A stretch of DNA of 64,000 nt from an uncultured Faecalibacterium sp. (GTDB lineage Bacteria > Bacillota > Clostridia > Oscillospirales > Acutalibacteraceae). The translations under genes were made by a program, and so were the position numbers. The stretch's first letter is position 1; each line of letters opens with the position of its first letter. Positions 1-64,000 of this stretch are shown one piece after another. The notes below the pieces were generated by a model that made no database searches, was not told the origin of the DNA, and was given only the letters and a program-made list of their open reading frames with translations. The stretch covers positions 39,117 through 103,116 of the forward strand of contig CAYZOU010000005.1 of assembly GCA_964480405.1 (NCBI GenBank). The letters are read 5' to 3'.

Positions 1-2265
1 GAGATCGTATAGGATAGAATACGCCGTCGTTATAGCGGTCGGGAACAGCCAGAAGCCTATCACCGTACCTAAAACCGAGCCGACGATACTCGCCGAAAAA
101 GCATATAACAGGTACTTGACGGTTATCTGCTTATTCTCAAAGCCGAGCGCCTTGAGAGTTCCTATCTGAGTTCTGTCCTCCTCGACCATTCTCGCCATCG
201 TGTTAAGGCTGACCATGGCGGCAACGAGGAAGAATATCCACGGGAATACTTTTGAAAGAGCGCTCATTCTGTTGGAGGTCTGACCGTATTCCTCATAGCC
301 CATAACGCTGTCATTTCTTGGATTTACATACCATTTTGCGCTGTCGAGACTTGAAAGCAACGCTTCGCCCTCATCAAGTGAGTTCTTAGCCGAGTCAAGC
401 TTCTTATATATCTCATTGACCTTTGCGTCGTATTCGGCATCAATTCCATCGGCTTTTTCCTTGGCTAATGAAACCTGCACTTCAAGATTGGTTATATCGT
501 TTTTCTTTTCAAGAAGCTTAGTCAGAGTTTCCTGTTCACCCGACTGAATCCGGCTTTTAGCTTCGTCAAGCTCTTTTTCCGCCTTGTCAAGAGCGACCTT
601 AGCTTCGTTCAGCTGAGCTTTAAGCTCATTGAGCTTTGCAACTAATGCCTTAGCCTCCTCAAGACTTTGCTCTCTTTGCTTCAATACGCTTTGAGCCGCC
701 GTGAGTGTCGCTCTCGAAGCCGCAAGCTTGACTTCCAAACTTTGAAGCTCAGGCTCCATATACGCCGCTATTTCCTCTGCCGTTCCGACGGCGGTGAAGC
801 TTTTGATGTTTGCGATAAGATCCTGTATTTCCTCGCTGTCAAAGCCTGTCGCTTTGAGATTGGCGATTATATCGTCAGCCGAATAGCTCTGATTTTTGTC
901 AAGCTGGCTTATTGCGTCACGTCCGGTCTTTACGGCGCTCTCAAGCGACTGCACTGTTGTCAGTGAAGTGTTGACCGTATTGTTTGCCACCGACCATGCG
1001 GTATAGGCGTTGTTATACTGTGTCTCCGCATCGGCATATTGCTCAAGCAAGGCGTTGACCTCGTCGTATTTTTTGCTCGCTTCCTCCCACTGCTTATACT
1101 GAGTGGTCTGTTCAAGCTTCGCCATGCTTATCTGAGTGTCGGCATCTGTTGCGGCGGCGTTGTATTCCTCTTTGAGCTTTCTGACAAGCTCATCGCCATA
1201 GACGGAGTAATACTTGACCTGTTCGACCTTTTCCTTTGCCGCTTGAACCTCAAGCTCGACCTCGCTTCTCATTTTTTCGTATTCTGTTCTGCCCTGCGTG
1301 ACCTTTGTGTTATATTCGTCATAAAGGCTTTGGACTCTCGGGGCGAGTCTCTCTTGAGCTATCGCCTCGATTTTCTCTCGGCAGGATTCGACATAATTAT
1401 CATATTCTTTTGTGTACGCAATGAAGCGACTGCTGTCCTTGAGCTTTACGCTCACGCTTGTGAAGTATTCGAGATTAAAGCACTCCTGCGGAATATAAAT
1501 GAACGTTCCGAGCTTGCCGCTTCCAACCGAGGTATAACCTCTCTCGTACGAAATATATAACGGACTTCTGATGATTCCGACTATTTTGTATTCGGTCGTG
1601 TTGAGCTTTGTCGCTATATCCGCTCCTTCGGTCTCGATAGTGACTGTCTTGCCTATCTCAAAGCCCGCCGGAGTTGAAAGCTGGCTCTCGTCAACAAGAC
1701 ATTCGTTTGTAGCCGTCGGCCACGTACCCTCTAAAAGAGTAAGTCTGTTGATATATGACGGGTTATCCTCGCCGCTGTTTTGAAAATTATAGGCGTCGGT
1801 GACGTTAAGCGATATTGTCTTGACGGTATACGCCGAGCCGTCGATATCGGAAAGTCTTTCGCCGTCGAGTTTAAGATAGCCGTCGACCGTCTTTACACCG
1901 ACTGCGGTCTGAACGTCATCAAGAGCCGCTATTGCCGCAACGTCGTCTTCGGTCAAGCCGACCGTTGACTGAACATTGATATCCATAAGGTTAGTTTGGC
2001 TATAGTATTCTCTCGCCGTTTGAAGCATATCCGGCGCTGTGGCATTCATACCGGCAAAAAAGCTTATGCCGAGGGCGACTATGGCGATTATCGAAATGAA
2101 TCTGTGCATTGTCTTTTCGATAGTTCTGCCCGTTTCCCTCATAAGCATGGGATTTATGTCACGTTTGAAATTAAAGCCCTCTCTATGCTTTTTCTCGCCC
2201 GACTTTTTCTCGGTATTCCTACCGAGCGGTTTCTTGTCTGTTTCGGGTTTCTTCTTCGTTTTCAT
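1..2265 (-). CDS. ABC transporter permease, FtsX/MacB type, with a long extracytoplasmic coiled-coil insert (C-terminus runs off the window)
   Basis: My own minus-strand translation from ATG 2263-2265 (RBS AGGAGGG upstream) stays open to position 1. It reads MKTKKKPETDKK...RFISIIAIVALGISFFAGMNATAPDM (TM1), then about 350 aa of heptad-like A/E/K/L-rich sequence. An FtsX-like block follows (FPWIFFLVAAMVSLNTMARMVEEDRTQIGTLKALGF). The gene lies directly downstream of the ABC ATPase gene. Confidence 0.8.
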   Translation of the reverse strand, partial: MKTKKKPETDKKPLGRNTEKKSGEKKHREGFNFKRDINPMLMRETGRTIEKTMHRFISIIAIVALGISFFAGMNATAPDMLQTAREYYSQTNLMDINVQSTVGLTEDDVAAIAALDDVQTAVGVKTVDGYLKLDGERLSDIDGSAYTVKTISLNVTDAYNFQNSGEDNPSYINRLTLLEGTWPTATNECLVDESQLSTPAGFEIGKTVTIETEGADIATKLNTTEYKIVGIIRSPLYISYERGYTSVGSGKLGTFIYIPQECFNLEYFTSVSVKLKDSSRFIAYTKEYDNYVESCREKIEAIAQERLAPRVQSLYDEYNTKVTQGRTEYEKMRSEVELEVQAAKEKVEQVKYYSVYGDELVRKLKEEYNAAATDADTQISMAKLEQTTQYKQWEEASKKYDEVNALLEQYADAETQYNNAYTAWSVANNTVNTSLTTVQSLESAVKTGRDAISQLDKNQSYSADDIIANLKATGFDSEEIQDLIANIKSFTAVGTAEEIAAYMEPELQSLEVKLAASRATLTAAQSVLKQREQSLEEAKALVAKLNELKAQLNEAKVALDKAEKELDEAKSRIQSGEQETLTKLLEKKNDITNLEVQVSLAKEKADGIDAEYDAKVNEIYKKLDSAKNSLDEGEALLSSLDSAKWYVNPRNDSVMGYEEYGQTSNRMSALSKVFPWIFFLVAAMVSLNTMARMVEEDRTQIGTLKALGFENKQITVKYLLYAFSASIVGSVLGTVIGFWLFPTAITTAYSILYDL

Positions 2266-2296
2266 TCCTCGCCCTCCTTTCGGTCGGTATAAGTCA

Positions 2297-2998
2297 TCAC
2301 CATTCTATCTTGTCAACCGAAAGAGGTGTGTCATTGACAGCTATCTGTGTCACTCTTCCGCTTCTCATAGTGATTATCTTATCCGCCATGGGAGCTAATG
2401 CCTGGTTATGCGTTATAAGCACAACCGTCATACCCGTCTCGTGGCAGGTATCCTGTAAAAGCTTCAATATTTGCTTTCCCGTGTTATAGTCAAGAGCGCC
2501 TGTTGGCTCATCGCAAAGAAGCAATTTCGGATTCTTCGCTAAGGCTCTTGCAATAGAGACTCTCTGCTGTTCGCCGCCCGAAAGCTGCGACGGGAAGTTA
2601 TCGCATCTGTCCGCAAGTCCGACCTTTCTGAGCATTCTCGCAGGGTCAACACTTCTCGGTGTCAGCTGAGTTGCAAGCTCGACATTTTCAAGCGCCGTAA
2701 GATTTTGAACAAGGTTATAAAACTGAAAAACAAAGCCGACGTCGCAACGCCTGTATTCGACAAGTCGCTTCTCATCGAACGAGGTTATAAGCTCACCGTC
2801 AACTCTGATTCTGCCGTCGTTGCACTCGTCCATACCTCCGAGCATATTAAGCACTGTCGTTTTGCCTGCGCCCGACGTACCGACGATAAGACAAAATTCG
2901 CCTTGATCAATATCAAAACTGACTCCGTCGGCGGCATTTATTGATATTTCGCCCATTTTGTACTTTTTATAAACGTCTCTAAATTCTATAAAAGCCAT
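2297..2998 (-). CDS. ABC transporter ATP-binding protein (MacB/LolD-like)
   Basis: Walker [10 protein letters not shown], signature [15 protein letters not shown] and Walker [13 protein letters not shown] are present. The permease gene follows. Confidence 0.92.
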
Positions 2999-3038
2999 AA
3001 TATTACCGTTCCTTATATATGTAATTTATGTTGTCCTT

Positions 3039-3063
3039 GCTATACTATTATATATAGTATAGC
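3039..3063. repeat. Perfect 9-bp inverted repeat (GCTATACTA-N7-TAGTATAGC) between tdk and the ABC operon
   Basis: Read directly from the sequence. The AT-rich palindrome overlaps -10-like hexamers. It could be an operator or a hairpin. Confidence 0.5.
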
Positions 3064-3110
3064 TGTAATAATGAATCAGCCGAAATACACGTTATATCCG
3101 TATCCACGCA

Positions 3111-3677
3111 CTACGCCTGCTTATCCGGTCCGAGGTTGCCCTCTCTCCAATGCTTCCTGCAAAGCGAGGTATACTTTTCATTAGCGCCAAGCACTACCTG
3201 TTCGCCCTGCTTGATTATGCCGTTTTCATCGAATCTTGCGTTCCATATAGCCTTTTTTCCGCACCAGCAGATCGTTTTAACTTCTTCGATGGTATCCGCC
3301 CACGCCAAAAGCCATTGACTGCCCGGAAACAAATCACCCTTGAAGTCAGCCCGAAGTCCGTAGCAGACTACGGGTACATTAAGATCGTCGACGATATGGA
3401 CAAGAGTTTCAACTTCCTCTTTCGTTAAAAACTGCGCCTCATCGACGATAAGGCAGTCGGACTTTTTCACCTGCTCCAAATCAAGCTCATGAAAAAGCAC
3501 ACATTCACTCTCAAGTCCGCAACGTGAATATATTCTGTGAGTTCCGTTTCTCGTGTCAACGGCGGGCTTTGCGATTATGACGTGCTGTCCTCTTTCTTCG
3601 TAGTTATACTTGACCATGAGCGCATTGGCGGTTTTGCTCGACCCCATTGCGCCGTATCTGAAATATAGCTTTGCCAT
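3111..3677 (-). CDS. tdk: Thymidine kinase
   Basis: P-loop GAMGSSKT is present, with a C-terminal zinc-ribbon pattern (CWCGKK...SLCRKHW). Length is typical and the RBS is GGGGGGAG. Confidence 0.93.
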   Translation of the reverse strand: MAKLYFRYGAMGSSKTANALMVKYNYEERGQHVIIAKPAVDTRNGTHRIYSRCGLESECVLFHELDLEQVKKSDCLIVDEAQFLTKEEVETLVHIVDDLNVPVVCYGLRADFKGDLFPGSQWLLAWADTIEEVKTICWCGKKAIWNARFDENGIIKQGEQVVLGANEKYTSLCRKHWREGNLGPDKQA

Positions 3678-3691
3678 GGCTCCCCCCTAAA

Positions 3692-4234
3692 TTAGTCGTC
3701 CTGATTAAAGGTCTCTTTATAAAGCACCTCTTTGGTGTCTGTGTCTCTGATAATGACCGTGCAATGCTGATCCTTGCGGTCATTTTGGGTATAGCTTTGA
3801 TAGACAAGACAGCTTTGACCGACAAGACTCACCATCAGCGGACTTGTCGAATCCTTTTCATAGTCCTCTCTGACTACGTCTATTTTCATTTCGCTGAAGT
3901 CTTTATTTCTCTCGATATCTTTTATGTACGGATAGTCTGTATCTGAATTCATAAGTCCGTATACGTTTTCAATAACAGCCACGCCGATCTTATACATCAA
4001 GATATCATAGTCGTTATCTTCTATTTCGACTGATATCAGTCCGTTCTTCTTGTCGTATTCGGCGCTTTTAAATCCGTTCTTTTCAGCGTAGCCGTCGAGA
4101 TCCTCAAGCTCCGCTTCGGACAGACTTGAAGCCGAGATATCAATTCTCACCTTTCCGTCTTTCTTGCCGCAACCGAGCATAAGACAACTGAGCATAACCG
4201 TAAGAGCCATAATTACCGCCAATGATTTTTTCAT
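3692..4234 (-). CDS. Lipoprotein, function unknown
   Basis: Signal peptide plus lipobox (MKKSLAVIMALTVMLSCLMLGC). I prefer the start at 4234, with GGAGGG 6 nt upstream. The longer ORF-track N-terminus is encoded by the adjacent tandem repeat. Confidence 0.7.
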   Translation of the reverse strand: MKKSLAVIMALTVMLSCLMLGCGKKDGKVRIDISASSLSEAELEDLDGYAEKNGFKSAEYDKKNGLISVEIEDNDYDILMYKIGVAVIENVYGLMNSDTDYPYIKDIERNKDFSEMKIDVVREDYEKDSTSPLMVSLVGQSCLVYQSYTQNDRKDQHCTVIIRDTDTKEVLYKETFNQDD

Positions 4235-4250
4235 ATTCATCCCTCCGAAA

Positions 4251-4815
4251 TGTTCTCCGAAACACACCAAATCTATGATTTAGGCTGAGTTTCGTGAGGT
4301 TATTATTACACAAATTCCGGCGTATGCCATAAAATAGCGGCGTTAAGCCGCTTTACCTTAGCGAATTTGTGTAACAATGTTCTCCGAAACACACCAAATC
4401 TATGATTTGGGCTGAGTTTCGTGAGGTTATTATTACACAAATTCCGGCGTATGCCATAAAATAGCGGCGTTAAGCCGCTTTACCTTAGCGAATTTGTGTA
4501 ACAATGTTCTCCGAAACACACCAAATCTATGATTTGGGCTGAGTTTCGTGAGGTTATTATTACACAAATTCCGGCGTATGCCATAAAATAGCGGCGTTAA
4601 GCCGCTTTACCTCAGCGAATTTGTGTAACAATGTTCTCCGAAAGTCCCCAAATCTTCGATTTGGTTGGACTTTCGTGAGGTTATTATTACGCAAATTCCG
4701 GCGTATGCCATAAAATAGCGGCGTTAAGCCGCTTTACCTCAGCGAATTTGTGTAACAATGTTCTCCGAAAGTCCCCAAATCTTCGATTTGGTTGGACTTT
4801 CGTGAGGTTATTATA
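4251..4815 (-). repeat. Tandem array, about 4.4 copies of a 127-bp structured unit (same family as 61591-61971, opposite strand)
   Basis: Unit starts (tgttctccgaaa) fall at 4251, 4378, 4505, 4632 and 4759, an exact 127-bp period. Each unit holds a long bulged hairpin plus a 12-bp outer stem (ttacacaaattc/gaatttgtgtaa) enclosing agcggc-gttaa-gccgct. Confidence 0.95.
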
Positions 4816-5033
4816 CCACACATATCAAGAAAAAGCCATAACTTCAGATAATACTTTTATGATAGTTTATCAGACAAATTCGTTTATGCTGTTAAGCAAC
4901 TGTTAAAGTTTAGCGATATATGAAGCCGTGCCCCAAAAGGAATACGGCGGTCGGTGGGTGTTCTGTATTATATGTGTCCGTATAGTTACTCACAGTGCTT
5001 TGTTTTGGCTTTGACTTGATTGTTGCAGCGAGC

Positions 5034-5063
5034 AAAAACTCCAAGCCTTTCGGCTTGGAGTTT
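5034..5063 (-). terminator. Intrinsic terminator after tRNA-Leu
   Basis: Hairpin ctccaagcc-tttc-ggcttggag is flanked by A/T tracts. Confidence 0.8.
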
Positions 5064-5148
5064 TGGTGCATCTGACAGGAATCGAACCTGCACGTCTTTC
5101 GACAATGGATCCTAAATCCATCGTGTCTACCAATTCCACCACAGATGC
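5064..5148 (-). tRNA. tRNA-Leu (anticodon TAG), encoded CCA
   Basis: The reverse complement folds by hand into a cloverleaf. Acceptor stem is GCATCTG/CAGATGC and the anticodon stem ATGGA/TCCAT carries loop TTTAGGA. There is a long variable arm TGTCGAAAGACGT, T-loop TTCGATT and a 3' ACCA. Confidence 0.93.
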
Positions 5149-5220
5149 GTATTGCTACGATATTATACTAAACTGCGGTCATATTGTCAACAAATATTTC
5201 ACTTTCGGTATGAATTTGAA

Positions 5221-5313
5221 CCCCGCCTGCGAGCGTGTACCCTGCGAAGCAGGGTGCCGATCGTGATCGGCAACTATAGCATACAGCCTCGGCTCGATGC
5301 CGAGGCTGTATGC
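5221..5313. repeat. GC-rich hairpin cluster (fragment of repeat family A plus a 15-bp-stem hairpin)
   Basis: Contains ccccgcctgcg..., ccctgcgaagcaggg, gccgatcgtgatcggc and gcatacagcctcggc-tcgat-gccgaggctgtatgc (5279-5313). Confidence 0.7.
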
Positions 5314-5330
5314 CGAAAGCTTTCAAACAG

Positions 5331-5364
5331 CGCAAAACGGCTGTTGCAATAACGCAACAGCCGT
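5331..5364 (-). terminator. Probable ftsZ terminator
   Basis: 11-bp stem acggctgttgc/gcaacagccgt, followed on the minus strand by TTTTG. Confidence 0.6.
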
Positions 5365-5406
5365 GAAACCCGTATTCATGTCAGCGGACTTTGCCGCATA
5401 CCTTTA

Positions 5407-6687
5407 TTATTTTCCGAAGATGTTATTCTTGCCCTTGAATATGGGAAGTATCTCTCCGTCGTCTCCGTCGTTGTCATCGAAAACCGATGCGCCCTTTGAC
5501 GGTGTGTGAACAGACTCGGTTGCAGACGGAACAGCAGTTTCCTGCTTTGCTTCGCCCGACTGTGACTGTAAGTTCTTGTCAAAGGCTTCTCTGAACGCAC
5601 GGAGAATGTCACTGTTGACTGCGCCCGTGGGAGTGGTCGGAGTGAACGGTGAAGGTGTTGTCGGTGTTGTTCCGATGAAGTTCTGTGAGGGATTGGGAAT
5701 CTGATTAGACGGCGTGCTCTGCAAAAGGTTCTCGTTTCTGAAGCCTGTTGCAATAACGGTTATGAGCATCTCGTCGCCCATATCCTCGTCGAATACCGAA
5801 CCGAAGATGATGTTTGCATCGGGATGAGTGTTCTGTGAAATGAGGTCGCCTGCCTCCTCGATTTTATCAAGAGGCATGTCCGAAGAACAGGTGACGTTGA
5901 TAATAACGCCGCTTGCGCCCTCGATCGTTGTTTCAAGAAGCGGACTTGTGATAGCTTTCTCTGTTGCTTCTGCCGCACAGTCATTACCCTTGCCACGACC
6001 GATACCCATATGAGCTCTGCCTGCGTCTTTCATAACGCTCTTGATATCCGCAAAGTCAAGGTTGATATAACCGGGAACTTTGATAGTGTCGGAAATACTC
6101 TTAACGCCCTGCCAAAGAACCTCGTTCGCCTTGCCGAAAGCATCACGAATACCGAGACTCTTGTCACCTAAAAGGCGAAGTCTCTCGTTCGGAATGACAA
6201 TAAGACTGTCAACATTCTTTTCAAGCTCTTTTATACCTTCCTCAGCCTGCACCATACGCTTTCTGCCCTCAAATCTGAACGGCTTTGTTACGATACCGAC
6301 TGTGAGTATGCCCATTTCTTTTGCTATTTCGGCAACTATCGGAGCTGCGCCCGTGCCTGTGCCGCCGCCCATACCTGCGGTGATGAATACCATATCCGTG
6401 TTTTTGAGCACTTCGGAAATAGCTTCTCTGCTTTCCTCGGCAGCCTTGCGACCGACTGTCGGATCGCCGCCTGCACCCATGCAGCCCGTTGTTTTCTCAC
6501 CTATCTGAATTTTATGTGTTGCCTTGGAATTTTCAAGAATCTGACGGTCGGTATTGATCGAAATAAACTCGACGCCGACTATACCGGCGTTAACCATGCT
6601 GTTAACGGCATTTCCGCCGCCACCGCCGACACCGATTACCTTTATCTGGTTATATGCGATATATTCATTATCAATAGCGAAACCCAT
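5407..6687 (-). CDS. ftsZ: Cell division protein FtsZ
   Basis: [11 protein letters not shown] and the tubulin signature [13 protein letters not shown] are present. The C-terminal linker is disordered and P/T-rich. Confidence 0.97.
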
Positions 6688-6871
6688 TAAACTTCCTCCT
6701 AAACATATGTAATTACAAAGCGCATAACTGATAAAACGACTGTTTTTTTGCGCACAACTTCATGATATATTGATGATTATAACATACATAAACTGAAATA
6801 TCAATAATATAAATTAAAAACTTTATTTGAATTTCATATACATTTTTGAGTATTTTGACGATTAAAACATA

Positions 6872-7999
6872 TCATTGTGTCGCTTTCTTAGTGTCGTTCT
6901 TTGAAGATGTTTTGTTATTTTTCTTGGAAGTGCTTTTTGTGGTACTTATAGTGCCTTCTTTGAAAAATGCTTTGGTGACACTTTTGAGATTTATCGTGCC
7001 CTCGGATTTGTTGTTTTCTTCTTCGAGCTTTGCGATTATCTCTTTAGCCATTTTGAGCTTTGACTCCATGTCGCTTTCAGAGCCGAAATCAAGCTTGATT
7101 TTTCCGTTATAGACCGCCGAAAGCAGGTTGATATCCGTGACATTTATTTCGGTCAGCTTCAGTCCGTTTTCGCTCGCTCTTGCGATTATGTCCTTTGCCG
7201 CCGCCAAGCTTTCGGGGGATTTCACCGTCAGTGTCGTTCCGGGCTTTGTGTTGAGCAGGTCTATGCCCTTGAGCAATATCGTGTCTCCCTTTTTCTCGCT
7301 TTTTTCCTCTAAGACCTTATCGTTGCCGTCAAGCAGGATATACTTTTTGCTTTTTTCTATTGAGTACACGGGAAGTGCTTCCGTTATTTCAAGCTCGACC
7401 CCCGAAGGAATATTTCTGACGACGTGAACACTTCCGACGTACGGCAAGGAAGCGGAAAGCGTTTGTGTAACATTTCCGGATGTGGTACGCCACAGGTTGT
7501 CGCCGAGATTCACACCCGATGCCTCGATTATTTGTTCTTGAGAATATCTTGTATCACCCGAAACGGTGATAGTCTCGATCTTGAAAAGCACGGTGAGCGA
7601 AAGCGCCGTGAGTATCGCAGCGGCGATAACGACAGTGAAGAAAAGCGTCTTTATGACATTTCTCTTGCGCTTCTTTCTTGCTTTTTCGGCGTATGCCTTG
7701 CGGCGCTCGTCATTTGAGCGAGTGTCGGCTTTCTTCTTATTCTTGGCGCTCTGCCTTCTTGCGCTTGTCTGTCCCCTTTTCTGTGAGGACGGCGCCGCTG
7801 TTTTTTTCGGTGGCGCTATGGGACGCTCTCTGTCGGCAGAAGTAAAGCTCCCCTGCTTTTTCGGTGCGTCATAAATATATTTTTCGCCCGTTATCCACTT
7901 GCGTCTTTCCTCGGCAAGCTGTTCGGCACGTCTTTTTTCATCGTTTATACTTTGATATCCGTTCCTTTGGTTTCCGTTATTTCTTTCCCAATCCTTCAT
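6872..7999 (-). CDS. ftsQ: Cell division protein FtsQ/DivIB-like with a long basic N-terminal extension
   Basis: Single TM (LFFTVVIAAAILTALSLTVLF) followed by a POTRA-like region (IETITVSGDTRYSQEQIIEASGV). It sits between murA and ftsZ. Confidence 0.8.
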   Translation of the reverse strand: MKDWERNNGNQRNGYQSINDEKRRAEQLAEERRKWITGEKYIYDAPKKQGSFTSADRERPIAPPKKTAAPSSQKRGQTSARRQSAKNKKKADTRSNDERRKAYAEKARKKRKRNVIKTLFFTVVIAAAILTALSLTVLFKIETITVSGDTRYSQEQIIEASGVNLGDNLWRTTSGNVTQTLSASLPYVGSVHVVRNIPSGVELEITEALPVYSIEKSKKYILLDGNDKVLEEKSEKKGDTILLKGIDLLNTKPGTTLTVKSPESLAAAKDIIARASENGLKLTEINVTDINLLSAVYNGKIKLDFGSESDMESKLKMAKEIIAKLEEENNKSEGTINLKSVTKAFFKEGTISTTKSTSKKNNKTSSKNDTKKATQ

Positions 8000-8002
8000 A
8001 TT

Positions 8003-9256
8003 TCAGCCTCGCTTGATATCAGCGCCTATGCTTTTGAGCGCCTTTTCTATTTTTTCATATCCTCTGTCGATATGATGGATCTCCGTTATCTCTGTCTGTC
8101 CCTCGGCTCTGAGCGCCGCAACTATCAATGCACCGCCGCCTCGAAGATCGGTCGCCTGTACCTTTGCGCCGTATAGCTTCTTCACTCCGTCAATGACAGC
8201 GACCTTATCCTCAATTCTGATCTTCGCTCCGAGCCTTAAAAGCTGGGGTACGTGTTTAAATCTCGATTCGAATATGTTCTCGACTATTACACTCGTTCCG
8301 CTTGCCTTTGTCGCCATTGCCATTACGGGCGCTTGCGCATCTGTCGGAAAGCCCGGATACGGCATGGTTCTGACGTTTCTTATCGGATTCAGTCCGTCCT
8401 TGACCCGTATTCTCAAAGAGTCCTTTCCGACATCAAGGCGACAGCCCGCCTGTTCAAAAACAGATATTACACTCTTGAGATGAAGCGGAATAATGTTTTC
8501 TATAAGCACGTCTCCTCCTGCCGAAGCGACACATGACATATATGTTGCGGCGGTTATTCTGTCGGGTATAACGCTGAATTCACAGCCGTGAAGTCTCTCG
8601 ACACCGCATATGCTCACAGTGCCGTCTAAGCCTGTTTTTATATCGGCTCCGCACTTATTGAGAAATTCGACAAGCACCGCTATTTCGGGCTCTCTCGCCG
8701 CATTGTAAATGTTAGTCACGCCGTCGGATACGGCGCAGGCGAGGATTATATTTTCCGTCGCACCGACCGAGGGGAACGGCAGATTTATATTCGCTCCCGA
8801 AAGCTTTCCGCTTCGCTTACAGCTGAGCTTTCCGTAGCTTTCGTCTATCTCCGCTCCAAGCTCTCTCAAGGCTGACAAATGCAGATCTATAGGTCTAAGT
8901 CCGATCTCGCACCCACCGGGCGTATACATATCGGCATGACCCAATCTCGAAAGCACCGAGCCTAAAAAGACGATCGACGACCGCATCTCACGCATCAAAT
9001 TTTCGGGTATGTCGCAACGGGTCAGATGAGAGGGATCTATGAGCACCGTGTCGCCGTTTCTCTCGACATCGCAGCCCAAATATCTGAGTATTTTCACAGC
9101 CGCCGTGACATCGGTCAGCTGTGGGCAGTTATGTATCACGCACTCATCGCCCGTCAAAACCGTTGCCGCAAGAAGCGGCAGACAGCTGTTCTTTGAGCCG
9201 TGCACCTTTATTTTTCCCTCAAGTCTGTGTTCGCCTCTGACAATTATGCTTTCCAC
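8003..9256 (-). CDS. murA: UDP-N-acetylglucosamine 1-carboxyvinyltransferase
   Basis: 417 aa. Motifs GSKNSCLPLLAA and catalytic-loop GGCEIGLRPIDLH are present, in dcw context. Confidence 0.93.
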   Translation of the reverse strand: MESIIVRGEHRLEGKIKVHGSKNSCLPLLAATVLTGDECVIHNCPQLTDVTAAVKILRYLGCDVERNGDTVLIDPSHLTRCDIPENLMREMRSSIVFLGSVLSRLGHADMYTPGGCEIGLRPIDLHLSALRELGAEIDESYGKLSCKRSGKLSGANINLPFPSVGATENIILACAVSDGVTNIYNAAREPEIAVLVEFLNKCGADIKTGLDGTVSICGVERLHGCEFSVIPDRITAATYMSCVASAGGDVLIENIIPLHLKSVISVFEQAGCRLDVGKDSLRIRVKDGLNPIRNVRTMPYPGFPTDAQAPVMAMATKASGTSVIVENIFESRFKHVPQLLRLGAKIRIEDKVAVIDGVKKLYGAKVQATDLRGGGALIVAALRAEGQTEITEIHHIDRGYEKIEKALKSIGADIKRG

Positions 9257-9327
9257 TCAAAACACGACCTTTCAACCTTAGATGTTGTATTCTATGCCGA
9301 AAAATCGCTTTAAGTGATTGTTTGCGT

Positions 9328-10452
9328 TTATTTGTTCTCAGCGAGTGAAACTATGATGTCGGCGATATTTTTCTTTGCGTCGATCATCGCCATTGCTCTT
9401 GCGTTTTCTCCTATTCTCTCTCTTTTCTCTCTGTTATTGACAAGCTCGTCGACTTCCTTTATCAGCTTTTCGCCCGTCAGATCCTTTTCCTCTATCATTA
9501 TTGCGGCGTCGTTATTGACAAGCGCCATTGCGTTATGATATTGATGATTCTCGGCGACATTCGGTGACGGCACTAATATTGATGCCTTTCCGAGAGCTTC
9601 GATCTCGCTGAGTGATGAAGCGCCCGCTCTGCATACGACTATATCAGCCGCACTCATGCATACGTCCATGTCGCTTATGTATTCTCTTATTTCAATGTTA
9701 TTATGCTTATCAAGGTCAACGCCGTTCTCTTTTATTTTATCGGGTACCCAAAGTCCGTAGCTGCCCATAGAATGTAAAAAGCGGTAGTTCTTTTCGTCGG
9801 CACGCTTTGAAATAAGCTCGACCGCCGCCTCGTTTATGGCTCTTGCACCGAGTGAGCCGCCCATTGAGAGTATAAGCACCTCATCGTCCTTGATACCCAT
9901 TTCGGCTCTCGAAAAGTCTCTGTCGGCTCTGAGCATTTCTCCCCTTACCGGCAGACCCGTGAGTATACATTCGTTTTTAGGCTCTAAATATTTTTTTACG
10001 CTGTCAACGGTTATCATCACTCGGTCAACGTGTTTCGCCAACGCCTTATTTGTCACACCGGGGAATGCGTTCTGCTCATGGATAGCTGTCGGGATTCCCA
10101 TTTTATATGCTGTTCTCAAAACAGGACCGGACACATATCCGCCGAAGCCGATAACGACGTCGGGGTTAAATTTCTTGATTATCTTTTTAGTCTGAAATGA
10201 TGACGTCAGAAGATAAAAAAGCGTTCTGATATTCTTGGCTATATTCTTTAAGCTCAGCTTTCTTTGAAAGCCGGATATTGATATAGTTGCAAAGTCAAAG
10301 CCTGCCTGAGGGACAAGCCTTGACTCCATTTTATCCTTTGTTCCGACAAAGAGGATCTCGCTGTCGGGATATCTTTCTCTGATCTCACCTGCAACGGCAA
10401 GCGCCGGATTTATATGTCCGCCCGTACCGCCGGCGGCAAATAGAAATCTCAT
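9328..10452 (-). CDS. murG: Undecaprenyldiphospho-muramoylpentapeptide beta-N-acetylglucosaminyltransferase
   Basis: N-terminal AAGGTGGHINPALAV, 374 aa, dcw context. Confidence 0.93.
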   Translation of the reverse strand: MRFLFAAGGTGGHINPALAVAGEIRERYPDSEILFVGTKDKMESRLVPQAGFDFATISISGFQRKLSLKNIAKNIRTLFYLLTSSFQTKKIIKKFNPDVVIGFGGYVSGPVLRTAYKMGIPTAIHEQNAFPGVTNKALAKHVDRVMITVDSVKKYLEPKNECILTGLPVRGEMLRADRDFSRAEMGIKDDEVLILSMGGSLGARAINEAAVELISKRADEKNYRFLHSMGSYGLWVPDKIKENGVDLDKHNNIEIREYISDMDVCMSAADIVVCRAGASSLSEIEALGKASILVPSPNVAENHQYHNAMALVNNDAAIMIEEKDLTGEKLIKEVDELVNNREKRERIGENARAMAMIDAKKNIADIIVSLAENK

Positions 10453-10466
10453 ATATTTAACCTCGC

Positions 10467-11864
10467 TTATGTTTTTTCGATGCTGCTGTTTCTTGAAACG
10501 GACATGATCAAGCCCATTTCTGTCAGCAATATGACAAGAGAGCTGCCTCCATAGCTGAAGAACGGAAGCGATATACCCGTGTTGGGAATCGCATCTGAAA
10601 CAACCGCAATATTGAGTATGACCTGTATTCCGACCTGAAGCGCTATACCCATGGCAAGCATTGAGCCGAAAACGTCCTTTGCCCTGACAGCTATCTTGAA
10701 AGCTCTGTGAACAAGAGCGGCGAAAAGGCAGATAATAGCCGTTGCGCCGACAAAGCCGAGCTCCTCACAAACGATAGCAAAGATGAAGTCGTTTTGCGGC
10801 TCGGAAACATACATATGCTTCTGTTTTGAGCCGCCGAGACCTAAGCCGAACGGGCCGCCCGACGCTATCGCTCGCAAGCTTTGGTTTGTCTGCCATCTCG
10901 CTTTCAGCGGCTCAAAGCTCTTGTCAAGCCACGCCACGATTCTCGTTCCGGCATAACCCGGAAGTATATCTGGATTCTTTATGACGACGATAAGCGCCAA
11001 GGCGACAACTGCGGCGAGGACAATGAAATATCCTTTTTTCACTCCGCCCAGCCACATCATGCCGACACCTATCAAGAATACGAGGATAGTACACGAAATG
11101 TGATTTTCAATTATGATCAAGACACAGATAAACGAAATAATCAGCGTATACCACAAAGTAAGCGCCATTGACATGGTGCTTGCGTTTCTGTAGAAAACAC
11201 GAAGCTTTGAGGTGAATTTATCGTCGATAGACTGAAGAAGCGGCGAATTCGGCACTTTCTTTGAGCCAATCAATCCGTATTGCCTTGAGATATTATAGGC
11301 TAAAAACAGAATCAATCCGAACTTAGCTATCTCAGACGGTTGGAAGTTTATCGGCCCTATCTTGAGCCAGCGCTTGAAGTCGTTATCCTTATGAAGATTG
11401 ACTAAAAACGTCACTATCAACAGCAACACCGAAGCCCCGTAGCCGACAATGGCGAGACCTCCGTTGAGCCTCCTATAATTGAAGAAGCTGACGGCGAACA
11501 TCATTACTATTCCTATCACGGCGTAAGCGACCTGCCTTTTGATATACCAAAGCTCGTCGCCGCCTTTTCTATAGTACGCATCGGTGTAGCTTGCCGAAAA
11601 CATCATAACAAGTCCGATACAAAGAAGAACAAAGACCAATATCATAAAAGGTGCGTCGGCCGTTCCCGAAAGAGTCCATCTTTTGATGAATGAGCCGAAA
11701 CGTGCGCCGCTTTCCTGAGCTTTTCTGACTGAGCTTTCCTTTTCACGGCGCAGCTGTTCCTCTTTCATAGCTCTTTCCCGTTCTCTCTGTCTCGCTCTTT
11801 CACTGCGAGGGTCGACATAGGGATTTCTCATATTATTCGGTTTTGCGTATTCTCTTTCAGCCAA
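10467..11864 (-). CDS. ftsW: SEDS-family peptidoglycan glycosyltransferase FtsW/SpoVE with a charged N-terminal extension
   Basis: Polytopic protein with SEDS motifs (QPSEIAKF, LPNTGISLPFFSYGGSS). Confidence 0.88.
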   Translation of the reverse strand: MAEREYAKPNNMRNPYVDPRSERARQRERERAMKEEQLRREKESSVRKAQESGARFGSFIKRWTLSGTADAPFMILVFVLLCIGLVMMFSASYTDAYYRKGGDELWYIKRQVAYAVIGIVMMFAVSFFNYRRLNGGLAIVGYGASVLLLIVTFLVNLHKDNDFKRWLKIGPINFQPSEIAKFGLILFLAYNISRQYGLIGSKKVPNSPLLQSIDDKFTSKLRVFYRNASTMSMALTLWYTLIISFICVLIIIENHISCTILVFLIGVGMMWLGGVKKGYFIVLAAVVALALIVVIKNPDILPGYAGTRIVAWLDKSFEPLKARWQTNQSLRAIASGGPFGLGLGGSKQKHMYVSEPQNDFIFAIVCEELGFVGATAIICLFAALVHRAFKIAVRAKDVFGSMLAMGIALQVGIQVILNIAVVSDAIPNTGISLPFFSYGGSSLVILLTEMGLIMSVSRNSSIEKT

Positions 11865-11897
11865 GCTTATCCCTCCGATCGGATGTTAAGTTTAAAC

Positions 11898-12932
11898 TTA
11901 AATCACCCTGTTGTCTCCGAAATAGATGATTATTATGCCCAAAATACAGGCTATAGCGTTGATCAAGGTAAAAATTCCGACTATCTTTTTTTCGTTCCAG
12001 CCGCTCATTTCAAAATGGTGGTGTATCGGTGCCATTTTGAACACCTTTTTGTGGCGAAGCTTGAAGCTTCCTATCTGAATCACGTCACTCATAGCTTCAA
12101 GAACATATATGAAGCCGAAAAGAACGAGTATTAACGGCATGTCTATGGCATAGGCTAAGGCTACGACCATACCGCCGAGGAACATTGAGCCGGTGTCGCC
12201 CATCATGACCTTCGCCGGATAGTGATTCCAAATCAGATATCCTGCACAGCCTCCGACCAAAGCGGCGGCAAGAATGCTGATACTTGTGGTCTTATAAAGT
12301 ATAGCCGAGACGGTGAATGCAAGCGCCGCAACGAGTGTTACACTGCCGCAAAGGCCGTCGATACCGTCGGTGAAATTGACGGCATTTGTTGCGCCGTAGA
12401 TAACGCAAATGCCGAATATCCAATAGAAGAAGTGAAGATCGACCGAGCCGACAAACGGAACATACATTGAAGTTCCGCTGACCTTATAATAGCATATGAG
12501 GTAAGCGACGGCGATTATCATTTGAGGTATCGTTTTTTGTATTTCGGTAAGACCGAGATTACGCTTCTTGACGACCTTGATATAGTCATCGACAAAGCCG
12601 ACGAGCGCAAAAAGCACGGCAAGCAATAAGCCGCCGAAAATTTTGACAAGCTCAACATTTTTCATTTCTCCGGCAGGCGAAAATGCACTTGCACCCATGC
12701 CCTTGCAGACAAGGTATGTGACAGCCGATGAGGCTATGACACCAATTATAAACATTATTCCGCCCATAGTCGGTGTGCCCTGTTTTTTTGCGTGCCACTT
12801 CGGGCCTATATCGACAAGTATTGTCTGACCGAATTTCAGCTTATGAAGAAGCGGTATGACAGCATAGCCTAAAAGCCATGTGACAAAGAACGCAATAAGA
12901 AGCGACATAACGCTTGCAACCGTAATACTCAT
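11898..12932 (-). CDS. mraY: Phospho-N-acetylmuramoyl-pentapeptide-transferase
   Basis: Motifs GTPTMGG, NAVNFTDGIDGL and HHHFE are present. Confidence 0.95.
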   Translation of the reverse strand: MSITVASVMSLLIAFFVTWLLGYAVIPLLHKLKFGQTILVDIGPKWHAKKQGTPTMGGIMFIIGVIASSAVTYLVCKGMGASAFSPAGEMKNVELVKIFGGLLLAVLFALVGFVDDYIKVVKKRNLGLTEIQKTIPQMIIAVAYLICYYKVSGTSMYVPFVGSVDLHFFYWIFGICVIYGATNAVNFTDGIDGLCGSVTLVAALAFTVSAILYKTTSISILAAALVGGCAGYLIWNHYPAKVMMGDTGSMFLGGMVVALAYAIDMPLILVLFGFIYVLEAMSDVIQIGSFKLRHKKVFKMAPIHHHFEMSGWNEKKIVGIFTLINAIACILGIIIIYFGDNRVI

Positions 12933-12953
12933 TTGATCAAATCCTCTCTCGTT

Positions 12954-14396
12954 TTAGTTTTCCTTTTGCTTTTCGAGATACTCAGCGACCTTTTCTCTCT
13001 CATCATAATGTATTTTTTCTTTGCCGATTATCTGATAGGTCTCATGACCTTTTCCGGCAAGAAGTATTATATCATTTTCTTCGGCTATACTCAAGGCAAG
13101 CTCTATAGCTTGAGTTCTGTCAATTTTTACATATGTTTTGTTTGTGCTGCCCGTCATGCCGTCTAAGATATCGTTTATTATGCTTTCGGGGTCTTCCGTT
13201 CTCGGATTATCCGTTGTGACAACAGCTATATCCGAAAGCTCTGCGACGGTTCTGCCCATTATCGGACGCTTGGTTTTATCTCTGTCGCCGCCACAGCCGA
13301 ACACCGTTATAACTCTGCCCTTTTTGACCTCGTTGAGAGTTCTGAGAACATTCTCAAGTCCGTCCGGAGTATGCGCATAGTCAACTACGACACTGTAGGG
13401 CGTATCGGTATCCAAAACTTCAAACCTGCCCTTGACGCTTTTAAGCTTCGCCACATTGGCGATAACAGTGTCAAAGTCAAATCCGAGTTCGAGCATACAA
13501 CCGATAACAGCCATTGAGTTATAGACGGAAAACATTCCCGGTGTCTCATAGTGTACTCTGCCTATCATTGAAATGCCGACTATCGCATAATCGACACCTT
13601 TCGGGCTGAGCTTCACTGTTTTCGCCGTGAGATCGGCGGCGTTCTGACTTGCCGAATATGTCGTGACCTTGCAGTCGGTGTCTTCGAGTAATGCTTTATA
13701 GGAAGCATCGTCTATGTTTATTATCGCTTTATCGCAGTTTAAGAAAAGCTTTCTCTTAGCCGCAATATAGTTTTCCATTGAGCCGTGATAGTCGAGATGA
13801 TCCTGCGTAAGATTTGTGAAAACGGCAACGTCAAAATGACAGCCGTCGGTGCGGCATTGGTCAAGAGCCTGTGATGAGACCTCCATAACGCAATATTCCG
13901 TTCCGCACTCGACCATTTCGCTGAACATTCTGTTAAGCTCGAACGCATCGGGGGTAGTCAAAACGCTGTCGGTTTTCTTTGAGCCGATAATATTTGATAC
14001 CGTTCCGATAAGTCCCGCCTTTTTGCCTAATGAAATCAGCAGGTTATATATAAGCGTTGAAACAGTTGTTTTTCCGTTCGTTCCCGTAACGCCTATGAGG
14101 GTCATTCGCTCAGACGGCTGTGAGAAAAACAGACTGCACATCTTCGCATATTCGCTTCGTGTGTTACCGACGATAACTTGATTTCGGCAGCCGACATCTC
14201 TTTGAGCGATTATCGCCGCCGCACCCATTTCCTCCGCCTTTTTGGCTGCCGTATGTCCGTCAAAGTTTTTGCCCTCGATACAGACAAAAGCGCAGCCTTG
14301 CTTACATTTTCTCGAATCATCGGTTATATATGAAATTTCAACGTCCTGCCAGTCGCTTTTTGCGGCTGTGTTTCTTAAAAGATAAGATAATTTCAT
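12954..14396 (-). CDS. murE: UDP-N-acetylmuramoyl-L-alanyl-D-glutamate--2,6-diaminopimelate ligase
   Basis: Mur ligase P-loop GVTGTNGKTT and a DNPR motif (TTDNPRTEDP) typical of DAP-adding MurE. Confidence 0.9.
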   Translation of the reverse strand: MKLSYLLRNTAAKSDWQDVEISYITDDSRKCKQGCAFVCIEGKNFDGHTAAKKAEEMGAAAIIAQRDVGCRNQVIVGNTRSEYAKMCSLFFSQPSERMTLIGVTGTNGKTTVSTLIYNLLISLGKKAGLIGTVSNIIGSKKTDSVLTTPDAFELNRMFSEMVECGTEYCVMEVSSQALDQCRTDGCHFDVAVFTNLTQDHLDYHGSMENYIAAKRKLFLNCDKAIINIDDASYKALLEDTDCKVTTYSASQNAADLTAKTVKLSPKGVDYAIVGISMIGRVHYETPGMFSVYNSMAVIGCMLELGFDFDTVIANVAKLKSVKGRFEVLDTDTPYSVVVDYAHTPDGLENVLRTLNEVKKGRVITVFGCGGDRDKTKRPIMGRTVAELSDIAVVTTDNPRTEDPESIINDILDGMTGSTNKTYVKIDRTQAIELALSIAEENDIILLAGKGHETYQIIGKEKIHYDEREKVAEYLEKQKEN

Positions 14397-14472
14397 TCTA
14401 TGACCTCCGCTTTATTTTGCTTTTTCTTATCTCGGTTTGCTTTTTTATGTACACCCGAGTGTGTACCGAATA

Positions 14473-16725
14473 TCAATCGGCATCGGCTACGCCGCTGGTT
14501 TCTTGGAAGTATACGGTTATGCTTGAGCCCGCTTCGACCTTCGTTCCCTTTTCGATGCTTTGCTTGATGGAAATGGTGCTTCCCGTCTTCAGCGACGGGC
14601 CGGAGAAGGTTATGTTTACTCCCGTTGCAACAGCTAACTGATTGACCTGAGATATGGTTTTATTTGTAAAGTCGGGCACTTCGACCATTGAGGTTTTTGC
14701 GCCTTTCTCCGTATAGACCACGATAACACCGCCCGACGGTATGGTCTGCTTTGCGGCAGGTGTTTGGCTTATGACTTCATCGCCCGAGCCGACGACCTTG
14801 ACGGAATATCCCTGCTTTGCCGCCGTCTGCTTCGCCGAAAGAACAGAGCTTCCGACCAAATTGGGAGCGACAGATGTAAACGTAGCAAGCTCACTTTCCG
14901 TATACTTAGGCTCAACATTGAGATATTCGAGCGTATTTTGCATGACCTCCTTAGCGGCAGGAGCGGCAACTACGCTACCCGAGTGAACGGCTGTTCCGGG
15001 ATTGTCGACGATTATAAGAACGGCTACCTGCGGATCATCGGCAGGAGCGAAGCAAACGAACGAAGCCGAATAGAGATTCTTTTCGCTGTCTTGGCTTTCC
15101 TTGATCTTCTGTGAAGTAGCGGTCTTACCTGCGACACGGTAACCGGCTATATATGCGTTCTTACCCGTACCGGCGGAAACGACCTTTTCCATCATTTCGC
15201 AGACCTTTTTGCTTGTGCTTTCGCTGATGACCTGTCGCTTGACCTCCGGCTCTTTCGTCGAAAGAACGTTTCCGTCGGAATCGACCGTACCCGAAACGAT
15301 ATAGGGCTTCATGAGCTTTCCGCCGTTGGCTACGGCGCTGATGGCGGTTATCATCTGAATCGGCGTGACCTTGATCGTCTGACCGAATGAGGTACTCGCA
15401 AGGTTAACGTTTGTGAAGCTGTTTTTTGCGTGGTAGGTAACGCCTGCTACCGGCTCCGCTTCACCCGGAAGATCTATTCCGGTTTTTTCCGTAAAGCCGA
15501 AAGCCTCGAAATATTTGAAATAAGCGTCTGTTCCGAGCTTCTGACCTATCGTTATAAAGAACGGGTTACAGGAATTCATAAGACCCTGCGTGATTGTCTG
15601 ATGACCGTGACCTGTTCGCCTTGCGCAGTGGATATTCCAGCCGCCTATGCTGTATACGCCGCTGCAATTATAGGTCGTGTTCTCATCGACAACGCCCTCC
15701 TCCAAAGCTGCCGCAAGGGTGAAAACCTTGAAAACAGAGCCCGGCTCATAGGTATATGAGACCGTCTTATTGTTCCACTGAGCGAACAATGCGTTCGTGT
15801 AAGCCTCCGAGTATTCGTCAGTACCCTTGAGCTTTTCGATCTCCTTTCGAGTTTCCTCGTCATATATGGTGTATGCGTTGTTTGAATCATAGTCGGGCTT
15901 GCTTGACATTGCCTTAACAGCGCCCGTGTTGACGTCCATGACTATACCGTATGCGCCCTCGGCTTCATAGTCAACAAGAGCTTCATCGAGAGCCTTTTCA
16001 AGATAGTATTGGATAGTGACGTCAAGCGTTGTCAAAAGTCCGTTACCCGTGCCGGGATCAATAACCGTTTCATAGTCCGAGCTCATGCTCTGGCTTCTTG
16101 CGTCCTTTGCGGTTATTATTCTGCCGGGTGTACCCATAAGCGTTTCATCATAGACATATTCGAGTCCGCCCTTGCCCTCACCGTCGGCATTGATAAAGCC
16201 TATGACCGATGAAGCGAAATTGTTGGACTGATAAAATCTCATTGAGCTTGGGGTAAAGTATACAGTTCCGCCGTAGCTGTTTTCGGAAAGGTATGTCTCG
16301 ACCTTGTCTTTCTGAGTCGCCGTGACCTGCTTTTTGATTATTTCGTAGCGGCTCTCGGTATTATTTAGTTTTTTGTATACCGTGTCGTATTCTATTGAGA
16401 AAGTCTCGCTCAAAAACTTTGACAGATTTTCTCTTGTCTCATCTTTTGTGATATTGCTCGGTGTCGCACAGCAAAGCCACGCCGATGCGCTTTGAGCTAA
16501 GACGTTCATGTTGCAGTCATATATGTTGCCTCTCGGTGCGGTGACAATGGTGTCGCTCATCTGTTGATCTTCAGCCTCGGCTCTGTATTCCTCACCCTTG
16601 ACAAAGACGACATTGACAAGACTGACTATATTAAGCAACAGCACCGAAACGCACAAAAACGCAAGCAGAGCCGTCGCATTTTTCTTTATTTTCTTATCGG
16701 GGTTTTTAATTATCACCGTTAACAC
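14473..16725 (-). CDS. Class B penicillin-binding protein (FtsI/SpoVD/PBP2B-like) with C-terminal PASTA repeats
   Basis: Transpeptidase motifs are present (SVFK-type serine motif in EPGSVFKVFT, SCN, KTATS). Two PASTA-like repeats lie at the C-terminus. The gene sits between ftsL and murE. Confidence 0.9.
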   Translation of the reverse strand: MLTVIIKNPDKKIKKNATALLAFLCVSVLLLNIVSLVNVVFVKGEEYRAEAEDQQMSDTIVTAPRGNIYDCNMNVLAQSASAWLCCATPSNITKDETRENLSKFLSETFSIEYDTVYKKLNNTESRYEIIKKQVTATQKDKVETYLSENSYGGTVYFTPSSMRFYQSNNFASSVIGFINADGEGKGGLEYVYDETLMGTPGRIITAKDARSQSMSSDYETVIDPGTGNGLLTTLDVTIQYYLEKALDEALVDYEAEGAYGIVMDVNTGAVKAMSSKPDYDSNNAYTIYDEETRKEIEKLKGTDEYSEAYTNALFAQWNNKTVSYTYEPGSVFKVFTLAAALEEGVVDENTTYNCSGVYSIGGWNIHCARRTGHGHQTITQGLMNSCNPFFITIGQKLGTDAYFKYFEAFGFTEKTGIDLPGEAEPVAGVTYHAKNSFTNVNLASTSFGQTIKVTPIQMITAISAVANGGKLMKPYIVSGTVDSDGNVLSTKEPEVKRQVISESTSKKVCEMMEKVVSAGTGKNAYIAGYRVAGKTATSQKIKESQDSEKNLYSASFVCFAPADDPQVAVLIIVDNPGTAVHSGSVVAAPAAKEVMQNTLEYLNVEPKYTESELATFTSVAPNLVGSSVLSAKQTAAKQGYSVKVVGSGDEVISQTPAAKQTIPSGGVIVVYTEKGAKTSMVEVPDFTNKTISQVNQLAVATGVNITFSGPSLKTGSTISIKQSIEKGTKVEAGSSITVYFQETSGVADAD

Positions 16726-16780
16726 CTCTCAGTTTCCGATTTATCTCTAAATTATTTTTTCCTTTTATAGCAGCACAAGG

Positions 16781-16820
16781 CGAAAAGACACATAATTCTA
16801 TGTGAGCTTTTTCGCCTTAT
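16781..16820 (-). other. Long hairpin between ftsL and the PBP gene (possible internal attenuator or processing site)
   Basis: aaggcgaaaa...ttttcgcctt with an inner cacata/tatgtg pairing. Confidence 0.4.
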
Positions 16821-16832
16821 CCGTCATTTTTT

Positions 16833-17294
16833 TCAGTTAGTTTCCTCACCGGAGGACACTATAACTTTATTTTCCTTTGCTATTTTAACATACTCTATAT
16901 CGCCTGCGCCGAGCTTGACTAAGCCCAACTTTTCAACGGCGATCTTTTCGATCTGTTCGAGTGAAACCATACCGTTAAGCTCCATTGATAACCTTGAGTT
17001 ATCGCTTTGGACCATTTCGTATTTCTCGGACAGGTCACTGTATTTTCTGTCTGCGGCATCGCAACTGCAATAGCCGTAAATATTCATAAAACAAAGCGCT
17101 GACAAAACAACTCCCGCAATTACCGTTCTTGTCAACCTGACGGCGACTGTTTTCTTTTCGGTTTTAATTTCCTCTTTTGTTTTCTCCCTCGGTGTCAGCT
17201 TTTTAAGTTCAACTGTTTTTTGCTGTTCGCTTCTTCGTCTTTCAGCCGGAGAAAAAGCGTCAAAGTCAAACTCCTGACCGGCAGGTAAAGCCAT
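16833..17294 (-). CDS. ftsL: Cell division protein FtsL-like (septum formation initiator)
   Basis: Single TM followed by a coiled coil (SDLSEKYEMVQSDNSRLSMEL). Located between rsmH and the PBP gene. Confidence 0.75.
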   Translation of the reverse strand: MALPAGQEFDFDAFSPAERRRSEQQKTVELKKLTPREKTKEEIKTEKKTVAVRLTRTVIAGVVLSALCFMNIYGYCSCDAADRKYSDLSEKYEMVQSDNSRLSMELNGMVSLEQIEKIAVEKLGLVKLGAGDIEYVKIAKENKVIVSSGEETN

Positions 17295-17330
17295 GATATT
17301 TCCTCCCTTTTATTGTATTTACCGTTTTTC

Positions 17331-18263
17331 TCAATTATGTAGTTTTTCTATAGCTCTGAGCGTTGCGCTCCTTGATCTCGGATTGTTTTTAAGCTCCTCG
17401 TCGCTTGCCGTTATAAACTTAAACGGCAACTCACCTCTCGGTGTTCTTCCGCAGACGCACACCGGAAATTCTTTTGGGCAAATACAGCCTTCACAGAATT
17501 TCGCAAATCTTCTCTTGACCATTCTGTCTTCAAGGGAATGGAAGGTGATGATGCTGAGTCTGCCGCCGATTTTCAGCGCATCGAACATATCGTCTAACGT
17601 GGCGTCAAGTTTATCAAGCTCGCCGTTGACCTCTATTCTGAGCGCCTGAAATGTTCGTCTCGCCGGATGTCCTCCGCTTCTTCTCGCCGAAGCGGGAATG
17701 GAATATTTCACTATTTCGGCAAGTTTCAAGGTCGAATCTATCGGATTTATCGCTCGCTCCTTGACAATGTTTCTCGCTATGGAACGGGCGAATTTTTCTT
17801 CGCCGTATGTCTGAATTATTCTCGCAAGTTCTCTTTCACCGAGCTTATTGACAAGGTCGGCGGCCGTCGGTCCCGATTGGCTCATTCTCATATCGAGCGG
17901 CGCATCATTGTGGACCGAGAAGCCTCTTTCCGCTGTGTCGAGCTGGTGGGAGCTTACGCCGAGGTCGGCGAGTACCCCATCGACATATTCTATATCAAGC
18001 TTCGATAATATTTCTTTAAGCTGTGAGAAGTTCTTTTGAACCACAGTCACTCTCTTATCGCCGCTGAAACGCTCCTTTAACACGGCGATCGCATCGGGGT
18101 CTTGGTCAATGGCGATAAGCCGACCGTTTTCACCCAGCCTTGCCAAAACGGCTCTTGAGTGACCTCCGCCGCCGGCAGTGCAATCGACGTATATGCCGTC
18201 CTTTTTCACATTGAGCGAGTCAACGGTCTCGTTCAAAAGAACGCTTATATGTTCAAAGTTCAT
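17331..18263 (-). CDS. rsmH: 16S rRNA (cytosine1402-N4)-methyltransferase
   Basis: HISVLLNE and DCTAGGGGHS motifs, with mraZ upstream. Confidence 0.95.
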   Translation of the reverse strand: MNFEHISVLLNETVDSLNVKKDGIYVDCTAGGGGHSRAVLARLGENGRLIAIDQDPDAIAVLKERFSGDKRVTVVQKNFSQLKEILSKLDIEYVDGVLADLGVSSHQLDTAERGFSVHNDAPLDMRMSQSGPTAADLVNKLGERELARIIQTYGEEKFARSIARNIVKERAINPIDSTLKLAEIVKYSIPASARRSGGHPARRTFQALRIEVNGELDKLDATLDDMFDALKIGGRLSIITFHSLEDRMVKRRFAKFCEGCICPKEFPVCVCGRTPRGELPFKFITASDEELKNNPRSRSATLRAIEKLHN

Positions 18264-18270
18264 TTTTTAT

Positions 18271-18759
18271 TTAATCCCCGTTTTTGAGAGCGTTAGCCTC
18301 TCTCATTCTCTTTTCGACGTTCGCTTCTCTCATGAGCGCATCAACGTCTTTGACTCTTCTGACGTTTTCTTTCGATTTTTCTCTGTATGCCTTGAAGCTG
18401 TCTTCGTTCCAAATTTCAACGTGGCGTCCCATACCTATTACTAAAGCCGAGTCTGTCAAGCCGACACTTTCTCTCTGTTCGACGGGTATGGAAATTCTTC
18501 CCTGATTGTCTATCGTCACATCATAGGTCTCAGCGAAAAGGTCGGTCAATATATCATCTTCACCGAGCATATCGCCTATTCTGCTCTCAAGCTCGGCAAA
18601 CTTTCTTTCAAACTCCGCTACTGAATAGCACTGTATGCAGTTTTTATTTTCGGAAACGGTGAGAATAAACTCGCTTCCGAGTGAATCTCTGAATTTAGCA
18701 GGGACAAACATTCTGTTTTTCTGATCAAGCTTGTTGATATATTTGCCTGTGAGCAACAT
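18271..18759 (-). CDS. mraZ: Transcriptional regulator MraZ
   Basis: Two SpoVT/AbrB-like halves (DQKNRMFVPAKFR, DNQGRISIP). First gene of the dcw cluster. Confidence 0.92.
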   Translation of the reverse strand: MLLTGKYINKLDQKNRMFVPAKFRDSLGSEFILTVSENKNCIQCYSVAEFERKFAELESRIGDMLGEDDILTDLFAETYDVTIDNQGRISIPVEQRESVGLTDSALVIGMGRHVEIWNEDSFKAYREKSKENVRRVKDVDALMREANVEKRMREANALKNGD

Positions 18760-18858
18760 GACCCTGCCTCCTCTCTAATTCACCTTTTTCCACCTTTTTA
18801 GTTTACTGTTACACCATTATAGCTTGTACAGCCACCAATGTCAATAGTAATACTTCAC

Positions 18859-18908
18859 AAAAAATAAAAAAATTGCGGAGACGACTCTTTGGAATCATCT
18901 CCGCAAAA
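18859..18908 (-). terminator. Intrinsic terminator after nrdR
   Basis: Stem tgcggaga/tctccgca followed on the minus strand by a long T-tract. Confidence 0.8.
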
Positions 18909-18925
18909 TTGCGTTTTATATTCTG

Positions 18926-19384
18926 TTATTTCTTTTCGCCTAAAAGCTTTGCAAGCTCGTCCATAAAGGTGTTAATATCCTTGAACTGCCTGTAAACAGA
19001 GGCGAAACGGACATAGGCGACTTCGTCAATATCCTTGAGCTTTTCCATCGTCAGCTCACCTATGTGTACCGATGTGACCTCTCTGTCGAGTGAATTTTGA
19101 AGCTCCGCCTCAATGTCGCTGACCGCCTTTTCAATCGTGTCAAGCGCAACCGGTCTCTTTTCGCAAGCTCTGAGCATACCGTTGAAAAGCTTTTCTCTGT
19201 TGAACTGTTCTCTCGACTTATCCTTTTTCACAACGATTATCGGCACATTTTCAATGACCTCATAGGTCGTGAATCTCTTGCCGCAGCTCATACATTCACG
19301 GCGGCGTCTGATTCTTTCGCTTTCGTCGGTCGGTCTTGAATCAATGACCTTGCTTTCGGTGTAACCGCAAAACGGACACTTCAT
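18926..19384 (-). CDS. nrdR: Transcriptional repressor NrdR
   Basis: Zinc ribbon MKCPFCG...[12 protein letters not shown] plus an ATP-cone domain. Confidence 0.95.
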
Positions 19385-19406
19385 TTTTTATCACTCCTGT
19401 CTTTTA

Positions 19407-20669
19407 TTATTTTATTCCTTCCTCATCGAAAAGGAATGTGGTTTCAAGGGCGAGCTTAACACCTGTTTCTATCGCCGCAAGGCTGAGGTTATCCTCGGTG
19501 TCAAGTCTTGTGTGATAGTAACGGGCGGGAGAGGGATCCATTGCCGTTACGCTTGTCGCTCTTATGCCTGCCTGGCTCATTGCCGCAGCGTCTGTTGAGC
19601 CGAGTTCGATAGCGCCGATGGGAAGCTCGAGATCCATGAGCTTTGCAGCTCTTTGAACAAGCTCGGCTGTCTGTCTGTCGTTTTTGACAACGCCCGTCAT
19701 ATCCTTATCGTATGCCTTGATAAATTCAAGCTCTCTTATCGTGTCGAAGCCGACAAATATCGTCTGAGTGCCGTCGTTTTTGTATTCCTCGGCGTGTGCC
19801 TTTGCGAAAGCCTTTGAGCCTCTCAAGCCGGCTTCTTCACCGCCTGCGCAAAGCACTACGACCTCTGTATTTTCAAATCTGATATTGTTATCCGAAAGGA
19901 ACTTTGCGACTGACATTGCGATAAATGTTCCTGTCAAGTCATCGTTTGCACCTGTAACGGGTCTGCCGTAATTGCAGAATCCGATAGCTGCGATAAGCAC
20001 GGGTACGGCAACATATGTAATGACTGCGATGACCTTGAAAGCGACATTGACGTCAGCTGACCAAAGGCTTGCGCCCATAGCTTCGCCGTAAACAGCCATA
20101 TAAGCTATTGAAGCGCCGAGACCGATAACTATATCCAAAATAGCCGTAAGAATGATAACGAATACCGCCGGTCTTCCGCCGTGGTACGTGTAAGTCCATT
20201 CATAAGCCGAGTCTGTGTGACCGGAAATTATGATTCTCTTTTTTGTTTCGCCGCTTGCTTTTCTGACGCCGATAACATTACCCGATGTCTTTTTCGGGAA
20301 GAAAACGTCTAAAACGGGCTTATAGAAAATAAATTCGGCGAGAATCAAAAACAGTGTTACAACACAGCAGGCAAGAGATATAGCCGCCATGCCGAGTGAA
20401 AGGAACACCGTTGAGAGAATGAGCAGGATAGCTCCGATGGGTACCCATGACATGAATGCTTTGTCACTGCACTTGTATTCCTCTCTGACTGCCGAATCGC
20501 AATACTTGTTAAGATCGGCAAGCATATATTCCTGCGCTTCCTTTTCGCTTTCGCTTCCGACCGGTCTCGGACCTGTTTTTTTGCAGAGTATTTTTATGCT
20601 TTTGTATACATAGTTTGCATACTCACGCACCTTCTGCGGATATCTTTCGATACTTTCTTGAGCTTTCAT
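19407..20669 (-). CDS. M28-family membrane-embedded metallopeptidase
   Basis: M28 metal-ligand motifs (SGHTDS, GGEEAGLRGS, YHTRLD) with several internal TM helices. Confidence 0.75.
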   Translation of the reverse strand: MKAQESIERYPQKVREYANYVYKSIKILCKKTGPRPVGSESEKEAQEYMLADLNKYCDSAVREEYKCSDKAFMSWVPIGAILLILSTVFLSLGMAAISLACCVVTLFLILAEFIFYKPVLDVFFPKKTSGNVIGVRKASGETKKRIIISGHTDSAYEWTYTYHGGRPAVFVIILTAILDIVIGLGASIAYMAVYGEAMGASLWSADVNVAFKVIAVITYVAVPVLIAAIGFCNYGRPVTGANDDLTGTFIAMSVAKFLSDNNIRFENTEVVVLCAGGEEAGLRGSKAFAKAHAEEYKNDGTQTIFVGFDTIRELEFIKAYDKDMTGVVKNDRQTAELVQRAAKLMDLELPIGAIELGSTDAAAMSQAGIRATSVTAMDPSPARYYHTRLDTEDNLSLAAIETGVKLALETTFLFDEEGIK

Positions 20670-20801
20670 TTTTTATGAAACTCTCCTTTCCGTTCTTTGA
20701 GTACGGGCAACGCTCTGCTTTCGGTAAGCTCCGCTTTCGGCAACCCGTATATCTCTGATTTTTAATATTATACATTGAAATCGTCAAAATTTCAATAGAA
20801 A

Positions 20802-21863
20802 TCAAAATGTTTTACACACGCAATAAAAATTACTTTCCCACGCCGGTATGTACGGGTGGTGGCGGTAATATATCTCATAATCGGGACAGATATCTTTTAT
20901 CGTTTTCACAAGCTCAAATGCGTCCTCGTTGCGATGATATGCGCAGACATAAAGCTTCGGTCTGTATTTTTCGATAAGCTTTTTCGCTCCGAGCAAAGCT
21001 CTTTTTTCAGCTCCCTCAACGTCCATCTTGATAAACGTGACCTCATCGAGAACATCATCGAGCGCAACCGCCCTCACCTTTTCTCCGCTGTCGCTTTGGT
21101 GTGAGCTTCTGCCTGCCTTTTTGTCAAAGACAAGCTCACAGCTCTCGTTCCACGCCGCCGCATTGAAACATTCCGTATTATCAAGCTCACGAGTTTTATT
21201 AAGAAGCTTTTTGAAATTTTTCGTATCCGGCTCAAACGCATATATTTTCGCATACTTACCGTTTGTGTGAGTGAGAATTTCTCTGACCGTGTCGCCGTCG
21301 TATGCGCCGAGGTCTGCTATTATCTCACTTTCGCCTATACTTAGTAAGGTCTCATATACCTCCGACTTTTCGCTTTCACAGTCAAACAGGTATTCGATTT
21401 TTCCGCTGACTTTAAAATTTAAAACGTCAACGAACGTCTTTTTTGATTTTTCATCTGCGAGCAGAGTGTACGCTTCGTCAAAATCTCTCTCGTACTTTTT
21501 GATATAATCAACGGTGAAAAGTCCTTTTCCCGCTATCGGCACGGTCGGAGCTAACAATTCGTGTTCACGGCTCATCTTCCGAACACGTTCAAGCGTACCG
21601 CTATCGTGAATGGCAAAGGTCATCAAGATTATAAAGTCGCTGTATTTCTCACATACCTGAGAATATTTCAGCACGGTTTTTCCGTGAAACGAGTGACCTC
21701 TGACAAATTCATCGGAGGCGAAAACGTCGCTGAACTCGACTCCGATCTTCTCAAGCTCGCCGATTATCATGTCCGCTCCGTTGCCCATTCCGTAAAGGAC
21801 TATCGGCAGCTCGGTTTCAGCCAAATGCTTCCAGATGCTTTCTTCTTTTATCTTTTCAAGCAT
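20802..21863 (-). CDS. FkbM-family SAM-dependent methyltransferase
   Basis: C-terminal half carries DLGAYDGDT...IYAFEP...IKMDVEGAE, typical of FkbM. I prefer the start at 21863 (MLEKIKEE), with AGGAGG 8 nt upstream inside the end of the preceding gene. Confidence 0.75.
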   Translation of the reverse strand: MLEKIKEESIWKHLAETELPIVLYGMGNGADMIIGELEKIGVEFSDVFASDEFVRGHSFHGKTVLKYSQVCEKYSDFIILMTFAIHDSGTLERVRKMSREHELLAPTVPIAGKGLFTVDYIKKYERDFDEAYTLLADEKSKKTFVDVLNFKVSGKIEYLFDCESEKSEVYETLLSIGESEIIADLGAYDGDTVREILTHTNGKYAKIYAFEPDTKNFKKLLNKTRELDNTECFNAAAWNESCELVFDKKAGRSSHQSDSGEKVRAVALDDVLDEVTFIKMDVEGAEKRALLGAKKLIEKYRPKLYVCAYHRNEDAFELVKTIKDICPDYEIYYRHHPYIPAWESNFYCVCKTF

Positions 21864-21864
21864 A

Positions 21865-22683
21865 TCAAGCCCTCCTGAACCTTGAAGCGACCCCGACAAC
21901 GATGAAAAGCGCAAGATCGACAGCCACCACCGTTGCTCCGGCAGGAGTGTTGAGATAAAACGAAATAAACAAGCCCAATATAAATGTAATGACCGAGATC
22001 ACCGCCGAGGCTATGACGGTCGACTTGAAGCTTTTCGACACTCTCATGGCGATAAGCGACGGGAAAATTATAAAGCTTGACATCAAAAGCGCACCCATCA
22101 TCTGCATACCGACAACAACAGTCACGGCGGTCAAGACCGCTATAAGATCTGTATAAAAATCGGTCTTCTGTCCGATAGCCTTTGAAAAGCTTTCATCAAA
22201 GGTCATGGCAAAAATGCGATTATACAAGAGCAGATACATTATCAAAATAACAGCCGTCAATACGACACTCACGGCAACATATGACGATTTCATCGCAAGT
22301 ATCGAGCCGAACATATAATTGTTGAGATCGACATTCGAGCCCGATAGACTTGCGGCTATAACGCCTACGGCAAGTGAGCCTGTTGATATGACAGCGGTTG
22401 CGGAATCGCCGTTCAGCTTCCCCGACTCGTTTATCCTCAAAAGACAAACTGCGGCTATCATGACTATCGGTACGGCTATTCTAAGCGGCGCTATGCCTGC
22501 CGCCGCCGCAACGGCTATTGCACCGAATCCGACATGAGAAAGTCCGTCGCCTATCATGGAGAAGCGTCTCAACACAAGGCACACACCCAAAAGAGCGGCG
22601 CAAAGCGAAATGAGAACACCGCCTATAAGCGCATTCCTCATAAAAGTATAGCTGAAAGCATCAAAAAGCTGATTAAAGTTCAT
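21865..22683 (-). CDS. ABC-3 family metal (Zn/Mn) transporter permease, ZnuB-like
   Basis: Polytopic 272 aa with ABC-3 features (MIGDGLSHVGFGAIAVA). No cognate ATPase or binding-protein gene is adjacent. Confidence 0.8.
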   Translation of the reverse strand: MNFNQLFDAFSYTFMRNALIGGVLISLCAALLGVCLVLRRFSMIGDGLSHVGFGAIAVAAAAGIAPLRIAVPIVMIAAVCLLRINESGKLNGDSATAVISTGSLAVGVIAASLSGSNVDLNNYMFGSILAMKSSYVAVSVVLTAVILIMYLLLYNRIFAMTFDESFSKAIGQKTDFYTDLIAVLTAVTVVVGMQMMGALLMSSFIIFPSLIAMRVSKSFKSTVIASAVISVITFILGLFISFYLNTPAGATVVAVDLALFIVVGVASRFRRA

Positions 22684-22841
22684 TTCAAGATCTCCTTACA
22701 CACCGCTGTAAATCATAAATTTCGCATTGGTGTATTCATACCTGTTAAATATATATTGTATAATTTCACCGGCGAATTGTCAAGCAATAGAAAAAAGTCG
22801 ACAAATTTCTGCTTTTTTTCTTAAAATTTTACAATTTTAAC

Positions 22842-22880
22842 AAACAAATGTTTGCTTTTTATGAAATGGTATGTTATACT
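22842..22880 (+). promoter_or_regulatory. lexA promoter with an overlapping LexA-box-like palindrome
   Basis: Palindrome cAAACAAATGTTTg (22842-22853) overlaps -35 TTGCTT (22852-22857). A 17-nt spacer leads to the extended -10 TGTTATACT (22872-22880). Confidence 0.6.
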
Positions 22881-22956
22881 GTCATTACAAATTATAGAAT
22901 TTGCAACTGTAACACTATTACTATATATCAAGAATAATCAAACAGGAGGAAGCTCA

Positions 22957-23550
22957 ATGAATGATTTAAGTGAAAACCAAGTTAGGATACTTGAATTTTT
23001 AAAAGAAAGACTTTCCGTGACAAATGTTCCGCCCTCAGTCAGAGAAATATGCTCAGCTGTCGGCTTAAAATCGACATCTTCGGTTCAGAACAATCTCGAT
23101 GCTCTTGAAGAAAAGGGCTATATTCAGCGTGACCCCATGCTCAAGCGTTCTATCAGAATAATGGGTCAAGCCGAGAATGTTCACCATGTTCCTCTTTTGG
23201 GTACGGTTACCGCCGGTGCGCCTATTCTCGCCGTTGAACAAATCGAGTGCTATCTCCCCTATTCCGGTTACGTTTCAAGCGACAAGCCTCTTTTCGCTCT
23301 GAGAGTCAGAGGTGAAAGTATGCTCAACGCCGGAATATTTGACGGAGACATAATCTTCGCCGAGCAGACACCCGTCGCAAGAAACGGTGATACGGTAGTC
23401 GCTCTCATAGGAGAAGAAGCCACCGTCAAGACATTTTATAAGGAAAACGGTCATTTTCGTTTACAGCCGGAAAATGATACATATGAGCCGATAATCGTTG
23501 ACGAGGTTGCGATATTGGGTAAGGTCGTTGCGGTTTTGAGATATCTTTGA
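22957..23550 (+). CDS. lexA: LexA repressor
   Basis: Winged HTH (VREICSAVGLKSTSSVQNNLDALEEKGYI), AG cleavage site (VTAGAP) and S24 peptidase Ser/Lys motifs (GESMLNAGI; ATVKTF). Start chosen at ATG 22957 with a GGAGGA RBS. Confidence 0.95.
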   Translation: MNDLSENQVRILEFLKERLSVTNVPPSVREICSAVGLKSTSSVQNNLDALEEKGYIQRDPMLKRSIRIMGQAENVHHVPLLGTVTAGAPILAVEQIECYLPYSGYVSSDKPLFALRVRGESMLNAGIFDGDIIFAEQTPVARNGDTVVALIGEEATVKTFYKENGHFRLQPENDTYEPIIVDEVAILGKVVAVLRYL

Positions 23551-23558
23551 TAGTGTAA

Positions 23559-23660
23559 CCCCGCCTGCGAAGCAGGCGGACGGCGTGAGCTTGTGTACTC
23601 CCGAGCGCGCGACGAAGGCGCTGTGCGAGCGGAGTGCCAAGGTCACGCCGCAGGAACTGA
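23559..23660 (+). repeat. GC-rich structured intergenic repeat, family A (copy with full nested stems)
   Basis: ccccgcctgc-gaa-gcaggcgg hairpin, then nested stems cggcgtga/tcacgccg, actcc/ggagt and agcgc/gcgct. Related copies are listed below. Confidence 0.85.
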
Positions 23661-23721
23661 CTTTTATCACAACAATGTCAAATTGTGATAAATATATCAA
23701 AAACTTTTAACTTTTTATTCA

Positions 23722-23749
23722 TTGCAAACGCAAAGTGTTTTAGTATCAT
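23722..23749 (+). promoter_or_regulatory. Candidate sigma-A promoter for the leader/sRNA upstream of the M23 peptidase gene
   Basis: TTGCAA, 16-nt spacer, TATCAT. Confidence 0.35.
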
Positions 23750-23882
23750 ACGCTTGTACAGGAAAGGAACCGCAACCTTTACTTGTACACTCCTCCTCAG
23801 GCAATACGGATTTTTTTGTTAGTTTTTTTGCGGTCTTTCCCGGACCGGCTGTATTGCCTAATCCCCTCATATTTTTGGAAAA

Positions 23883-23916
23883 GATCTTCGGTTGGTTACA
23901 TCCGAAGATTTTTTCT
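23883..23916 (+). terminator. Intrinsic terminator 85 nt upstream of the M23 peptidase start (attenuator or sRNA end)
   Basis: Stem atcttcgg/ccgaagat followed by TTTTTT. Confidence 0.7.
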
Positions 23917-24000
23917 GTCTTGAAATAGATTTTGACTGCGTATAAAATCCACCGCATACGGCAAAAATAGTCATATAAAATTATGATTGGTGGAAATAAA

Positions 24001-24747
24001 ATGAATAACAAAGGAACTTACTCAAAGGGCGGAAAAAGCTTTTATGCGGTTTTGGCGATCGCTTTAGTGGCAATAGTCGCTTCGACGGTCGTTATCGCTT
24101 ACACGTCAAACAGGATAAGCTCAGCTAAGAAGCAGACGACCGCACCAAGCTCAGACAGCATAAGCTTGCCGCAAGTCTCGGAAAACGCAAACACGCCGAA
24201 AGACGATGTTCCCGACACCCGTGATAACACGACAGAGCCGAAAAGCACGAGTGAGAAAGTGACCGAAAGCAAAGCGGAAACGACAGAAAAATCGGCGACC
24301 GCAGCAAAGGAAGAAACGACGAAAAAGTCTGTCAGCTGTTGTCTGCCTGTCGGAACTCAAATTCTCAAGGACTACTCAAACGGAGCTATGGTCAAGTCAA
24401 AGACAATGAATGACTGGCGACTTCACAACGGCGTTGACTTTTCGGGAGAAGCCGGCGATGAGGTACACTCGGTGTGTGACGGCAAGGTAGTCGAAATAGC
24501 CACAGACAGTATGTGGGGCAAGACAGTGACTATAGATCACGGCAACGGCATGAAAGCAAAATATTGCGGCTTTGACGAAATAAGCGTAAAGGAAAACGAA
24601 CAGGTCAAAAAAGAGCAGGTCATCGGCACATTAGGTAATATACCCATTGAGAGCGCCGACAATACTCATTTGCATCTTGAAATAACCGTTGACGGAAAGA
24701 TCACCGATCCCTTAGCGGCTTTGGGCAGAGACAAAGCAAGCGAATAA
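24001..24747 (+). CDS. M23/LytM-family peptidoglycan metalloendopeptidase, N-terminally anchored
   Basis: TM helix FYAVLAIALVAIVASTVVIAY, then a low-complexity linker. Catalytic motifs are HNGVDF and HLHLE. Confidence 0.88.
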   Translation: MNNKGTYSKGGKSFYAVLAIALVAIVASTVVIAYTSNRISSAKKQTTAPSSDSISLPQVSENANTPKDDVPDTRDNTTEPKSTSEKVTESKAETTEKSATAAKEETTKKSVSCCLPVGTQILKDYSNGAMVKSKTMNDWRLHNGVDFSGEAGDEVHSVCDGKVVEIATDSMWGKTVTIDHGNGMKAKYCGFDEISVKENEQVKKEQVIGTLGNIPIESADNTHLHLEITVDGKITDPLAALGRDKASE

Positions 24748-24757
24748 GATATATAAT

Positions 24758-24800
24758 AAAGACCGATACGTCGTAATTGAAGCGTATCGGTCTTTAATTG
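24758..24800 (+). terminator. Terminator after the M23 peptidase gene
   Basis: 13-bp stem aaagaccgatacg/cgtatcggtcttt followed by a T-rich tail. Confidence 0.7.
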
Positions 24801-24811
24801 TCTAAGCCGAA

Positions 24812-24890
24812 CACGGCGGCTGCGGTGTACTCCCGAGCGTGTGCCGAAGGCGCTATGCGAGCGGAGTGCCAAGCAGACGCCGCAGGAACT
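24812..24890 (+). repeat. Family A repeat copy (lacks the leading hairpin)
   Basis: cacggcggctgcggtgtactcccgagcg...gcgagcggagtgccaagcagacgccgcaggaact aligns with 23580-23660. Confidence 0.8.
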
Positions 24891-24911
24891 CGGATATTGA
24901 GCTTTGCTAAG

Positions 24912-24960
24912 ATAAGCATTGAAATTAAATCCGAAGTCGCCTAAAACGGCGTATCTTCAC
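24912..24960 (-). repeat. Family B repeat copy
   Basis: This is the reverse complement of the ...gcgacttcggatttgacttcaatgcttaag module seen at 44716, 45062 and 61339. Confidence 0.75.
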
Positions 24961-24983
24961 CAATAAAGCGCCGGAGAGGTCAG

Positions 24984-25125
24984 CTCTCATCAGCCTTCAA
25001 GATTCTGTCTGACCGCAAGCGGAATCAGCGGGGCGCCCGTACGGCACCCCTTCGCACCTCGCCTGCGGCGAGCGCTGTGGGGTACACGCCCGAGCGCCGT
25101 TACGCTCGCTTCGCTCGCTACCGCA
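24984..25125 (+). repeat. Family A-prime repeat copy
   Basis: catcagcctt...aatcagcggggcg...tcgcctgcggcgagcgct...gccgttacgctcgcttcgctcgctac aligns with 44906-45050. It also aligns, reverse-complemented, with 61136-61290. Confidence 0.85.
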
Positions 25126-25231
25126 ACCCGAAGCGACAGACCTTGCTTGCGGTTTCCTCTTTGCCGCAGGAATACTGACGTATTTCAAGACAAAAATGTT
25201 CGAGGGTGCGTGATGTGTTTACTATACTTAA

Positions 25232-25268
25232 GCGATAAAAAAAGCCGAATACACAAGGTATCCGACTT
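25232..25268 (-). terminator. Terminator after the 25282-25785 gene
   Basis: 9-bp stem including G-U pairs, followed on the minus strand by TTTTTTT. Confidence 0.55.
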
Positions 25269-25281
25269 TTGTCATCTTAAA

Positions 25282-25785
25282 TTAAAGTCCGATAAGTCCC
25301 AACAAGCCGTAGCTAAAAACGGACATTATAAGACCGGCTATGAGAACACCTGCGGCTATGAGCGGAAGTGACTTCTTCATTCTGATATCAAGAAGATCCG
25401 CTATCAATGCACCTGTCCAGCCGCCTGTTCCGGGCAATGGTATGGCGACGAATATCAAAAGACCCCATTCACGGTATTTCTTGACCTTTTCGCCTTTTCT
25501 TATCGAGCGGATCTCAAGCTTCGTTATAGCGCCTTCGATATGCTTGTTTTTCTTCAAAGCGTTGAATATCACCCGTATAAATTTCAATATGAACGGTATT
25601 GGAAGCATATTGCCGAAGTAACATATTATGAAGGCTTTCCAAAATGTTATATTCATCAGCTTCGCCGCTATAAGTCCGCCTCTGAGCTCCAACACGGGTA
25701 GCATAGAGATTATGAAAACTATTATTTCCTCAGGCAGCTTGCCGCCGAGATTATCAACAAAAAACTGAGCTAACTGTTCGGACAT
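25282..25785 (-). CDS. Small polytopic membrane protein (COG2426-like putative small multidrug export protein)
   Basis: Motifs LPVLELRGGLIAA and IPLPGTGGWTGALIA. Start chosen at MSEQ with GAGGTG 6 nt upstream. Confidence 0.65.
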   Translation of the reverse strand: MSEQLAQFFVDNLGGKLPEEIIVFIISMLPVLELRGGLIAAKLMNITFWKAFIICYFGNMLPIPFILKFIRVIFNALKKNKHIEGAITKLEIRSIRKGEKVKKYREWGLLIFVAIPLPGTGGWTGALIADLLDIRMKKSLPLIAAGVLIAGLIMSVFSYGLLGLIGL

Positions 25786-25796
25786 AAATATCACCT

Positions 25797-26528
25797 CTAT
25801 ATATTGTTCTTGTCAATATATTCCTTGGCTTTTATTAAAATATTCCTGTCATTTTCAAACTTCAGCATCTTAAACGCCGAGCTGAAATCGACCCAAATAT
25901 ACTCGTCGATCTCCTCCTCCTGTTTAACGACCTCAGTATTTTTGGCTCTGGCGAGAAATATCACAACGGCTTTTTCGACTCGGCCTTGAATCGTGTATTC
26001 GCTCTTACAGCTGAAGCCGTCGATGATGTCGATATCAAGTCCCGTTTCTTCCTTGGTCTCTCTGACCGCCGTTTCCTTTTCGCTTTCGCCTGCCTCTATA
26101 TGTCCCTTTGGAAATCCCCAATGCGCACTGCGCTTATTTTTGATCAGCAATATCTTTTTGTTTCCGCCCGTTTCATCAAGTACGACCGCACCGCATGAGC
26201 GTTCAAACAAGCACTCGATGTCATAAGTTCCGCTTTTTTCCGAAAACGCTATCGCTTGCTTTATATCGTTAATTATAAATCTTGTGCTTTTCGGAGCGAC
26301 TACCCATACTACTCCCCGACCGCCATATCTTCTTATAACGGCTATTACCCGTCCGTCGAAGTTTCTGACGGGATGGTCTACTCCCATTATATATGCGCCT
26401 CTGACACCCGTTCTCAATCTGTTGCGCCCGTCTATGACGCCGTAGTTCAGCTTATACTCATAGCCGAAGCGTCTGTTTAAGGAATACATAGGCGCAGTAA
26501 CCTTTACCCTTACAAATTTTCCAAGCAT
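25797..26528 (-). CDS. NUDIX hydrolase with an N-terminal domain of unknown function
   Basis: Nudix box GFPKGHIEAGESEKETAVRETKEETGL sits in the C-terminal half. Confidence 0.85.
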   Translation of the reverse strand: MLGKFVRVKVTAPMYSLNRRFGYEYKLNYGVIDGRNRLRTGVRGAYIMGVDHPVRNFDGRVIAVIRRYGGRGVVWVVAPKSTRFIINDIKQAIAFSEKSGTYDIECLFERSCGAVVLDETGGNKKILLIKNKRSAHWGFPKGHIEAGESEKETAVRETKEETGLDIDIIDGFSCKSEYTIQGRVEKAVVIFLARAKNTEVVKQEEEIDEYIWVDFSSAFKMLKFENDRNILIKAKEYIDKNNI

Positions 26529-26719
26529 AATATATTCACCTTTTCCAAATACACGGCATCACGCAGTTTCGTTTATATATCCGAAACCGCAAACAGGTGC
26601 ATACTACCCCGCTGTCACACAGTCAGGCTTTACTTGCGTTATCACGCAACCGTCAAGCAGTATCCGAAACGTACCGCTCAAGAAAACTCGGCACCCGCCG
26701 CAAAACAAATTATGCTGTT

Positions 26720-26748
26720 ATTATACAAACAAAGTCTTACAAATACAA
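26720..26748 (-). promoter_or_regulatory. Candidate promoter giving a leader of about 180 nt for the NUDIX gene
   Basis: On the minus strand: TTGTAT, 17-nt spacer, TATAAT. Confidence 0.45.
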
Positions 26749-26837
26749 GTTAAATTTAAAAAAATATTTTATTTATTAGGATATCGTGACAAATTAAGGC
26801 CGCAAATATTAAATTTCGCTTAAAATTCGATACCAGG

Positions 26838-26866
26838 TTGTCTATTTAAGCTTTTTGTATTATAAT
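26838..26866 (+). promoter_or_regulatory. Candidate promoter of the HD-domain operon
   Basis: TTGTCT, 17-nt spacer, TATAAT, with a TG at the extended -10 position. Confidence 0.5.
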
Positions 26867-26899
26867 ATGGATAATACTGTAACATTAAGGGGTGAAGCC

Positions 26900-27430
26900 G
26901 TGTCAAAGCTTTTTAAGCACTACATTATATCATATAAACTTAATTCCGATTCAAAGTCTGAATATATGTCGCTGGTCGAGGATCTGTATTGCTCAAAGCA
27001 GGTGCAAAGTCTCGTTCAATATGAACAGCACCTTGATATAAACCGACTCCAACACGTGACGAGCGTTTCATATCTCAGCTATAAAATAGCCAAAAAGCTC
27101 GGTTGGGATTATAAGACCGTAGCGAGAGGCACTCTGCTGCATGATCTTTTCTATTATGATTGGCGTGACGCAAGCGGCGATTGGCACAGACCCCACGGTT
27201 ACAAGCATCCGCTATACGCATACCACAACGCAATCGAGCTTAACGAAAACATCAGCGACAAGGAAAAGGACATGATAAAACATCATATGTTCCCTTTCAC
27301 TGTTGTTCCGCCTAAATATAAAGAAAGCTATATCATCCTGTTCACCGATAAATATTGCGCCGGTCGTGAGCTTTATTATTCGCTGAGCAAAAGTTATAAA
27401 TCCAAATTCGACAGACTTATTAAGGAATAA
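26900..27430 (+). CDS. HD-domain phosphohydrolase
   Basis: HD motif LLHDLFYYDW plus downstream His residues (HGYKHP, HHMFP). I prefer the GTG start at 26900 (AGGGGTG RBS) because the ORF-track ATGs overlap the -10 element. Confidence 0.7.
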   Translation: MSKLFKHYIISYKLNSDSKSEYMSLVEDLYCSKQVQSLVQYEQHLDINRLQHVTSVSYLSYKIAKKLGWDYKTVARGTLLHDLFYYDWRDASGDWHRPHGYKHPLYAYHNAIELNENISDKEKDMIKHHMFPFTVVPPKYKESYIILFTDKYCAGRELYYSLSKSYKSKFDRLIKE

Positions 27431-27434
27431 AATT

Positions 27435-28355
27435 ATGCAGACAATTTTCAGATATATACTCTATTTCTTCTTTTACAGCGCAGTCGGCTGGCTTTTTGAA
27501 AGCACGTATTGCTCAATAGGTGAGCGAAAGCTGATAAACAGAGGATTTTTGACAGGGCCTATGTGTCCTATTTACGGTACGGGCGCTTTGGTCATGGCGG
27601 TTCTGCTTTATAACCCGTTCAGAGATAAGCCTCTTTTGGTGTTCTTCCTCGGCATGATATTTTGCGACATTGTCGAATATATCACAAGCTTTCTCATGGA
27701 AAAGCTTTTCAACGCCAGGTGGTGGGATTACAAAGACGAGCTCTTCAACATAAAGGGCAGGATTTGCTTCAAGCATACGCTTTATTGGGGCATTGCCGCT
27801 ACGTTTTTCGTAAAAACGGTGCATCCCATCGTCATCAAGCTTTTTGATAAGATTCCGTATAATTATATTGTACCCGTAACGTGCGTTGTGCTTGCTGTGT
27901 TTGTTGTTGACGTAATATTCGCCGTCATAAAGGCTGTCGGACTTATCAAGCTCAAGAATAAGCTTGACGAGCTTAAAGAGCTTATTACGACGAACGCAAG
28001 CGAAGCGAAGCAACAACTCGGCGATGCGTATCTTACCGTCAAGGCAGCAGTCGAAAGCAAATACGACACTCTCTTGTACACAATAAGCGGCAAGGCCGAC
28101 GAGCTCAACCGAATAATCGACAGCGGAAACGACAAATTCAACAATAAACGTGAAGAAATCATAATTGATGCCAAGCTCATACTTGCGGACTTTGAGAGAA
28201 AATTCAAGCCCTATAAGAGAACGAGCAAGGCACATATAGAAAGAAGAGAATTTCTTAACAAATACGGCAGAAAGTTTAACAAAGCCGATATAAAAGCTAT
28301 TTCGGATGAGATAAAACGCATATCCGAAGAAGTTAAAAAGAAAATATCCAAATAA
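27435..28355 (+). CDS. Polytopic membrane protein (putative ABC-transporter type IV / CmpB-like fold) with a C-terminal coiled-coil tail of about 140 aa
   Basis: N-terminus FFFYSAVGWLFESTYCSI...RGFLTGPMCPIYGTGA, from my recollection of the family. The tail is K/E-rich and heptad-like. Confidence 0.6.
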   Translation: MQTIFRYILYFFFYSAVGWLFESTYCSIGERKLINRGFLTGPMCPIYGTGALVMAVLLYNPFRDKPLLVFFLGMIFCDIVEYITSFLMEKLFNARWWDYKDELFNIKGRICFKHTLYWGIAATFFVKTVHPIVIKLFDKIPYNYIVPVTCVVLAVFVVDVIFAVIKAVGLIKLKNKLDELKELITTNASEAKQQLGDAYLTVKAAVESKYDTLLYTISGKADELNRIIDSGNDKFNNKREEIIIDAKLILADFERKFKPYKRTSKAHIERREFLNKYGRKFNKADIKAISDEIKRISEEVKKKISK

Positions 28356-28382
28356 CATATAAAGTTTACCGGAGGAAGTAAA

Positions 28383-29006
28383 ATGAAAAATCAAACAGTA
28401 AGAAAATTGGACATCAGAGTCCAGAAAACCTTTGCAAGACTTTCCGACACATTTTTTGAGCTTATGAAAGAAATGCCGTTTGACAGCATAACCGTTCTCG
28501 GAATATGCGACAGAGCAGGCGTTCACAGAGCGACATTCTATAAGCATTTCATAGACAAGCAGGACTTTGTTAATTTCTGCTTTGAGAAGAAGCTTGAGGC
28601 ATTGAGGATCGAGACGGACACGCTTCTCATCACGAACGACGAAACCGCAAGAATCGAATACATGGAGCTTTGCAAGAGGGTCGTTAATTTCGTATATGAA
28701 AATAGAGGAATAATCGCCGACCTGAACATCAACACGAATTCCTCGGCGTTCACCTCCGCTTTGACAAGCTGTATAGCCGATGCTCTCGAAAAGAAGCTCA
28801 ACAAAAATAAAGCCGCCGGCGCTCACCTCATCTCGCCTGTCCCGATGCTCGCCCATTACTACGCAGGCGCAATAGTCGAAATCCTCAAATGGTGGGCAAC
28901 CGAGGGCGACCAATACACAAAAGAGGACATCATAAAATTTGTCATGCTCAGAATGAGCGAGGCTCAGTTCTCATACAAACACAGCAACTTAGTCTTTAAT
29001 CAATAA
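28383..29006 (+). CDS. TetR/AcrR-family transcriptional regulator
   Basis: N-terminal HTH (ITVLGICDRAGVHRATFYKHF). Confidence 0.85.
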   Translation: MKNQTVRKLDIRVQKTFARLSDTFFELMKEMPFDSITVLGICDRAGVHRATFYKHFIDKQDFVNFCFEKKLEALRIETDTLLITNDETARIEYMELCKRVVNFVYENRGIIADLNINTNSSAFTSALTSCIADALEKKLNKNKAAGAHLISPVPMLAHYYAGAIVEILKWWATEGDQYTKEDIIKFVMLRMSEAQFSYKHSNLVFNQ

Positions 29007-29081
29007 TTTTTTGTACGAACAGCTCTTTGCTGTTTCAAGCTTCGTTCTCGGATAACAAATAAAATAAAAGCCGCTCTCTGC

Positions 29082-29111
29082 TTGACAAAGCATAAAGGGC
29101 GGCTGTATAAT
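29082..29111 (+). promoter_or_regulatory. Promoter of the THF riboswitch-folT unit
   Basis: TTGACA, 18-nt spacer, TATAAT. Confidence 0.65.
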
Positions 29112-29119
29112 AAAGCAAA

Positions 29120-29232
29120 AAAACAGAGTAGGTTTGAGTGCGTTAAGTTCCGTCTGAACGGGGAGTTGTCAGATGGCCGAAAACGGTTCAGCATAGTTGA
29201 GCCCTTGCGATACTCTTTCCGCATCCCGCTGT
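29120..29232 (+). promoter_or_regulatory. THF (tetrahydrofolate) riboswitch aptamer
   Basis: Conserved THF-motif blocks are recognisable: cAGAGUAGg...GUGCGUUAAGU...GAACGGGGAGUUG...CGAUACUCU...CCGCAUCCCGCUG. It lies upstream of a FolT-type ECF S-component gene. Confidence 0.85.
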
Positions 29233-29259
29233 AAACAAGAAAGATCGGACAAAATATCC

Positions 29260-29296
29260 GACCTCCTTTTGCAGTGGGCATAAGGAGGTCTTTTTT
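29260..29296 (+). terminator. Riboswitch expression platform, a terminator whose 3' arm contains the folT Shine-Dalgarno
   Basis: gacctcctt/aaggaggtc stem followed by TTTTTT, ending directly at the ATG (29297). Confidence 0.8.
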
Positions 29297-29830
29297 ATGC
29301 CCGAAAATAACAAAAAAAGAAGTCAGCGACCGTTATATGAGCTGATAAGTCTTGCGATGCTGACTGCGCTTTATGTCGTCATGAACAGGTTTCTGTCCGT
29401 TTCGGCTTGGAACATCAATTTCGGCTTTTCATTCGTTGCGACCGTGACAGCCGCCGCACTTTTCGGTATTCACGGCGGAATGGCAGTCGGAGGCTTAGGT
29501 GACTTCATAGGCGCTGTGCTTTTCCCGAAGGGTGCATATTTCCCCGGCTTCACGCTTTCCGCAATGCTCATCGGTGCGGTTTACGGTGCGTGTTTGAAAA
29601 AAAGCACCGAATTTCGCAGTGTTGCTCTCGGCGCTGTTTTGTCACAGCTTATCAGCAGTCTGATACTCAACTCCGTGTGGGTATCGGTGCTTTACGGCAG
29701 TCCGTTCAAGACTGTTATCATATCCCGTCTGCCGCAGTTTTTGGCTGTGACGGCTTTACAGCTTGTGATTTCGCCTTTGATAGTCAAGGTGACGGGGATA
29801 ATTAAAAAGGAATTGAAGATTTCGGCGTAA
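29297..29830 (+). CDS. folT: Folate-family ECF transporter S component
   Basis: 177 aa, about six TM helices. The sequence is FolT-like (LTALYVVMNRFLSV...) and a THF riboswitch lies upstream. Confidence 0.85.
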   Translation: MPENNKKRSQRPLYELISLAMLTALYVVMNRFLSVSAWNINFGFSFVATVTAAALFGIHGGMAVGGLGDFIGAVLFPKGAYFPGFTLSAMLIGAVYGACLKKSTEFRSVALGAVLSQLISSLILNSVWVSVLYGSPFKTVIISRLPQFLAVTALQLVISPLIVKVTGIIKKELKISA

Positions 29831-29944
29831 ACCCGCCCGCGAAGCGGGCGGGGCGGGTGCGAAGCACCCCACGAGCACGAAGTGCGAGTGGGGTGACTGA
29901 GCAGCCGCCGTTGCGGGCGCGGTAGCGAAGCGAGTGCCCGCAGG
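29831..29944 (+). repeat. Family A-related GC-rich repeat (series of hairpins with GAA/GAAG loops)
   Basis: cccgcccgc-gaa-gcgggcggg, ggtgc-gaa-gcacc, ccccac...gtgggg and gcgggc...gcccgc. The first hairpin differs from other copies by compensated changes. Confidence 0.8.
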
Positions 29945-29975
29945 AAAAATCGGGGGCTCGATGCCCCCGATTTTT
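29945..29975. terminator. Bidirectional terminator between folT and the serpin gene
   Basis: aaaaatcgggggc-tcgat-gcccccgattttt. Confidence 0.85.
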
Positions 29976-29991
29976 CCGTTAAACGCAGAAA

Positions 29992-31449
29992 TTAAGGCTG
30001 ATTGACAACACCGATAAAGAGCGGCGTATCACCTAAGCCCGTTATCACGAACAGAAACGGTCTGTTAAGATCAAAGTCGACCTCATCTTGCGGCATACCT
30101 GCTCCTGCGTAATCAAGGCTCATATATGCCGATGCGGTTATCCCCTGCTCGTCAATTGCAACTCTCGCTGCGTGTTCGGCTGATGTTATCGCTAAAGCTT
30201 CGTCCGTCAAAGGCGAAAAGTCCGACTTATTAAAATCAAATATATCTTCAACACCGACCTTTTTAAGATTCTCCGTCAGGTCAACATTTGACATTATATC
30301 AAACTTCGGAACGGATAAATTTATCAGCGGATACGCTGTATTCTTATATTCGCCGTCTCCTATCATTTTTAAAGCGTCACCTTTTTGCAATAACTCCTCT
30401 GTTGTCACTCCCTCATCGGGAAGAATTAACCACATATTGCCGCTCTCCGATAACGACAATGTGACAGCGGCAAATCCGTCTCCCCAATAATAGCTTCCGA
30501 GCATTGACCTATGCATAAAATCGCAGTTTATGTCGCCGCTTTTAGCGTGGAAAGCTTCCTCATATGTGTTTTCCGATGAAAATTCATCTTGCCATCTGAC
30601 TTGATAATTTATCGTCGATGTCAGATTCATTACGGTCTGAGGCGAAAATTTAAGATTATCTGCGCTCTCCTTTAAAAGACCGCCTGTCTGAGCGTTGACC
30701 CATTCCTGTCTTGCCTTGTTGAAATTTTCATCTGTCATGTTCCCCGAAAATGATGAAGCGTAATAGTTTTCGGCAACCGTTTTGAGCGTATCCTCTTTAA
30801 AATCGCTGTAGCTGTCACTGAGCCATAACGAATTCGCAAGTACACATAAACCTGTTTTGTCGTCTTTATACTGTGCGTTCCATATCTCGTTGGCTGTCGT
30901 TCTCACATTTTCGATTTTGTCCGAACCCAAAAGCTTCAATATCTGCTCTCGGCTTTCACCGTCCGTTGTCTCGGCAAGTATGCTGAGTGCAAAATAAACA
31001 TTCAGCGGAGAGTATACTTTGTTTTCGCCGTTCGAGTCCAATATCTCCTTTGCGGTGCTTTGACAAAAGTCGATCATTTTGTCGGAATACTTTCTCGCTG
31101 TCTGTATATTTTCACGTCTAACATCAAACCATGCATCATACTGCTCATCGTCAGTGCTGAATATATCGGGGTATTCTGCCGCTTCGGGATAAACTGCTTT
31201 TGCAAGCAAATATTTTGAGCCTATGGATAACACTCCGCTGTTTGAGCCGTCCGATGCGTTATTCATCGGCAAATATCTCGGAACAAAGACTATACCCGTT
31301 ACGATTAAGCTGATACACGCTGCCGCCGCAACGAGCTTCACCCAAAGTCTTGACTTCTTTGCGGCTTTTCCTTTCCTGAGCTTTTCGGCGTCGGAAATAA
31401 GCTTGTCGTCAATATGGCTCATCGAGTCCATGAAATCATCGCTTTTCAT
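29992..31449 (-). CDS. Membrane-anchored serpin-domain protein, putative anti-sigma factor
   Basis: Short N-terminal segment, then one TM (LWVKLVAAAACISLIVTGIVFV). The C-terminal part has serpin hallmarks: SPLNVYFALSILAETTDGESREQIL, a hinge-like EQGITASAY, and NRPFLFVITG...PLFIGVVNQP. The start overlaps the sigma gene stop (ATGA). Confidence 0.8.
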   Translation of the reverse strand: MKSDDFMDSMSHIDDKLISDAEKLRKGKAAKKSRLWVKLVAAAACISLIVTGIVFVPRYLPMNNASDGSNSGVLSIGSKYLLAKAVYPEAAEYPDIFSTDDEQYDAWFDVRRENIQTARKYSDKMIDFCQSTAKEILDSNGENKVYSPLNVYFALSILAETTDGESREQILKLLGSDKIENVRTTANEIWNAQYKDDKTGLCVLANSLWLSDSYSDFKEDTLKTVAENYYASSFSGNMTDENFNKARQEWVNAQTGGLLKESADNLKFSPQTVMNLTSTINYQVRWQDEFSSENTYEEAFHAKSGDINCDFMHRSMLGSYYWGDGFAAVTLSLSESGNMWLILPDEGVTTEELLQKGDALKMIGDGEYKNTAYPLINLSVPKFDIMSNVDLTENLKKVGVEDIFDFNKSDFSPLTDEALAITSAEHAARVAIDEQGITASAYMSLDYAGAGMPQDEVDFDLNRPFLFVITGLGDTPLFIGVVNQP

Positions 31450-32006
31450 ATAATAACATCTTCCCTTCTCAAAAAATCTTTCAGTCCGAGCCTCGTTCTG
31501 TGTAACGAGCTTTTTATTTTTGCTTCGCTGTAGCCTGTCATTTCCGATATGCTTTTTATGCTGTCACAGAAATAATATCGACAGACAAAAATGTTTCTCT
31601 TATCTTCCGAAATGCCTTTGAGATATTCGCTGATCATTTCGCCCAAAAGCTTGACGTCGACCCGAGCTTCGACCGTCTCATCGGCGACCGCATCGTCTTC
31701 AATCTCGCTGAGCGCTTGCCCGTACTCACAGAAATATCGCTTTCGACTGTGTTTTTTCCTATAGATATCAATGGAATTTTGTCTGACTATTTTTGCCATG
31801 TATGCGGAAAGTGACTGCGGATTCGACGGCGGTATCGAATTCCACGCCTTGAGATAGGAGTCGCTCACGCTCTCAGCCGCATCTTCAAAGTCCGATAAAA
31901 TATTGTAGGCTATCTTGTGAAGATATGCCGAATATTTCTCCTGAGTATAAGCTATCGCTTTTTCGTCTCTTTCAAAATACAACTTGACTATTTTGTCATC
32001 CTCCAT
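31446..32006 (-). CDS. ECF-type sigma-70 family RNA polymerase sigma factor
   Basis: Region 2 (AAESVSDSYLKAW...IVRQNSIDIYRKK) and region 4 (ISEMTGYSEAKIKSSLHRTRLGLKDFL) are recognisable. Start chosen at MEDDK (32006) with GAGGTG 5 nt upstream. Confidence 0.85.
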   Translation of the reverse strand: MEDDKIVKLYFERDEKAIAYTQEKYSAYLHKIAYNILSDFEDAAESVSDSYLKAWNSIPPSNPQSLSAYMAKIVRQNSIDIYRKKHSRKRYFCEYGQALSEIEDDAVADETVEARVDVKLLGEMISEYLKGISEDKRNIFVCRYYFCDSIKSISEMTGYSEAKIKSSLHRTRLGLKDFLRREDVII

Positions 32007-32040
32007 AATATCACCTCGTTTAAGAGCTCTCATCATATAA

Positions 32041-32067
32041 GACGTAAAAATCAGACTCGGGTTTCGC
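32041..32067 (-). promoter_or_regulatory. Candidate ECF-type promoter upstream of the sigma gene
   Basis: On the minus strand: GAAAC, 16 nt, CGTC. Pattern match only. Confidence 0.3.
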
Positions 32068-32113
32068 TTGATTTTAAAAAATTCCGAGCATTTATCCAAG
32101 CTTGGAATTTTCG

Positions 32114-33025
32114 TTAAAATATACCGACAGAACAGGGACACGCACTGCATTGCGTTCCGACGGTCAGTGCCGCCATATGTGTTCCTATCTCAACAGCTCG
32201 TGAGAGGGCATAGCCTCGTGAAAGCGCCATCACCGTTCCCGAAAGGAACGCATCTCCCGCACCGGTCGAGTCAACAAGCTCAACATTTTCAGCATGACAT
32301 GAGCCGCATACATCATTAAGCTTATCATAATACGCCGAGCCGTTTTCGCCCATGGTGACAACAAGCGACGGATAACCCTCCTCGAGACAAGCTCTTTTAA
32401 GTCTGAGCGACATTTCATCGGCGGAAAGTGAGGTCAGATCTTCGTCGATAAGTTTACTTATCTCGACCTCATTGCATATAAAGCAATCCGTTCTCTTAAC
32501 AAGATCACGGCGCTTTAAAATGACGCTCATATTTCCGACTATTGTATATTTCTTTCTATTATACTTTTCGGCGAGGCTCAGCAGTCTTTCCGATATTTCC
32601 TCGTTTGTGTCCATTTCAAATATGATATTGTCGCTGTTTTTGACTATCTCCTCGCCCTTTTCATCTATCAGCTCCCACAAAGCCGAGATATCGGGCATCT
32701 TTGATATTTCACCGGCGACGTCACCTTGCTCGTCAAGTATGACCATCCACATACCGATACCGTTATCCTCGACCGTCTTGACATAGTCAAGCTTCACGCC
32801 GAGAGCTTTTAAATGGCTCAGTGCATCTGCGCCGAACGGCGTTTTATCGTTTATCGTCACGAACGAAACGTCCTCGCCTGCGTTGGCGAAATTTTCAACT
32901 ATGTTCCTCGTTACTCCGCCCGAGCAGAATTTTATGTCACCTAAATTTCTGCCCTTTTTATTGTATTTTCCGAAAGGGAATCCCTTTATGTCCGCAAATA
33001 TTACGCCTATGACAGTCGTATTCAT
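32114..33025 (-). CDS. PfkB-family carbohydrate/nucleoside kinase
   Basis: N-terminal GG motif (FCSGGVTRN) and C-terminal DSTGAGDAF signature. Confidence 0.8.
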   Translation of the reverse strand: MNTTVIGVIFADIKGFPFGKYNKKGRNLGDIKFCSGGVTRNIVENFANAGEDVSFVTINDKTPFGADALSHLKALGVKLDYVKTVEDNGIGMWMVILDEQGDVAGEISKMPDISALWELIDEKGEEIVKNSDNIIFEMDTNEEISERLLSLAEKYNRKKYTIVGNMSVILKRRDLVKRTDCFICNEVEISKLIDEDLTSLSADEMSLRLKRACLEEGYPSLVVTMGENGSAYYDKLNDVCGSCHAENVELVDSTGAGDAFLSGTVMALSRGYALSRAVEIGTHMAALTVGTQCSACPCSVGIF

Positions 33026-33041
33026 TTAATATCCCCCGTTT

Positions 33042-33920
33042 TTATTCCTTTACAAATTCACATCCGCACCTCATCGGCTTGCATACATATGTCTGCTTTA
33101 CGGTTTTTCTAAGCTCATCGCAGGCTTTCTGTGCCTCGTCCTCGCTTTCGAATATTCCGAAAACCGATGGGCCGCTTCCGCTCATGCAGGTGGCTTTTGC
33201 GCCGAAGCGTCTCATTGTGCCTTTTATGTATGCTCTGTCGCACACCTCGATAACCTGCTCAAAAACGTTGTCACAGCGTGAGCAAATTCCGTCAAGATCT
33301 CTGCTCACCACAGCTTCAAGCATACCGTAATTATCGGGGTGTCTTATGTGTGAAGCTTCGTTGTCGTACGCTTTGTATGCACCCTTAGTGGGAACTGCCT
33401 GCTCGGGTTTGCAGATAACCGTGTAACAATCGGGCATTTCGGGCAGCTCCGATAAGATATCGCCATAGCGTTGAGCGAGTCTCGTTGAGCCGAAAAGACA
33501 AAACGGTACGTCCGCACCGACCTTCAAGCCGACCTCAACAAGCTCGGAATAGCTCAATTTTGACCCGTACATATCATTCAAGGCAAAGATAACAGCAGCG
33601 CCGTCAGCGCTTCCGCCGGCAAGACCTGCGGCATGAGGTATACGCTTTATAAGCTTGATCCTAAGCCCATCACATTTCAGCTTTGTGTGGTCAAAGAAGC
33701 TTTCCGCCGCCTTATAAGCTATGTTGCTCTCATCGCACGGCACACCCTCGGTGTCACATTCAATGACGATTTTTCCGCTGTCGGTCGTTTCGACCTCAAC
33801 AGTGTCATGCAGGCTCACCGACTGCATTATCATAAAAAGATTATGGTATCCGTTGTCGGATTTGGAAATTATATCAAGTATCAAATTGATTTTTGCGTAT
33901 GCGTTTACTTTTCTCAACAT
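33042..33920 (-). CDS. ispE: 4-diphosphocytidyl-2-C-methyl-D-erythritol kinase
   Basis: N-terminus AYAKINLILDI and GHMP motif IPHAAGLAGGSADGAA. Confidence 0.92.
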   Translation of the reverse strand: MLRKVNAYAKINLILDIISKSDNGYHNLFMIMQSVSLHDTVEVETTDSGKIVIECDTEGVPCDESNIAYKAAESFFDHTKLKCDGLRIKLIKRIPHAAGLAGGSADGAAVIFALNDMYGSKLSYSELVEVGLKVGADVPFCLFGSTRLAQRYGDILSELPEMPDCYTVICKPEQAVPTKGAYKAYDNEASHIRHPDNYGMLEAVVSRDLDGICSRCDNVFEQVIEVCDRAYIKGTMRRFGAKATCMSGSGPSVFGIFESEDEAQKACDELRKTVKQTYVCKPMRCGCEFVKE

Positions 33921-33935
33921 TTTATGCTCCTGTAA

Positions 33936-33975
33936 AATAGAAACTTATGTGATATTATCATACCACATAAGTTTC
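33936..33975 (-). terminator. Hairpin between the deacetylase gene and ispE
   Basis: 13-bp stem agaaacttatgtg/cacataagtttct. The U-tract on the minus strand is weak. Confidence 0.45.
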
Positions 33976-33990
33976 TTTTTTTCCACCGTT

Positions 33991-34995
33991 TTAGCTAAAA
34001 TTATATTCGTCGAGTGATTTAAACTCGTATCCGTCGGCTCGTGCCTTGTCGATTATCGCTCCCAAAGCGTCGGCGTTGTCTTGAGATACGCTATGCAAAA
34101 GTATCACCGCACCCGGGTGAAGCCTTTCCGATACCGTCTTTACGGCATAATCCTTGCCCTTTGAATTGTTGATATCCCAATCGGCATAGGCGACCGACCA
34201 GAAGATACTTTTATATCCCATTGAATCTATCTCATCAAGCGCACTGTCGCTATACTCGCCTGCCGGAAATCTGAAAAACTTAGCGGCGTATCCGAAGTTT
34301 TCTCTCAGATAGTTTTCACATTCCTCGATCTCTCTGACCATTTTCGTTCTGCTTATTTCGGCGAATGACGGGTGGTTTGTCGAGTGATTGCCGACGATGT
34401 GACCCTCTTTGATCATTCTCGCTATAAGCTCCGGCTGATCCTTGATGTGATGAAGCGTGCAGAAAAATGCCGCCGGAACATTCTTTTCTTTCAACACGTC
34501 AAGTATCTCAGAGGTAAGGTTATTATATTCATATCCGCAATCAAACGTCAGATACAAGACCTTATCCTCGCTCTTTTTATCAAGCGTCAGTGCGCTGTAT
34601 TTATCGAAATTTTTCTGAAATTCCACTACTGTCGAATGAGGTTTGCCGCCTGATGCGGGCCCGTGAGAATGGGAGATCTTTTTCGTCGAAAGTCCTGCCG
34701 TATTATCGGGATCTTTCACCTCATACGTCACGCTTTCAAGCTTTTTAAGTCCCGTCGGCGTGGTTGCGCTCGGGTCGCTCTCCCCTTTTATCACAAGCTG
34801 TTCTTTTTGGCTGTCACCGCCTTGCGACTGAATTTTTGTCGGGGCGACTATATCGTCGCTTACAGGCTCGGGCTGAACGCTTTCCGACGGACTGTCGCCG
34901 CTGTCTGATGTCATATCGTTTCCGTTATTTCCGCAAGCGCACAGTATCAGCACTGCGCCTAACATCAAACACAAGATTTTATACACTTTGTTCAT
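33991..34995 (-). CDS. Polysaccharide deacetylase (PdaA-like) lipoprotein
   Basis: Lipobox LILCAC. NodB motifs include LTFDCGY and a His-rich block (GHIVGNHSTNHP). Start chosen at MNKVYK (34995), because the longer ORF-track N-terminus reads through a family A repeat. Confidence 0.85.
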   Translation of the reverse strand: MNKVYKILCLMLGAVLILCACGNNGNDMTSDSGDSPSESVQPEPVSDDIVAPTKIQSQGGDSQKEQLVIKGESDPSATTPTGLKKLESVTYEVKDPDNTAGLSTKKISHSHGPASGGKPHSTVVEFQKNFDKYSALTLDKKSEDKVLYLTFDCGYEYNNLTSEILDVLKEKNVPAAFFCTLHHIKDQPELIARMIKEGHIVGNHSTNHPSFAEISRTKMVREIEECENYLRENFGYAAKFFRFPAGEYSDSALDEIDSMGYKSIFWSVAYADWDINNSKGKDYAVKTVSERLHPGAVILLHSVSQDNADALGAIIDKARADGYEFKSLDEYNFS

Positions 34996-35023
34996 TTTAA
35001 TTGTAGCCTCCTTTATGTAGAAG

Positions 35024-35120
35024 CCCCGCCTGCGAAGCAGGCGGACGGCGGCTGCATGTGTACCTGCGAGCGCAAGCGAAGCGCCGTGCGAGTAGGTGCC
35101 GGGCAGGCGCCGCAGGAGCT
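35024..35120 (+). repeat. Family A repeat copy
   Basis: ccccgcctgcgaagcaggcggacggcggctgc...tacctgcgagcg...gagtaggtgcc...gcaggcgccgcaggagc. The middle stem (acct/aggt) covaries with actcc/ggagt in other copies. Confidence 0.85.
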
Positions 35121-35132
35121 TGCAAGCAGAAC

Positions 35133-35315
35133 TCACTTAAACATATACTGGATATCGTCCATAAGCGATTCCATTGTCTTTAATGATTTCTTAGCCTTCT
35201 TTTTAAGCATTCTCTTTGTGCTTCCGCTCATCATCGTGCTTGAAGCGAGAGCACCTGCACCGCCGACTGCAAGACCTATGCCCATACCTGTCATTATACC
35301 GGAAATCTTTTTCAT
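35133..35315 (-). CDS. Small glycine-zipper membrane protein, function unknown
   Basis: MKKISGIMTGMGIGLAVGGAGALASS followed by a basic tail. Weakly supported. Confidence 0.45.
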   Translation of the reverse strand: MKKISGIMTGMGIGLAVGGAGALASSTMMSGSTKRMLKKKAKKSLKTMESLMDDIQYMFK

Positions 35316-35473
35316 GTTGCCACTTCCATTCAAAATTTAGTTCAGCGAGCTGACGGATATATTTTTACCGAAAAGTTAAAATATATTACACGGTATCGGC
35401 AATATTGAAAAAATTTTGCAGCTATGATACAATAGCAAGGCTCAACAAATATTTTAAGGAAAGAAATGATGAT

Positions 35474-35968
35474 ATGTCGAAATTGAATATAGTTTTAGTC
35501 GAGCCCGAAATTCCGCAGAATACGGGAAACATCGCACGTACCTGCGCCGCAACGGGAGCGGCTCTCCACATCATAAAGCCCATGGGCTTCAGCGTTGACG
35601 ACAGATATTTAAAGCGAGCGGGGCTCGACTACTGGCATCTGCTTGATATTACTTATTACGAGTCGCTCGAACACTTTTTCTCTCAGGTACACGGAGAATT
35701 CTTCTATTTCACAACGAAAGCCCTTAACCGACACTCCGATATAAGCTATCCCGAAAACAGCTATCTCTTTTTCGGCAAAGAGACTAAGGGCTTGCCCGAA
35801 AGGCTTTTAAAAAATAATCCCGATCGCTCAGTTAGAATACCGATGATTGATGAATCGAGAAGTCTCAATCTTTCAAACTCTGTGGCTATCGGTGTTTATG
35901 AGGTTTTGAGACAGTGGGATTATCCCGATTTGCTTTGTAAAGGTGAACTGCATAACTTAAAATGGTGA
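35474..35968 (+). CDS. trmL: tRNA (cytidine/uridine(34)-2'-O)-methyltransferase TrmL (SpoU/TrmH family)
   Basis: NIVLVEPEIPQNTGNIARTCAATGAALHII and C-terminal SLNLSNSVAIGVYE. Confidence 0.88.
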   Translation: MSKLNIVLVEPEIPQNTGNIARTCAATGAALHIIKPMGFSVDDRYLKRAGLDYWHLLDITYYESLEHFFSQVHGEFFYFTTKALNRHSDISYPENSYLFFGKETKGLPERLLKNNPDRSVRIPMIDESRSLNLSNSVAIGVYEVLRQWDYPDLLCKGELHNLKW

Positions 35969-35978
35969 ACATTTGTTC
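35967..35978. promoter_or_regulatory. Perfect LexA (Cheo-type) box GAACATTTGTTC
   Basis: Exact GAAC-N4-GTTC palindrome, 10 nt upstream of the -35 of the following promoter. It overlaps the trmL stop codon. Confidence 0.65.
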
Positions 35979-35988
35979 GAAAAAACTA

Positions 35989-36017
35989 TTGACAACTTAA
36001 AATTTCGCTCCTATAAT
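35989..36017 (+). promoter_or_regulatory. Consensus sigma-A promoter of the phage-like operon
   Basis: TTGACA, exactly 17 nt, TATAAT. Confidence 0.8.
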
Positions 36018-36023
36018 ATAAAT

Positions 36024-36150
36024 GTGGGCTGCACGGAGCCTGCATTTAGGGTGCATATCAACCGATCGCACGGGGTCGGTGCGTACCCGAAAAGACGGAA
36101 GTCAACTAAAAAACAGCTTTCACAAGGATTTGTGGAGGCTGTTAATTATT
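36024..36150 (+). promoter_or_regulatory. Structured 5' leader with two GCACGG-loop hairpins and a terminator-like hairpin
   Basis: Hairpin gggcu-GCACGG-agccu. A gggugc/gcguaccc stem encloses accgauc-GCACGG-ggucggu. Then aacagc..cacaa-ggat-ttgtg..gctgtt is followed by AAUUAUUUUA. Confidence 0.45.
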
Positions 36151-36168
36151 TTAGGAAAAGGAGAAAAC

Positions 36169-37323
36169 ATGGATTACAAGTTAAATATTTCATCACTCGA
36201 AACGCAAGTCGTCGAAGTCAAGCAGTTCGAGCATAACGTGACAAAGGTCTCGGCAACATTCAATGCCGAGGATATTCACGAGGATCTCATCGACCTCACG
36301 CCCTGCATTTTGCTGTCCTTCGGCGAGAAAATCACCAAGGATAACGGCTTGAGCTACATCATCGCCGACAACACAGCCGGCATAAGCTGGCGGATCTCAC
36401 AGGAGTGTACTCAAAAGGCGGGTACATATTTCGCCCAGTTCGCATTCATCGACAAGGACGAAACCATTAAGGCGTACACGGACAAATTCATTTTCAGGGT
36501 CTTGCCGTCGGTGGACATTCAAAAAGCGGTATTTGAATATAAGCCGAGATTCCTCGAAGCATTTTGGAACAAGATCGTCGACAAAATCAGCGAAATGCTG
36601 CCCAAAAAGGTCAGCGAGCTCGAAAACGATGCGGAGTATATCAGCACAACAAACACTCTGTCGGAATATGCTAAAACGACGGAGGTCAACAAGGCGCTCG
36701 AAAGCTACAGCACAACTGCGGAAATTGACGAAAAGCTCACCGACTATGCCACCCACGGCGACACTACCTCGGAAATATATGAATTTTACAGAACGAGGAA
36801 CGCTCTATACACTGCAACTTGCAATGTTCCGCACAAGGTCCAAGAGACGACAATGCTCGGTATGACATTCATTCCCGATTCGACATCGACCTACTTTCAG
36901 AGCATACTCATTGACAAGTTTTCCGATTTGACAAATTTCAAGGTCTCCGACTTTATAATAAACATTTACACAATGGAAATCAAATCAACGGTTTCCGCTA
37001 CTGTGAAGGTTGAAGTCAATGTCGGAAGCTCCGGGTCGGGCATTCTCGTCTTCACCAATGCCGATGTGCTTGTGAACGATGAGCCTTCAAATGCTTTCAT
37101 ATCTTATGAAAATGTGCTGGGCGTTCCCCGTGTCAGATACAGCAGGCTGAAGACAAACGTGGGCATCATTCCCATTTCTTCAAAGAGCAGATATCTCGGC
37201 ATAACCACTCCGCCGTATATAAAGAATATCAAGATCACGTTCGTGCCGACAGATCCGACAGCACCGACGACCAACTTTCTGTCCAGCTTTCAGATCAAGG
37301 TGTCGGGCAAAAAAATAAACTAA
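36169..37323 (+). CDS. Phage tail-fibre / baseplate (BppU-like) receptor-binding-type protein
   Basis: The N-terminal domain pattern resembles BppU_N-type domains, from my recollection. It is followed by the ELENDAEYIS motif and Y-x-x-T-x-E-[VI]-[ND] repeats typical of Firmicutes phage fibres. Holin and lysin genes follow. Start at 36169 with an AAAGGAG RBS. Confidence 0.5.
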   Translation: MDYKLNISSLETQVVEVKQFEHNVTKVSATFNAEDIHEDLIDLTPCILLSFGEKITKDNGLSYIIADNTAGISWRISQECTQKAGTYFAQFAFIDKDETIKAYTDKFIFRVLPSVDIQKAVFEYKPRFLEAFWNKIVDKISEMLPKKVSELENDAEYISTTNTLSEYAKTTEVNKALESYSTTAEIDEKLTDYATHGDTTSEIYEFYRTRNALYTATCNVPHKVQETTMLGMTFIPDSTSTYFQSILIDKFSDLTNFKVSDFIINIYTMEIKSTVSATVKVEVNVGSSGSGILVFTNADVLVNDEPSNAFISYENVLGVPRVRYSRLKTNVGIIPISSKSRYLGITTPPYIKNIKITFVPTDPTAPTTNFLSSFQIKVSGKKIN

Positions 37324-37339
37324 ATCAGGAGGGATAACA

Positions 37340-37549
37340 ATGACAGATTTTATTAAGGCAAGACCGTGGCTCTACCGTGGATTGCGAACATTTTTTCAGG
37401 CTTTTTTAAGTACACTTGCAGGTCAGCTGCTTCTCGTAGATCAAAGCGGAATTGATGAAAAGCTGATATTTTCGGTTCTCGTTTCGTCAATGGCGGCGGG
37501 GCTTGCGGCGCTCATGAACACCGATTCGGCGTCAAAAGCCGATGACTAA
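37340..37549 (+). CDS. Holin-like protein, two TM helices
   Basis: 69 aa with TM1 RTFFQAFLSTLAGQLLLV and TM2 LIFSVLVSSMAAGLAALM, then a charged C-terminus. Located immediately upstream of the endolysin. Confidence 0.55.
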   Translation: MTDFIKARPWLYRGLRTFFQAFLSTLAGQLLLVDQSGIDEKLIFSVLVSSMAAGLAALMNTDSASKADD

Positions 37550-37576
37550 TAATATATTATGAGGAAGGGAGATAAT

Positions 37577-38260
37577 ATGTCAGTAAAAAAATATTCTTTG
37601 AAAAAAGACGGAGATAAGAGCTTATCAAAGCATTTTAAAGTCAGAGAGTTCAGAAGCAAGGACGGCGCTGACAAAATATATATCGAAACAAATCTTATCG
37701 AAGCTCTCGAATCAGTACACAGTCATTTTGACTGCTCGAAAATAATAATCATATCGGGCTACCGCACACCGAGTCACGACAAAGCGGTCGGCGGAAGCGG
37801 CGGCGGAAGTCACACTAAGGGCAAAGCCGCCGACTTTGTGGCATACGACAAAAACGGCAAAAAGATCTCATCAAAGGAGGTCTCGCTGTATCTTGAAGAT
37901 ATAGGCGTATTGGGCATAGGCTACCGCTCCGGCGGCATCGAGACCAGCACTCATTTTGACGTCGGATACCGAAAGAGAAAGTGGTACGGCGACGAAAAAA
38001 AGAGCACCGCCACCTCTATCGGCTCAAGCTTCTACAACTATTTCGGTATAAAGTATAAGCAAAACATGGCGATAGCGTCGGTCAATATAAGAAAAGAGCC
38101 GTCACTTTCCGGAACGAAGGTCGGCTTATTGAAGATCGGAGAAAAAATCTCTGTCTCAAACTGTGACAAGATAAGCTCCGACGGCTATGTTTGGAGCAAG
38201 GTTAAGCTCGGAAATGCTCACTACTGGATAGCCGACCGATATTTGAAGGAGGTCAAGTGA
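37577..38260 (+). CDS. Endolysin: M15-family zinc peptidase (YcbK/VanY-like) with a C-terminal SH3-like cell-wall-binding domain
   Basis: HTKGKAADF and STHFDV metal-ligand motifs. The C-terminal MAIASVNIRKEPSLSGTKVGLLKIGEKISV...WSKV is SH3b-like. RBS is GGAAGGGAG. Confidence 0.8.
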   Translation: MSVKKYSLKKDGDKSLSKHFKVREFRSKDGADKIYIETNLIEALESVHSHFDCSKIIIISGYRTPSHDKAVGGSGGGSHTKGKAADFVAYDKNGKKISSKEVSLYLEDIGVLGIGYRSGGIETSTHFDVGYRKRKWYGDEKKSTATSIGSSFYNYFGIKYKQNMAIASVNIRKEPSLSGTKVGLLKIGEKISVSNCDKISSDGYVWSKVKLGNAHYWIADRYLKEVK

Positions 38261-38481
38261 TGAGCGAAACCGTCATTGTTGCGGTGATATCGCTTGTCGG
38301 AACGCTGTTCGGCTCCGTTATCGGAATCCTCGCCTCAAACAAGCTGACTGCGTACCGCATAGAACAGCTTGAAAAGAAGGTCGACAAACACAACAGCGTT
38401 GTTGAGCGGACATTTCAGCTTGAAGAAAAGGTCAAGGTTGCGAATCATCGGATCGAAGATTTAGAGAAAAAGGTCGGTTGA
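38260..38481 (+). CDS. Small N-terminally anchored coiled-coil protein (lysis-cassette accessory, XhlA-like composition but inverted topology)
   Basis: TM helix VIVAVISLVGTLFGSVIGILA, then a heptad coiled coil (IEQLEKKVDKH...RIEDLEKKV). The start overlaps the lysin stop (TGATG) and GAAGGAGG lies 6 nt upstream. Confidence 0.6.
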   Translation: MSETVIVAVISLVGTLFGSVIGILASNKLTAYRIEQLEKKVDKHNSVVERTFQLEEKVKVANHRIEDLEKKVG

Positions 38482-38486
38482 TAAAA

Positions 38487-38552
38487 CCCGCCTGCGAAGC
38501 AGGCGGACGGTGAATTATACGCCACCGCACTCGACGAAGTCGGGTGCGGTGG
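38487..38552 (+). repeat. Family A repeat (leading hairpin plus a second hairpin), probably acting as the operon terminator
   Basis: cccgcctgc-gaa-gcaggcgg, then ccaccgcac...gtgcggtgg. Confidence 0.7.
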
Positions 38553-38607
38553 CTATCTTTCGCCGTGAAGCTTGCCAAAAGATTCCGCCGAAACAGCCAA
38601 ATCGCAC

Positions 38608-38637
38608 TTGACCCGACGGAAAATATGTAGTAATATA
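38608..38637 (+). promoter_or_regulatory. Candidate promoter for the 38802 operon
   Basis: TTGACC, 17 nt, TAATAT (cttgacccgacggaaaatatgtagtaatat). Confidence 0.45.
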
Positions 38638-38801
38638 TAAATGATTAGAATTGCGGATTTCTTTTTTTCGTACGGTTAAGCGGTCGATAGCTCAAGCCGA
38701 CTGCTCAAAGCTCAACTTGAGCGTACCGAAAAATATTAAAATAAGCCGCTTAAAACATTTTGAAAGGCAGAGGGTCGGCTTCATGACCCGAAAACATAGA
38801 T

Positions 38802-39491
38802 ATGAACGGTATATATAAAGGTGAAATTCTCAACGTAACAAGCTTTGACAAGGGCTTCGTGTTCGCTGTCAAAAAAGAAAACGATAAGGGCGTTTTGATG
38901 GTCAAATTTTACGGCTACGATGCGGTGAACGACAAGTTCACTTCAATCAAGAAGAACGTCTATTTGAAGATAAAATTCGGATTTGAATATGAAGACATGG
39001 TCGAAACCCTCGGCGACTACGTTTCTTGCGACACCTCAACGCTTTCCGACGGCAGACTCATGGCTATCTATCCCGGCGGCGAGTATTACATTTTCAATCC
39101 CGACGGCACTGTCTACCTCTCGTCACAGCTGACATATAAAGGCTCGGCGGCTTGCGGTATAGTCCCCGACGGCGATTGCATTTGGTGCGTTGTCCCCGAT
39201 GAAAACGCCATCATAAAATATAACCCGACCGATGCCAGAATCCCCATGCGTATAGGCGGCGGTGCGGCTACAACTTTCAGCAGACCGTGCTCCATTTCGA
39301 AGGACGGCGACATTCTCTATGTCTGCAATCACGGCAGCAGAAAGATCAGAGCCTACAACACGGCAACAAACAAGGTCAAGGATTTCATGAGCTTTGATGA
39401 AAGAGTTTTCAAATATATTATCAGCGGCAAGCGTAAATTTGTTTGGCTTAAAAGCGGACTTTACGAGGCTGACGAGAACAGGAGTGATTAA
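38802..39491 (+). CDS. Hypothetical protein with beta-propeller/NHL-like repeats, no signal peptide
   Basis: Repeated D-G-x-[IL]-[YW]-V segments (DGDCIWCVVPDEN, DGDILYVCNHGSRKIRAY). No convincing RBS at the listed ATG, so the start is uncertain. Confidence 0.5.
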   Translation: MNGIYKGEILNVTSFDKGFVFAVKKENDKGVLMVKFYGYDAVNDKFTSIKKNVYLKIKFGFEYEDMVETLGDYVSCDTSTLSDGRLMAIYPGGEYYIFNPDGTVYLSSQLTYKGSAACGIVPDGDCIWCVVPDENAIIKYNPTDARIPMRIGGGAATTFSRPCSISKDGDILYVCNHGSRKIRAYNTATNKVKDFMSFDERVFKYIISGKRKFVWLKSGLYEADENRSD

Positions 39492-39493
39492 GC

Positions 39494-39784
39494 ATGAAAG
39501 ATTTTTTAAAGCTTGATGTTATTGTTCAAAGGATATCAAAAAAGCTAAAAGGCAAGCATAAGATTACAAAATTAATTAAGAGTATCAGCTTTGCGTGGTT
39601 TATTTTCACGATCGTTGCGACCGTTTGGTCACTCATACCCAAAGAAGAAAAGATGCCCGAGGTTGACGGTGCTGAGCTTCTTGCGGCGCAGCTTGAAAAA
39701 GAAAGTGCCAAGCTTGAAGAATCGGAGTCAACCGATACAGATGCAATTATAACTGATTGCGCTGAGCCCGTTGCGGTTATTTAA
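39494..39784 (+). CDS. Small membrane protein, function unknown
   Basis: One TM (FAWFIFTIVATVWSLI) and an acidic tail. Its ATG lies 2 nt after the upstream stop. Confidence 0.5.
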   Translation: MKDFLKLDVIVQRISKKLKGKHKITKLIKSISFAWFIFTIVATVWSLIPKEEKMPEVDGAELLAAQLEKESAKLEESESTDTDAIITDCAEPVAVI

Positions 39785-39801
39785 GCCATATCAAAATCGA
39801 C

Positions 39802-39834
39802 AAAAATCCCCGAAGTATAATCTTCGGGGATTTT
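39802..39834. terminator. Bidirectional terminator between convergent genes
   Basis: aaaaatccccgaag-tataat-cttcggggattttt. Confidence 0.85.
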
Positions 39835-40851
39835 TTATTTGCAATTATAATCAATAGGTAGGGTTGCGATTGCATTGAGATCGAGATCTGCAAAATTTCC
39901 GCTCAAAGCCTCATAATATCCCTGAGAGCCGACCATTGCGGCATTGTCACCGCAATATTTAAGCTCCGGCACAAACAACCGGCGTGAATACCTGTCGCAA
40001 GATTCCTGCATTCTCCGTCTGAGAACCGAATTTGCGGAAACGCCTCCTGCGAGAACTATCTTGTCATATCCGAAGTCACTGCAAGCTTTTTCGACATTTG
40101 AAACTAAGCAGTCAACAACAGCCGACATAAACGATGCACCGAGATTTTCGATATCGACCGCCTCCCCTTTCTGAGAAGCGTTATGGATAATATTTATAAC
40201 AGAGGTCTTTAGCCCCGAAAAGCTGAAGTCATACGGATTCCCGTCAACTCTCGGATGAGGGAATTTATAGCTTGTGCTGTCGCCGTTTTTGGCGACCTTA
40301 TCGAGATTCAGTCCGCCCGGATACGGCAAGCCCATTGCCCGTGCGGCTTTATCAAGCGCCTCACCTGCGGCATCATCTCGAGTTCTTCCGATAATCTTAA
40401 AGTCGGTATAGTCCTTGACCTCGATCATATGTGTATGTCCACCGCTGACGACCAAACAGAAAAACGGCGGTTTGAGCTCTTGATGTGTTATATAATTCGA
40501 CGCTATATGTGAGCGAAGATGATGCACCGGTATAAGCGGCTTTCCTGTCGCAAAGGATAGCCCTTTTGCGTAATTCACTCCGACAAGAAGCGCACCGATA
40601 AGTCCGGGGGCGTATGTCACGGCTATTGCATCTATATCGTCTATTGAACATTCCGCATCTGCAAGTGCCTTTTCGACCACGCCGCATATAGCTTCTGCGT
40701 GTCTGCGTGAGGCTATCTCCGGAACGACGCCGCCGTATAATTTATGCTCCTCTATTTGTGTTGCGACCGCATTTGACAGCACCATTCTTCCGTCTTCTAC
40801 AACGGATGCCGCTGTTTCATCGCATGAGGATTCTATGCCTAAAATTTTCAT
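39835..40851 (-). CDS. tsaD: tRNA N6-adenosine threonylcarbamoyltransferase
   Basis: ILGIESSCDETAASVV, HHLRSH and VSGGHT motifs. Confidence 0.95.
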   Translation of the reverse strand: MKILGIESSCDETAASVVEDGRMVLSNAVATQIEEHKLYGGVVPEIASRRHAEAICGVVEKALADAECSIDDIDAIAVTYAPGLIGALLVGVNYAKGLSFATGKPLIPVHHLRSHIASNYITHQELKPPFFCLVVSGGHTHMIEVKDYTDFKIIGRTRDDAAGEALDKAARAMGLPYPGGLNLDKVAKNGDSTSYKFPHPRVDGNPYDFSFSGLKTSVINIIHNASQKGEAVDIENLGASFMSAVVDCLVSNVEKACSDFGYDKIVLAGGVSANSVLRRRMQESCDRYSRRLFVPELKYCGDNAAMVGSQGYYEALSGNFADLDLNAIATLPIDYNCK

Positions 40852-41294
40852 TTTTCAAGCTCCTTGGTCATTATAATTCCGTCTTCAGTGGGACTTTGAT
40901 AAAACCTTTTGCGTATCCCGACCCGAACATAGCCGCTTTTCTCATAAAGCTTTATTGCGGCTTCGTTACTTTCTCTTACTTCAAGTGAAATGAACTCCCC
41001 GTTTTCCGACTCGGCTGTTTCTTCCAATTTTTCAAGAAGCTTTGTCGCCGCACCGTTTTTGCGGTACTTAGATGTGACGGCTATATTATCAATATAATTT
41101 TCACCTGCAACGCTATGCATTCCGCCGTAGCCGATGATTTGATCATCTGCGACTGCGACGAAGAAATGAGCGTTCGGATTATCAAGCTCCTCACTAAGCG
41201 CTTTTTCGCTCCACGGTGTCGAGAAGCATTCACGCTCAATTTCGGCGATTGCGGCTATATGGTTTGAGTTCATTTTTTCTATCGTAAAATTCAT
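40848..41294 (-). CDS. rimI: Ribosomal-protein-alanine N-acetyltransferase (GNAT)
   Basis: GNAT motif A region (IAVTSKYRKNGAATKLL). Overlaps the tsaD start. Confidence 0.85.
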   Translation of the reverse strand: MNFTIEKMNSNHIAAIAEIERECFSTPWSEKALSEELDNPNAHFFVAVADDQIIGYGGMHSVAGENYIDNIAVTSKYRKNGAATKLLEKLEETAESENGEFISLEVRESNEAAIKLYEKSGYVRVGIRKRFYQSPTEDGIIMTKELEK

Positions 41295-41334
41295 GCAACG
41301 GCTCTTTTCTGAAGTTTGTCATTATATGATAACA

Positions 41335-41412
41335 CAAACGGTGGATTTGTCAAGGGGGGCCGGGTGGGCGGGTGGGCGGGCGCTAAGCGATGAGCGTGCG
41401 CCCCCGCTGATG
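41335..41412. repeat. GC-rich repeat-related segment
   Basis: ggccgggtgggcgggtgggcgggcgc...gcgcccccgctgat shares the cagcgggg(c)gc block with family A-prime. Confidence 0.5.
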
Positions 41413-41451
41413 AAATTACGGTAATGACGGGGCTGAAAGGCTGATCGGGCC

Positions 41452-41685
41452 TTATGCGACGAAGTTGCACTCTTTGCGATTTATCTCAGGTCGTTTTACA
41501 TTTACCTGATTTGCCGAGCGTTCGACAACGTGTATATTCTTTTCTCTCTTAGCTTGCGCTCTGCTGTCTCTTATGACCTCGATGATCTTATCTTCAAGGT
41601 CGATGAGTCTGTCCTCATTTTTTAATGCCCATATTATGAGCGGTGTGAAAACCGAAACGAAAGCTATAAATAAACCTAATGACAT
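41452..41685 (-). CDS. 77-aa N-terminally anchored membrane protein under LexA-box control (candidate SOS cell-division inhibitor)
   Basis: TM helix LGLFIAFVSVFTPLIIWAL followed by a charged 55-aa tail. RBS is AGGAGG. Three LexA boxes lie in its promoter region. Confidence 0.65.
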   Translation of the reverse strand: MSLGLFIAFVSVFTPLIIWALKNEDRLIDLEDKIIEVIRDSRAQAKREKNIHVVERSANQVNVKRPEINRKECNFVA

Positions 41686-41706
41686 AGTAATTACCTCCTA
41701 AAATTA

Positions 41707-41801
41707 GAACATTTGTTCCTTACAAGTGCTATTATATCAGATTTTTTACGTTTGTCAATACAAATGTTCGATAAATTTCGAGTTTTTTCGAAAATTTGTT
41801 C
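41707..41801 (-). promoter_or_regulatory. SOS-type promoter: TTGACA-16 nt-TATAAT flanked and overlapped by three LexA boxes
   Basis: On the minus strand, -35 TTGACA is at 41753-41758 and -10 TATAAT at 41731-41736. The boxes are GAACAAATGTTC (41707-41718, perfect), GAACATTTGTAT (41758-41769) and GAACAAATTTTC (41790-41801). Confidence 0.75.
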
Positions 41802-41913
41802 GATAGCTTGCAATGCCCTTGTCTTAATATTGCTATGCTCGCTTTCGAAAATTTATGTCCTATTTCATTTGACAGGTCAATTATAGCTTAATATCTGTCC
41901 GAAAAATCGGTCT

Positions 41914-41946
41914 CATTAAAAAAAGCACGGCTTTCACCGTGCTTTT
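41914..41946 (-). terminator. Terminator after the metallophosphoesterase gene
   Basis: aaaagcacgg-ctttca-ccgtgctttt with flanking A/T tracts. Confidence 0.8.
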
Positions 41947-41960
41947 CGCTATGTATTCAA

Positions 41961-43433
41961 TTAAAATACGTCATCAACTATATAGCTTTTGAGAATCTCC
42001 GGCAATGCCTTTAATACTCTCGGAAGCCACTTTAAAAGAACATAATTGATAAGGCTTGCCATCGTTCCGATAGCATCCGATGCATACTCTAACACATTGG
42101 TTTCGTTTTCGCCGTCAAAGCTCGGTGTAGCAGCGCCTGTTTCCTTGGTGAGCGTGAAGCTGTCGATAAGTGTAACATCGTCGCTGTCATCGGAGATCAC
42201 ATAAGAATTGAATGTGAGGTTTCCGTCATTGATATTGAGCGTGTTGAAGCATGAGCCGATGTAAGAATCGGACTGTGAATCGAAATTATTTCCGTCGAAA
42301 TAGTGACCGTCTTTCTGTGAGATCATCGTGTTGATGAATTCTTTCTTTGTGAAATTATCAACCGCAAACTTTCTTACTTCATATCTCTTTGAGCCGGCTG
42401 TTCCGCAAAGAACATAGACCGTTCCGTCGTCGCTGACTGCGTTATCCGTAAGCGGCTTTGTTCTGAGATACTGGTGGTCGTGACCCGACAAAACAAGGTC
42501 AACATCGCAGCTGTCGCATACGGCAGTGAGCGCCTCCTGCAAATACATCGCATCCGGCCACTTTCCGTCCTTGCCAAGCGTGTATGGCGTTTTGTGCATA
42601 AGCACGATTTTCCAATCAGCCGAGCTTGAATTCATATCGTTTTCGAGCCATTTAAGCTGTGCGTCGGAGACTGAAAGCAAGTCGTTGGTGTTGAGCACGG
42701 CAAAGTGCGCATTACCGTAGTCATACGAATAATTGACACCGTTAATATTCTGTACGCTTTCGGTCGTGTCGAGGCAGAACATTTTGTTGAACCAATGGTA
42801 TTTTCCGAGACCGTCATGATTTCCCGCTACGGGAACGAGGGTCGAACCGAGATTCAGACCGTCGAATGCTTCGGCGTAATAGTTCCATTCTTCGTTGTCG
42901 CTGTCGTTGGTGAAGTCGCCAAGGTTGACGGCGAAATCGAGGTCGTCACCTGCCATGCGGTACGCAGTTGAGACAGCTCTTGCTCCGACTGAAAAGCTTG
43001 CGAGCGAGCTTGCCTGAACGTCGGCGAAAACAACAGCATTAACCTTACTGTCGCCGTTGTCGGTCGTGAATGAGCCGACATTGCTCCATGCGTTGCCGTC
43101 ACCGACCCTGTATGAATAGCTTGTTCCCGATTCAAGTCCCGAAACAAGAACCTTATGCATATAATAGTCTTCCCATTTTTCGGTCGTCACGCCGCTTAAT
43201 GTGAGACTGTCGGTGATATCGACATTGTCTTTGTAAACAGCTATTTTTGTCTCGCAATCACTTACCGTGTACCAACAAAAGCCACGTTGAGTTTTGCTGT
43301 CACCGTTAACAGTGCATGAAATTCTGAAAAATCCCGCATCATCAACATATGCCGCAAGCGGTGTCACCGAAAAAGTGAGCAGCATCGCAATGACGAGAAC
43401 TATTGACAGAACTTTTTTCGTCATATTCTTCAT
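41961..43433 (-). CDS. Secreted calcineurin-like metallophosphoesterase (purple-acid-phosphatase-like N-domain)
   Basis: Signal peptide present. Motifs are GDFTND, AGNHD, HKTPY and GHDHQY. Confidence 0.85.
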   Translation of the reverse strand: MKNMTKKVLSIVLVIAMLLTFSVTPLAAYVDDAGFFRISCTVNGDSKTQRGFCWYTVSDCETKIAVYKDNVDITDSLTLSGVTTEKWEDYYMHKVLVSGLESGTSYSYRVGDGNAWSNVGSFTTDNGDSKVNAVVFADVQASSLASFSVGARAVSTAYRMAGDDLDFAVNLGDFTNDSDNEEWNYYAEAFDGLNLGSTLVPVAGNHDGLGKYHWFNKMFCLDTTESVQNINGVNYSYDYGNAHFAVLNTNDLLSVSDAQLKWLENDMNSSSADWKIVLMHKTPYTLGKDGKWPDAMYLQEALTAVCDSCDVDLVLSGHDHQYLRTKPLTDNAVSDDGTVYVLCGTAGSKRYEVRKFAVDNFTKKEFINTMISQKDGHYFDGNNFDSQSDSYIGSCFNTLNINDGNLTFNSYVISDDSDDVTLIDSFTLTKETGAATPSFDGENETNVLEYASDAIGTMASLINYVLLKWLPRVLKALPEILKSYIVDDVF

Positions 43434-43493
43434 AAAAAATTACCTCCGTATTTTATGTCCTATAAATTTTATCACATCAAATGTTAAAAATCA

Positions 43494-43532
43494 ATCAAAA
43501 AAATGAAATCGGTCAAAAATAGACCGATTTCA
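43494..43532 (-). terminator. Terminator after the DUF4352-like gene
   Basis: 11-bp stem tgaaatcggtc/gaccgatttca, with a long T-tract on the minus strand. Confidence 0.8.
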
Positions 43533-43565
43533 GTGTATGACATTCACTTATTTTTCGATAGTTTA

Positions 43566-44141
43566 TTATTCAGCAACAAAAATGTACTTCTCCGATGACC
43601 AAAAATCGCTTTCATATTCAAACTCAATCTTTTTTGCGTCTTTGGGAACTTCAAAATATACAACAGCGGCAAATTTTCTGCCTGATGATACGGATTCAAG
43701 TGTGGGAGGGTTTGAGTCCTCTACACCAAAATAAAAGCCCTCACATTTTTCGCCATCTGCATAGCAATATATGCTGTCAAGAGATTGATCTATATCGGAA
43801 ATATTTTCAAATGTAAAAGCAGCTCTTACAACTTTGAAGCCCTTTGTTACGCTTGTATATTTGCTGTATTTGGTGTAATTTGTATCGCAACTTTTGAACG
43901 TGATTTTGAGATCGTCGTCCGCCACGCTTGAGCCGATTTTTATTTCCTTTGTAGCATCCTTTGTTTCATCGGTTTGAGATGATGAATTGCTCGAGTCCGG
44001 CGTTTCAACTGTCGGTTCCGAATCACCCGACGATCCTATGGCGATTATCAGCAGCACTACTGCAATACCTATAATTATCCACAATTTTTTGCTCTTTTTC
44101 TTCTTTGGCTTTTCTTCTACTAAGACTTCATCATTATTCAT
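43566..44141 (-). CDS. Membrane-anchored protein, DUF4352-like Ig-fold domain
   Basis: TM helix LWIIIGIAVVLLIIAIG, then a Ser/Asp linker. The C-terminal domain pattern (KITF...FTFENIS...YADGEKCE...VYFEVPKDAK) is the basis for the call, from my recollection of the family. Confidence 0.55.
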   Translation of the reverse strand: MNNDEVLVEEKPKKKKSKKLWIIIGIAVVLLIIAIGSSGDSEPTVETPDSSNSSSQTDETKDATKEIKIGSSVADDDLKITFKSCDTNYTKYSKYTSVTKGFKVVRAAFTFENISDIDQSLDSIYCYADGEKCEGFYFGVEDSNPPTLESVSSGRKFAAVVYFEVPKDAKKIEFEYESDFWSSEKYIFVAE

Positions 44142-44156
44142 AATGCATCCTCCTTT

Positions 44157-44225
44157 GACATTTAGTGAATGTCATATTATCTGCATTATAGCATATAATT
44201 TTTATAATGACAAGCACTAAATGTC
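44157..44225. promoter_or_regulatory. Divergent promoter region with inverted 11-bp operator-like repeats
   Basis: GACATTTAGTG (44157-44167) and its exact reverse complement CACTAAATGTC (44215-44225). TATAAT-like hexamers lie between them. Confidence 0.5.
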
Positions 44226-44241
44226 AATTTGGGAGTTTTTT

Positions 44242-44490
44242 ATGTTTATAAACAAATCAGCTGACGGATTAAATAATGTTTGCGGAAAGAATATCGCAGG
44301 TATCAGAAAGAATATGAAAATATCTCAACGTCAATTAGCGGATATGCTTCAGCTAAATAATCTCGACGTAGACAAAAACGCTATCCAGCGAATTGAATGT
44401 GGAAAGCGTTTTGTCACAGATATTGAGCTTATAATTATCGCAAAGGTGCTTAATGTCGGATATGAGGTTTTGTTGATGCAGGGGGAGTGA
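44242..44490 (+). CDS. XRE-family helix-turn-helix transcriptional regulator
   Basis: HTH pattern IRKNMKISQRQLADMLQLNNLDVDKNAIQRIECGKR. Start chosen at MFINK. Confidence 0.8.
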   Translation: MFINKSADGLNNVCGKNIAGIRKNMKISQRQLADMLQLNNLDVDKNAIQRIECGKRFVTDIELIIIAKVLNVGYEVLLMQGE

Positions 44491-44600
44491 AGTCGCCCGG
44501 GTGGAGTGCCGGGGCGAAGGGGCGGCAGCGGTGCCGGCGTTCACCCCCCGAGCGCAGCGAGTGGGGTGGCGATGGCGCCGCCGTTGCTGCGACTTAAAAT
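44491..44600. repeat. GC-rich family A-related repeat segment
   Basis: gcccgggtggagtgccgggg..., ccccccgagcgcagcgagtgggg..., gccgccgttgc. It shares blocks with 29860-29930. Confidence 0.6.
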
Positions 44601-44715
44601 CAGCTGAAGCTTTGTTAGCTGCTAAGCGCTGAGCATTGAAGTAATATTCGAAATTGATTTGTTTCGAATAAATGCCGCAACAAATTCTGCAACTTAAAAC
44701 GACCGAAGTTTCGAG

Positions 44716-44784
44716 GGATTTAATCCGCAAAGTGCCGAAAATACGCCATTTTGGGCGACTTCGGATTTGACTTCAATGCTTAAG
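44716..44784 (+). repeat. Family B repeat copy
   Basis: ggatttaatccgcaaagtgccgaaaatacgccattttgggcgacttcggatttgacttcaatgcttaag. Confidence 0.85.
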
Positions 44785-44872
44785 CTGACGGGAATCGAAC
44801 TCAATACGGTTTTTCAAGGTATATTTTCGCCAATGCTGTGTCGGAAATCCTCGACAGGCGTCAGCATTATTT

Positions 44873-45131
44873 TGAAAAGTCAGCTCAACGTACTTTTGTA
44901 ATCGAGCTTTCATCAGCCTTCGGAGTTTCTCGTAAAATCCAAGCGAAATCAGCGGGGCGTCTGTTTGGCACTCACTCCGCCCTTCGCCTGCGGCGAGCGC
45001 TACGGAGTACACAAACAGCCGCCGTTACGCTCGCTTCGCTCGCTACTGCACCCTTGCGAGTGGATTTAATCCGCAAAGTGCCGAAAATACGCCGTTTTAG
45101 GCGACTTCGGATTTGACTTCAATGCTTAAGC
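44873..45131 (+). repeat. Composite repeat, family A-prime followed by family B
   Basis: 44873-45056 is the reverse complement of 61136-61320. 45062-45130 is nearly identical to 44716-44784 and 61339-61407. Confidence 0.85.
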
Positions 45132-45169
45132 GACGAGAATCAAACTCAATACGCAACTTTGCAAACACG

Positions 45170-45210
45170 AAAAAAACAGCAGTCACCGCAAAGTGACTGC
45201 TGAAATTTTT
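45170..45210 (-). terminator. Terminator after pnp (bidirectional shape)
   Basis: cagcagtcac-cgcaaa-gtgactgctg flanked by A and T tracts. Confidence 0.85.
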
Positions 45211-45215
45211 TATTA

Positions 45216-47396
45216 TCAATCACGGTTTCTTCTGCCGTGGCCGCCGTTTCTGTTGTTTCTCGGTCTTCTCGGAGCTTCGCCGTCATCTTCGGGAACTAAG
45301 CCCTCGATCTCGATGAGAGCGTCTCTTCTTGAAAGATTGATTCTGCCCTGATCGTCGATCTCTGTTACCTTAACGATAACCTCATCACCGACGTTTACGC
45401 AATCCTCGACCTTTTCAACTCTCTTAACATCAAGCTTGCTGATATGGCAAAGACCTTCCTTGCCCGGAGCTATCTCAACAAATGCGCCGAATGACATAAG
45501 TCTTGTTACAACGCCTCTGAATATTGAGCCGACTTCGGGATCGTTTGCGATAGTCTGAATCATTGTGAGCGCTCTGTTAGCGTCATCAAGATCAAGTGAG
45601 GAAATGAAGATTGAACCATCTTCCTCAACGTCTACCTTACAGTTGCACTCAGCGCAGATCTTCTGAATGACCTTGCCCTGCTTGCCGATAACGTCGCCGA
45701 TCTTATCCGGAGAAATCTTTGTTGAAAGCATCTTCGGTGCATACTTTGAAAGCTCTGCTCTCGGCTCTGCGATACACGGAAGCATAACTTCATCGAGAAT
45801 CTTGCAGCGAGCGTCATATGTCTTTTGGAAAGCTTCCTTTATAATTTCGGGTGTAAGTCCGTGGATCTTAAGGTCCATCTGAATAGCCGTGATACCCTTC
45901 TTTGTGCCTGCAACCTTGAAGTCCATTTCGCCGAAGAAGTCCTCAAGACCCTGGATATCAACCATTGTCATGAAGCGGTCGCCCTCGGTGATAAGTCCGC
46001 AGGAAATACCTGCAACGGGAGCTTTAATGGGTACACCTGCCGCCATGAGCGAGAGAGTTGAGCCGCAGACGGAAGCCTGTGATGTTGAGCCGTTTGATGA
46101 GAGAACCTCCGATACAAGTCTTATCGTATACGGGAACTCCTCAACTGACGGGATAACGGGAAGAAGTGCTCTCTCGGCGAGTGCGCCGTGACCTATTTCA
46201 CGTCTGCCGGGGCCTCTGGGCGGCTTTGTCTCGCCAACTGAATATGACGGGAAATTATAGTGGTGGATATATCTCTTGCTCTCCTCCTCGTCAAGACCGT
46301 CGAGCAACTGAGCGTCAGCCATAGTGCCGAGGGTGGTAACGGTGAGAACCTGTGTCTGACCTCTTGTGAACATACCCGATCCGTGAGCACGGCTGAGAAG
46401 ATCGACCTGAGCGTTGAGCGGTCTCATATCGTTGATTCCTCTGCCGTCAACACGCTTGCCCTCATCGAGCAACCAGCGGCGTACGATAAACTTCTGAAGC
46501 TTATAGAGACAGTCATCTATCTTCTCTGCTTCTTCGGGATATTCTTCGTCAAACTTAGCGTGAACTGCATCGTATATGGGCTTGAGTCTCTCGTCTCTGA
46601 CTCTCTTGTCGTCTGTGTCGAGAGCTGCCTTAACATCGTCAATAGCGAAATCCTTAACGGCATTGAACAGCTCCTCGGAGGGATCGTTTGACTCAAACGG
46701 CACTTTCTCCTTGCCGATCTCTTTCTGTATGCCCTTGATGAATTCAACTATTTCCTTGTTCGTCTCGTGAGCGAACATAATAGCTTCAAACATATCGTCA
46801 TTGCTGACTTCGTTTGCGCCTGCTTCTATCATAGCGACAAGGCTGTCTGTTGATGCGACTGTAACAGCCATTTCGCTCTTTTGTCTTTCCTCGAACGTCG
46901 GGTTGATGACATACTTTCCGTCAACAAGACCGACCGATACGCTGCTGACAGGGCCGTCCCAGGGGATCTCCGAAATTGAGATAGCGACCGAAACACCGAT
47001 CATTGCCGTAACCTCGGGTAAGCAATCGGGATCGACCGACATAACGGTTGCGACAACACCGACGTCGTTTCTCATATCCTTCGGGAAAAGAGGACGAATG
47101 GGTCTGTCGATAACTCTTGAAGCAAGAGTAGCCTTTTCGCTTGCCTTGCCCTCACGTCTCTGGAATGAGCCGGGGATCTTACCTACCGAGTAAAGCTTTT
47201 CTTCGTAGTCGACCGAGAGCGGAAAGAAATCTACGCCCTCTCTGGGCTTTGCCGACATTGTAGCCGTGCAGAGAACTTCCGTCTCACCGTATCTTACCAG
47301 ACATGAGCCGCCTGCCAACTGAGCCATTTTGCCCGTTTCTACTACGAGCGGACGGCCTGCAAGCGTTGTTTCGAATTTTCTGAATTCTTCAAACAT
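45216..47396 (-). CDS. pnp: Polyribonucleotide nucleotidyltransferase (PNPase)
   Basis: 726 aa with two RNase PH domains plus KH and S1 domains (GVVTRLMSFGAFVEI). rpsO lies upstream. Confidence 0.97.
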   Translation of the reverse strand: MFEEFRKFETTLAGRPLVVETGKMAQLAGGSCLVRYGETEVLCTATMSAKPREGVDFFPLSVDYEEKLYSVGKIPGSFQRREGKASEKATLASRVIDRPIRPLFPKDMRNDVGVVATVMSVDPDCLPEVTAMIGVSVAISISEIPWDGPVSSVSVGLVDGKYVINPTFEERQKSEMAVTVASTDSLVAMIEAGANEVSNDDMFEAIMFAHETNKEIVEFIKGIQKEIGKEKVPFESNDPSEELFNAVKDFAIDDVKAALDTDDKRVRDERLKPIYDAVHAKFDEEYPEEAEKIDDCLYKLQKFIVRRWLLDEGKRVDGRGINDMRPLNAQVDLLSRAHGSGMFTRGQTQVLTVTTLGTMADAQLLDGLDEEESKRYIHHYNFPSYSVGETKPPRGPGRREIGHGALAERALLPVIPSVEEFPYTIRLVSEVLSSNGSTSQASVCGSTLSLMAAGVPIKAPVAGISCGLITEGDRFMTMVDIQGLEDFFGEMDFKVAGTKKGITAIQMDLKIHGLTPEIIKEAFQKTYDARCKILDEVMLPCIAEPRAELSKYAPKMLSTKISPDKIGDVIGKQGKVIQKICAECNCKVDVEEDGSIFISSLDLDDANRALTMIQTIANDPEVGSIFRGVVTRLMSFGAFVEIAPGKEGLCHISKLDVKRVEKVEDCVNVGDEVIVKVTEIDDQGRINLSRRDALIEIEGLVPEDDGEAPRRPRNNRNGGHGRRNRD

Positions 47397-47603
47397 TTAA
47401 TTTACCTCTCTTAAAAATATTTTTTACAGCGAGGTAGGTTTAGCAATAAATTCAACGCCGTGTCGGCGCTCAATTTAGTGCTAACCCTTTAGACGACCTC
47501 ACTGTTTTTGATGATTTTGGGGTACGCACACACCTGTGCGTACAAAAAACAGCAAACGCAAAGGCAGACGAGATAGACAGCTACCTCATCTGCCAAAGAA
47601 AAA

Positions 47604-47867
47604 TTACTTACGTAAGCCGAGTCTTGCAACGATTGAACGGTATCTTTCGATATCGACTTTCTGAAGGTATGCAAGAAGGTTTCTTCTGTGACCGACCATC
47701 TTGAGAAGACCACGACGTGAATGGTGATCCTTCTGGTTCTTCTTCAAGTGCTCGGTAAGGTCGTTGATTCTCTTTGTGAGAACTGCGATCTGAACCTCCG
47801 GTGAACCTGTGTCACCCTCGTGAGTAGCATACTCGAGCATTATAGCTTGCTTTTCTTCTTTTGTCAT
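47604..47867 (-). CDS. rpsO: 30S ribosomal protein S15
   Basis: 87 aa containing [14 protein letters not shown]...[16 protein letters not shown]. Confidence 0.97.
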
Positions 47868-48073
47868 TTGACTTCACCTCTTTTAAAATTTTACATTTAA
47901 GCCGTACCCTCAGGTATGGGACAGGTGAACACCCCGTCGGGGTTTACTCCCGTATCCGAGAATAGGCACAATGCTTGGATATTATATCATACGGCAAACA
48001 AAAAGTAAATAGAAAATCAAAAAATAAAAATTAAATTTTCACTGCGCAGTCGCCTGCCGTATACCTTGAAAAA

Positions 48074-50389
48074 TTAAATATATTTCAGCTCAAGCTTTTC
48101 GCCGTTTACCGTGATGCTGATTCCGCAGACGTTTTCGTCCGAGTGAGCGATTATGATGTTCGCTATCTCGTCCTCGACCTCACGTCTTATAACGTTGCGA
48201 AGCTCTCTTGCGCCTCTTGCGCCGCCCGTCGCTTTTTTGCCGAGGTATGCACAGACTTCGTCATTCCACGTAAGTCTGATGCCCTTATCCGCAAGCGGCT
48301 CGACAAGCTCGTTCAAAAGCAGATCCGCTATCTTAACGTAGTTATCTTCGCTGAGCTCATTGAATACGACTACCTCGTCAACTCTGCCGATAAATTCGGG
48401 TCTGAGGAAATCGGAAAGAGCCTTCATGACCTTTTCCTTTGTCGCCTCGCTCTTATCCTTACCGAAGCCGAGTGCGTTCGCTTTTTTCTCGCTGCCGGCG
48501 TTCGACGTCATGATTATGACAGTGTTTTCAAAGTTGACCGTTCTGCCTTGAGCGTCTGTTATTCTTCCCTCGTCGAGTATCTGAAGCAGGATATTCATAA
48601 CGTCGGGGTGAGCCTTTTCTATCTCATCAAACAGCAATATGGAATACGGCTTTCTTCTTACCTTTTCGGTCAGCTGTCCGGCTTCGTCATATCCGACATA
48701 TCCCGGAGGTGAGCCGATTATTCTCGAAACGCTGTGCTTCTCCATAAACTCGCTCATGTCAAGACGGATAAGCGTTTCCGGTGTATCGAACAGAAGCTTG
48801 GAAAGCTGTTTGACAAGCTCTGTTTTTCCGACACCCGTAGGGCCGACAAATATAAACGATGCAGGGTGTCTCTTTGTGCTTATTTGCACACGGCTTCTTC
48901 TTATCGCCTTTGAGACCGCTTCAACGGCTTCGTCCTGACCTATTATCTTAGCTTTAAGCTGATTTTCAAGATTTGATAAGCGCTTTATGTCGCTTTCTAT
49001 GACCTTGTGCGCCGGAATACCTGTCCAAAGCTCTATGACCTTGGCTATATCTTCTTCCGTTACGGCGTTATCCTCGGCTTTAATTTTAAGCTCCTCAAGC
49101 TCATTTTCACACTTGACGATCTCCGACTTGATATTCGCAACGGCTTCATAATCAATAGGCTCGTTTTCCTTGGGCATTGAGAGGTCCTCCTCATCAAGCT
49201 TCAAGTCCTCTAATCTTCTCTCACCTATTTCGTAATCGCTTATCGCTTTGTTTCTCAGGTTTGCGCAGGTGCATGATTCGTCAAGCAGGTCGATAGCTTT
49301 ATCGGGCAAGAATCTGTCGGTGATATATCTTTCCGAAAGAACGACCGTCTTTCTGACAAGCTCATCGCTTATTCTTACTCTGTGATAATTTTCATAATAG
49401 CTCTTGATTCCCATTAAAACGGTGACGGTCTCGTCGATTGACGGCTCATCGACCTTAACAGGCTGGAAACGTCTTTCAAGTGCCGTATCCTTTTCGATAT
49501 GCTTTCTGTATTCTGTGAACGTGGTTGCGCCGATGACCTGTATCTCGCCTCTTGAAAGTGCAGGCTTCAAGATATTGGCGGCATTCATCGAGCCTTCCGC
49601 ATCACCCGTTCCGACAAGATTATGAACTTCATCAATAAAGAGAATGATGTTTCCGTCGTCCTTGACCTCTTGAATGAGGCTCTTGATTCTCGATTCAAAC
49701 TGACCTCTGAACTGAGTACCGGCGACAAGAGCTGTCAAATCGAGCAGGTGGATCTCCTTATTCGCAAGCTTTGCGGGTACTTGACCCGAAGCTATCTTCA
49801 GTGCGATACCCTCGGCTATTGCGGTTTTGCCGACACCCGGCTCGCCGATAAGACAGGGGTTGTTCTTTGAGCGGCGACAGAGTATCTGCATCGCTCTGTA
49901 TATCTCCTTGTCTCTGCCGATAATATTATCAAGCTGACCCTCTCTTGCCTTTTTCGTAAGATCCGTGCAATAAGTGTTGAGACATTTACGCTTTTTCGGA
50001 TCTTTCTTTTTGTTCCTGCGACGTCTCTCTGCCCTGCTCTCGCTTTTTTCTTCCTCGGGGCTTTCCGGTACGGTCAGCTCTTCATTTTCGCCGTGACCGT
50101 TCATATCGCCCATAAGTCCCTGCAAAAACGGAAGTGTGGGAACTCCGCCCTCTTCAAAGCTTCCGTCCTCGCTTGATGCCGGAAACATGTTTCCGAACTG
50201 CTCGGTTATTGCGTCAACGTCCTCATCGGTTATGCCCATTGACTGCATCATCTGCTTTATCGGGCCGATATTAAGCTCGAGTGCACATTTGAGGCAATAG
50301 CCCTCCGAGGTCGTCTTACCGTTTTCAACCTTTTGTATGAACATTACCGCAGGTCTCTCGTGGCATTTGCAGCACATCATCTGTTTCAT
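48074..50389 (-). CDS. ClpA/ClpC-family double AAA+ ATPase with a Cys4 zinc-ribbon-like N-terminus instead of a Clp_N repeat domain
   Basis: Two Walker A motifs ([16 protein letters not shown]) and a ClpP-loop-like LGFG. The N-terminus reads [11 protein letters not shown]...[10 protein letters not shown]. Confidence 0.85.
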
Positions 50390-50422
50390 TTATCTGTCTC
50401 CTTATACACTGAACGTGTAAGA

Positions 50423-51052
50423 TTATTTTTGCTTATTGGCGTTTCTTTCCTTGAACTGCTTGTATGTTCCGGGCATATAGCTTGCGAAAGCTACAAGTGT
50501 CGCTATAACGGCGACAATAACAAGTGTGAATGTCAGCCATACGGGCATTATCCAAAGCGATGTTAAAGCTCCGACCGACGGTCCGAAAGCAATAACGAGG
50601 ATCATAACACCGTAGAATACGCAGGTTGCGACCTTGCCGTATATTTCGGCTGCGCCCGGTCTTATACCCATAGCTATCATAACAGCTCCGCCGATGACCA
50701 TGACGGCATCTTTAAGCAGGAAGATAAGGAATACCCAGCTGAAGGCTCTTATTAAAGAATCGTCAGCCTGTCTGAACTTGATGAACAGGATTATAGCTAT
50801 AGTGATTATTGTCATCTTATCGGCAACAGGGTCAAGGATCTTACCTAAGTTGCTGACCTGATTGAAGCGTCTTGCGATCTTTCCGTCGAAAAGATCCGTA
50901 AGACCGGATATTGCGATTATGACAGCGGCTATCAAAACCTGATCCTTAACAAGACAGTAGCCGAAGATAGGAATGAGTATGATTCTTATAAGTGATAATA
51001 AATTCGGGATAGTTTTCCAATTTGAAAACAGATCCTTTAATATTTCTTTCAT
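50423..51052 (-). CDS. pgsA: CDP-diacylglycerol--glycerol-3-phosphate 3-phosphatidyltransferase
   Basis: CDP-alcohol phosphatidyltransferase motif DLFDGKIARRFNQVSNLGKILDPVADK. Confidence 0.85.
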   Translation of the reverse strand: MKEILKDLFSNWKTIPNLLSLIRIILIPIFGYCLVKDQVLIAAVIIAISGLTDLFDGKIARRFNQVSNLGKILDPVADKMTIITIAIILFIKFRQADDSLIRAFSWVFLIFLLKDAVMVIGGAVMIAMGIRPGAAEIYGKVATCVFYGVMILVIAFGPSVGALTSLWIMPVWLTFTLVIVAVIATLVAFASYMPGTYKQFKERNANKQK

Positions 51053-51065
51053 TTAGTATGTCCTC

Positions 51066-51767
51066 CTAAGACTGAATATTAAGTAAATTTAAAATATTGT
51101 CGAATGCTCCGACTATTCTTGAGGATTCGACGAGTGAAGTCAAACTGTCATTGCCGATGACACCGGCTACAAGCTCAAGAGCAAAGCAGGCAACGGCGAT
51201 AACTATAACGCCCTTCACAGCACCGAAAAGCAGACCGAAAATTTCATTGGCTTGCTTGACCGCCGGAAGCTCTGTCAGCTTATCAAGAAGCAAGGTAGCT
51301 ATCTTGAGAATAAGCACAGCCAAAACAAACACTGCCACAAAGACGAGCAGCTTGATTATCGCCGTGAGCACCGGTGAAACGATGTTATTCATTAAAACTT
51401 CGGCTATATCGGCTCCGCTTTCCTCTAACTTTTGAGAAAGTGCAGAAGCCATACTCTTTTTGTCAACTCCGAGCATACCCAAAAAGCCGTTGAGCGATTC
51501 GGGGATACTGTCAAGCGCAGATTGCACCTGAGACGAAGCGGAATTACCCGCCGAGGCAAGCTCTCTGTTTAATGAGCTGTATGCCCTTTGCTCAAAATAC
51601 TGAGCGAAGATCTGAGGTGCGAGCTGAACCGAAACTACTCTGGCTAAAATGAATGCTATCAAATTTGAAGCAAGATCCATGAGACTCTTAACAAAGCCTC
51701 TCTTCCAGCCGACGATAAGGCATACCGCCAACAGCGCCGCCAGAATTATATCAATAATATATTCCAT
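51066..51767 (-). CDS. cvpA: CvpA-family membrane protein
   Basis: N-terminus IIDIILAALLAVCLIVGWKRGFVKSL with several TM helices. Confidence 0.7.
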   Translation of the reverse strand: MEYIIDIILAALLAVCLIVGWKRGFVKSLMDLASNLIAFILARVVSVQLAPQIFAQYFEQRAYSSLNRELASAGNSASSQVQSALDSIPESLNGFLGMLGVDKKSMASALSQKLEESGADIAEVLMNNIVSPVLTAIIKLLVFVAVFVLAVLILKIATLLLDKLTELPAVKQANEIFGLLFGAVKGVIVIAVACFALELVAGVIGNDSLTSLVESSRIVGAFDNILNLLNIQS

Positions 51768-51833
51768 TACTGTTCTCCTTTTCTTTGTATTTCTTTAAAA
51801 CAATTCCTCTATTTCATAGAACACCCCCGTGAT

Positions 51834-51900
51834 TTAAGCATTGAAGTTAAACCCGAAGTCACCTAAAACGATGTGTTTCGGATTTGACTTCAATGCTTAA
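51834..51900. repeat. Long hairpin built from two inverted family-B arms
   Basis: ttaagcattgaagttaaacccgaa ... ttcggatttgacttcaatgcttaa. The stem is 24 bp with two positions that become G-U pairs. Confidence 0.8.
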
Positions 51901-51960
51901 GGATTTTATATTCTATCACACAAGTGTGAAGATATAACGACATAAAATTTAAACTTTATA

Positions 51961-53115
51961 TTATTTAATTACATATTTATACACGCTGTTTTCCGAAAAT
52001 GTGAAAGCATTGTTTCCGGATATCATCAGCTTTGAGCTTGAAGCATCGACCTCTATATCGTCGCCTCTTTCGCCCGATGAAATGCTGTAGACAAGTATCT
52101 TGCCCGAAATAAGAACGTAGACATTCTTGCTGTCTGTCTTAAAATCAAGTATATCGCTTTCTATTGATTTTTCAAATACTTTTTCGCAGTTTTTATTTAT
52201 GACCATCAAATTTTTGTCATTAAGCGAGCCGAACTCTTTTTTGAGTATCGCAACCGAGGATTTCGAGCCGAACGAAAAGCCCGCAAGCTCATCATATTCA
52301 TAGCTTACAACTTGGCTTTGAGTTTCTTTCATGTCGGCTATCATATAGCTGATATCGGTTATAACGCTGATCTTTTTATTGTCGATAAATTTTATCCTGT
52401 ATACCGTTTCGTTGGGATATTCGAGTTTGCTTTCGATCTCAAGAGAATCGACATTAAAATAGTATATCCTTGAATACGGGTCTCCGTTTGACACGTTTAT
52501 TGATGACACCGCAACCGATTTTCCGTTTTTGGATAAAGCGACGTCTGTCAGATAATCGTCCGTACACTCCCAGCTGAACATTGCCGTGTTCTTTGAGGAA
52601 TAGACTGTGACGACCAAGGTCGACTGTGCGCTTCTTGTGATTATTGCGTAATTCCCGTTTGAAGCTATATCGGCGTTGATTATCTCCTCCTCTAAGTCGC
52701 CTTGATATATTATCTCCGACTTATCGGCTACCGTATATTTTCCCGTTGAGCGCTCGAAAGCTATGTATTTCTTGTCCGAGGACTTGAAGACGGGGCTTGA
52801 ATATCCGATGTTTTCCGTATATCGCTTTTCGCCGTTCGCTTTAAATGAGATGAGCGATTTTCCCGTGACGGCGATATTTCCCGACGAAAGCTTTATTCCG
52901 TCTGTCAGCTCGCTGTCGACCGTGAAAAGCAAGTCGCCTTCTGCGCTGTCTGTTCGCTCGACCTCGTTCTTGACCTGCGGCACGACATAAAGTGCGGTAA
53001 GCGCAACGAGTGCGACCGCTATCACGATTATGAGCGTACGCAATATTTTTTTCGGTTTCTTTTTATTTCCGACCTTGACGACTTTTTTCGTTTTTTCGTT
53101 ATTCTGTCTGCTCAT
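51961..53115 (-). CDS. Membrane-anchored beta-propeller-like protein (DUF5711-like), function unknown
   Basis: Basic N-terminus, then TM helix LIIVIAVALVALTALYVV. Repetitive beta-strand-rich sequence follows. The family name is from recollection. Confidence 0.55.
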   Translation of the reverse strand: MSRQNNEKTKKVVKVGNKKKPKKILRTLIIVIAVALVALTALYVVPQVKNEVERTDSAEGDLLFTVDSELTDGIKLSSGNIAVTGKSLISFKANGEKRYTENIGYSSPVFKSSDKKYIAFERSTGKYTVADKSEIIYQGDLEEEIINADIASNGNYAIITRSAQSTLVVTVYSSKNTAMFSWECTDDYLTDVALSKNGKSVAVSSINVSNGDPYSRIYYFNVDSLEIESKLEYPNETVYRIKFIDNKKISVITDISYMIADMKETQSQVVSYEYDELAGFSFGSKSSVAILKKEFGSLNDKNLMVINKNCEKVFEKSIESDILDFKTDSKNVYVLISGKILVYSISSGERGDDIEVDASSSKLMISGNNAFTFSENSVYKYVIK

Positions 53116-53860
53116 TTTTATTTTCTCCGTAAAAAACTTTATTTAGATACAGTCCGCAAGCAGGTGCTGTGACGCCGGCTTTGCTTCTGTCCTTACTTTC
53201 GATTATTTTCGGTACGCTCCCACATTCGAGCTTGCCTCGGCTGATATCCAAAAGCGTTCCGACTGCGATTCTGACCATATTATAAAGAAAGCCGTCACCG
53301 CATACCTTGAATATAACTTTGTCGCCGTCTCTCGTGACCGTGAAGTCATAGACGGTTCTGACGGTGTCTTTGACACTTGAGCCTGCCGCACAAAATGAGG
53401 CGAAATCGTGTGTTCCGATGAAGTCCTTCGCCTGTTCGTCGAGCATTTTTTCATCAAGCTTATACTTATAGTGATAAGCTCTGCCGACGAGGAACGGGTC
53501 TCGCACCTTGGCGTTATTTATAATGTATATGTATTCCTTGCCCTTGCAGTCGAATCTTGCGTGAAATCCGTCGCCGACAACTTCGCAATCGGTAACGGCT
53601 ATCTGTTCGGGCAAGACAGCATTCAAGGCGTATATCATTTTTTTACACGGCATATTTGTCTCAAGCTTACAGCTGAAGCAAAACTCGTTTGCGTGTACTC
53701 CGGAGTCGGTGCGGCTGCAACCGTGGACAGTTACCCTTTGAGAGAAAATTCTGTCTATCGCCTCGGAGATACATTGCTGAACGGTTATGCCGTTGGGCTG
53801 GAGCTGCCAGCCGTGAAAAGCGAAACCGTCATATTTAATTTTAAAAAGATAGTTTCGCAT
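53099..53860 (-). CDS. truA: tRNA pseudouridine(38-40) synthase
   Basis: Motifs YDGFAFHGWQ and GCSRTDSGVHA. Located downstream of ecfT, as is typical in Firmicutes. Confidence 0.95.
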   Translation of the reverse strand: MRNYLFKIKYDGFAFHGWQLQPNGITVQQCISEAIDRIFSQRVTVHGCSRTDSGVHANEFCFSCKLETNMPCKKMIYALNAVLPEQIAVTDCEVVGDGFHARFDCKGKEYIYIINNAKVRDPFLVGRAYHYKYKLDEKMLDEQAKDFIGTHDFASFCAAGSSVKDTVRTVYDFTVTRDGDKVIFKVCGDGFLYNMVRIAVGTLLDISRGKLECGSVPKIIESKDRSKAGVTAPACGLYLNKVFYGENKNEQTE

Positions 53861-53868
53861 ACTTCACC

Positions 53869-54684
53869 TCACACAAGTGCGCCGAATTTGATGTTGAGGA
53901 AAACGACAGCCGCAATCGAGAGCGAAATTGTCGCAAATGAGACAGCATCACGGACTCCAAGCTTCATTTTCTTCATTCGTGTTCTACCCTCACCGCCTTG
54001 ATAGCAACGGCACTCCATAGCAAACGCAAGCTCGTATGCACGTCTGAATGCCGAAACCAAAAGCGGAACTAAAATCGGTATCAAGGCTTTGGATCTTTCA
54101 ATGAGTCCGCCGCTTTCAAGATCGGCTCCCCTCGCCTTTTGAGCGTTCATTATCCTGTCTATCTCGTCAATGAGTGTCGGAATAAATCTAAGAGCCAGCG
54201 TCATCATCATCGCAAGTGTATGCACTTGGATATGAAAGACATTGAGCGGCGACAGCAGACGTTCTATTCCGTCTGTGAGCATAGTCGGTGTTGTGGTATA
54301 TGTCAAAAGTGAGCTCGCCATTATCAAAGCCACTATTCTGATAGCCATAAATATCGCTGTGTATATGCCCTTTGTCGTGATAGTTATAAATGACCATGAG
54401 ACTAAAGTTGTACCACCTGAGACATAAAATATGTTTAACACGGTTGTAAATATGATTATCGGAAGTATCGGCTTGATGCTTTTCAAAAACATTTTGAGCG
54501 GCACTTTCGAAGCGAATATTATAGCAAGCAAAAGCACCGTCATAAGCAGAAGCGACCATGCGTTTTTACACAGGAATATCAGCACCAAAAGCATCACGGT
54601 TAATATGATCTTTGCTCTCGGGTCAAGCGAATGAACAAACGATTTTTGCGGAAAATACTGACCGATCGTTATATCCTTTATCAT
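53869..54684 (-). CDS. ecfT: ECF transporter transmembrane (T) component
   Basis: Polytopic protein with the ARG...R coupling-helix region (MNAQKARGADLESGGLIER). Follows ecfA1 and ecfA2. Confidence 0.9.
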   Translation of the reverse strand: MIKDITIGQYFPQKSFVHSLDPRAKIILTVMLLVLIFLCKNAWSLLLMTVLLLAIIFASKVPLKMFLKSIKPILPIIIFTTVLNIFYVSGGTTLVSWSFITITTKGIYTAIFMAIRIVALIMASSLLTYTTTPTMLTDGIERLLSPLNVFHIQVHTLAMMMTLALRFIPTLIDEIDRIMNAQKARGADLESGGLIERSKALIPILVPLLVSAFRRAYELAFAMECRCYQGGEGRTRMKKMKLGVRDAVSFATISLSIAAVVFLNIKFGALV

Positions 54685-55550
54685 TTTCCGCTTCCCCCCT
54701 TCAGAAATCTTACAAGTTCTTTCCTGCCTTCTTCAACGGTATAAATATCCGTTCTGACATCGTAGCCTTTAGCCTTGAGCTTGAGGAAAACCGACGTTAT
54801 CTCGGGGATATTCAGACCCATTTCAACAAGCTCATCCGCTCTTGAATAAACCTCGTCAACAGTTCCGAACATGGCTTCCTCGCCCTTGTTCATAACAAGC
54901 ACCTTTGTCGCTATCTTTGCGACGTCCTCCATGCTGTGAGATACTATCATTACTGTGCTGCCCGTATTCTTTCTGTAATCCGATATCAGCGACAGCACTG
55001 TGTCTCTGCCTCTCGGATCAAGACCTGCACACGGCTCATCTAAGACTAAGATCTTAGGCTCCATAGCCATTACACCGGCTATGGCGACACGTCTCTTTTC
55101 GCCGCCCGAAAGATCAAACGGCGACTTATCGAGATAGCTGTCATTAAGTCCGACAAAGCTTACCGCTTCTCTGACACGTCTTTTTATCTCGTCATCACTC
55201 AGCCCCATATTCTTCGGCCCGAACGAAATATCCTTTTCGACTGTTTCTTCAAAAAGCTGATACTCCGGATACTGAAAACAAAGACCGACAGAAAATCTCG
55301 CATTTCTTGTGGAGGTCTTGTCCTGCCAGATGTTCACATCTTCGACAAACACACTGCCTCCCGTCGGCTTGAGTAAAGCGTTGAAATGCTGAATGAGGGT
55401 GCTTTTGCCTGAGCCTGTATGGCCTATCAGACCTATAAGCTCGCCCTTTTCTATATCTATGTTTATGTTTCTTATCGCAGTATGCTCAAACGGAGTTTTG
55501 ATTCCGTATATATAGCTCAGCTCCTGCGTTTTAAGAACGGTAGTTCCCAT
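54681..55550 (-). CDS. ecfA2: ECF transporter ATPase component 2
   Basis: Walker A GHTGSGKST and signature LSGGEKRRVAIAG. Start chosen at MGTTV with GGAGGTG upstream. Confidence 0.9.
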   Translation of the reverse strand: MGTTVLKTQELSYIYGIKTPFEHTAIRNINIDIEKGELIGLIGHTGSGKSTLIQHFNALLKPTGGSVFVEDVNIWQDKTSTRNARFSVGLCFQYPEYQLFEETVEKDISFGPKNMGLSDDEIKRRVREAVSFVGLNDSYLDKSPFDLSGGEKRRVAIAGVMAMEPKILVLDEPCAGLDPRGRDTVLSLISDYRKNTGSTVMIVSHSMEDVAKIATKVLVMNKGEEAMFGTVDEVYSRADELVEMGLNIPEITSVFLKLKAKGYDVRTDIYTVEEGRKELVRFLKGGSGK

Positions 55551-55554
55551 TTTT

Positions 55555-56394
55555 TCACCTCCGCAGATTTTCAAAGGCAGACACAAATTCGTCTGCGGTC
55601 AAGACGTCACCCAAATTTATGCCGTCTTTTTTAAGAAGATATGAAAGCTCTGTCGCCTGCGGAACATCAAGTCCTATCTTCTTTATCTCGTCTATATATC
55701 CGAAGACAGCTCGGGGTGTACCGTCAAAACGTATTTTTCCCTCATCTATAACTATGACTCTGTCCGCTTGAACGGCTTCGTCCATATAGTGAGTTATGAA
55801 AAGAACGGTTATTCCCATGTCTCGATTGAGACGTTTTACGGTATCCATTACCTCTTTTCTGCCTCTCGGATCAAGCATTGCCGTCGGCTCATCGAGGACT
55901 ATGCAGTCTGTTTGCATGGCGATAACTCCGGCTATTGCCACTCTCTGCTTTTGACCGCCCGAAAGCTTATGAGGCTCATGAAAACGGTAGTCATACATTC
56001 CGACAGCTTTAAGGGAATCGTCAACACGTCTGCGGATTTCATCGGGCTCGACACCTAAATTTTCCGGCCCGAAGGCAACATCGTCTTCGACTATCGTGGC
56101 AACTATCTGATTATCGGGATTTTGAAAAACCATTCCGACCGTTCGTCTGACATCGTTTCTTCTGTCCTCGTCGGCAGTATCTATACCGTCAACAAGTACC
56201 TTGCCCTCATTCGGAACGAGTATGGCATTTGTCAGCTTTGCGAGTGTGCTTTTGCCCGAGCCGTTATGTCCGAGCACGGCAACAAAACTGCCTTTCTCGA
56301 TAGACAGCGTTATATTTCGTATAACCTCTTTGGCGGCGCTGTTTTCCTCGTCGTACTTAAAGGTAACATTGTCAAATTCAATAATACTGCTCAT
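55555..56394 (-). CDS. ecfA1: ECF transporter ATPase component 1
   Basis: Walker [10 protein letters not shown] and signature [13 protein letters not shown]. Start chosen at MSSII. Confidence 0.9.
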
Positions 56395-56416
56395 TTTTTC
56401 TTCCCTTTTTCTGAAT

Positions 56417-57280
56417 TTACTTAGTCCAAATCGCCGATGCACCGCACGGCAGGATCATTCCCGTTTCCGTGACGGGCAGTCCGATCTCACTTGATGAGAC
56501 ACTGCCGCCGAGCTTAGCCTTGACTGTCGCACCGAGAATGTATTGCATGACGGAAGCGGAAAGCCCCGTTGTATATGAATTTATCAGCATCATCAGCGAA
56601 TCTTCATAAAGAAGCTTACTGCAAAGCTCCACAAAGTCGTATACCTCGTCTTCAAGCTTCCAGACTTCACCGCCCGGCCCTCTGCCGTATGACGGCGGGT
56701 CCATGATGATAATGTCGTATTTGTTGCCTCGCCTTATTTCTCTTTGAACGAATTTTATGCAATCGTCGACTATCCAGCGCACTTTTCCGTCGGCGACCTG
56801 AGACGAAGCGGCGTTTTCCTTCGCCCAAGCGACCATGCCCTTAGATGCGTCAACGTGTACCACACTTGCGCCCTCCTTGAGACAGGCTATGGTTGCGCCG
56901 CCTGTATAGGCGAACAGATTGAGGACTTTCAGCTCTCTGCCGGATTCACGAATAAGCTTTCTCGTGAAGTCCCAGTTGACCGCCTGTTCGGGAAAAATTC
57001 CAGTATGCTTAAAGCCCATATTTTTGACGTTGAAGGTCAGATCCTTATATTTTATCTGCCAGCGGTCGGGAACAGATCTCGCTATTTCCCATTTTCCGCC
57101 GCCGCTTTTTGACCTTTTATAGTACGCATCGGCTTTTCGCCAAAGGAGATTTTTCTTCTCGGTTTTCCAAATTACCTGCGGATCGGGTCTGACAAGGGTC
57201 ACATTGCCCCATCTTTCAAGCTTATCGCCGTCTGAGCAATCAATAAGCTCATAATCCTTCCAGTCGCTTGTGTATCTCAT
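56417..57280 (-). CDS. Class I SAM-dependent (rRNA) methyltransferase, RlmI/RlmK C-terminal-domain-like
   Basis: SAM-binding [13 protein letters not shown] and catalytic region [11 protein letters not shown]. Confidence 0.75.
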
Positions 57281-57292
57281 TTTAAACCTCTT

Positions 57293-58642
57293 TTATATCA
57301 GTCTTTCTTTAACAACCTCTGCAATTTCATTTGCAAGCTTTTCTATCTGTTTTTGATCCTCGCCCTCGAGCATAATTCTGACGAGCGGCTCTGTTCCCGA
57401 AACTCTGACTAAGACTCTGCCCCTATCGCCGAGCTCATTTTCAGCCGACTTTATTGCGAGCTTTATTTCGTCGTCATAGCTGTATCGAGCCTTGCCCATG
57501 TCGGAGACCTTGACGTTCACCAAGACCTGCGGATATGTTTTCATACATTTCGCAAGCTCGGACAGCGGCTTTCCGGTTTTCTTCATCACTCTGAGAAGTT
57601 GAAGCGCCGTCAGCTGACCGTCACCTGTTGCGGCGTAGTCTGAAAATATAACGTGTCCCGACTGTTCGCCGCCTATCGAATACCCTTTTTGAAGCATCGT
57701 TTCAAGCACATATCTGTCGCCGACCCGTGTCGCTTCATAGGAAATTCCGTTTTCATCGCAGAATTTATAAAAGCCCATGTTAGTCATTATCGTCACAACG
57801 GCGGTGTCTTTTTCGAGCTTTCCCTCCTGTTTCATGTACGATGAACATATTGCTATTATTTTGTCTCCGTCAACGGTGTCGCCGTTTTCATCGACGGCTA
57901 ACATTCTGTCAGCGTCTCCGTCAAAAGCGAAGCCAGCCATCAGATTATTTTCTTTGACATAGCGGCTTAAATTTTCAAGATGAGTTGAGCCGCAGTTTGC
58001 GTTTATATTGACACCGTCGGGCTTATCGGAAAGCATATCGCATTTTGCGCCAAGCTGAGTGAAAAGCGTTTTTGCGCTCACACTCGCCGAGCCGTTTGCG
58101 CAGTCGAGAGCTATATGCATACCGTCAAAGCTGACATCGACCGTGTTTTTGAGATGCTCTGTATAGTCTCTTACGGCGTTTTCGCTTTTGCTTACTCTGC
58201 CGACTGCACCGCCGACTTTAAGAGACGGCTTTTCGACTTCATCGGAAATAATGGCTTCGATCCGAGCTTCTGTAATATCCGGCAGCTTGTAGCCGTCAGA
58301 CTTGAATATCTTTATTCCGTTATATTCACACGGATTATGTGAAGCCGAGATCATGACAGCCGCATCGCAGGCATACTTCTTGACAAGATATGCCACAGCC
58401 GGAGTCGGAACAACGCCCAAGACAATCACATCGGCGCCGACTGAACAGAGGCCTGCCGCTATTGCGTTTTCGAGCATATTTGACGATATCCTTGTGTCCT
58501 GACCGATTAACACTTTCGGCTTCCTGTGTTTTTCATCCGTCAGCACTACGGCTGTTGCCCTGCCTATTTTCATCGCCAGTTCACAGCTGAGCTCGGTGTT
58601 AGCTATGCCTCTTATTCCGTCTGTTCCGAAAAGTCTTCCCAT
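57293..58642 (-). CDS. glmM: Phosphoglucosamine mutase
   Basis: N-terminus FGTDGIRG, active-site SASHNP and GDADR motifs. Confidence 0.96.
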   Translation of the reverse strand: MGRLFGTDGIRGIANTELSCELAMKIGRATAVVLTDEKHRKPKVLIGQDTRISSNMLENAIAAGLCSVGADVIVLGVVPTPAVAYLVKKYACDAAVMISASHNPCEYNGIKIFKSDGYKLPDITEARIEAIISDEVEKPSLKVGGAVGRVSKSENAVRDYTEHLKNTVDVSFDGMHIALDCANGSASVSAKTLFTQLGAKCDMLSDKPDGVNINANCGSTHLENLSRYVKENNLMAGFAFDGDADRMLAVDENGDTVDGDKIIAICSSYMKQEGKLEKDTAVVTIMTNMGFYKFCDENGISYEATRVGDRYVLETMLQKGYSIGGEQSGHVIFSDYAATGDGQLTALQLLRVMKKTGKPLSELAKCMKTYPQVLVNVKVSDMGKARYSYDDEIKLAIKSAENELGDRGRVLVRVSGTEPLVRIMLEGEDQKQIEKLANEIAEVVKERLI

Positions 58643-58662
58643 TCTTCTCTCTCCGATTCTGT

Positions 58663-59676
58663 TTATTGCTTATATTCCATTCCCAAATGCTCATAAGCTT
58701 GTGGGGTGGCTATTCTGCCCCTCGGAGTTCTTCCGAGGAATCCTATCTGCATGAGATAGGGCTCATAAACGTCCTCGATTGTTACAGCTTCCTCGCCTAT
58801 TGCGGCTGATATTGTTTCAAGTCCGACAGGACCTCCGTTATAGCTTTTTATCATTGTTGTCAAAAGCCGTCGATCCGTTGCGTCAAGACCCAATTCGTCT
58901 ATTTCCATTCTTCTCAAGGCAAGCTCTGCCGCTTCCTTATCTATAATGCCGTTGCCCACGACTTGAGCGAAATCTCTCGCTCTTTTTAAAATTCTGTTGG
59001 CAATTCTCGGCGTACCTCGTGAACATTCGGCTATTTTTAATGCGCCTTTTTCATCAATGCCTATTCCGAGTATTGCCGCACTTCTTGTAACTATACGGCT
59101 GAGTTCTTCGGGAGTATAAAGTTCAAGTCTCATCACAACGCCGAATCTGTCACGAAGCGGCGCAGAGAGCTGACCTGCTCTTGTTGTTGCGCCGACGAGA
59201 GTGAATTTCGGAAGGTCAAGTCTTATCGACCTTGCCGACGGGCCTTTTCCGATAATTATATCGAGCGCATTATCCTCCATAGCCGGATAAAGCACTTCCT
59301 CAACGCTTCTGTGAAGTCGGTGTATCTCATCGACGAAAAGCACGTCTCCCTCATTCAAGTTTGTCAAAAGCGCCGCAAGGTCTCCCTGCTTTTCTATCGC
59401 TGGACCCGATGTTACTCTCAGGTTGACATTCATCTCGTTGGCTATTATTCCGGCGAGTGTGGTTTTGCCTAAGCCCGGAGGCCCGTAAAGCAGAACATGA
59501 TCGAGGCTTTCGCCTCTTGAAACCGCCGCTTGAATATATATTTTTAAGTTTTCCTTAACCTTTTCCTGACCGATATAATCTTCAAATACCCTCGGTCGCA
59601 GTGAGGTTTCTATGTCGGCATCCTCTCGGGTATACTCCGTTGCCATTATTCTTTCTTCACTGTTAAAGTCATTCAT
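58663..59676 (-). CDS. ruvB: Holliday junction branch migration ATPase RuvB
   Basis: Walker [10 protein letters not shown], plus DEIHRL and the RuvB C-terminal winged helix. Confidence 0.96.
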
Positions 59677-59694
59677 CTTATGTTCTCCGATATT

Positions 59695-60285
59695 TTATAT
59701 GATCTTCAAGGCTTGTGTTATAAGCTTTTCTACGCTTTGGTTTTGATCGAGCTTTGAAACTGCAGATGCCGCTTCCGACTGTGAATAGCCTAACATCACA
59801 AGAGCCTCGACCGCTTCGCCTGTGTTCGTTTCGAGTGATAACTGCTCTCTCGCAGCCTGCTCACCCGTACCTATTGAAGCGCCTGTTTTCATCTTGTCTT
59901 TTAATTCCAGCACCACTCTTTGAGCTATTTTCGGGCCGACACCTTGAGCTTTTGTTATCGCCTTTATGTCGCCGCCCGATATCGCAAGCGCAAGCCTGTC
60001 GGGGGATAGCTGTGAAAGTATCGCAAGCGCCGCCTTTGGACCGACTCCGGAAACCGAGATCAGCATTTTGAAGCAATCAAGCTCGCTTTCATCGTAAAAT
60101 CCGAACAGCTCAAGCGCATCCTCTCTGACCGACAGATGAGTGTAGAGTGTGACGTTGCCCTTTTTATCGGAAAGCTCGTTTAAGGTGGTGAGCGTTACGG
60201 CGCATCTGAAAGCCACACCGCCGCATGATATTGCCACCGAAGAAGAATCTCTGTATACAATTTCTCCCGTCAAGCTGTAAAACAT
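59695..60285 (-). CDS. ruvA: Holliday junction DNA helicase subunit RuvA
   Basis: MFYSLTGEI start and HhH motifs (VSGVGPKAALAIL, AQGVGPKIAQRVV). The ORF-track N-terminal extension overlaps ruvC. Confidence 0.93.
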   Translation of the reverse strand: MFYSLTGEIVYRDSSSVAISCGGVAFRCAVTLTTLNELSDKKGNVTLYTHLSVREDALELFGFYDESELDCFKMLISVSGVGPKAALAILSQLSPDRLALAISGGDIKAITKAQGVGPKIAQRVVLELKDKMKTGASIGTGEQAAREQLSLETNTGEAVEALVMLGYSQSEAASAVSKLDQNQSVEKLITQALKII

Positions 60286-60287
60286 TT

Positions 60288-60797
60288 TCAAATTCCTTTC
60301 CTTATTGACATATGTGAAGAATAAAGCGATCCGCTTGCGTGAGCGTGACATATCGCCATCGCCAGCGCATCAGCCGTATCATCGGGCTTCGGCACTTTTT
60401 CGAGACCCAATATTCGCTTCGTCATTTCCTGAACTTGCTTTTTTTCCGCTCTGCCGTAACCGACAACACTCTGTTTGACTTGCAGAGGCGTATATTCGAA
60501 CACGGGCAGTCTGTTTTTCTGAGCCGCAAGCATCAGCACTCCCCTCGCCTGACTGACATCAATAACCGTTTTGGCGTTGTTGTTATAGAAAAGCTTCTCG
60601 ATGCTCATGACCTCGGGGTGATTTCTCATCACGATCTCATTGAAGCCGTCATATATTATCTCAAGTCTCTCGTTGAACGGAGTTTTCGCTTCTGTCGTTA
60701 TCGCTCCGTAATCAAGCGTTTTGAAGTGATTGTTTCGGTATTCAACGACACCGTAGCCGATAATCGCATATCCGGGGTCTATACCTAATATTATCAT
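60288..60797 (-). CDS. ruvC: Crossover junction endodeoxyribonuclease RuvC
   Basis: N-terminus IILGIDPGYAIIGYG and C-terminal DTADALAMAICH. Confidence 0.95.
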   Translation of the reverse strand: MIILGIDPGYAIIGYGVVEYRNNHFKTLDYGAITTEAKTPFNERLEIIYDGFNEIVMRNHPEVMSIEKLFYNNNAKTVIDVSQARGVLMLAAQKNRLPVFEYTPLQVKQSVVGYGRAEKKQVQEMTKRILGLEKVPKPDDTADALAMAICHAHASGSLYSSHMSIRKGI

Positions 60798-61059
60798 CGC
60801 ATACTACCTCATTATAATTTATCACTTTAGTATATCATACTTTTTATTAAGTAACAAGTATTTAAATAAACAATTTCACGAAAAAAGCTTAATGAAATAA
60901 AACGATACGTTAATTATATGCGTTACCGTCAAAAGCTAAAACCTTGAAAAAGACACATTTTCGTTGCCGCTTGAGACTGAAGAATTGCAGAAAATTTATT
61001 ATGAGCGAAAAGTTGTATCAAACGATACATAAATTTAACTTGGCTTGTGACTCTTGTCA

Positions 61060-61407
61060 GCTTACCGAACACCGATTTGTTTCGGATAAATGCCGCAACT
61101 GCGGTGTAAAGACCGGAAGCAAGGCTGACACCTTGAGGTGCGGTAGCGAGCGAAGCGAGCGTAACGGCGGCTGTTCGTGTACTCCGTAGCGCTCGCCGCA
61201 GGCGAAGGGCGGAGTGAGTGCCGAACAGCCGCCCCGCTGATTTCGCTTGGGTTTTCCGAGAAACTCCGAAGGCTAAAGAAAGTCCGATTGCGAAAGTGCG
61301 TTGAGCTGACTTTTTAGAATGTGGCTGACCCTTGCGAGTGGATTTAAGCCGCAAAGTGCCGAAAATATGCCATTTTAGGCGACTTCGGATATGACTTCAA
61401 TGCTTAT
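61060..61407. repeat. Composite repeat: shared block, inverted family A-prime, then family B
   Basis: gatttgtttcggataaatgccgcaac matches 44672-44697. 61136-61320 is the reverse complement of 44873-45056. 61339-61407 is a family B copy. Confidence 0.85.
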
Positions 61408-61451
61408 GCGCCGAGTGTTTTCGAAATTGCAAGTCGCCTGCCTCCCGAAAA

Positions 61452-61536
61452 GCTCCTGCGCCGCCATCTCGGCACTCCACTCGCCTGCGGCTCGGGAGTG
61501 CACGAGCTGTCGCCGTCCGCCTGCTTCGCAGGCGGG
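61452..61536 (-). repeat. Family A repeat copy (reverse orientation)
   Basis: The reverse complement reads cccgcctgcgaagcaggcggacggcg...gtgcactcccgagc...gtggagtgccgag...gcgcaggagc. Confidence 0.85.
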
Positions 61537-61590
61537 TTTACGACAATCCGACGAAAATCTGTAAAACTATAGCATTTTTCTGATGTATAT

Positions 61591-61971
61591 GTTATAATAA
61601 CCTCACGAAACACAGCCCAAATCATAGATTTGGTGTGTTTCGGAGAACATTGTTACATAAATTCGCTGAGGTAATGCGGCTAAAGCCGCTATTTTATGGC
61701 ATTCGCCGGAATTTATGTTATAATAACCTCACGAAAGTCCAACCAAATCGAAGATTTGGGGACTTTCGGAGAACATTGTTACACAAACTCACAGAGGTAA
61801 AGTGGCGTAAACGCCACATTTAATGGCATACGCCGAGAGTTTGTGTTATAATAACCTCACGAAACACAGCCCAAATCATAGATTTGGTGTGTTTCGGAAA
61901 ACATTGTTACATAAATTCGCTGAGGTAAAGCGGCTAAAGCCGCTATTTTATGGCATTCGCCGGAATTTATG
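61591..61971 (+). repeat. Tandem array of 3 copies of the ~127-bp structured unit. Each carries an extended -10 (TGTTATAAT), a long hairpin and a terminator-like hairpin.
   Basis: Unit starts (gttataataacctcacgaaa) are at 61591, 61717 and 61845. Units 1 and 3 are nearly identical. Unit 2 differs at paired positions in all three stems. Confidence 0.95.
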
Positions 61972-62038
61972 TAAGAATACTCAAGCGGTGATCAGCTCAC
62001 CTAAACAAAAAATTGTATATCTTTTACGGAGGCAAATC

Positions 62039-63397
62039 ATGAATGTTATAATTGTCGGTTGCGGCAAAGTCGGATCTACACTTGCCGACCGACTCGTCAG
62101 TGAAGGACACGATGTCAGCGTTGTTGACGTTGACTCCGAGGCAGTTGATAAAGTAACGAGCAGACTTGATGTTCTCGGTGTTGTCGGCAGTGGCTCTATT
62201 CACCAAGTGCAAGTCGATGCAGGCGTTAAAAATGCCGACCTATTCATAGCCGTAACTCCGAGCGATGAATTAAATCTGCTCTGCTGTCTGATGGCTAAAA
62301 GATCGGCTTCATGTAGCACTATAGCACGAGTCAGAAATCCCGACTATCTCTCTGAACGGGCTTTCATCAAGGAACGTCTCGGACTTTCAAGCATCATCAA
62401 TCCGGAATTTGAAGCGGCAGCCGAGATAAGCAGGCTTTTCCGCATACCCTCGGCAATAGAGGTCGACACCTTCGCCGACGGTAAGGTCGAGCTTTTGAAA
62501 GCGGCTTTGACCGAGAACTCACCTATCGTCGGAAAATCAATAATGAACGCTTTAGGCAAGATCAGCGGTAAGGTTCTTATTTGCGCAGTCGAAAGAAACG
62601 GAGACGTTGTTATCCCGAGCGGATCGTTTATACTTAAAGCCGGAGACCAGATCTCATTCCTTACCTCAAGAAGTGAAAGAGAAACCGTGTTCAAAAAGAT
62701 CGGACTTGAAAGCGGCAAGATCAAAAGAGTTGTTATCGTCGGCGGCGGAAAGATATCTTATTATCTTGTCAGAATGCTCGCCGAGGAAGGCTTCAAGGTC
62801 AAGGTCATAGAAAGAGACAAAGAAAGATGTGAGGTACTCTCCGAGCTTCTGCCGTCATCGGTCACCATCATAAACGGCGACGGAACTGACCAACAGCTTT
62901 TGTATGAGGAGGACATTGACAGCGCCGACGGCTTCGCTTCGCTGACAGATGTTGACGAGGAAAACATCATGCTTTCAATGTTCATGACGAAAAATTCCAA
63001 GGCGAAGGTCGTCACAAAAATAAACAGACAGAATTTTTCCGAGCTTATTGAAAATCTTAATATAGGCTCGGTCATATATCCGAAATTCATAACAGCCGAA
63101 ACCATAGTCAGCTATGCGAGAGCGCTGAAGAACTCTCAGGGCAGTAATGTTCAGACACTTTATAACATCGTCGATGACAAGGTCGAAGCACTCGAATTCA
63201 GAGCTAAAAGCGAATCCGAGGTGACGGGTGTTCATCTGAGCGATCTCGAGCTTAAAGACAATCTTCTTATCTGTTGCATAAGCAGAAACGGCAAGACTGT
63301 TATTCCGAACGGTCTGACGACTATCGAAGTCGGAGACACGGTCGTAGTCGTTACAACACAGAAAGGTCTCAACGACCTTAGCGACATTTTGAAGTGA
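62039..63397 (+). CDS. trkA: Trk/Ktr potassium uptake system NAD-binding subunit TrkA
   Basis: Two RCK_N/RCK_C pairs (IIVGCGKVGSTLA; VVIVGGGKISYYL). Start at ATG 62039 with a GGAGG RBS. The ORF-track N-terminal extension reads through the tandem repeats. Confidence 0.92.
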   Translation: MNVIIVGCGKVGSTLADRLVSEGHDVSVVDVDSEAVDKVTSRLDVLGVVGSGSIHQVQVDAGVKNADLFIAVTPSDELNLLCCLMAKRSASCSTIARVRNPDYLSERAFIKERLGLSSIINPEFEAAAEISRLFRIPSAIEVDTFADGKVELLKAALTENSPIVGKSIMNALGKISGKVLICAVERNGDVVIPSGSFILKAGDQISFLTSRSERETVFKKIGLESGKIKRVVIVGGGKISYYLVRMLAEEGFKVKVIERDKERCEVLSELLPSSVTIINGDGTDQQLLYEEDIDSADGFASLTDVDEENIMLSMFMTKNSKAKVVTKINRQNFSELIENLNIGSVIYPKFITAETIVSYARALKNSQGSNVQTLYNIVDDKVEALEFRAKSESEVTGVHLSDLELKDNLLICCISRNGKTVIPNGLTTIEVGDTVVVVTTQKGLNDLSDILK

Positions 63398-63407
63398 GAG
63401 GCTGAAA

Positions 63408-64000
63408 ATGAATATTCCTATGATTTTTTATATCCTCGGTTGGGTTCTTTGCACCGAGGCGGGAGCGATGCTTTTCCCCTGTGTCATCTCACTTATTTAT
63501 TCCGAAAAGCAAGGTATTTATTATTTGATAACGCTTGCCGTATGTCTTGCGATCGGCATTGCGCTGATAGTCAAAAAGCCGAAGAAAACTCGGTTTTACG
63601 CAAAAGAGGGCTTTGCCGTGGTCGGTCTGAGCTGGATAATACTCAGTCTCATCGGAGCTGTTCCCATGTGGATAAGCGGAGACATACCGTCCTTCTTAAC
63701 TGCCTTATTTGAGACAGTTTCGGGCTTTACGACCACAGGCGCAACTAATTTGACAGACGTTGAAGCACTGTCAAGAACAAGTCTTTTCTGGCGAAGTGAA
63801 ACTCACTGGATAGGCGGCATGGGCGTTTTGGTGCTAATACTTACTCTGCTTCCGGTAGCCGGCGGTCAAAATATTCAGCTCATGCGAGCGGAAAGCCCCG
63901 GCCCGACAGTTGACAAATTCAAGCCGAGACTCAGATACACGGCTATGATACTCTATCTGATATATATAGCGATAACCTTACTTGAAATAATCTTCCTGCT
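63408..64000 (+). CDS. trkH: Trk/Ktr potassium uptake membrane subunit TrkH/KtrB (N-terminal part, runs off the window)
   Basis: My own translation from ATG 63408 reads MNIPMIFYILGWVLCTEAGAMLFP...FETVSGFTTTGAT...WIGGMGVL. It stays open to the window end. The ORF track does not list it. Confidence 0.85.
   Translation, partial: MNIPMIFYILGWVLCTEAGAMLFPCVISLIYSEKQGIYYLITLAVCLAIGIALIVKKPKKTRFYAKEGFAVVGLSWIILSLIGAVPMWISGDIPSFLTALFETVSGFTTTGATNLTDVEALSRTSLFWRSETHWIGGMGVLVLILTLLPVAGGQNIQLMRAESPGPTVDKFKPRLRYTAMILYLIYIAITLLEIIFL

Follow-up and report, generated by a model that had tools for sequence, protein, structure and literature searches.

Why does a tandem array of structured 127-bp units stand directly in front of a lipoprotein gene in an uncultured Faecalibacterium sp., and what might it do there? 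The array lies in a stretch of 64,000 nucleotides (the window), and a preliminary description had read its hairpins as a functional RNA or DNA secondary structure rather than as slippage debris. We have found that structure is indeed conserved while sequence changes, both in the two arrays of the window and across 70 distinct copies drawn from many contigs. The position of the element is exact, directly 3' of the -10 hexamer of a promoter that was already there, and closely related strains differ in copy number and unit content. The repeats form an apparently undescribed hairpin-repeat family that is widespread in human-gut Clostridia. With middling confidence, we read the array as the local expansion of a mosaic repeat that is interspersed in Oscillospirales and resides in promoters (a "mobile promoter/leader cassette"). 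Oscillospirales are among the most abundant and least tractable bacteria of the human gut, and to our knowledge almost nothing is known about the regulation of their transcription. A repeat acting as proposed below would be a general source of strain-level expression differences.

Two arrays upstream of co-oriented genes

Array 1 occupies positions 4249..4819 and is read in gene sense on the minus strand, as four full units and one truncated unit with a period of 127 bp, the leftmost (native) -10 hexamer being counted in. TRF places it at 4249-4814 (period 127, 4.5 copies, 97% matches, 0 indels, score 978), and the anchor AACCTCACGAAA recurs at 127/127/127/127 spacing, in agreement with the 4.4 units of 127 bp first described. 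Model R1 matches at 4754-4819, 4627-4692, 4500-4565, 4373-4438 and 4246-4311 with 79-89 bits. The array is not a CRISPR locus, as had also been stated: the whole 127-bp unit repeats at 97% identity and unique spacers are absent, whereas CRISPR repeats are short (about 21-48 bp) and alternate with unique spacers of comparable length. It is flanked by a tRNA-Leu gene and the lipoprotein gene, with tdk after the latter, all on the minus strand. The array had been said to abut the RBS of a co-oriented lipoprotein gene, and its end is 2 nt from GGAGGG (4246-4241, minus). The lipoprotein coding sequence runs from the ATG at 4234 to 3692 on the same strand and belongs to no Pfam family; tdk (3677-3111, minus; Pfam TK) lies downstream of it. 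The spurious N-terminal extension noted for this gene was also recovered, in that a mechanical ORF of 3692-4270 with a TTG start runs 12 codons into the truncated unit.

Array 2 (61588..61979; 3.1 units, period 126-128 bp by TRF) is the reverse complement relative to array 1, and its gene sense is the plus strand. Its hairpin-A segments lie at 61589-61654, 61715-61780 and 61843-61908 (plus; model R1, 82-90 bits). The hexamers of its extended -10 boxes, TGTTATAAT, are at 61593-61598, 61719-61724 and 61847-61852 (plus; 10/12 with TG in a promoter scan). A last, weaker box, TGTAAGAAT, at 61970-61978 (plus) stands 60 nt upstream of the ATG of trkA, the gene served by this array (62039..63397, plus; Pfam TrkA_N and TrkA_C). 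In related contigs (gene tables of L002 and L138), trkH follows trkA. Since array 1 precedes the minus-strand lipoprotein gene and array 2 the plus-strand trkA, both are read in the sense of the downstream gene. Within the 64 kb, a profile search and covariance model R1 with filters off returned no copies beyond the eight in the arrays. A weak R1 match at 36950-37014 (E = 0.31) was considered as an extra solo copy and rejected, as it lies inside an ORF.

The region is housekeeping chromosome, with ftsQ, ftsZ, ruvABC and a THF riboswitch, and the nearest named relatives of the window's RuvB come from MAGs labelled Acutalibacteraceae (96% identity) and Ruminococcaceae (90%), which places the host in Oscillospirales, class Clostridia. 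GC skew is mostly negative across the window with no sustained reversal, and the two arrays occupy opposite strands of one replichore.

Other features of the window were recorded alongside. The THF (tetrahydrofolate) riboswitch aptamer at 29122-29233 (plus) scores 66.5 bits against a gathering score of 36. The tRNA-Leu gene (5148-5064, minus), about 250 bp upstream of array 1, has a perfect TTGACA-17-TATAAT promoter (5190-5162) and a terminator hairpin at about 5030-5065. A second repeat family, the GC-rich hairpin CCGCCTGC-TTCG-GCAGGCGG, occupies five sites against 0.02 expected by chance (23561-23579, 29833-29851, 35026-35044, 38488-38506 and 61517-61535, the last just upstream of array 2). 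Similar hairpins are present in the ftsZ/tRNA-Leu spacer, and this GC-rich TTCG-loop family looks like REP-like or terminator hairpins.

Unit anatomy and covariation of hairpin A

Each unit opens with an extended -10 box TRTGnTATAAT (TGTTATAAT or TGTAATAAT in the window) placed 7 nt before hairpin A, and the general order of a unit is hairpin A, linker, one to three GC hairpins and a terminal extended -10 box. Hairpin A is a bulged structure of 37 nt: a 9-bp stem and a 7-bp stem (CCAAATC/GATTTGG), set apart by a 2-nt bulge in the 5' arm, carry a 3-nt loop. In computed folds it is lengthened by CTC/GAG and AAT/ATT pairs across an AAC/AAC internal loop. Folds and covariation place its five copies in array 1 at 4802-4766, 4675-4639, 4548-4512, 4421-4385 and 4294-4258 on the minus strand, and it begins about 1 nt past the expected transcription start. 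The native -10 box of the lipoprotein gene, TATAAT at 4810..4815 (minus) with TGTGG before it, is common to relatives without the element. Four further extended boxes are borne by the units themselves (4302..4688, minus; TGTAATAAT or CGTAATAAT), as identified by promoter scan and family-wide conservation. Their hexamers lie at 4688-4683, 4561-4556, 4434-4429 and 4307-4302, each with ATGGCA 17 nt upstream; in the promoter scan they match the consensus at 9/12 positions, and all but one have TG before the -10.

A terminator scan and folds of the B domain revealed four terminator-like hairpins, AGCGGC-TTAAC-GCCGCT with ATTTTAT behind each (4733-4717, 4606-4590, 4479-4463 and 4352-4336, minus). 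They sit within this domain, whose closing stem is ATTGTTACACAAATTC / GAATTTGTGTAATAAT. The preliminary description had reported an inner hairpin, agcggc-gttaa-gccgct, and a 12-bp outer stem; the former is present at 4336-4352 and the latter is formed by ttacacaaattc (4307-4318) and gaatttgtgtaa (4363-4374). The outer stem forms between the linker, ATTGTTACAC, and the -10 region that follows, of which the linker is the inverted complement; one G.T pair in it is conserved, and the linker covaries with the N of TGnTATAAT. The stem encloses the GC hairpin with its ATTTTAT and a small GGC/GCC hairpin, and the next -10 box follows. Throughout the family, domain B ranges from 42 to 91 nt with a variable number of GC hairpins, and it is always closed by pairing between the linker and the downstream -10 box. 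RNAalifold over mixed unit types gave no usable consensus for this domain because MAFFT misaligns the differing B types. Units fold far below shuffled sequences on either strand (z = -4.9 to -8.2). The preliminary description had missed the -10 box at each unit boundary, the linker/-10 nature of the outer stem, the interspersed family and the strain-variable copy number.

One promoter-like and one terminator-like site recur in each window unit in consensus scans, and the array region holds 9 and 8 of them against 4.0 and 1.8 expected; the start sites and terminators assigned to the units are purely consensus matches. A transcript of about 90 nt per unit had been envisaged. The window's unit type is consistent with this, having the GC hairpin and ATTTTAT about 92 nt downstream of the promoter-like site, but most other members lack such an arrangement, the T-run after the GC hairpin being absent in most unit types. 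Units with a period of about 87 bp (L076, L126, L071) have CTAAAT at their internal boundaries. As CTAAAT makes a poor -10 box, the rule of one promoter per unit does not hold for the whole family. A small ORF (type I: GGAG-N8-ATG, about 21 codons into the next -10 box) was rejected as a conserved peptide, since its start is absent in other types and indels shift the frame among close copies.

Two forms of hairpin A occur in array 1, CGAAA-GTCC..GGAC-TTTCG and CGAAA-CTCA..TGTG-TTTCG in gene sense, and these had been described as a block swap in which pairing is kept. Both forms are real, but the CTCA/TGTG form of array 1 has one mismatch, T.T in gene sense and A.A on the plus strand. The fully paired forms are GTCC/GGAC and CACA/TGTG, the latter perfect in array 2 only. 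The GTCC form had further been equated with unit 2 of array 2. This holds for hairpin A, which is identical from the preceding AACCTC to ...GTTACACAAA, but the remainder of the unit differs.

Covariation, which had been put forward as a check on the structure, was scored in an alignment of 70 distinct copies of hairpin A (alignment A1). Paired cells amount to 93.2%, and eight pairs (121 cells) are changed on both sides, with a covariation score that was reached by 0/500 shuffles. As a control, the partners were slid by 1-3 columns, and pairing fell to 28-50%. The signal comes from columns 23-26/46-49 and 29-31/43-45, and bases fixed by the search pattern cannot contribute to it. The base of the stem also changes with compensation in array-neighbour copies, for example TGCGGT/ACCGCA in L062. 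Unpaired features are conserved as well: the bulged A is found in 69/70 copies, loop A38 in 70/70 and the 2-nt bulge in every copy. The stem is thus not simply corrected towards a perfect palindrome, and the conservation of these features argues against mere mechanical symmetrisation. The wobble count (21 G.T against 37 A.C cells) favours neither strand.

Occurrence, insertion point and copy number of the family

A metagenome scan recovered at least 120 contigs with relatives, almost all from the human gut. Hairpin A is mostly solo at a locus and at times arrayed, with periods of 81-129 bp, and the same anatomy is found at dozens of unrelated promoters across different Oscillospirales families. 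The sequence (T)RTGnTATAAT-AA precedes 68/70 distinct copies of hairpin A, and a second such box ends the unit. Each hexamer position matches TATAAT in 57-69 of the 70 copies, and the preceding TG has its T in 54 and its G in 59; only three nucleotides of the extended box pair in the hairpin. Because arrays combine different A and B variants (e.g. L126), the family is a mosaic. The comparison set consists mostly of short-read metagenome contigs, with breaks or possible chimeras at repeats, and the copy number of the window is given as assembled. Short-read contigs often end within the element, and both window loci end contigs in Logan assemblies. Such breaks, together with mechanical ORF calls that extend into the repeat, make the family a practical nuisance.

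When species-representative genomes were scanned with a strict pattern, they yielded one true relative (L003) and four chance matches, the window's own genome not being among them. L003 is an uncultured Clostridia MAG with a single hairpin A that bears compensatory changes. In the window, the Rfam 15 gathering threshold was passed only by the THF riboswitch and a tRNA; on the array, at E up to 10, only chance microRNA matches of at most 20 bits were returned. Among 14 loci spanning all unit types, only a tRNA passed. A known RNA family was accordingly rejected, no Rfam family reaching the gathering threshold on the element. No relative of the array was present in 50,697 phage and 72,556 plasmid records (blastn, distant mode), and viral contigs gave 0 pattern matches; a phage or plasmid origin was rejected on the strength of these searches. 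Literature searches with conserved strings returned unrelated primer matches only.

In L003 (1319-1445) and L085 (about 7866-8010), hairpin A is followed by a strong intrinsic terminator and by no gene. The L003 copy has a poor -10 box, and its neighbour encodes a small protein with a SHARERMRERG-like motif. These two copies are the best candidates for stand-alone small RNAs.

The preliminary description had raised the matter of positional bias relative to genes, and this bias is strong. In 43/53 distinct loci, a co-oriented ORF of at least 100 aa starts no more than 330 nt away, and in three more loci such an ORF follows a spurious antisense one. Between the last -10 box and the start codon there are 18-46 nt, a normal distance for a promoter. 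A -35-like hexamer (at least 4/6 at 16-18 nt) is present in 31/72 unique left flanks (43%), against 12.8% at random positions, and two unique left flanks carry a perfect TTGACA. The downstream genes are unrelated (nfo, response regulator, macro-domain protein, HAD hydrolase, nitroreductase, RadC, DegV, CopZ, permeases and lipoproteins), and no single functional class, of the kind that marks a riboswitch or gene-specific leader, was found among them.

Empty and filled alleles of the nfo promoter define the insertion point. The empty allele (L159/L160) reads ..tatggTATAAT|caatttaacg, or ..TTACGG-17-TATAAT|CAATTTAACG..ATG. In the filled allele (L161) the flanks are unchanged and the sequence is ..tatggTATAAT|(AACCTCACG...ATGATAAAAT)x2|caatttaacg, in a second rendering ..TATAAT|(AACCTCACG...AATTTATGATAAAAT)x2|CAATTTAACG. 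A more distant strain, L025, has one unit. The insert starts directly after the native hexamer and ends in its own, 0 bases are lost, and there is no target duplication between filled and empty alleles, the left hexamer being TATAAT and the right TAAAAT. As the terminal -10 box of the element replaces the native one before the native leader, the gene keeps a promoter at the same spacing. At the lipoprotein locus, the promoter of relatives L150-L158 is plain and element-free, with ..tgtgtgaTATAAT followed by a 38-nt leader, and relatives with a Tdk in the same 90% cluster read ..TGTGTGATATAAT, the 38-nt leader and TCGGAGGG. The junction in the window is ..tgtgtggTATAAT|AACCTCACG, and the array lies between the shared -10 box and the RBS, replacing the leader.

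The lipoprotein locus is also altered in other ways. In L149 (1308-1950) the leader is kept, but about 400 bp containing long inverted repeats (..ggggagtcgaaccctatacgg...tatagggttcgattcccctcag) stand in place of the promoter region, and this segment had no Rfam match. In L154 and L155 (228-1775 in both) and L157 (132-1697), the lipoprotein-tdk unit directly follows a large serine recombinase gene, which suggests an integrated element beside this locus.

Copy number, which the preliminary description had proposed comparing across strains, differs at both the lipoprotein and the trkA loci. The lipoprotein locus has 4.5 units in the window, 0.5 in L128/L136 and other variants in L129-L137, and other strains carry different A and B variants. 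L128, with an identical Tdk, has the promoter and one hairpin only, and the same junction recurs in L136 and related samples. The L128/L136 hairpin is a recombinant that joins a GTCC-type 5' arm to a TGTG-type 3' arm, with three pairs broken, and in L128 it is evidently the product of a deletion between unit 1 and unit 5. Because the broken hairpin persists before the lipoprotein gene in several samples, the hairpin is not essential there. At the trkA locus, the 3.1 units of the window compare with about 2 in L138, the junctions of L141-L148 are different, and strains vary in unit number, B type and junction with the leader.

L012 shares an identical unique left flank and one unit with L023, L040, L052 and L075, yet the gene that follows encodes a response regulator in L012 and, in the other four, a 325-aa hydrolase. 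Either elements at different loci have recombined, or the assembly is chimeric across the repeat.

Proposed action, alternatives and related elements

Judging from sequence and position, the repeat most likely acts on transcription of the neighboring gene. If every unit-borne box fires, each unit would add a promoter, and the resulting transcript would open with the stable 5'-terminal hairpin A, which may affect mRNA stability or processing. In Firmicutes, a 5'-terminal hairpin of this kind is known to protect mRNAs against 5'-dependent decay. In the window's unit type, the GC hairpin and T-run could terminate some of the transcription that arrives from upstream, directly ahead of the next promoter. 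Recombination between repeated boxes or units would multiply and remove units, and the array would then constitute a variable promoter/leader dosage device. Spread to new promoters may use the consensus box of about 11 nt either as homology (template switching) or as a target; template switching at this box would account for precise junctions, fixed orientation and head-to-tail arrays. A bolder version, which we consider doubtful, is that the repeats are a new class of mobile non-coding element that targets sigma-A promoters, integrating between -10 and +1 and regenerating the promoter with its own box. Hairpin A would then be the recognition structure (ssDNA or RNA) for a putative trans-acting enzyme or protein, and the variable arrays would be heritable, reversible expression switches in abundant human-gut Oscillospirales. 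If insertion at the -10 is enzyme-driven, it would represent a new target specificity for mobile DNA.

The units might instead be tandem small-RNA genes, each made up of an extended -10 box, a 5' hairpin, a conserved single-stranded GAGAACAUUG... stretch and an intrinsic terminator, and yielding a trans-acting RNA of about 92 nt to which gene proximity is incidental. Every window unit does have a promoter-like site with the GC hairpin and ATTTTAT about 92 nt on, the linker sequence is nearly invariant, and some solo copies precede a terminator and not a gene (L003, L085). We nevertheless find this unlikely, as the terminator is missing in most unit types, the linker pairs with the next -10 region and hence is not free, and about 46/53 loci lie 20-50 nt before a co-oriented gene with the last -10 at promoter distance. 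The conservation of unpaired bases alongside covariation (bulged A in 69/70, A38 in 70/70 and the 2-nt bulge in every copy) would suit a cis-acting leader RNA on which a global trans factor acts, be it an RNA-binding protein, a processing nuclease or a processive antitermination system. Hairpin A, with an invariant base, bulges and an ANA loop, would then be the binding site, and arrays would be multi-site leaders. The location of hairpin A at the extreme 5' end of the predicted transcript and the existence of arrays without internal promoters point the same way. This explanation is quite improbable in view of the tolerance of a broken hairpin (L128, L136), the wobble counts, which give no RNA strand signal, the lack of an Rfam family match and the absence of a common theme among the genes served; we also know of no partner protein.

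At the level of DNA, the repeat could be a non-autonomous mobile element with ssDNA hairpins recognised by an HUH/Y1 transposase (IS200/IS605-derived or REP-like) and inserting 3' of TATAAT, its promoter effects being by-products. We give this little credence, although it agrees with the precise insertion 3' of a fixed hexamer without target duplication or terminal inverted repeats, with subterminal imperfect hairpins at both ends and with pairing maintained equally on both strands. The right end of the element resembles the target, which would also explain the head-to-tail arrays, and IS200-like tnpA genes are present in these communities (L035). No associated transposase was found, however, in 1.03 Mb of loci, which gave one match (tblastn with an approximate query sequence, hence a weak negative), and a 6-nt target accounts less well than promoter function for the extended TRTGn box and the -35 enrichment. 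The arrays also occupy opposite strands of one replichore, unlike the lagging-strand bias of IS608, a comparison of mild weight at n=2. A neutral product of slippage or duplication, with palindrome symmetry arising from hairpin-templated repair (quasipalindrome template switching) and not from selection, appears highly improbable. Compensatory change in DNA palindromes can arise mechanically, as is established for quasipalindromes, and unstable copy number and degenerate copies (L129-L135, second unit of L161) are in keeping with neutrality. Against this, the same anatomy recurs at dozens of unrelated promoters in different Oscillospirales families, bulges and loop are conserved and not corrected, promoter boxes are conserved, and orientation and distance relative to genes are strongly biased.

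L035 carries a frameshifted IS200-like Y1 transposase gene (2786-3219, minus) about 380 nt upstream of a solo element, and the left end of this IS200 includes AATAATAACCTCC, a sequence similar to the beginning of the repeat unit. The association was treated as coincidence, since the same locus in L084, from another sample, has no match within the 580 nt upstream that it covers.

The closest known systems to the promoter-resident mosaic repeat are Correia elements, ERIC, REPIN and putative mobile promoters, from all of which it differs in junction, unit, arrays and host group. Correia elements (CREE) are bounded by terminal inverted repeats of 26 bp and duplicate a TA target, whereas the present family does neither, its ends sharing only the direct -10 box. 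It inserts exactly 3' of the -10 hexamer, consists of two-domain mosaic units in head-to-tail arrays and occurs in another phylum. The Correia elements of Neisseria are described as small non-coding interspersed hairpin repeats that can create promoters at their ends and that alter adjacent-gene expression and RNA processing (PMC2649163). Gene-facing promoter elements of this kind were found at the ends of the present family as consensus matches, a terminal TRTGnTA(T/A)AAT standing 18-46 nt before starts.

With the REP/BIME/REPIN sequences of proteobacteria, the family shares imperfect palindromes, conserved bulges, mosaics of variant units and linkers, and occasional clustering. REPs are about 35 bp long, lie mostly at 3' ends or in intergenic regions in alternating orientation and are tied to RAYT transposases, whereas the family of the window is head-to-tail and promoter-resident, has units of 87-129 bp and showed no associated transposase in 1.03 Mb of loci. 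Like miniature elements derived from IS200/IS605, it inserts 3' of a short target without duplication or terminal inverted repeats and has subterminal hairpins, but what it targets is a promoter box, the 1.03 Mb of loci yielded no cognate tnpA, and the two arrays give no hint of a replication strand bias (n=2). The arrays also resemble the ToxI arrays of type III toxin-antitoxin systems, in which head-to-tail structured units lie directly upstream of a co-oriented gene. A ToxI unit measures about 36 nt, and the gene behind the array encodes a ToxN-family toxin; in type III arrays generally, repeats of about 34-45 nt are followed by a ToxN, CptN or TenpN toxin gene. The units here have a period of 127 bp, most copies are solo, and the downstream genes are unrelated housekeeping genes, in the window a lipoprotein gene without Pfam family, tdk and trkA. 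Stabiliser hairpins in the ermC and aprE leaders of Firmicutes are likewise stem-loops a few nt from the 5' end, as unit-borne promoters would yield, but these are single-gene features and not a repeated family.

Correia elements, ERIC and REPIN have been discussed as promoter-carrying repeats, and putative mobile promoters have been defined by Matus-Garcia, Nijveen and van Passel (2012) as similar upstream sequences on non-paralogous genes of one genome (PMC3575422). Many families of these promoters exist, with function and mobility unknown and most outside Rfam (PMC3575422). That class is operational and has no anatomy, whereas structure, insertion point, empty sites and array behaviour are defined here. 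Both arrays of the window fall within it at a level of at least 80% identity over at least 50 nt before non-paralogous genes of one genome, the shared hairpin-A segments of the lipoprotein and trkA arrays being identical or nearly so over more than 60 nt.

Follow-up and report, generated by a model that had tools for sequence, protein, structure and literature searches.

The ECF sigma gene of this locus is translationally coupled to a gene encoding a 485-aa membrane-anchored serpin protein, and sequence comparisons strongly support the view that this protein is the anti-sigma factor of the adjacent sigma factor. We slightly favour the view that the pair constitutes an autoregulated and self-contained ECF sigma/anti-sigma operon, in which protease attack on the surface serpin would free the sigma factor and renew the serpin. 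The architecture put forward in the original prediction, i.e. an ECF sigma factor coupled to a single-pass, anti-sigma-type protein with a serpin ectodomain, finds strong comparative support in the distribution of the sigma gene among serpin loci (47/47 versus 0/32, see below). It is further backed by the co-divergence of the N-terminal peptide with the sigma factor, by the reuse of this peptide on non-serpin partners, by the existence of a second ECF lineage with a serpin partner, and by a promoter that covaries with the sigma clade.

When the sequence of the 64-kb window (the whole stretch of DNA analysed) was read anew, both predicted ORFs were reproduced with their coordinates (Table 1). 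The sigma stop codon TGA and the ATG of the serpin protein share the sequence ATGA at 31449-31446, as had been claimed. The operon also has a predicted promoter and a terminator of its own. The strong terminator hairpin (-31 kcal/mol, z = -5.7) is the end of the two-gene operon. No Rfam family was matched at the locus, and a small hairpin in the leader was not significant (z = -1.9).

Table 1. Features of the sigma-serpin operon, numbered according to the 64-kb window
Feature	Position	Strand	Remarks
Intrinsic terminator hairpin	29943..29977	-	15-bp stem, U-tract; 15 nt past the serpin stop codon
Serpin protein, 485 aa	29992..31449	-	
Serpin domain, aa 117-485	29995..31101	-	Pfam PF00079, PDB sequence matches, Foldseek
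Hinge and reactive-centre loop, aa 434-455	30085..30150	-	Aligned with a conserpin that bears the reactive loop of alpha-1-antitrypsin
Conserved N-terminal extension, aa 76-116	31102..31224	-	AxAxYPExAxYP...YDAW; packs on the serpin body
Disordered juxtamembrane linker, aa 55-75	31225..31287	-	Candidate site-1 cleavage region; disorder predicted by AF2
Single TM helix, aa 34-54	31288..31350	-	Ala-rich (VAAAAC); AF2; Trp36 nearly invariant just before
Cytoplasmic N-terminal peptide, aa 1-33	31351..31449	-	MKSDDFMDSMSHIDDKLISDAEKLRKGKAAKKS; conserved motif; putative sigma-binding (anti-sigma) module
Sigma factor of ECF group IV, 186 aa	31446..32006	-	Regions 2 and 4 only; Sigma70_r2, r4_2 and TIGR02937 matches
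5' leader	32007..32040	-	Conserved post -10 element; GAGGTG ribosome-binding site at 32017-32012
Putative ECF-type promoter	32041..32067	-	-35 GAAACC 32065-32060; -10 CGTC 32044-32041; T-rich spacer

With regard to the sigma factor, profile searches found both of the regions claimed for it: Sigma70_r2 (Pfam) matched at 2.2e-9, which is over the Pfam cut-off, and Sigma70_r4_2 at 2.2e-5 with 24.4 bits, slightly below the cut-off of 25.7 bits, while the match to TIGR02937 (sigma70-ECF; 3.3e-20) scored 72 bits, well over its cut-off of 42.9. A length of 186 aa and the possession of regions 2 and 4 only agree with ECF group IV (about 180-200 aa). The protein is no SigV equivalog, as it scored 33 bits with that profile where the cut-off is 190. 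Its ATG at 32006 has the ribosome-binding site GAGGTG 6 nt 5' of it. An alternative, longer ORF would give 234 aa, but the 186-aa start is preferred because homologues and the profile start at MEDDKIV and because the conserved promoter falls within the extension. No further ECF sigma gene is present in the window, and a search of the examined loci and the window for other N-peptide carriers or other sigma factors of the same family gave nothing informative.

The serpin protein starts with 33 residues, mostly charged, followed by LWVKLVAAAACISLIVTGIVFV. About 35 cytoplasmic-type residues and one TM helix had been predicted, and this corresponds closely to the roughly 33 residues and the helix at aa 34-54 that we find; the AF2 model places two helices in the N-peptide (aa 4-10 and 15-25). 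The conserved motif of the peptide reads MKxExhxDAhGxhDDxLhxxA and is followed by a basic tract, and the basic cluster ahead of the TM helix implies an N-in, serpin-out topology. From the comparative evidence given below we infer that the peptide of about 33 residues holds the sigma factor at the membrane. The linker that follows the helix has AF2 pLDDT values below 50 at residues 51-74, and its length differs between homologues. A cleaved signal peptide was considered and rejected, both because the hydrophobic segment is preceded by 33 charged, conserved residues and because the N-terminal motif also heads other sigma-coupled proteins.

A Pfam scan of the N-terminal 55 residues of 41 family members (E <= 10) revealed no anti-sigma family besides DUF4179, which recurred as a weak, sub-threshold match over the TM part (profile positions 1-24) in 13 of the 41 members with E = 0.04-0.3. 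These matches, of which even the best (E = 0.04) is sub-threshold, do not count as evidence that the protein belongs to DUF4179. Neither RsgI_N nor RsgI_M was detected in the serpin protein by profile search. Nor does the protein have a class I anti-sigma domain (zf-HC2 or an RsrA-RseA-like four-helix domain of about 70-90 aa), there being about 33 residues with two short helices. The cytoplasmic part is far shorter than such a domain, an observation that counts against an anti-sigma reading.

The predicted serpin domain was recovered both by profile search, in which PF00079 matched aa 126-485 (E = 2.5e-60, profile positions 4-370 of 370), and by structure prediction. Sequence matches in the PDB were to conserpin and tengpin (about 1e-32). 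The AF2 model (pLDDT 83.7, pTM 0.81, core above 90) had native tengpin as its best Foldseek match (2pee_A, E = 5e-30), and it predicts a native-like serpin fold in which the reactive-centre loop is exposed. The hallmarks named earlier, i.e. the hinge EQGITASAY and the C-terminal NRPFLFVITG...PLFIGVVNQP, were both confirmed. The N-terminal extension in front of the serpin core, which is common to TM and lipoprotein forms, contains the invariant residues Y87 and P88 and the nearly invariant W107, and is modelled with pLDDT 82-94 from about aa 81. A search of a plasmid collection with the serpin gave distant archaeal and actinobacterial serpins only.

Alignment to conserpin positions E434 at P17, G436 at P15 and I437 at P14, and predicts Ala450 as P1 and Gly451 as P1', where the P1 position is modelled and the loop is three residues longer than that of alpha-1-antitrypsin. 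Residues 440-452 have pLDDT values below 50, in keeping with an exposed loop. The stretch E434-Q-G436-I-T-A-S-A-Y agrees with the consensus for inhibitory hinges (Glu at P17, Gly at P15 and small side chains from P12 to P9), and across the family the hinge consensus is DEEG(V/C)TAAA(Y/F)T, with AGA|xMPP in the loop; at P14 the family has Ile, Val or Cys, where the usual residue is Thr or Ser. Hinge and loop are of the inhibitory type and inhibition is predicted, with the predicted P1 Ala suggesting elastase-like target proteases. Both elements are essentially identical between the sigma-coupled and the lipoprotein-anchored forms, and since the paralogues share the reactive loop, it is not specialised for signalling.

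In a genome scan, 532 stretches of species-representative genomes encoded a relative of the serpin, and the loci of the best 80 of these (about 9 kb each) were surveyed for adjacency of sigma and serpin genes. The pairing recurs: among these best 80 of the 532 loci, serpins with the cytoplasmic peptide and TM helix lie directly after an ECF sigma gene in 47 of 47 cases, versus none of the 32 lipoprotein-anchored paralogues. The sigma-coupled form makes up roughly half of the best 80 loci, and a similar share of the best 120 protein clusters. It is also carried by complete genomes such as that of Hominifimenecus sp. rT4P-3 (CP167068). The 4-nt overlap is found in 44 of the 47 peptide-bearing loci, and together with the co-occurrence of the N-peptide this is the genetic evidence pointing to a co-transcribed cognate anti-sigma factor. 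Across the surveyed loci the sigma gene alone is a conserved neighbour, and these loci conserve no alternative anti-sigma candidate. An apparent counter-example (L086), in which no sigma gene had been called upstream, turned out to be a scaffold gap with a run of N within the sigma gene.

The N-peptide diverges in step with the sigma factor, and not with the serpin domain of the same protein. Its divergence correlates with that of the sigma factor at r = 0.72, and at a partial r of 0.69 given the serpin domain (permutation p about 5e-4), while the partial correlation between the peptide and its own serpin domain is -0.08. Furthermore, relatives of the sigma factor with 38-42% identity were found in Monoglobus pectinilyticus, Lachnospira eligens, Vescimonas fastidiosa and a faecal contig, and the genes after all four overlap the sigma gene by 4 nt and encode single-pass proteins with the same N-motif but non-serpin ectodomains, one of which carries RsgI_M and five PepSY domains. 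At three loci (L031, L061 and L069) the same serpin family is joined to a different ECF lineage by a different N-peptide, an independent recruitment of the serpin family by a second, unrelated ECF lineage. In the serpin tree, lipoprotein and sigma-coupled forms are interleaved, with about six switches.

An ECF-like promoter of the pattern GAAAC-N16-CGTC had been proposed in front of the sigma gene. The bare pattern is at chance level, with 2 matches in the 64-kb window versus 2.15 expected, but the site itself coincides with a promoter-like element that is conserved in many related loci, which at the same position read TG(T/C/A)(G/A)ACC-N15/16-CG(T/G)N. A PWM built from homologous loci had a single full-motif match in the window, namely this site, and within the window the operon itself is the sole detectable promoter target. 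The post -10 element reads TATAtGaTGAgAG here and TATAGGTGAAAGG in the family consensus. A scan for sigma-70-type promoters gave weak 9/12 matches only. The -35 of the conserved promoter-like element varies with the sigma clade (GnnACC versus TGTCAC/T), and this covariation at a conserved site suggests that the sigma factor regulates the promoter of its own operon. Similar ECF-type promoters, among them GAAAC-N16-CGTCTA, precede lipoprotein serpin paralogues in other genomes, and these paralogues may for that reason be trans targets of such sigma factors.

Two known sigma/anti-sigma arrangements invite comparison. In SigV-RsiV, the anti-sigma factor RsiV is the receptor to which the inducer lysozyme binds directly, and site-1 cleavage ensues (PMC4183432, PMC6066255); ligand binding unmasks this site, and RasP-type site-2 cleavage follows (PMC4183432, PMC5014341, PMC6066255). 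The present pair resembles SigV-RsiV of Bacillus subtilis and C. difficile in its single-pass, N-in protein of anti-sigma type and in the autoregulation of the ECF operon that is proposed here. In SigV-RsiV the ectodomain binds a host defence enzyme and the output guards against that same enzyme, as the proposed serpin circuit would do. The RsiV ectodomain is, however, no serpin and binds non-covalently, whereas the serpin is a proposed receptor that would be consumed as a suicide inhibitor. The cytoplasmic domain of the serpin protein is also much shorter than that of RsiV and unrelated to it, the DUF4179 similarity being weak and limited to the TM part. With a sigma factor that is no SigV either, the serpin protein does not qualify as an RsiV-type anti-sigma factor, which has a DUF4179 region, a lysozyme-binding ectodomain and a SigV partner. 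The original comparison with RsgI stands as an analogy: as in SigI-RsgI of cellulolytic clostridia, there are paralogous pairs in which one conserved N-module is combined with interchangeable extracellular sensors, and RsgI_M does occur in one protein distantly related to the N-peptide family. It does not extend to the components, since the sigma factor is ECF-type and not SigI-type, the ectodomain is a protease inhibitor instead of a carbohydrate-binding module, and RsgI_N and RsgI_M were not found in the serpin protein.

In fold and inhibitory-type hinge, and in the gut niche of the family, the serpin domain resembles tengpin, miropin, the siropins and the Bifidobacterium serpin. Miropin is a lipoprotein, and the lipoprotein-anchored paralogues resemble it in their anchoring. 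A conserved N-terminal extension before the serpin core is also present in tengpin (PMC1905895), a likeness that we regard as an analogy. The siropins, like the serpin of B. longum, are reported to have elastase-type targets (PMC5127057, PMC8012564), with which the predicted P1 Ala agrees. In B. breve, proteases induce serpin expression by way of a two-component system (PMC8012564), which sets it apart from the sigma-coupled form described here. Our literature search, in line with the original statement on this point, found no earlier description of a serpin as an anti-sigma ectodomain, and, in the papers retrieved on these bacterial serpins, no account of fusion to a sigma-binding peptide or of translational coupling to a sigma factor.

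In the beta-lactam sensors BlaR1 and MecR1, the threat itself modifies the extracellular domain of the receptor in a covalent and irreversible way, and proteolytic signalling then induces the countermeasure. The proposed serpin system would be functionally analogous, with a covalently modified membrane receptor, proteolysis and an induced countermeasure. There is no kinship in sequence or fold, and BlaR1, which is acylated by a small molecule, acts through its own zinc-protease domain on a repressor and not on a sigma factor.

We propose that protease attack on the reactive loop would lead to release of the sigma factor, which is consistent with the anatomy of the protein and with the precedents above. 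More specifically, though tentatively and at somewhat less than an even chance, the serpin could be a tethered suicide inhibitor that serves as a receptor, with covalent capture of an elastase-type protease from the host or a competitor giving a relaxed serpin, intramembrane proteolysis and free ECF sigma. An extracellular serine protease would attack the loop and be trapped covalently in an irreversible stressed-to-relaxed change; alternatively, proteases in excess of the local serpin might cut the disordered juxtamembrane linker directly. A site-1 cut would thereby be exposed or created, after which a site-2 (RasP-type) protease would cut inside the Ala-rich TM helix, and degradation of the cytoplasmic stub would set the sigma factor free. 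Transcription from its own promoter would then yield more sigma factor and more surface serpin, the net effect being that the suicide inhibitor is replaced as fast as it is consumed.

It should be underlined that the serpin protein could be a genuine anti-sigma factor with the serpin as its regulated product and not as a sensor. Release would then be caused by generic envelope or proteolytic damage or by turnover of the anchor, and regulated proteolysis would mainly free or replace the inhibitor, with no part for the serpin conformational change. We regard this as unlikely, though it accommodates several observations: within the window no promoter target besides the operon itself is detectable, the disordered 20-residue linker is an obvious non-specific protease target, and the lipoprotein paralogues share the reactive loop and have ECF-type promoters as well, which makes the serpin family resemble a general ECF output. 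What speaks for a sensor is that two unrelated ECF lineages took up the serpin as an anti-sigma ectodomain, that the ectodomain receives the signal in the characterised single-pass anti-sigma factors RsiV and RsgI, and that an irreversible, ligand-triggered switch suits the gating of site-1 cleavage.

The protein might also have no anti-sigma function and be a signal-anchored surface serpin that simply shares a transcript with the ECF sigma factor and is under its control, while the true regulator of this sigma factor lies elsewhere. The very short cytoplasmic segment, with no significant match to known anti-sigma domains, fits such a view, but we judge it improbable given that the N-peptide is present only beside a sigma gene (47/47 versus 0/32), follows the sigma factor and not its own serpin domain in divergence, and is reused on partners of related sigma factors, one of them with the RsgI_M anti-sigma domain, while the surveyed loci hold no other conserved anti-sigma candidate. 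Even less credit is due to a non-inhibitory serpin domain that senses something besides a protease, as a ligand-binding serpin would. Serpins without inhibitory activity do exist, and P14 is Ile, Val or Cys instead of Thr or Ser. Against this, the strongly conserved run of small residues at P12-P10 (AAA), P15 Gly and P17 Glu are typical of inhibitory serpins, the AF2 model has an exposed loop and a native-like fold, and the gut clostridial and bifidobacterial serpins so far assayed are inhibitors of elastase-type enzymes (PMC5127057, PMC8012564).

Little is understood of the way in which commensals of the gut sense proteases of host or microbial origin. Only the B. breve serpin has been characterised in this respect, and the signal of its two-component system is undefined. 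If the proposed serpin receptor is real, it would represent a new class of sensor domain for ECF signalling and a rare bacterial receptor that is covalently consumed by its own ligand. The protease/antiprotease balance is disturbed in inflammatory bowel disease, where elastase-type activity is relevant. As a two-gene, self-contained module comprising promoter, sigma factor and sensor, the operon could in that case be transferred to a model host in order to report elastase-type protease activity live. Hundreds of gut Clostridia species would then possess a consumption-sensing circuit for luminal or inflammatory protease load, which resupplies the surface inhibitor and may also turn on lipoprotein serpins in trans. 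The module is, by its recurrence in the genomes, widespread among gut Clostridia, and since the sigma-serpin pairing recurs in so many of them, it may serve protease detection and inhibitor resupply. The nearest genomes are those of uncultured Faecalibacterium/Ruminococcaceae MAGs, at 55-56% identity.

The sigma gene and the gene for the 485-aa protein form a compact two-gene unit on the minus strand (see the table), and both ORFs, with their ATGA overlap, lie at the coordinates originally predicted. A 234-aa reading of the sigma ORF was rejected, since the family profile and all homologues begin at MEDDKIV and the conserved promoter falls inside the extension; the ATG at 32006 is therefore the real start. 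The sigma protein matched Sigma70_r2 (2.2e-9), Sigma70_r4_2 (2.2e-5, slightly below the Pfam cut-off) and, exceeding its cut-off, the ECF superfamily model TIGR02937 (3.3e-20), in agreement with an ECF factor possessing regions 2 and 4, and the profile search reached no equivalog-level model. By sequence and comparison, the unit has the layout of a putatively autoregulated ECF operon, and its second gene codes for a predicted N-in single-pass protein.

Features of the sigma-serpin operon, of the 485-aa protein and of homologous lipoprotein serpin loci (L handles)
Feature	Position	Strand	Remarks
Promoter-like GAAAC-N16-CGTC	32065-32041	-	upstream of sigma gene
Leader, 34 nt	between promoter and ATG at 32006	-	GAGGTG ribosome-binding site
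Sigma gene, 186 aa	ATG at 32006 to TGA at 31448-31446	-	
485-aa gene	ATG at 31449, end 29992	-	ATGA common to sigma stop and serpin start
15-bp GC-rich hairpin and U-tract	29943-29977	-	-31 kcal/mol, z = -5.7
Two short cytoplasmic helices	residues 4-10, 15-25		AF2 model
Transmembrane (TM) helix	residues 34-54		AF2 model
Disordered segment, pLDDT < 50	residues 51-74		linker set at 55-75; AF2 model
Confidently packed N-terminal extension	residues ~76-116		AF2 model
Serpin core, pLDDT > 90	remaining residues		AF2 model
Low-confidence loop	residues 440-452		as expected of an exposed reactive-centre loop; AF2 model
ECF-type promoter	~60-80 nt upstream of lipoprotein serpin gene		L010, L018, L022, L027, L040, L048, L054, L059, L062, L064, L076, L080

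The serpin family is large, comprising more than 3,000 protein clusters at E <= 1e-5, and relatives are encoded in 532 stretches of species-representative genomes. Their alignment revealed one serpin body, the extension AxAxYPEMAxYP...YDAW included, with two alternative N-termini: the charged peptide and TM helix seen in the window, or a lipoprotein signal (e.g. MKRILAFLLAAVSVVSLTAC). Coupling to sigma genes was surveyed in the best 80 of the 532 genome loci (41–56% identity; Oscillospiraceae, Lachnospiraceae, Ruminococcus, Flavonifractor, Hominifimenecus and others), after start codons had been assigned and sigma genes scored by a profile of the window sigma. An ECF sigma gene lay directly upstream on the same strand in 47/47 peptide-plus-TM serpins, with a -4 overlap in 44, whereas an adjacent sigma gene was found at none of the 32 lipoprotein serpins. 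The predicted sigma-serpin adjacency is conserved in related genomes, and clustering of all flanking ORFs identified the sigma as the only conserved neighbour. The best 120 of the more than 3,000 protein clusters comprised 58 of the peptide-plus-TM type and 59 lipoprotein-like members; an apparent exception without a called upstream sigma (P0016, from a metagenome contig) is explained by a stretch of N that interrupts the sigma gene. In the serpin-domain tree the two forms are interleaved, with about six switches, indicating that the anchor has been exchanged repeatedly in evolution. Tandem pairs of serpin genes were seen at some loci: in L009, L012 and L055 the lipoprotein form is immediately preceded by a divergent serpin (E ~1e-28 to the query), and L014 carries another close serpin (1-1233) upstream of its sigma-serpin pair.

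With regard to the 485-aa protein itself, its proposed serpin identity was confirmed. The whole Pfam Serpin model was matched (2.5e-60, residues 126-485), the closest solved relatives were conserpin and tengpin (~1e-32), and an AF2 model built on an alignment of 70 family members (pLDDT 83.7, pTM 0.81) had native tengpin (2pee_A) as its top Foldseek match (E = 5e-30). The same model contained the anticipated single TM helix ahead of the large serpin part. Alignment to conserpin carrying the alpha-1-antitrypsin loop places the hinge at E434(P17)-Q-G436(P15)-I-T-A-S-A-Y and the predicted scissile bond between Ala450 and Gly451, in a reactive loop three residues longer on the primed side than that of alpha-1-antitrypsin. 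The predicted P1 Ala points to elastase-like proteases as candidate targets. By sequence and comparison, the protein is thus shown to link a sigma-associated peptide to a serpin that has an inhibitory-type hinge and is predicted to lie outside the cell, close to the membrane.

On sequence grounds the N-terminal peptide belongs to the sigma, as judged by three independent lines of evidence, namely co-divergence, modularity and independent recruitment. Across 41 natural pairs, divergence of the peptide (first 32 residues) followed that of the sigma (r = 0.72; partial r = 0.69 with the serpin domain controlled, permutation p ~5e-4), and no correlation between the peptide and its own serpin domain remained (partial r = -0.08). 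Sigma relatives of 38–42% identity are present in Monoglobus pectinilyticus, Lachnospira eligens ATCC 27750, Vescimonas fastidiosa and a human faecal contig; the gene behind each of them overlaps it by 4 nt and encodes a single-pass protein, and these partners have the same N-terminal motif (e.g. MNKKELYKTIGLIDDDLITEAE, MKKEKLLNAIGQIDDKMIADAK) on ectodomains other than serpin. One such partner, a 712-aa protein with the same peptide (L084:1028-3166, faecal contig MT835522, labelled bacteriophage, unverified), contains the Pfam anti-sigma domain RsgI_M (1.6e-22) and then five PepSY repeats; PepSY is a peptidase-propeptide/inhibitor-type domain. In the loci L031, L061 and L069, members of the window's serpin family stand behind a different peptide (MKRYQKANEGIHAPEELKENA...) and downstream of a SigC/SigM/SigW-like sigma of another ECF lineage, alignable to the window sigma over 43 residues of region 4 only, evidence that the serpin was recruited a second time, independently, as the ectodomain of an anti-sigma. 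In L042, a 553-aa ORF (minus strand, ~5516-7177 in plus coordinates) that is divergent in orientation from the sigma-serpin operon has a sigma-70-type domain at its N-terminus (family profile, E = 1e-25); its long C-terminal extension may be a fused regulatory domain.

The ECF-like promoter proposed as GAAAC-N16-CGTC gains its support from its position and not from the bare pattern, since GAAAC-N15-17-CGTC occurs in the window at chance level (2 found vs 2.15 expected). In an alignment of the regions upstream of the sigma genes, about 25 loci had TG(T/C/A)(G/A)ACC-N15/16-CG(T/G)N and then TATAGGTGAAAGG at a constant distance to the sigma start codon, and the window's site is one instance of this conserved element. 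Loci of the DGVTDIRDDL peptide subtype have TGTCA(C/T)...GCGAC in its place; judged from these upstream sequences, the -35 therefore covaries with the sigma clade, a pattern to be expected were each sigma to act on its own promoter. Across the 64-kb window, a matrix made from the conserved sites matched at full length exactly once, at the promoter of the operon itself, which points to pure autoregulation on the local evidence; with a core-only matrix this promoter scored 20.8 and the next best site 16.0. Right after the -10, an element (TATGATGAGAGCTCTT at 32025-32040; family form TATAGGTGAAAGGnCCTTTCA) is kept in the leaders of L008, L014, L020, L026, L042, L046 and L057, where a small 5' hairpin is possible; the window's leader hairpin was thermodynamically not significant and matched no Rfam family.

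Moreover, canonical G(G/A)AAC-N15-18-CGTC(TA) was found just upstream in 13/31 lipoprotein loci, against ~0.03 expected per window. In seven further loci, of the Flintibacter/Dysosmobacter/Vescimonas group, a gene for a 563-aa TM/Big_14 protein stands ahead of the serpin; a similar, looser, matrix-scored site (GGGAACA...GCGTCTATA, at ~2085) precedes this gene in L032, L036, L039, L067 and L072 (Flintibacter/Dysosmobacter/Hominicoprocola/CCNA10), and the promoter matrix gave no match in L043 and L045 of the same group. With ECF-type promoters also at sigma-less lipoprotein serpins, the window's serpin family looks ECF-controlled in general, and the lipoprotein serpins are candidates for regulation by ECF sigmas in trans.

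An ECF sigma with a single-pass anti-sigma is a well-known signalling architecture, and other single-pass ECF anti-sigmas release their sigma through regulated intramembrane proteolysis. By this route the cytoplasmic peptide would sequester the sigma until the anti-sigma is destroyed; the Ala-rich TM helix and a nearly invariant Trp would fit a RasP-type substrate, by analogy with RsiW and RsiV. The trigger would be protease attack, acting either through the irreversible conformational change of the serpin following loop cleavage or complex formation, or through cuts made directly in the disordered linker when the nearby inhibitor has become saturated. RsiV offers a parallel in that lysozyme is bound before site 1 cleavage (PMC4183432, PMC5014341, PMC6066255). 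Possibly the conserved N-terminal extension is the transducer: tengpin is trapped in its native state through binding of the N-terminus to the serpin body (PMC1905895), so that an altered serpin state could, by analogy, free the juxtamembrane segment. With more sigma and more serpin as its output, the circuit would replenish the suicide inhibitor as it is consumed. In B. breve, proteases induce serpin transcription by way of a two-component system (PMC8012564), and siropins of gut Clostridia act as inhibitors of neutrophil elastase and of proteinase 3 (PMC5127057).

We consider this full protease-sensing mechanism plausible. The anti-sigma assignment, which holds equally if the serpin is a regulated product or senses something else, is well supported. 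Against known anti-sigma domains in Pfam the peptide gave no match, the class-I domain being far longer, and weak DUF4179 matches covered the TM part in 13/41 members; that the protein is not an anti-sigma at all is nevertheless improbable, as it conflicts with the conserved sigma coupling and with the co-divergence, modularity and independent recruitment of the peptide. The serpin could instead be cargo or output and not the sensor, which we regard as a rather unlikely but serious alternative; its hinge and loop are not distinguishable from those of the lipoprotein paralogues. A non-inhibitory serpin that senses something else is very improbable in view of the conserved hinge. As for precedent, a full-text literature search for serpins with anti-sigma, ECF or sigma factors found no paper describing such a pairing; serpins are not mentioned in the main text of the ECF reclassification paper, nor sigma-factor coupling in gut serpin reviews and the siropin paper. 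The proposed serpin sensor domain and the short N-peptide module are, as far as could be established, new.

The neighbours of the operon are unrelated housekeeping genes (PfkB kinase, GHMP kinase, polysaccharide deacetylase, ECF-transporter S component, TetR regulator). Rfam detected a single tRNA gene (5067-5148, minus strand), unrelated to the sigma-serpin operon, and a THF (tetrahydrofolate) riboswitch (29122-29233, plus strand; RF01831, 66.5 bits) upstream of the S component gene (29297-29830), which therefore probably encodes a folate-family transporter. Three GC-rich hairpins (29831-29858, 29865-29895 and 29943-29977) follow one another in the convergent intergenic region between transporter and serpin (29831-29977), and only the last looks like the terminator of the serpin operon.

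Follow-up and report, generated by a model that had tools for sequence, protein, structure and literature searches.

A phage-derived lysis operon, which a clade of uncultured Oscillospirales has probably kept as a fixed and vertically inherited locus at the 3′ end of its trmL genes and which is apparently wired to the SOS response, lies in the 64-kb stretch of DNA analysed here as a whole (the window). The first-pass annotation had offered two readings of these four genes, either the last remnant of a prophage late operon or a domesticated lysis module, and 16 related loci, intact frames and purifying selection favour the second. Specifically, the evidence favours a domesticated module that is driven by a host promoter, carries a receptor-binding-type protein and is probably under SOS control. 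If true, this suggests that a self-lysis programme, set off by a likely DNA-damage switch, is maintained in a group of uncultured gut bacteria. The features concerned are the following:

22957-23550, + strand: lexA (NCBIfam TIGR00498, 201 bits, cut-off 110.95)
35474-35968, + strand: trmL, tRNA 2′-O-methyltransferase (NCBIfam TIGR00185, 201 bits, cut-off 190.6)
35967-35978, no strand assigned: candidate LexA-type operator GAACATTTGTTC (Firmicutes GAAC-N4-GTTC), read from the sequence
35989-36017, + strand: sigma-A-type consensus promoter (TTGACA 35989-35994, TATAAT 36012-36017, 17-nt spacer)
36019-36048, + strand: leader hairpin P1 at the transcript's predicted 5′ end, loop GCACGG (RNA fold)
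36049-36088, + strand: leader hairpin P2, an inner hairpin within an outer stem, its loop also GCACGG (RNA fold)
36112-36152, + strand: intrinsic-terminator-like hairpin (36112-36143) and U-rich tract (terminator scan)
36169-37323, + strand: gene 1 (g1), baseplate-type adhesin, 384 aa (structure model and Foldseek)
37340-37549, + strand: gene 2 (g2), holin-like membrane protein, 69 aa (hydropathy, PHROG, remote homology)
37577-38260, + strand: gene 3 (g3), endolysin, 227 aa (Pfam, PHROG)
38260-38481, + strand: gene 4 (g4), anchored coiled-coil protein, 73 aa (PHROG, hydropathy)
38487-38553, + strand: operon-end terminator hairpins (the terminator scan gives 38521-38553)

The comparison set comprised 16 distinct related loci of uncultured Oscillospirales, the relatives all being metagenome assemblies. 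The flanking genes had been named as trmL and tsaD-rimI, and NCBIfam confirms them all. Whether the cassette is conserved or variable in the trmL-tsaD interval of relatives had been raised as a question: trmL lies directly 5′ of it in 16/16 loci, and the complete unit of trmL, box, promoter, leader, g1, g2, g3 and g4 is present in every one. The downstream neighbours vary among loci (tsaD, GDPD/metK, GH31 or an inverted pdaA-like/ispE segment) and the unit holds together across these rearrangements. No locus has a full prophage at the site, all 16 carrying just the four genes after trmL. Integrase, capsid, terminase and tail genes are absent within up to 10 kb of the related cassettes, several contigs being 3-5 kb long, and phage structural genes are likewise absent beside g1-g4 in the 64-kb window; the earlier statement that no other phage genes are near thus holds for the window and for the flanks of the 16 loci where contigs extend. 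Identity to the window ranges over 83-96% for TrmL and 65-98% for IspE, and within the cassette over 77-100% for g4 (its most conserved gene), 70-100% for g2, 59-96% for g3 and 36-93% for the N-domain of g1, while the g1 C-domain is at 24-92% or undetectable. All four genes are under purifying selection (dN/dS 0.00-0.27, with no frameshift in any locus) and diverge in step with TrmL, their pairwise distances correlating with those of TrmL at a Pearson coefficient of 0.75-0.86. Synonymous sites are saturated among the relatives and box and promoter are nonetheless kept; between the window and locus L040, for instance, dS exceeds 1.4, but the box, the two hexamers and the base of the terminator are identical.

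Concerning the promoter region, the coordinates bear out the earlier description of a box 10 nt upstream of TTGACA-17-TATAAT, and the first bases of GAACATTTGTTC are overlapped by the trmL stop codon. This promoter is the sole 12/12 match between 35300 and 38900, and the window holds three perfect ones against 0.01 expected, the other two being located 5′ of a tRNA gene and 5′ of a 162-aa ORF (18271-18759) that by its sequence looks like mraZ. Perfect GAAC-N4-GTTC sites number four in the window against 1.17 expected, an excess which, taken alone, is weak evidence for an operator; the same 12-mer as GAACATTTGTTC recurs at 41707-41718 within another promoter. In all 16 four-gene loci a perfect box precedes the start of the -35 by 20-22 nt, and both promoter hexamers are kept as well (the -10 being CATAAT in four). 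Across 57 loci, GAACAWWTGTTC was found at the cassette promoter only, once per locus, and one further time at a 77-aa gene of locus L042. The promoter of the 77-aa gene, a candidate SOS gene, also has the GAAC-N4-GTTC core, there at the classical repressing position. The motif had been identified as the LexA core of Firmicutes, in agreement with the published operator of B. subtilis and clostridia (PMC4234289). A related palindrome had also been reported at lexA, and the lexA promoter indeed carries the variant box CAAACAAATGTTTG at 22841-22854; the LexA of the window is presumed to be the repressor of the cassette. The cassette box sits upstream of the -35 and not on the promoter core, and with its centre some 50 nt before the predicted start of transcription, repression by LexA may be partial.

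A stretch of 151 nt separates the -10 from the g1 ATG, close to the leader of about 150 nt given previously. By its predicted fold, this leader is a structured RNA that the relatives conserve, and a nearly invariant intrinsic terminator closes it. Its fold has a z-score of -6.4 in the window and of -3.4 to -8.3 across 15 leaders. A hairpin of 6-13 bp occupies the P1 position in 15/15 leaders, each stem position showing 3-5 pair types, and on reading the sequences 11 of the 15 carry the GCACGR loop in P1 as well as in P2, the loops of the L004/L007/L008 subgroup being different. The terminator-like element ends 17 nt 5′ of the g1 ATG; all 15 leaders have the same lower stem, ACAGCTTTC/GCTGT, and the changes in the upper stem preserve its pairing. 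Each locus has the motif a single time, at the leader only, and a search of viral contigs did not find it. Absent from the first-pass annotation, a terminator directly before g1 alters the regulatory logic: it would attenuate the operon and shield it from trmL read-through, and SOS-driven transcripts would also be halted. No antitermination factor or alternative leader fold was identified. At the other end of the operon, a further GC hairpin is visible right behind the g4 stop.

The four tightly packed genes of the earlier description are confirmed by the ORF coordinates (36169-38481). The first encodes a BppU-N-like domain (residues 1-114), a helical stalk with a KVSELEND motif and 11-residue EYAKT repeats, which suggest a trimer, and a fast-evolving lectin/CBM-like beta-sandwich C-domain (213-384). 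No match was obtained against Pfam or PHROG, nor at the sequence level against PDB. AF2 models reached a pLDDT of 76.6 for the full length and 93.9 for the N-domain, and Foldseek placed the N-domain at a TM of 0.76 and an rmsd of 3.3 Å to chains of 4v96 (~295 aa; TP901-1 BppU fold), which upholds the proposed resemblance to phage fibre or baseplate proteins. Other phage baseplates were matched too, as were 'BppU domain' proteins of BFVD, while the C-domain retrieved lectins and the CBM2 of phage J-1 Dit. Homologues of g1 form just 16 clusters among 5.8 billion proteins; no relative was detectable in 50,697 phage genomes and matches in IMG/VR were confined to the repeat region. No signal peptide was evident on inspection by eye. 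In locus L042, g1 has a dS of 0.57-0.98 against 0.18 for trmL and g4, and a value so far above those of its neighbours points to allele exchange by recombination. XepA, whose structures we take to be PDB 6I56/6IA5, was considered as a relative of g1 and rejected, as it gave no sequence match and was not among the best 50 Foldseek matches.

The second gene product is holin-like, judging from its size, its position and weak transitive homology. Of the two transmembrane segments earlier ascribed to it, the one at 42-58 is clear and the other (17-33) only borderline. It matches phrog_4316 at 8e-5, and its remote relatives, collected by profile search, match the phrog_443 holin, with one of ten weakly matching Phage_r1t_holin; no relative was detectable in the 50,697 phage genomes, nor with its profile in IMG/VR. 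The assignment of g3 as an M15 zinc peptidase with an SH3-like domain is confirmed by Pfam (Peptidase_M15_3, 52.9 bits, cut-off 23.2; SH3_3, 27.8 bits, cut-off 27) and PHROG (endolysin, 4e-24). Its zinc ligands H79-x6-D86 and H126-x-D128 show no change across 14 orthologues, the C-terminal SH3_3 domain is the predicted wall-binding part, and hydropathy gave no signal or SAR segment. Finally, g4 has an N-terminal membrane segment followed by a coiled coil, and its ATG overlaps the g3 TGA by one base, as the earlier account of an anchored coiled-coil protein overlapping the lysin stop had it. By homology it belongs to a phage lysis-module family (phrog_1863, 6e-21), with homologues in 65 phage records at 50-72% identity; in all four records inspected (phiEf11, Montmirail, 858 and MT836489), the homologue lies between tail genes and the holin-endolysin pair.

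From these parts we propose the following course. In an undamaged cell LexA would sit on GAAC-N4-GTTC, the site and the A-rich stretch behind it covering the region just 5′ of the -35 of a promoter of maximal strength; leaky starts and trmL read-through would mostly be halted at the terminator 17 nt before g1. Sustained DNA damage would remove LexA and the consensus promoter would fire, the fraction of transcripts passing the attenuator allowing g1-g4 to be made. The holin-like g2, probably together with g4, would permeabilise the membrane, the signal-less endolysin g3 would reach and cut the wall, and lysis would release the contents, the signal-less adhesin g1 among them. Such lysis may benefit the population.

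A membrane-stress or secretion module, and not suicide, is an unlikely alternative in which the membrane proteins g2 and g4 are the core: once SOS-induced, they would depolarise or permeabilise the membrane, leading to growth arrest or tolerance as for E. coli TisB or to non-lytic export, and g3 and g1, where present, would add just local wall opening and cargo in the manner of type 10 secretion. It draws on a sister lineage (L054/L055) whose same trmL site has the box, promoter, leader terminator, g2 and g4, the endolysin and g1 being absent there; because of this two-gene unit, wall lysis may not be the core function. The high conservation of g4 and g2 fits as well, g1 would need such an exit route for want of an evident signal peptide, and systems of holin, endopeptidase and accessory protein do release proteins (PMC10847048). 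However, the endolysin g3 is complete, with its wall-binding domain, invariant catalytic residues and strong purifying selection across 14 orthologues, the L054 lineage could encode an endolysin elsewhere in its genome, and the data at hand fit lytic and non-lytic release alike.

Less likely again is that the cassette supplies an adhesin and lysis functions in trans to a tailocin, gene transfer agent or prophage whose structural genes are elsewhere. The gene transfer agent of Rhodobacter capsulatus has its tail-fibre and lysis genes at separate loci, the N-domain of g1 has the docking fold of siphophage baseplates and is far better conserved than the C-domain, as expected for the binding of a conserved partner, and both the C-domain and the whole exchangeable allele behave like a receptor-binding protein. 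Against this, structural genes are missing from the window and from the related contigs over the distances given above, and the two-gene variant does without g1. An inert last remnant of an old prophage integrated at trmL, its palindrome being chance or a non-LexA element, is very improbable, and the comparative data speak against it. In its favour, phage relatives are clear for g3 and g4 and g1 has a phage fold, such a module closes the late operon in phages, prophages commonly integrate at the 3′ ends of tRNA-related genes, and the box is off the classical repressing position. Against it, four frames are intact in every lineage at low dN/dS despite saturated dS, the non-coding box, promoter and terminator are better conserved than coding sequence, the unit survives flank rearrangements together, and the box 12-mer is unique per locus and shared with the promoters of lexA (as a variant) and of the candidate SOS gene.

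Returning to the proposed SOS-wired lysis operon, several known systems resemble it in part. The PBSX, skin and SPbeta cassettes of B. subtilis (xepA-xhlA-xhlB-xlyA) are four-gene late modules as well, in the order beta-sandwich protein, small membrane/coiled-coil protein, holin and endolysin, and PBSX is induced by DNA damage. Their two-domain beta-sandwich protein has an unclear role among lytic genes (PMC6834076). Unlike the present cassette, they belong to defective prophages that retain full structural modules, and phage regulators drive them; here g4 comes last, and a host-type promoter with a LexA-type box and attenuator is predicted to drive the genes directly. In P. aeruginosa, control is by the LexA-like repressors PrtR and AlpR with an activator/antiterminator, and no LexA box is known on the lysis promoter. 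DNA damage acts there through Hol/Lys and AlpR-AlpA-alpBCDE to lyse a subpopulation and release its contents (PMC4834629, PMC12796719). The likeness lies in chromosomal, phage-derived lysis genes, the damage trigger being predicted here; that system is Gram-negative and has no BppU-like adhesin, and pyocin lysis genes are attached to tailocin structural genes, of which none lie near the cassette.

Colicin operons run from an SOS promoter through toxin, immunity gene and terminator to a lysis gene, with a strong LexA-controlled promoter, the released protein first, lysis downstream and an internal terminator limiting expression. The cassette shares this plan, LexA control being predicted; colicin operons, however, are plasmid-borne, their lysis protein is a small lipoprotein in place of a holin and endolysin, their terminator does not precede all genes as it does here, no toxin domain can be recognised in g1, and an immunity gene is absent from the cassette. 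SOS-induced small membrane toxins such as tisB have a LexA box in front and could collapse the membrane potential. The L054 variant, with its candidate box before small membrane proteins, is reminiscent of E. coli tisB/istR, but there is no sequence relation to g2 or g4, which belong to phage lysis-module families, and no antisense RNA is evident at that variant. Serratia ChiX is an M15-type L-Ala-D-Glu endopeptidase. In type 10 secretion (Serratia ChiWXYZ, Yersinia entomophaga), a holin, an endopeptidase and an accessory protein release a signal-less protein, in Y. entomophaga by lysis of specialised cells (PMC10847048). Holin-like protein, peptidoglycan endopeptidase, membrane accessory and signal-less protein all have counterparts here, as read from the genes alone, whereas type 10 systems are Gram-negative, have spanins, export chitinases or Tc toxins and are not known as LexA-controlled. 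Finally, BppU/BppA of the lactococcal P335 phages (TP901-1, Tuc2009) have the fold of the g1 N-domain and, like g1, a beta-sandwich module for carbohydrate binding and a helical linker of the trimer type (PMC4742702), but there is no gene for a Dit, Tal or BppL partner near g1, which lies in a host operon with lysis genes.

Comparison of related genomes showed that the unit located directly after trmL (35967-38481, forward strand) is a conserved cassette, which consists of a LexA-type box, a promoter, a leader and four genes (g1 to g4). Its features in the window are the following:

35967-35978: LexA-type box GAACATTTGTTC, a perfect GAAC-N4-GTTC match that begins inside the trmL stop codon
35989-35994 and 36012-36017: promoter hexamers TTGACA and TATAAT, 17-nt spacer, 12/12 consensus
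36019-36048, + strand: hairpin P1, 5' end of the leader
36049-36088, + strand: hairpin P2, second leader hairpin
36112-36143, + strand: intrinsic-terminator-like hairpin, followed by the U-rich tract UAAUUAUUUU
36169-37323, + strand: g1, 384 aa, predicted adhesin of the BppU fold
37340-37549, + strand: g2, 69 aa, holin-like, directly upstream of g3
37577-38260, + strand: g3, 227 aa, predicted endolysin (M15 and SH3 domains)
38260-38481, + strand: g4, 73 aa, anchored coiled-coil protein whose start codon overlaps the g3 stop by one base

Box, promoter and all four genes lie where the first-pass annotation had placed them, and curated models confirmed its assignments of the flanking trmL, tsaD and rimI as well as of lexA (22957-23550). 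A longer g1 of 433 aa, starting from the ATG at 36022, was rejected, since most homologues start at a conserved M-x-Y-x-L and the leader indels among relatives are not multiples of three.

The relatives comprise 16 distinct sequences, i.e., every fetchable locus with a g1 relative; they were found via g1, so that g1-less lineages fall outside this count. All are metagenome assemblies, labeled Acutalibacteraceae, Oscillospiraceae, Ruminococcaceae or 'uncultured Faecalibacterium'; MAGs with the cassette include GCA_029012445.1, CAZTSC01 and CAYPMB01. The first-pass annotation had asked whether the interval is conserved or variable among relatives: box, promoter, leader and g1-g2-g3-g4 follow trmL directly in 16/16 loci, and no prophage occupies the site. 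Downstream neighbors vary, being tsaD (closest relative only), GDPD/metK, a GH31 gene or an inverted pdaA-like/ispE block (locus L012), which indicates that the cassette stays together through rearrangements. The earlier remark that phage genes are missing nearby holds for the relatives too, as no integrase, repressor, capsid, terminase, tail or replication gene was detected in the window or in any flank (up to 10 kb where the contig extends), and tail tube, sheath, baseplate and capsid genes are absent from all cassette flanks examined. Identity to the window ranges over 83-96% for TrmL, 65-98% for IspE, 77-100% for g4, 70-100% for g2 and 59-96% for g3, while g1 shows 36-93% in its N-domain and 24-92%, or no detectable similarity, in its C-domain. 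Pairwise distances of g1 to g4 follow those of TrmL (Pearson 0.75-0.86) and dN/dS is 0.00-0.27 for all four cassette genes. On this comparative evidence the cassette is vertically inherited under purifying selection, which is to say domesticated. Against L042, the closest full-length relative (L042 8001-9381 compared with window 36169-37549), dS reaches 0.57-0.98 for g1, 0.47 for g2, 0.33 for g3 and 0.18 for both trmL and g4. From these values, recombination with a more distant lineage seems to have brought a different g1 allele, and part of g2, into L042; such exchange of g1 alleles is typical of receptor-binding proteins.

The box corresponds to the published LexA operator of Bacillus and clostridia, with GAAC-N4-GTTT as the clostridial variant (PMC4234289). 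The lexA gene of the window itself bears CAAACAAATGTTTG at 22841-22854 in its promoter, where the first-pass annotation had reported a palindrome. Four perfect boxes occur in the window against 1.17 expected, which is weak evidence taken alone; given the comparative sequence data, we consider a chance origin untenable. In 16/16 four-gene loci, and likewise in a two-gene variant, a perfect GAAC-N4-GTTC lies 20-22 nt ahead of the point where the -35 begins, and both promoter hexamers are retained alongside it in every four-gene locus, despite saturated synonymous sites (dS >1.4 against the related locus L040). Where trmL ends differently (L010, L044, L046-L048), the box has moved by a few bases and is kept as CGAACAAATGTTCG. 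Among 57 loci the 12-mer GAACAWWTGTTC was found only at the cassette promoter and once at a 77-aa gene of L042. The promoter is the sole 12/12 match within 35300-38900, and perfect TTGACA-17-TATAAT occurs three times in the 64-kb window (0.01 expected). The other two copies, the only further members of this promoter class in the window, at 5162-5190 and 18816-18844 (- strand), precede a tRNA gene and a 162-aa ORF (18271-18759) that looks mraZ-like by sequence, respectively. The LexA operator apparently sits directly on the consensus promoter, the -35 starting after a 10-nt gap downstream of the box. Repressing LexA operators usually overlap the core promoter or the transcription start; this one overlaps neither, and LexA bound to it would lie over an A-rich, UP-element-like region and leave the hexamers free, so that repression may be only partial.

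Neighboring features of the window were also annotated:

41452-41685, - strand: 77-aa protein with an N-terminal membrane segment, upstream of rimI-tsaD
38802-39784: two ORFs (229 aa and 96 aa) that separate the cassette from tsaD
35133-35333, - strand: small glycine-rich ORF of 66 aa, between a pdaA-like deacetylase gene and trmL
29122-29233: THF riboswitch, 66.5 bits (gathering score 36)

The 77-aa gene has a TTGACA-16-TATAAT promoter (41758-41731, - strand) and, downstream of its -10 and ahead of the ribosome-binding site, an identical box, GAACAAATGTTC (41718-41707). Two imperfect boxes accompany it, one with a single mismatch (41801-41790) and one with two (41769-41758), the latter abutting the -35, whose first base it shares. 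Sequence and promoter suggest that the product is a small, SOS-induced membrane protein comparable to YneA/SosA. Pfam, NCBIfam and PHROG gave no match for it; it is conserved in L042 and shows no similarity to g4, and paralogy of the two was rejected. The 229-aa and 96-aa ORFs are present only in the window and L042, being absent at this position in other relatives, and gave no family match apart from a weak one of the former to phrog_22523 (3.5e-4). The glycine-rich ORF, for which gene callers give a 60-aa product in relatives, is kept there in nearly all of them (58-100% identity) and matches no family. The THF riboswitch precedes a gene for a 177-aa membrane protein (29297-29830), which corresponds to an ECF-type transporter S component in relatives.

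The leader, which the first-pass annotation did not examine, is by its sequence and predicted folding a conserved structured RNA (fold z-score of -6.4 in the window and -3.4 to -8.3 across 15 leaders). A GC-containing hairpin followed by a U-rich tract, predicted to be a terminator, was found in 15/15 leaders. Its lower stem (ACAGCTTTC ... GCTGTT) is unchanged in all of them, while the upper stem varies with pairing maintained. The invariant motif occurs in one copy per locus, and its search in IMG/VR phages returned only one chance match, within a coding region. Hairpin P1 is present in every leader with 3-5 pair types per stem position; these loop-anchored counts from individual folds are pairs by construction, showing that the hairpin is always present, and are no formal covariation test. 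A sequence-based P1 alignment was discarded because it muddled the pair counts. As read from the leader sequences, both P1 and P2 carry a GCACGR loop in 11/15 lineages, and in the subgroup of loci L004, L007 and L008 the loops differ (ACGCCG-like in P1, TGACCGAT in P2). Two identical loops of this sort hint at a put-like element or at a partner that binds RNA as a dimer. The put element of HK022 and the EAR element of B. subtilis confer antitermination, and by analogy the twin hairpins may serve either antitermination or mere transcript stabilization. Rfam 15 gave nothing at gathering thresholds for 35900-36250 (two chance-level matches, E 5.9 and 7), and assignment to a known riboswitch or RNA family was dropped. 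Inspection by eye revealed no convincing conserved pairing for an antiterminator competing with the 5' half of the terminator. There is no terminator between the trmL stop and the terminator-like hairpin of the leader, so the latter would also have to stop transcripts coming from trmL and keep them out of the lysis genes. We read the regulatory design, from these sequence elements, as a high-threshold switch combining the strongest possible promoter with a repressor and an attenuator.

The three genes behind g1 resemble a phage lysis module. g3 contains a Peptidase_M15_3 domain (52.9 bits, cut-off 23.2) and a wall-binding SH3_3 domain (27.8 bits, cut-off 27), matches a PHROG endolysin family (4e-24) and keeps H79-x6-D86 and H126-x-D128 invariant across 14 orthologs; solved structures gave no match by sequence. 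Judged by these features, g3 is an endolysin whose catalytic domain is intact and which can be expected to bind the wall through its SH3_3 domain. Hydropathy revealed no signal or SAR segment, hence a membrane lesion would be needed for its access to the wall. g2 has one clear (42-58) and one borderline (17-33) hydrophobic segment. A word-based search yielded only 25 clusters, all inside the cassette clade, while a profile search of 1.84 billion representatives added 195 remote relatives. Ten of these were sampled, several matching PHROG holin family 443 (2.5e-6 to 4e-4), several phrog_4316 and one, weakly, Phage_r1t_holin (1e-3), all of these scores being transitive and weak. No match for g2 was found by tblastn against 50,697 phage genomes or by its profile against IMG/VR. 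By this weak transitive homology, g2 is likely a holin. g4 combines an N-terminal membrane anchor with a coiled coil (phrog_1863, 6e-21), and homologs of 50-72% identity are found in 65 phage records (Enterococcus, Streptococcus, Blautia, Faecalibacterium and others). Four of the records were inspected, and in each of them the homolog is an unannotated gene between tail/fiber genes and the holin-endolysin pair, a position from which g4 is predicted to be a lysis-module accessory protein.

Taken together, the cassette is probably a LexA-repressed, attenuator-gated autolysis operon. Sustained DNA damage would derepress the cassette promoter, and transcripts reading through the attenuator would express g1 to g4. 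g2, perhaps with g4, would then open the membrane and g3 would cut the wall, and lysis of the cell would release g1 together with the cell contents. A sporulation role (mother-cell lysis), raised by the neighboring pdaA-like gene, was rejected because the promoter is a sigma-A consensus.

Using TrmL as query, two more distant contexts were inspected. In L056 and L057 (76% TrmL identity), pgk-tpi comes after trmL, with no module and no box. The other context (82% TrmL identity) holds a shorter version of the module:

L054 6490-7080 and L055 5586-6173: two-gene version, at the same trmL site

There, trmL is followed by GAACAAATGTTC, 9 nt and TTGACT-16-TATAAT, and the leader has a different yet canonical terminator at the same place, GGCAUCUUC...GAAGAUGCC plus U6 (L054). 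Only homologs of g2 and g4 are present, with an 8-nt overlap, followed by rpsB-tsf; neither adhesin nor endolysin is encoded in the module. Operator, promoter, terminator, g2 and g4 therefore form the constant core, and g1 and g3 were either lost in this lineage or added in the other. Consequently, membrane permeabilization, and not wall lysis, may be the selected function. The presence of g2 and g4 without an endolysin favors a membrane-stress or type-10-like secretion module with its core function in these two proteins, an explanation that we regard as unlikely next to the autolysis operon.

The homologs of g1, the leading gene of the operon, form only 16 clusters among 5.8 billion proteins, and tblastn against 50,697 phage genomes gave no match. 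The family alignment shows a well-conserved N-domain (~1-150), a repeat part and a fast-evolving C-domain. The repeat part starts with KVSELEND, followed by ~2 to 9 11-residue L-x-EYAKT-x-EV repeats (counted from the alignment). Matches to viral and metagenome contigs are confined to this ELEND/EYAKT region, a motif widespread in phage fibers and Bacteroidales surface proteins. In three Paludibacteraceae MAGs (L013, L014, L016), KVSELENDA-x-YLTEHQSL-x-(D/E)YAKK is repeated in very long arrays, within proteins of 950-1350 aa from Bacteroidales genomes, whose N-termini are hydrophobic and resemble signal peptides. The ELEND-type motif is thus not diagnostic of phage origin. By sequence, g1 matched neither Pfam (E <= 1) nor PHROG, nor did its family profile match PDB sequences, and the BppU N-terminal family was not recovered in any of the three. 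The AlphaFold models (pLDDT 76.6 for the full length, 93.9 for residues 1-114) do present the BppU N-terminal beta-sandwich fold. Foldseek aligned the N-domain with chains of ~291-299 residues of the TP901-1 baseplate 4v96 (TM 0.69-0.76), which we take to be BppU from their length, and with NF5 and 80alpha baseplate chains (TM 0.56-0.62). Structure matches in BFVD are named BppU-domain, neck-passage and baseplate proteins, and the C-domain model is similar to legume lectins and to CBM2 from the evolved Dit of phage J-1. These models agree with the first-pass annotation, which had called the first protein a phage fiber or baseplate type, and point to a baseplate-type adhesin. A likeness to XepA/YomS was not found: the profile had no PDB sequence match, and XepA (presumably 6I56/6IA5) was absent from the top 50 Foldseek PDB matches. 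No signal peptide is evident by eye, and no Dit, Tal or receptor-binding partner gene lies near g1 in any locus.

The conserved baseplate-docking fold of g1 suggests a trans-acting fiber and lysis locus serving a particle system encoded elsewhere, but no structural genes were present in the window or in any flank examined, and we hold this to be distinctly unlikely. Doubtful to a slightly greater degree is a tail-less system of weapon or signal release, in which deliberate lysis frees g1 with RNA-timed release. Part of the population, once DNA damage is sustained, would lyse to free a lectin-like fiber, which would target surface glycans of neighbors (e.g., phage-receptor masking, agglutination, kin marking or bacteriocin action). 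The g1 C-domain would behave as a receptor-binding protein does, diversifying and recombining, and the leader, with its twin GCACGR hairpins and invariant terminator, would be a factor-dependent antitermination switch and not a passive attenuator. An inert prophage remnant is very improbable, being contradicted by selection and by the conserved non-coding elements.

Phage lysis genes kept by the host for its own use are known from few models, e.g., Pseudomonas pyocin/Alp, B. subtilis PBSX and type 10 secretion, where they drive the formation of vesicles, the release of DNA, the export of toxins and biofilm biology. As an autolysis operon, the present locus would bring them to strictly anaerobic, uncultured gut Clostridia, in an unusually stripped-down and ancient form with four genes, no particle and apparently direct LexA control, conserved across lineages with saturated synonymous sites. 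Its ~200-nt regulatory region (operator, consensus promoter, structured leader and terminator) can be tested in heterologous hosts with no need for culture, the two-gene and four-gene versions offer a natural experiment on the core function, and the question is raised of what role a baseplate adhesin has where no baseplate exists. Should antibiotics or inflammation set off SOS-dependent autolysis in gut commensals that are abundant, this would bear on the release of DNA, antigens and vesicles in the gut.

The nearest analogs are the PBSX lytic cassette xepA-xhlA-xhlB-xlyA of B. subtilis (PMC6834076), the pyocin and Alp lysis pathways of Pseudomonas (PMC4834629, PMC12796719), type 10 secretion (PMC10847048) and colicin operons. 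Our literature search found no description of the present cassette. In contrast to these systems, it is a stand-alone four-gene host locus with an apparent LexA operator directly on a consensus promoter and a conserved leader with a terminator, and it leads with a predicted BppU-fold adhesin without a baseplate. The components and the general idea are already familiar; new and testable are the way the parts are wired, how long and how widely they have been conserved among uncultured gut Clostridia, the orphan adhesin and leader RNA, and the existence of a two-gene form.
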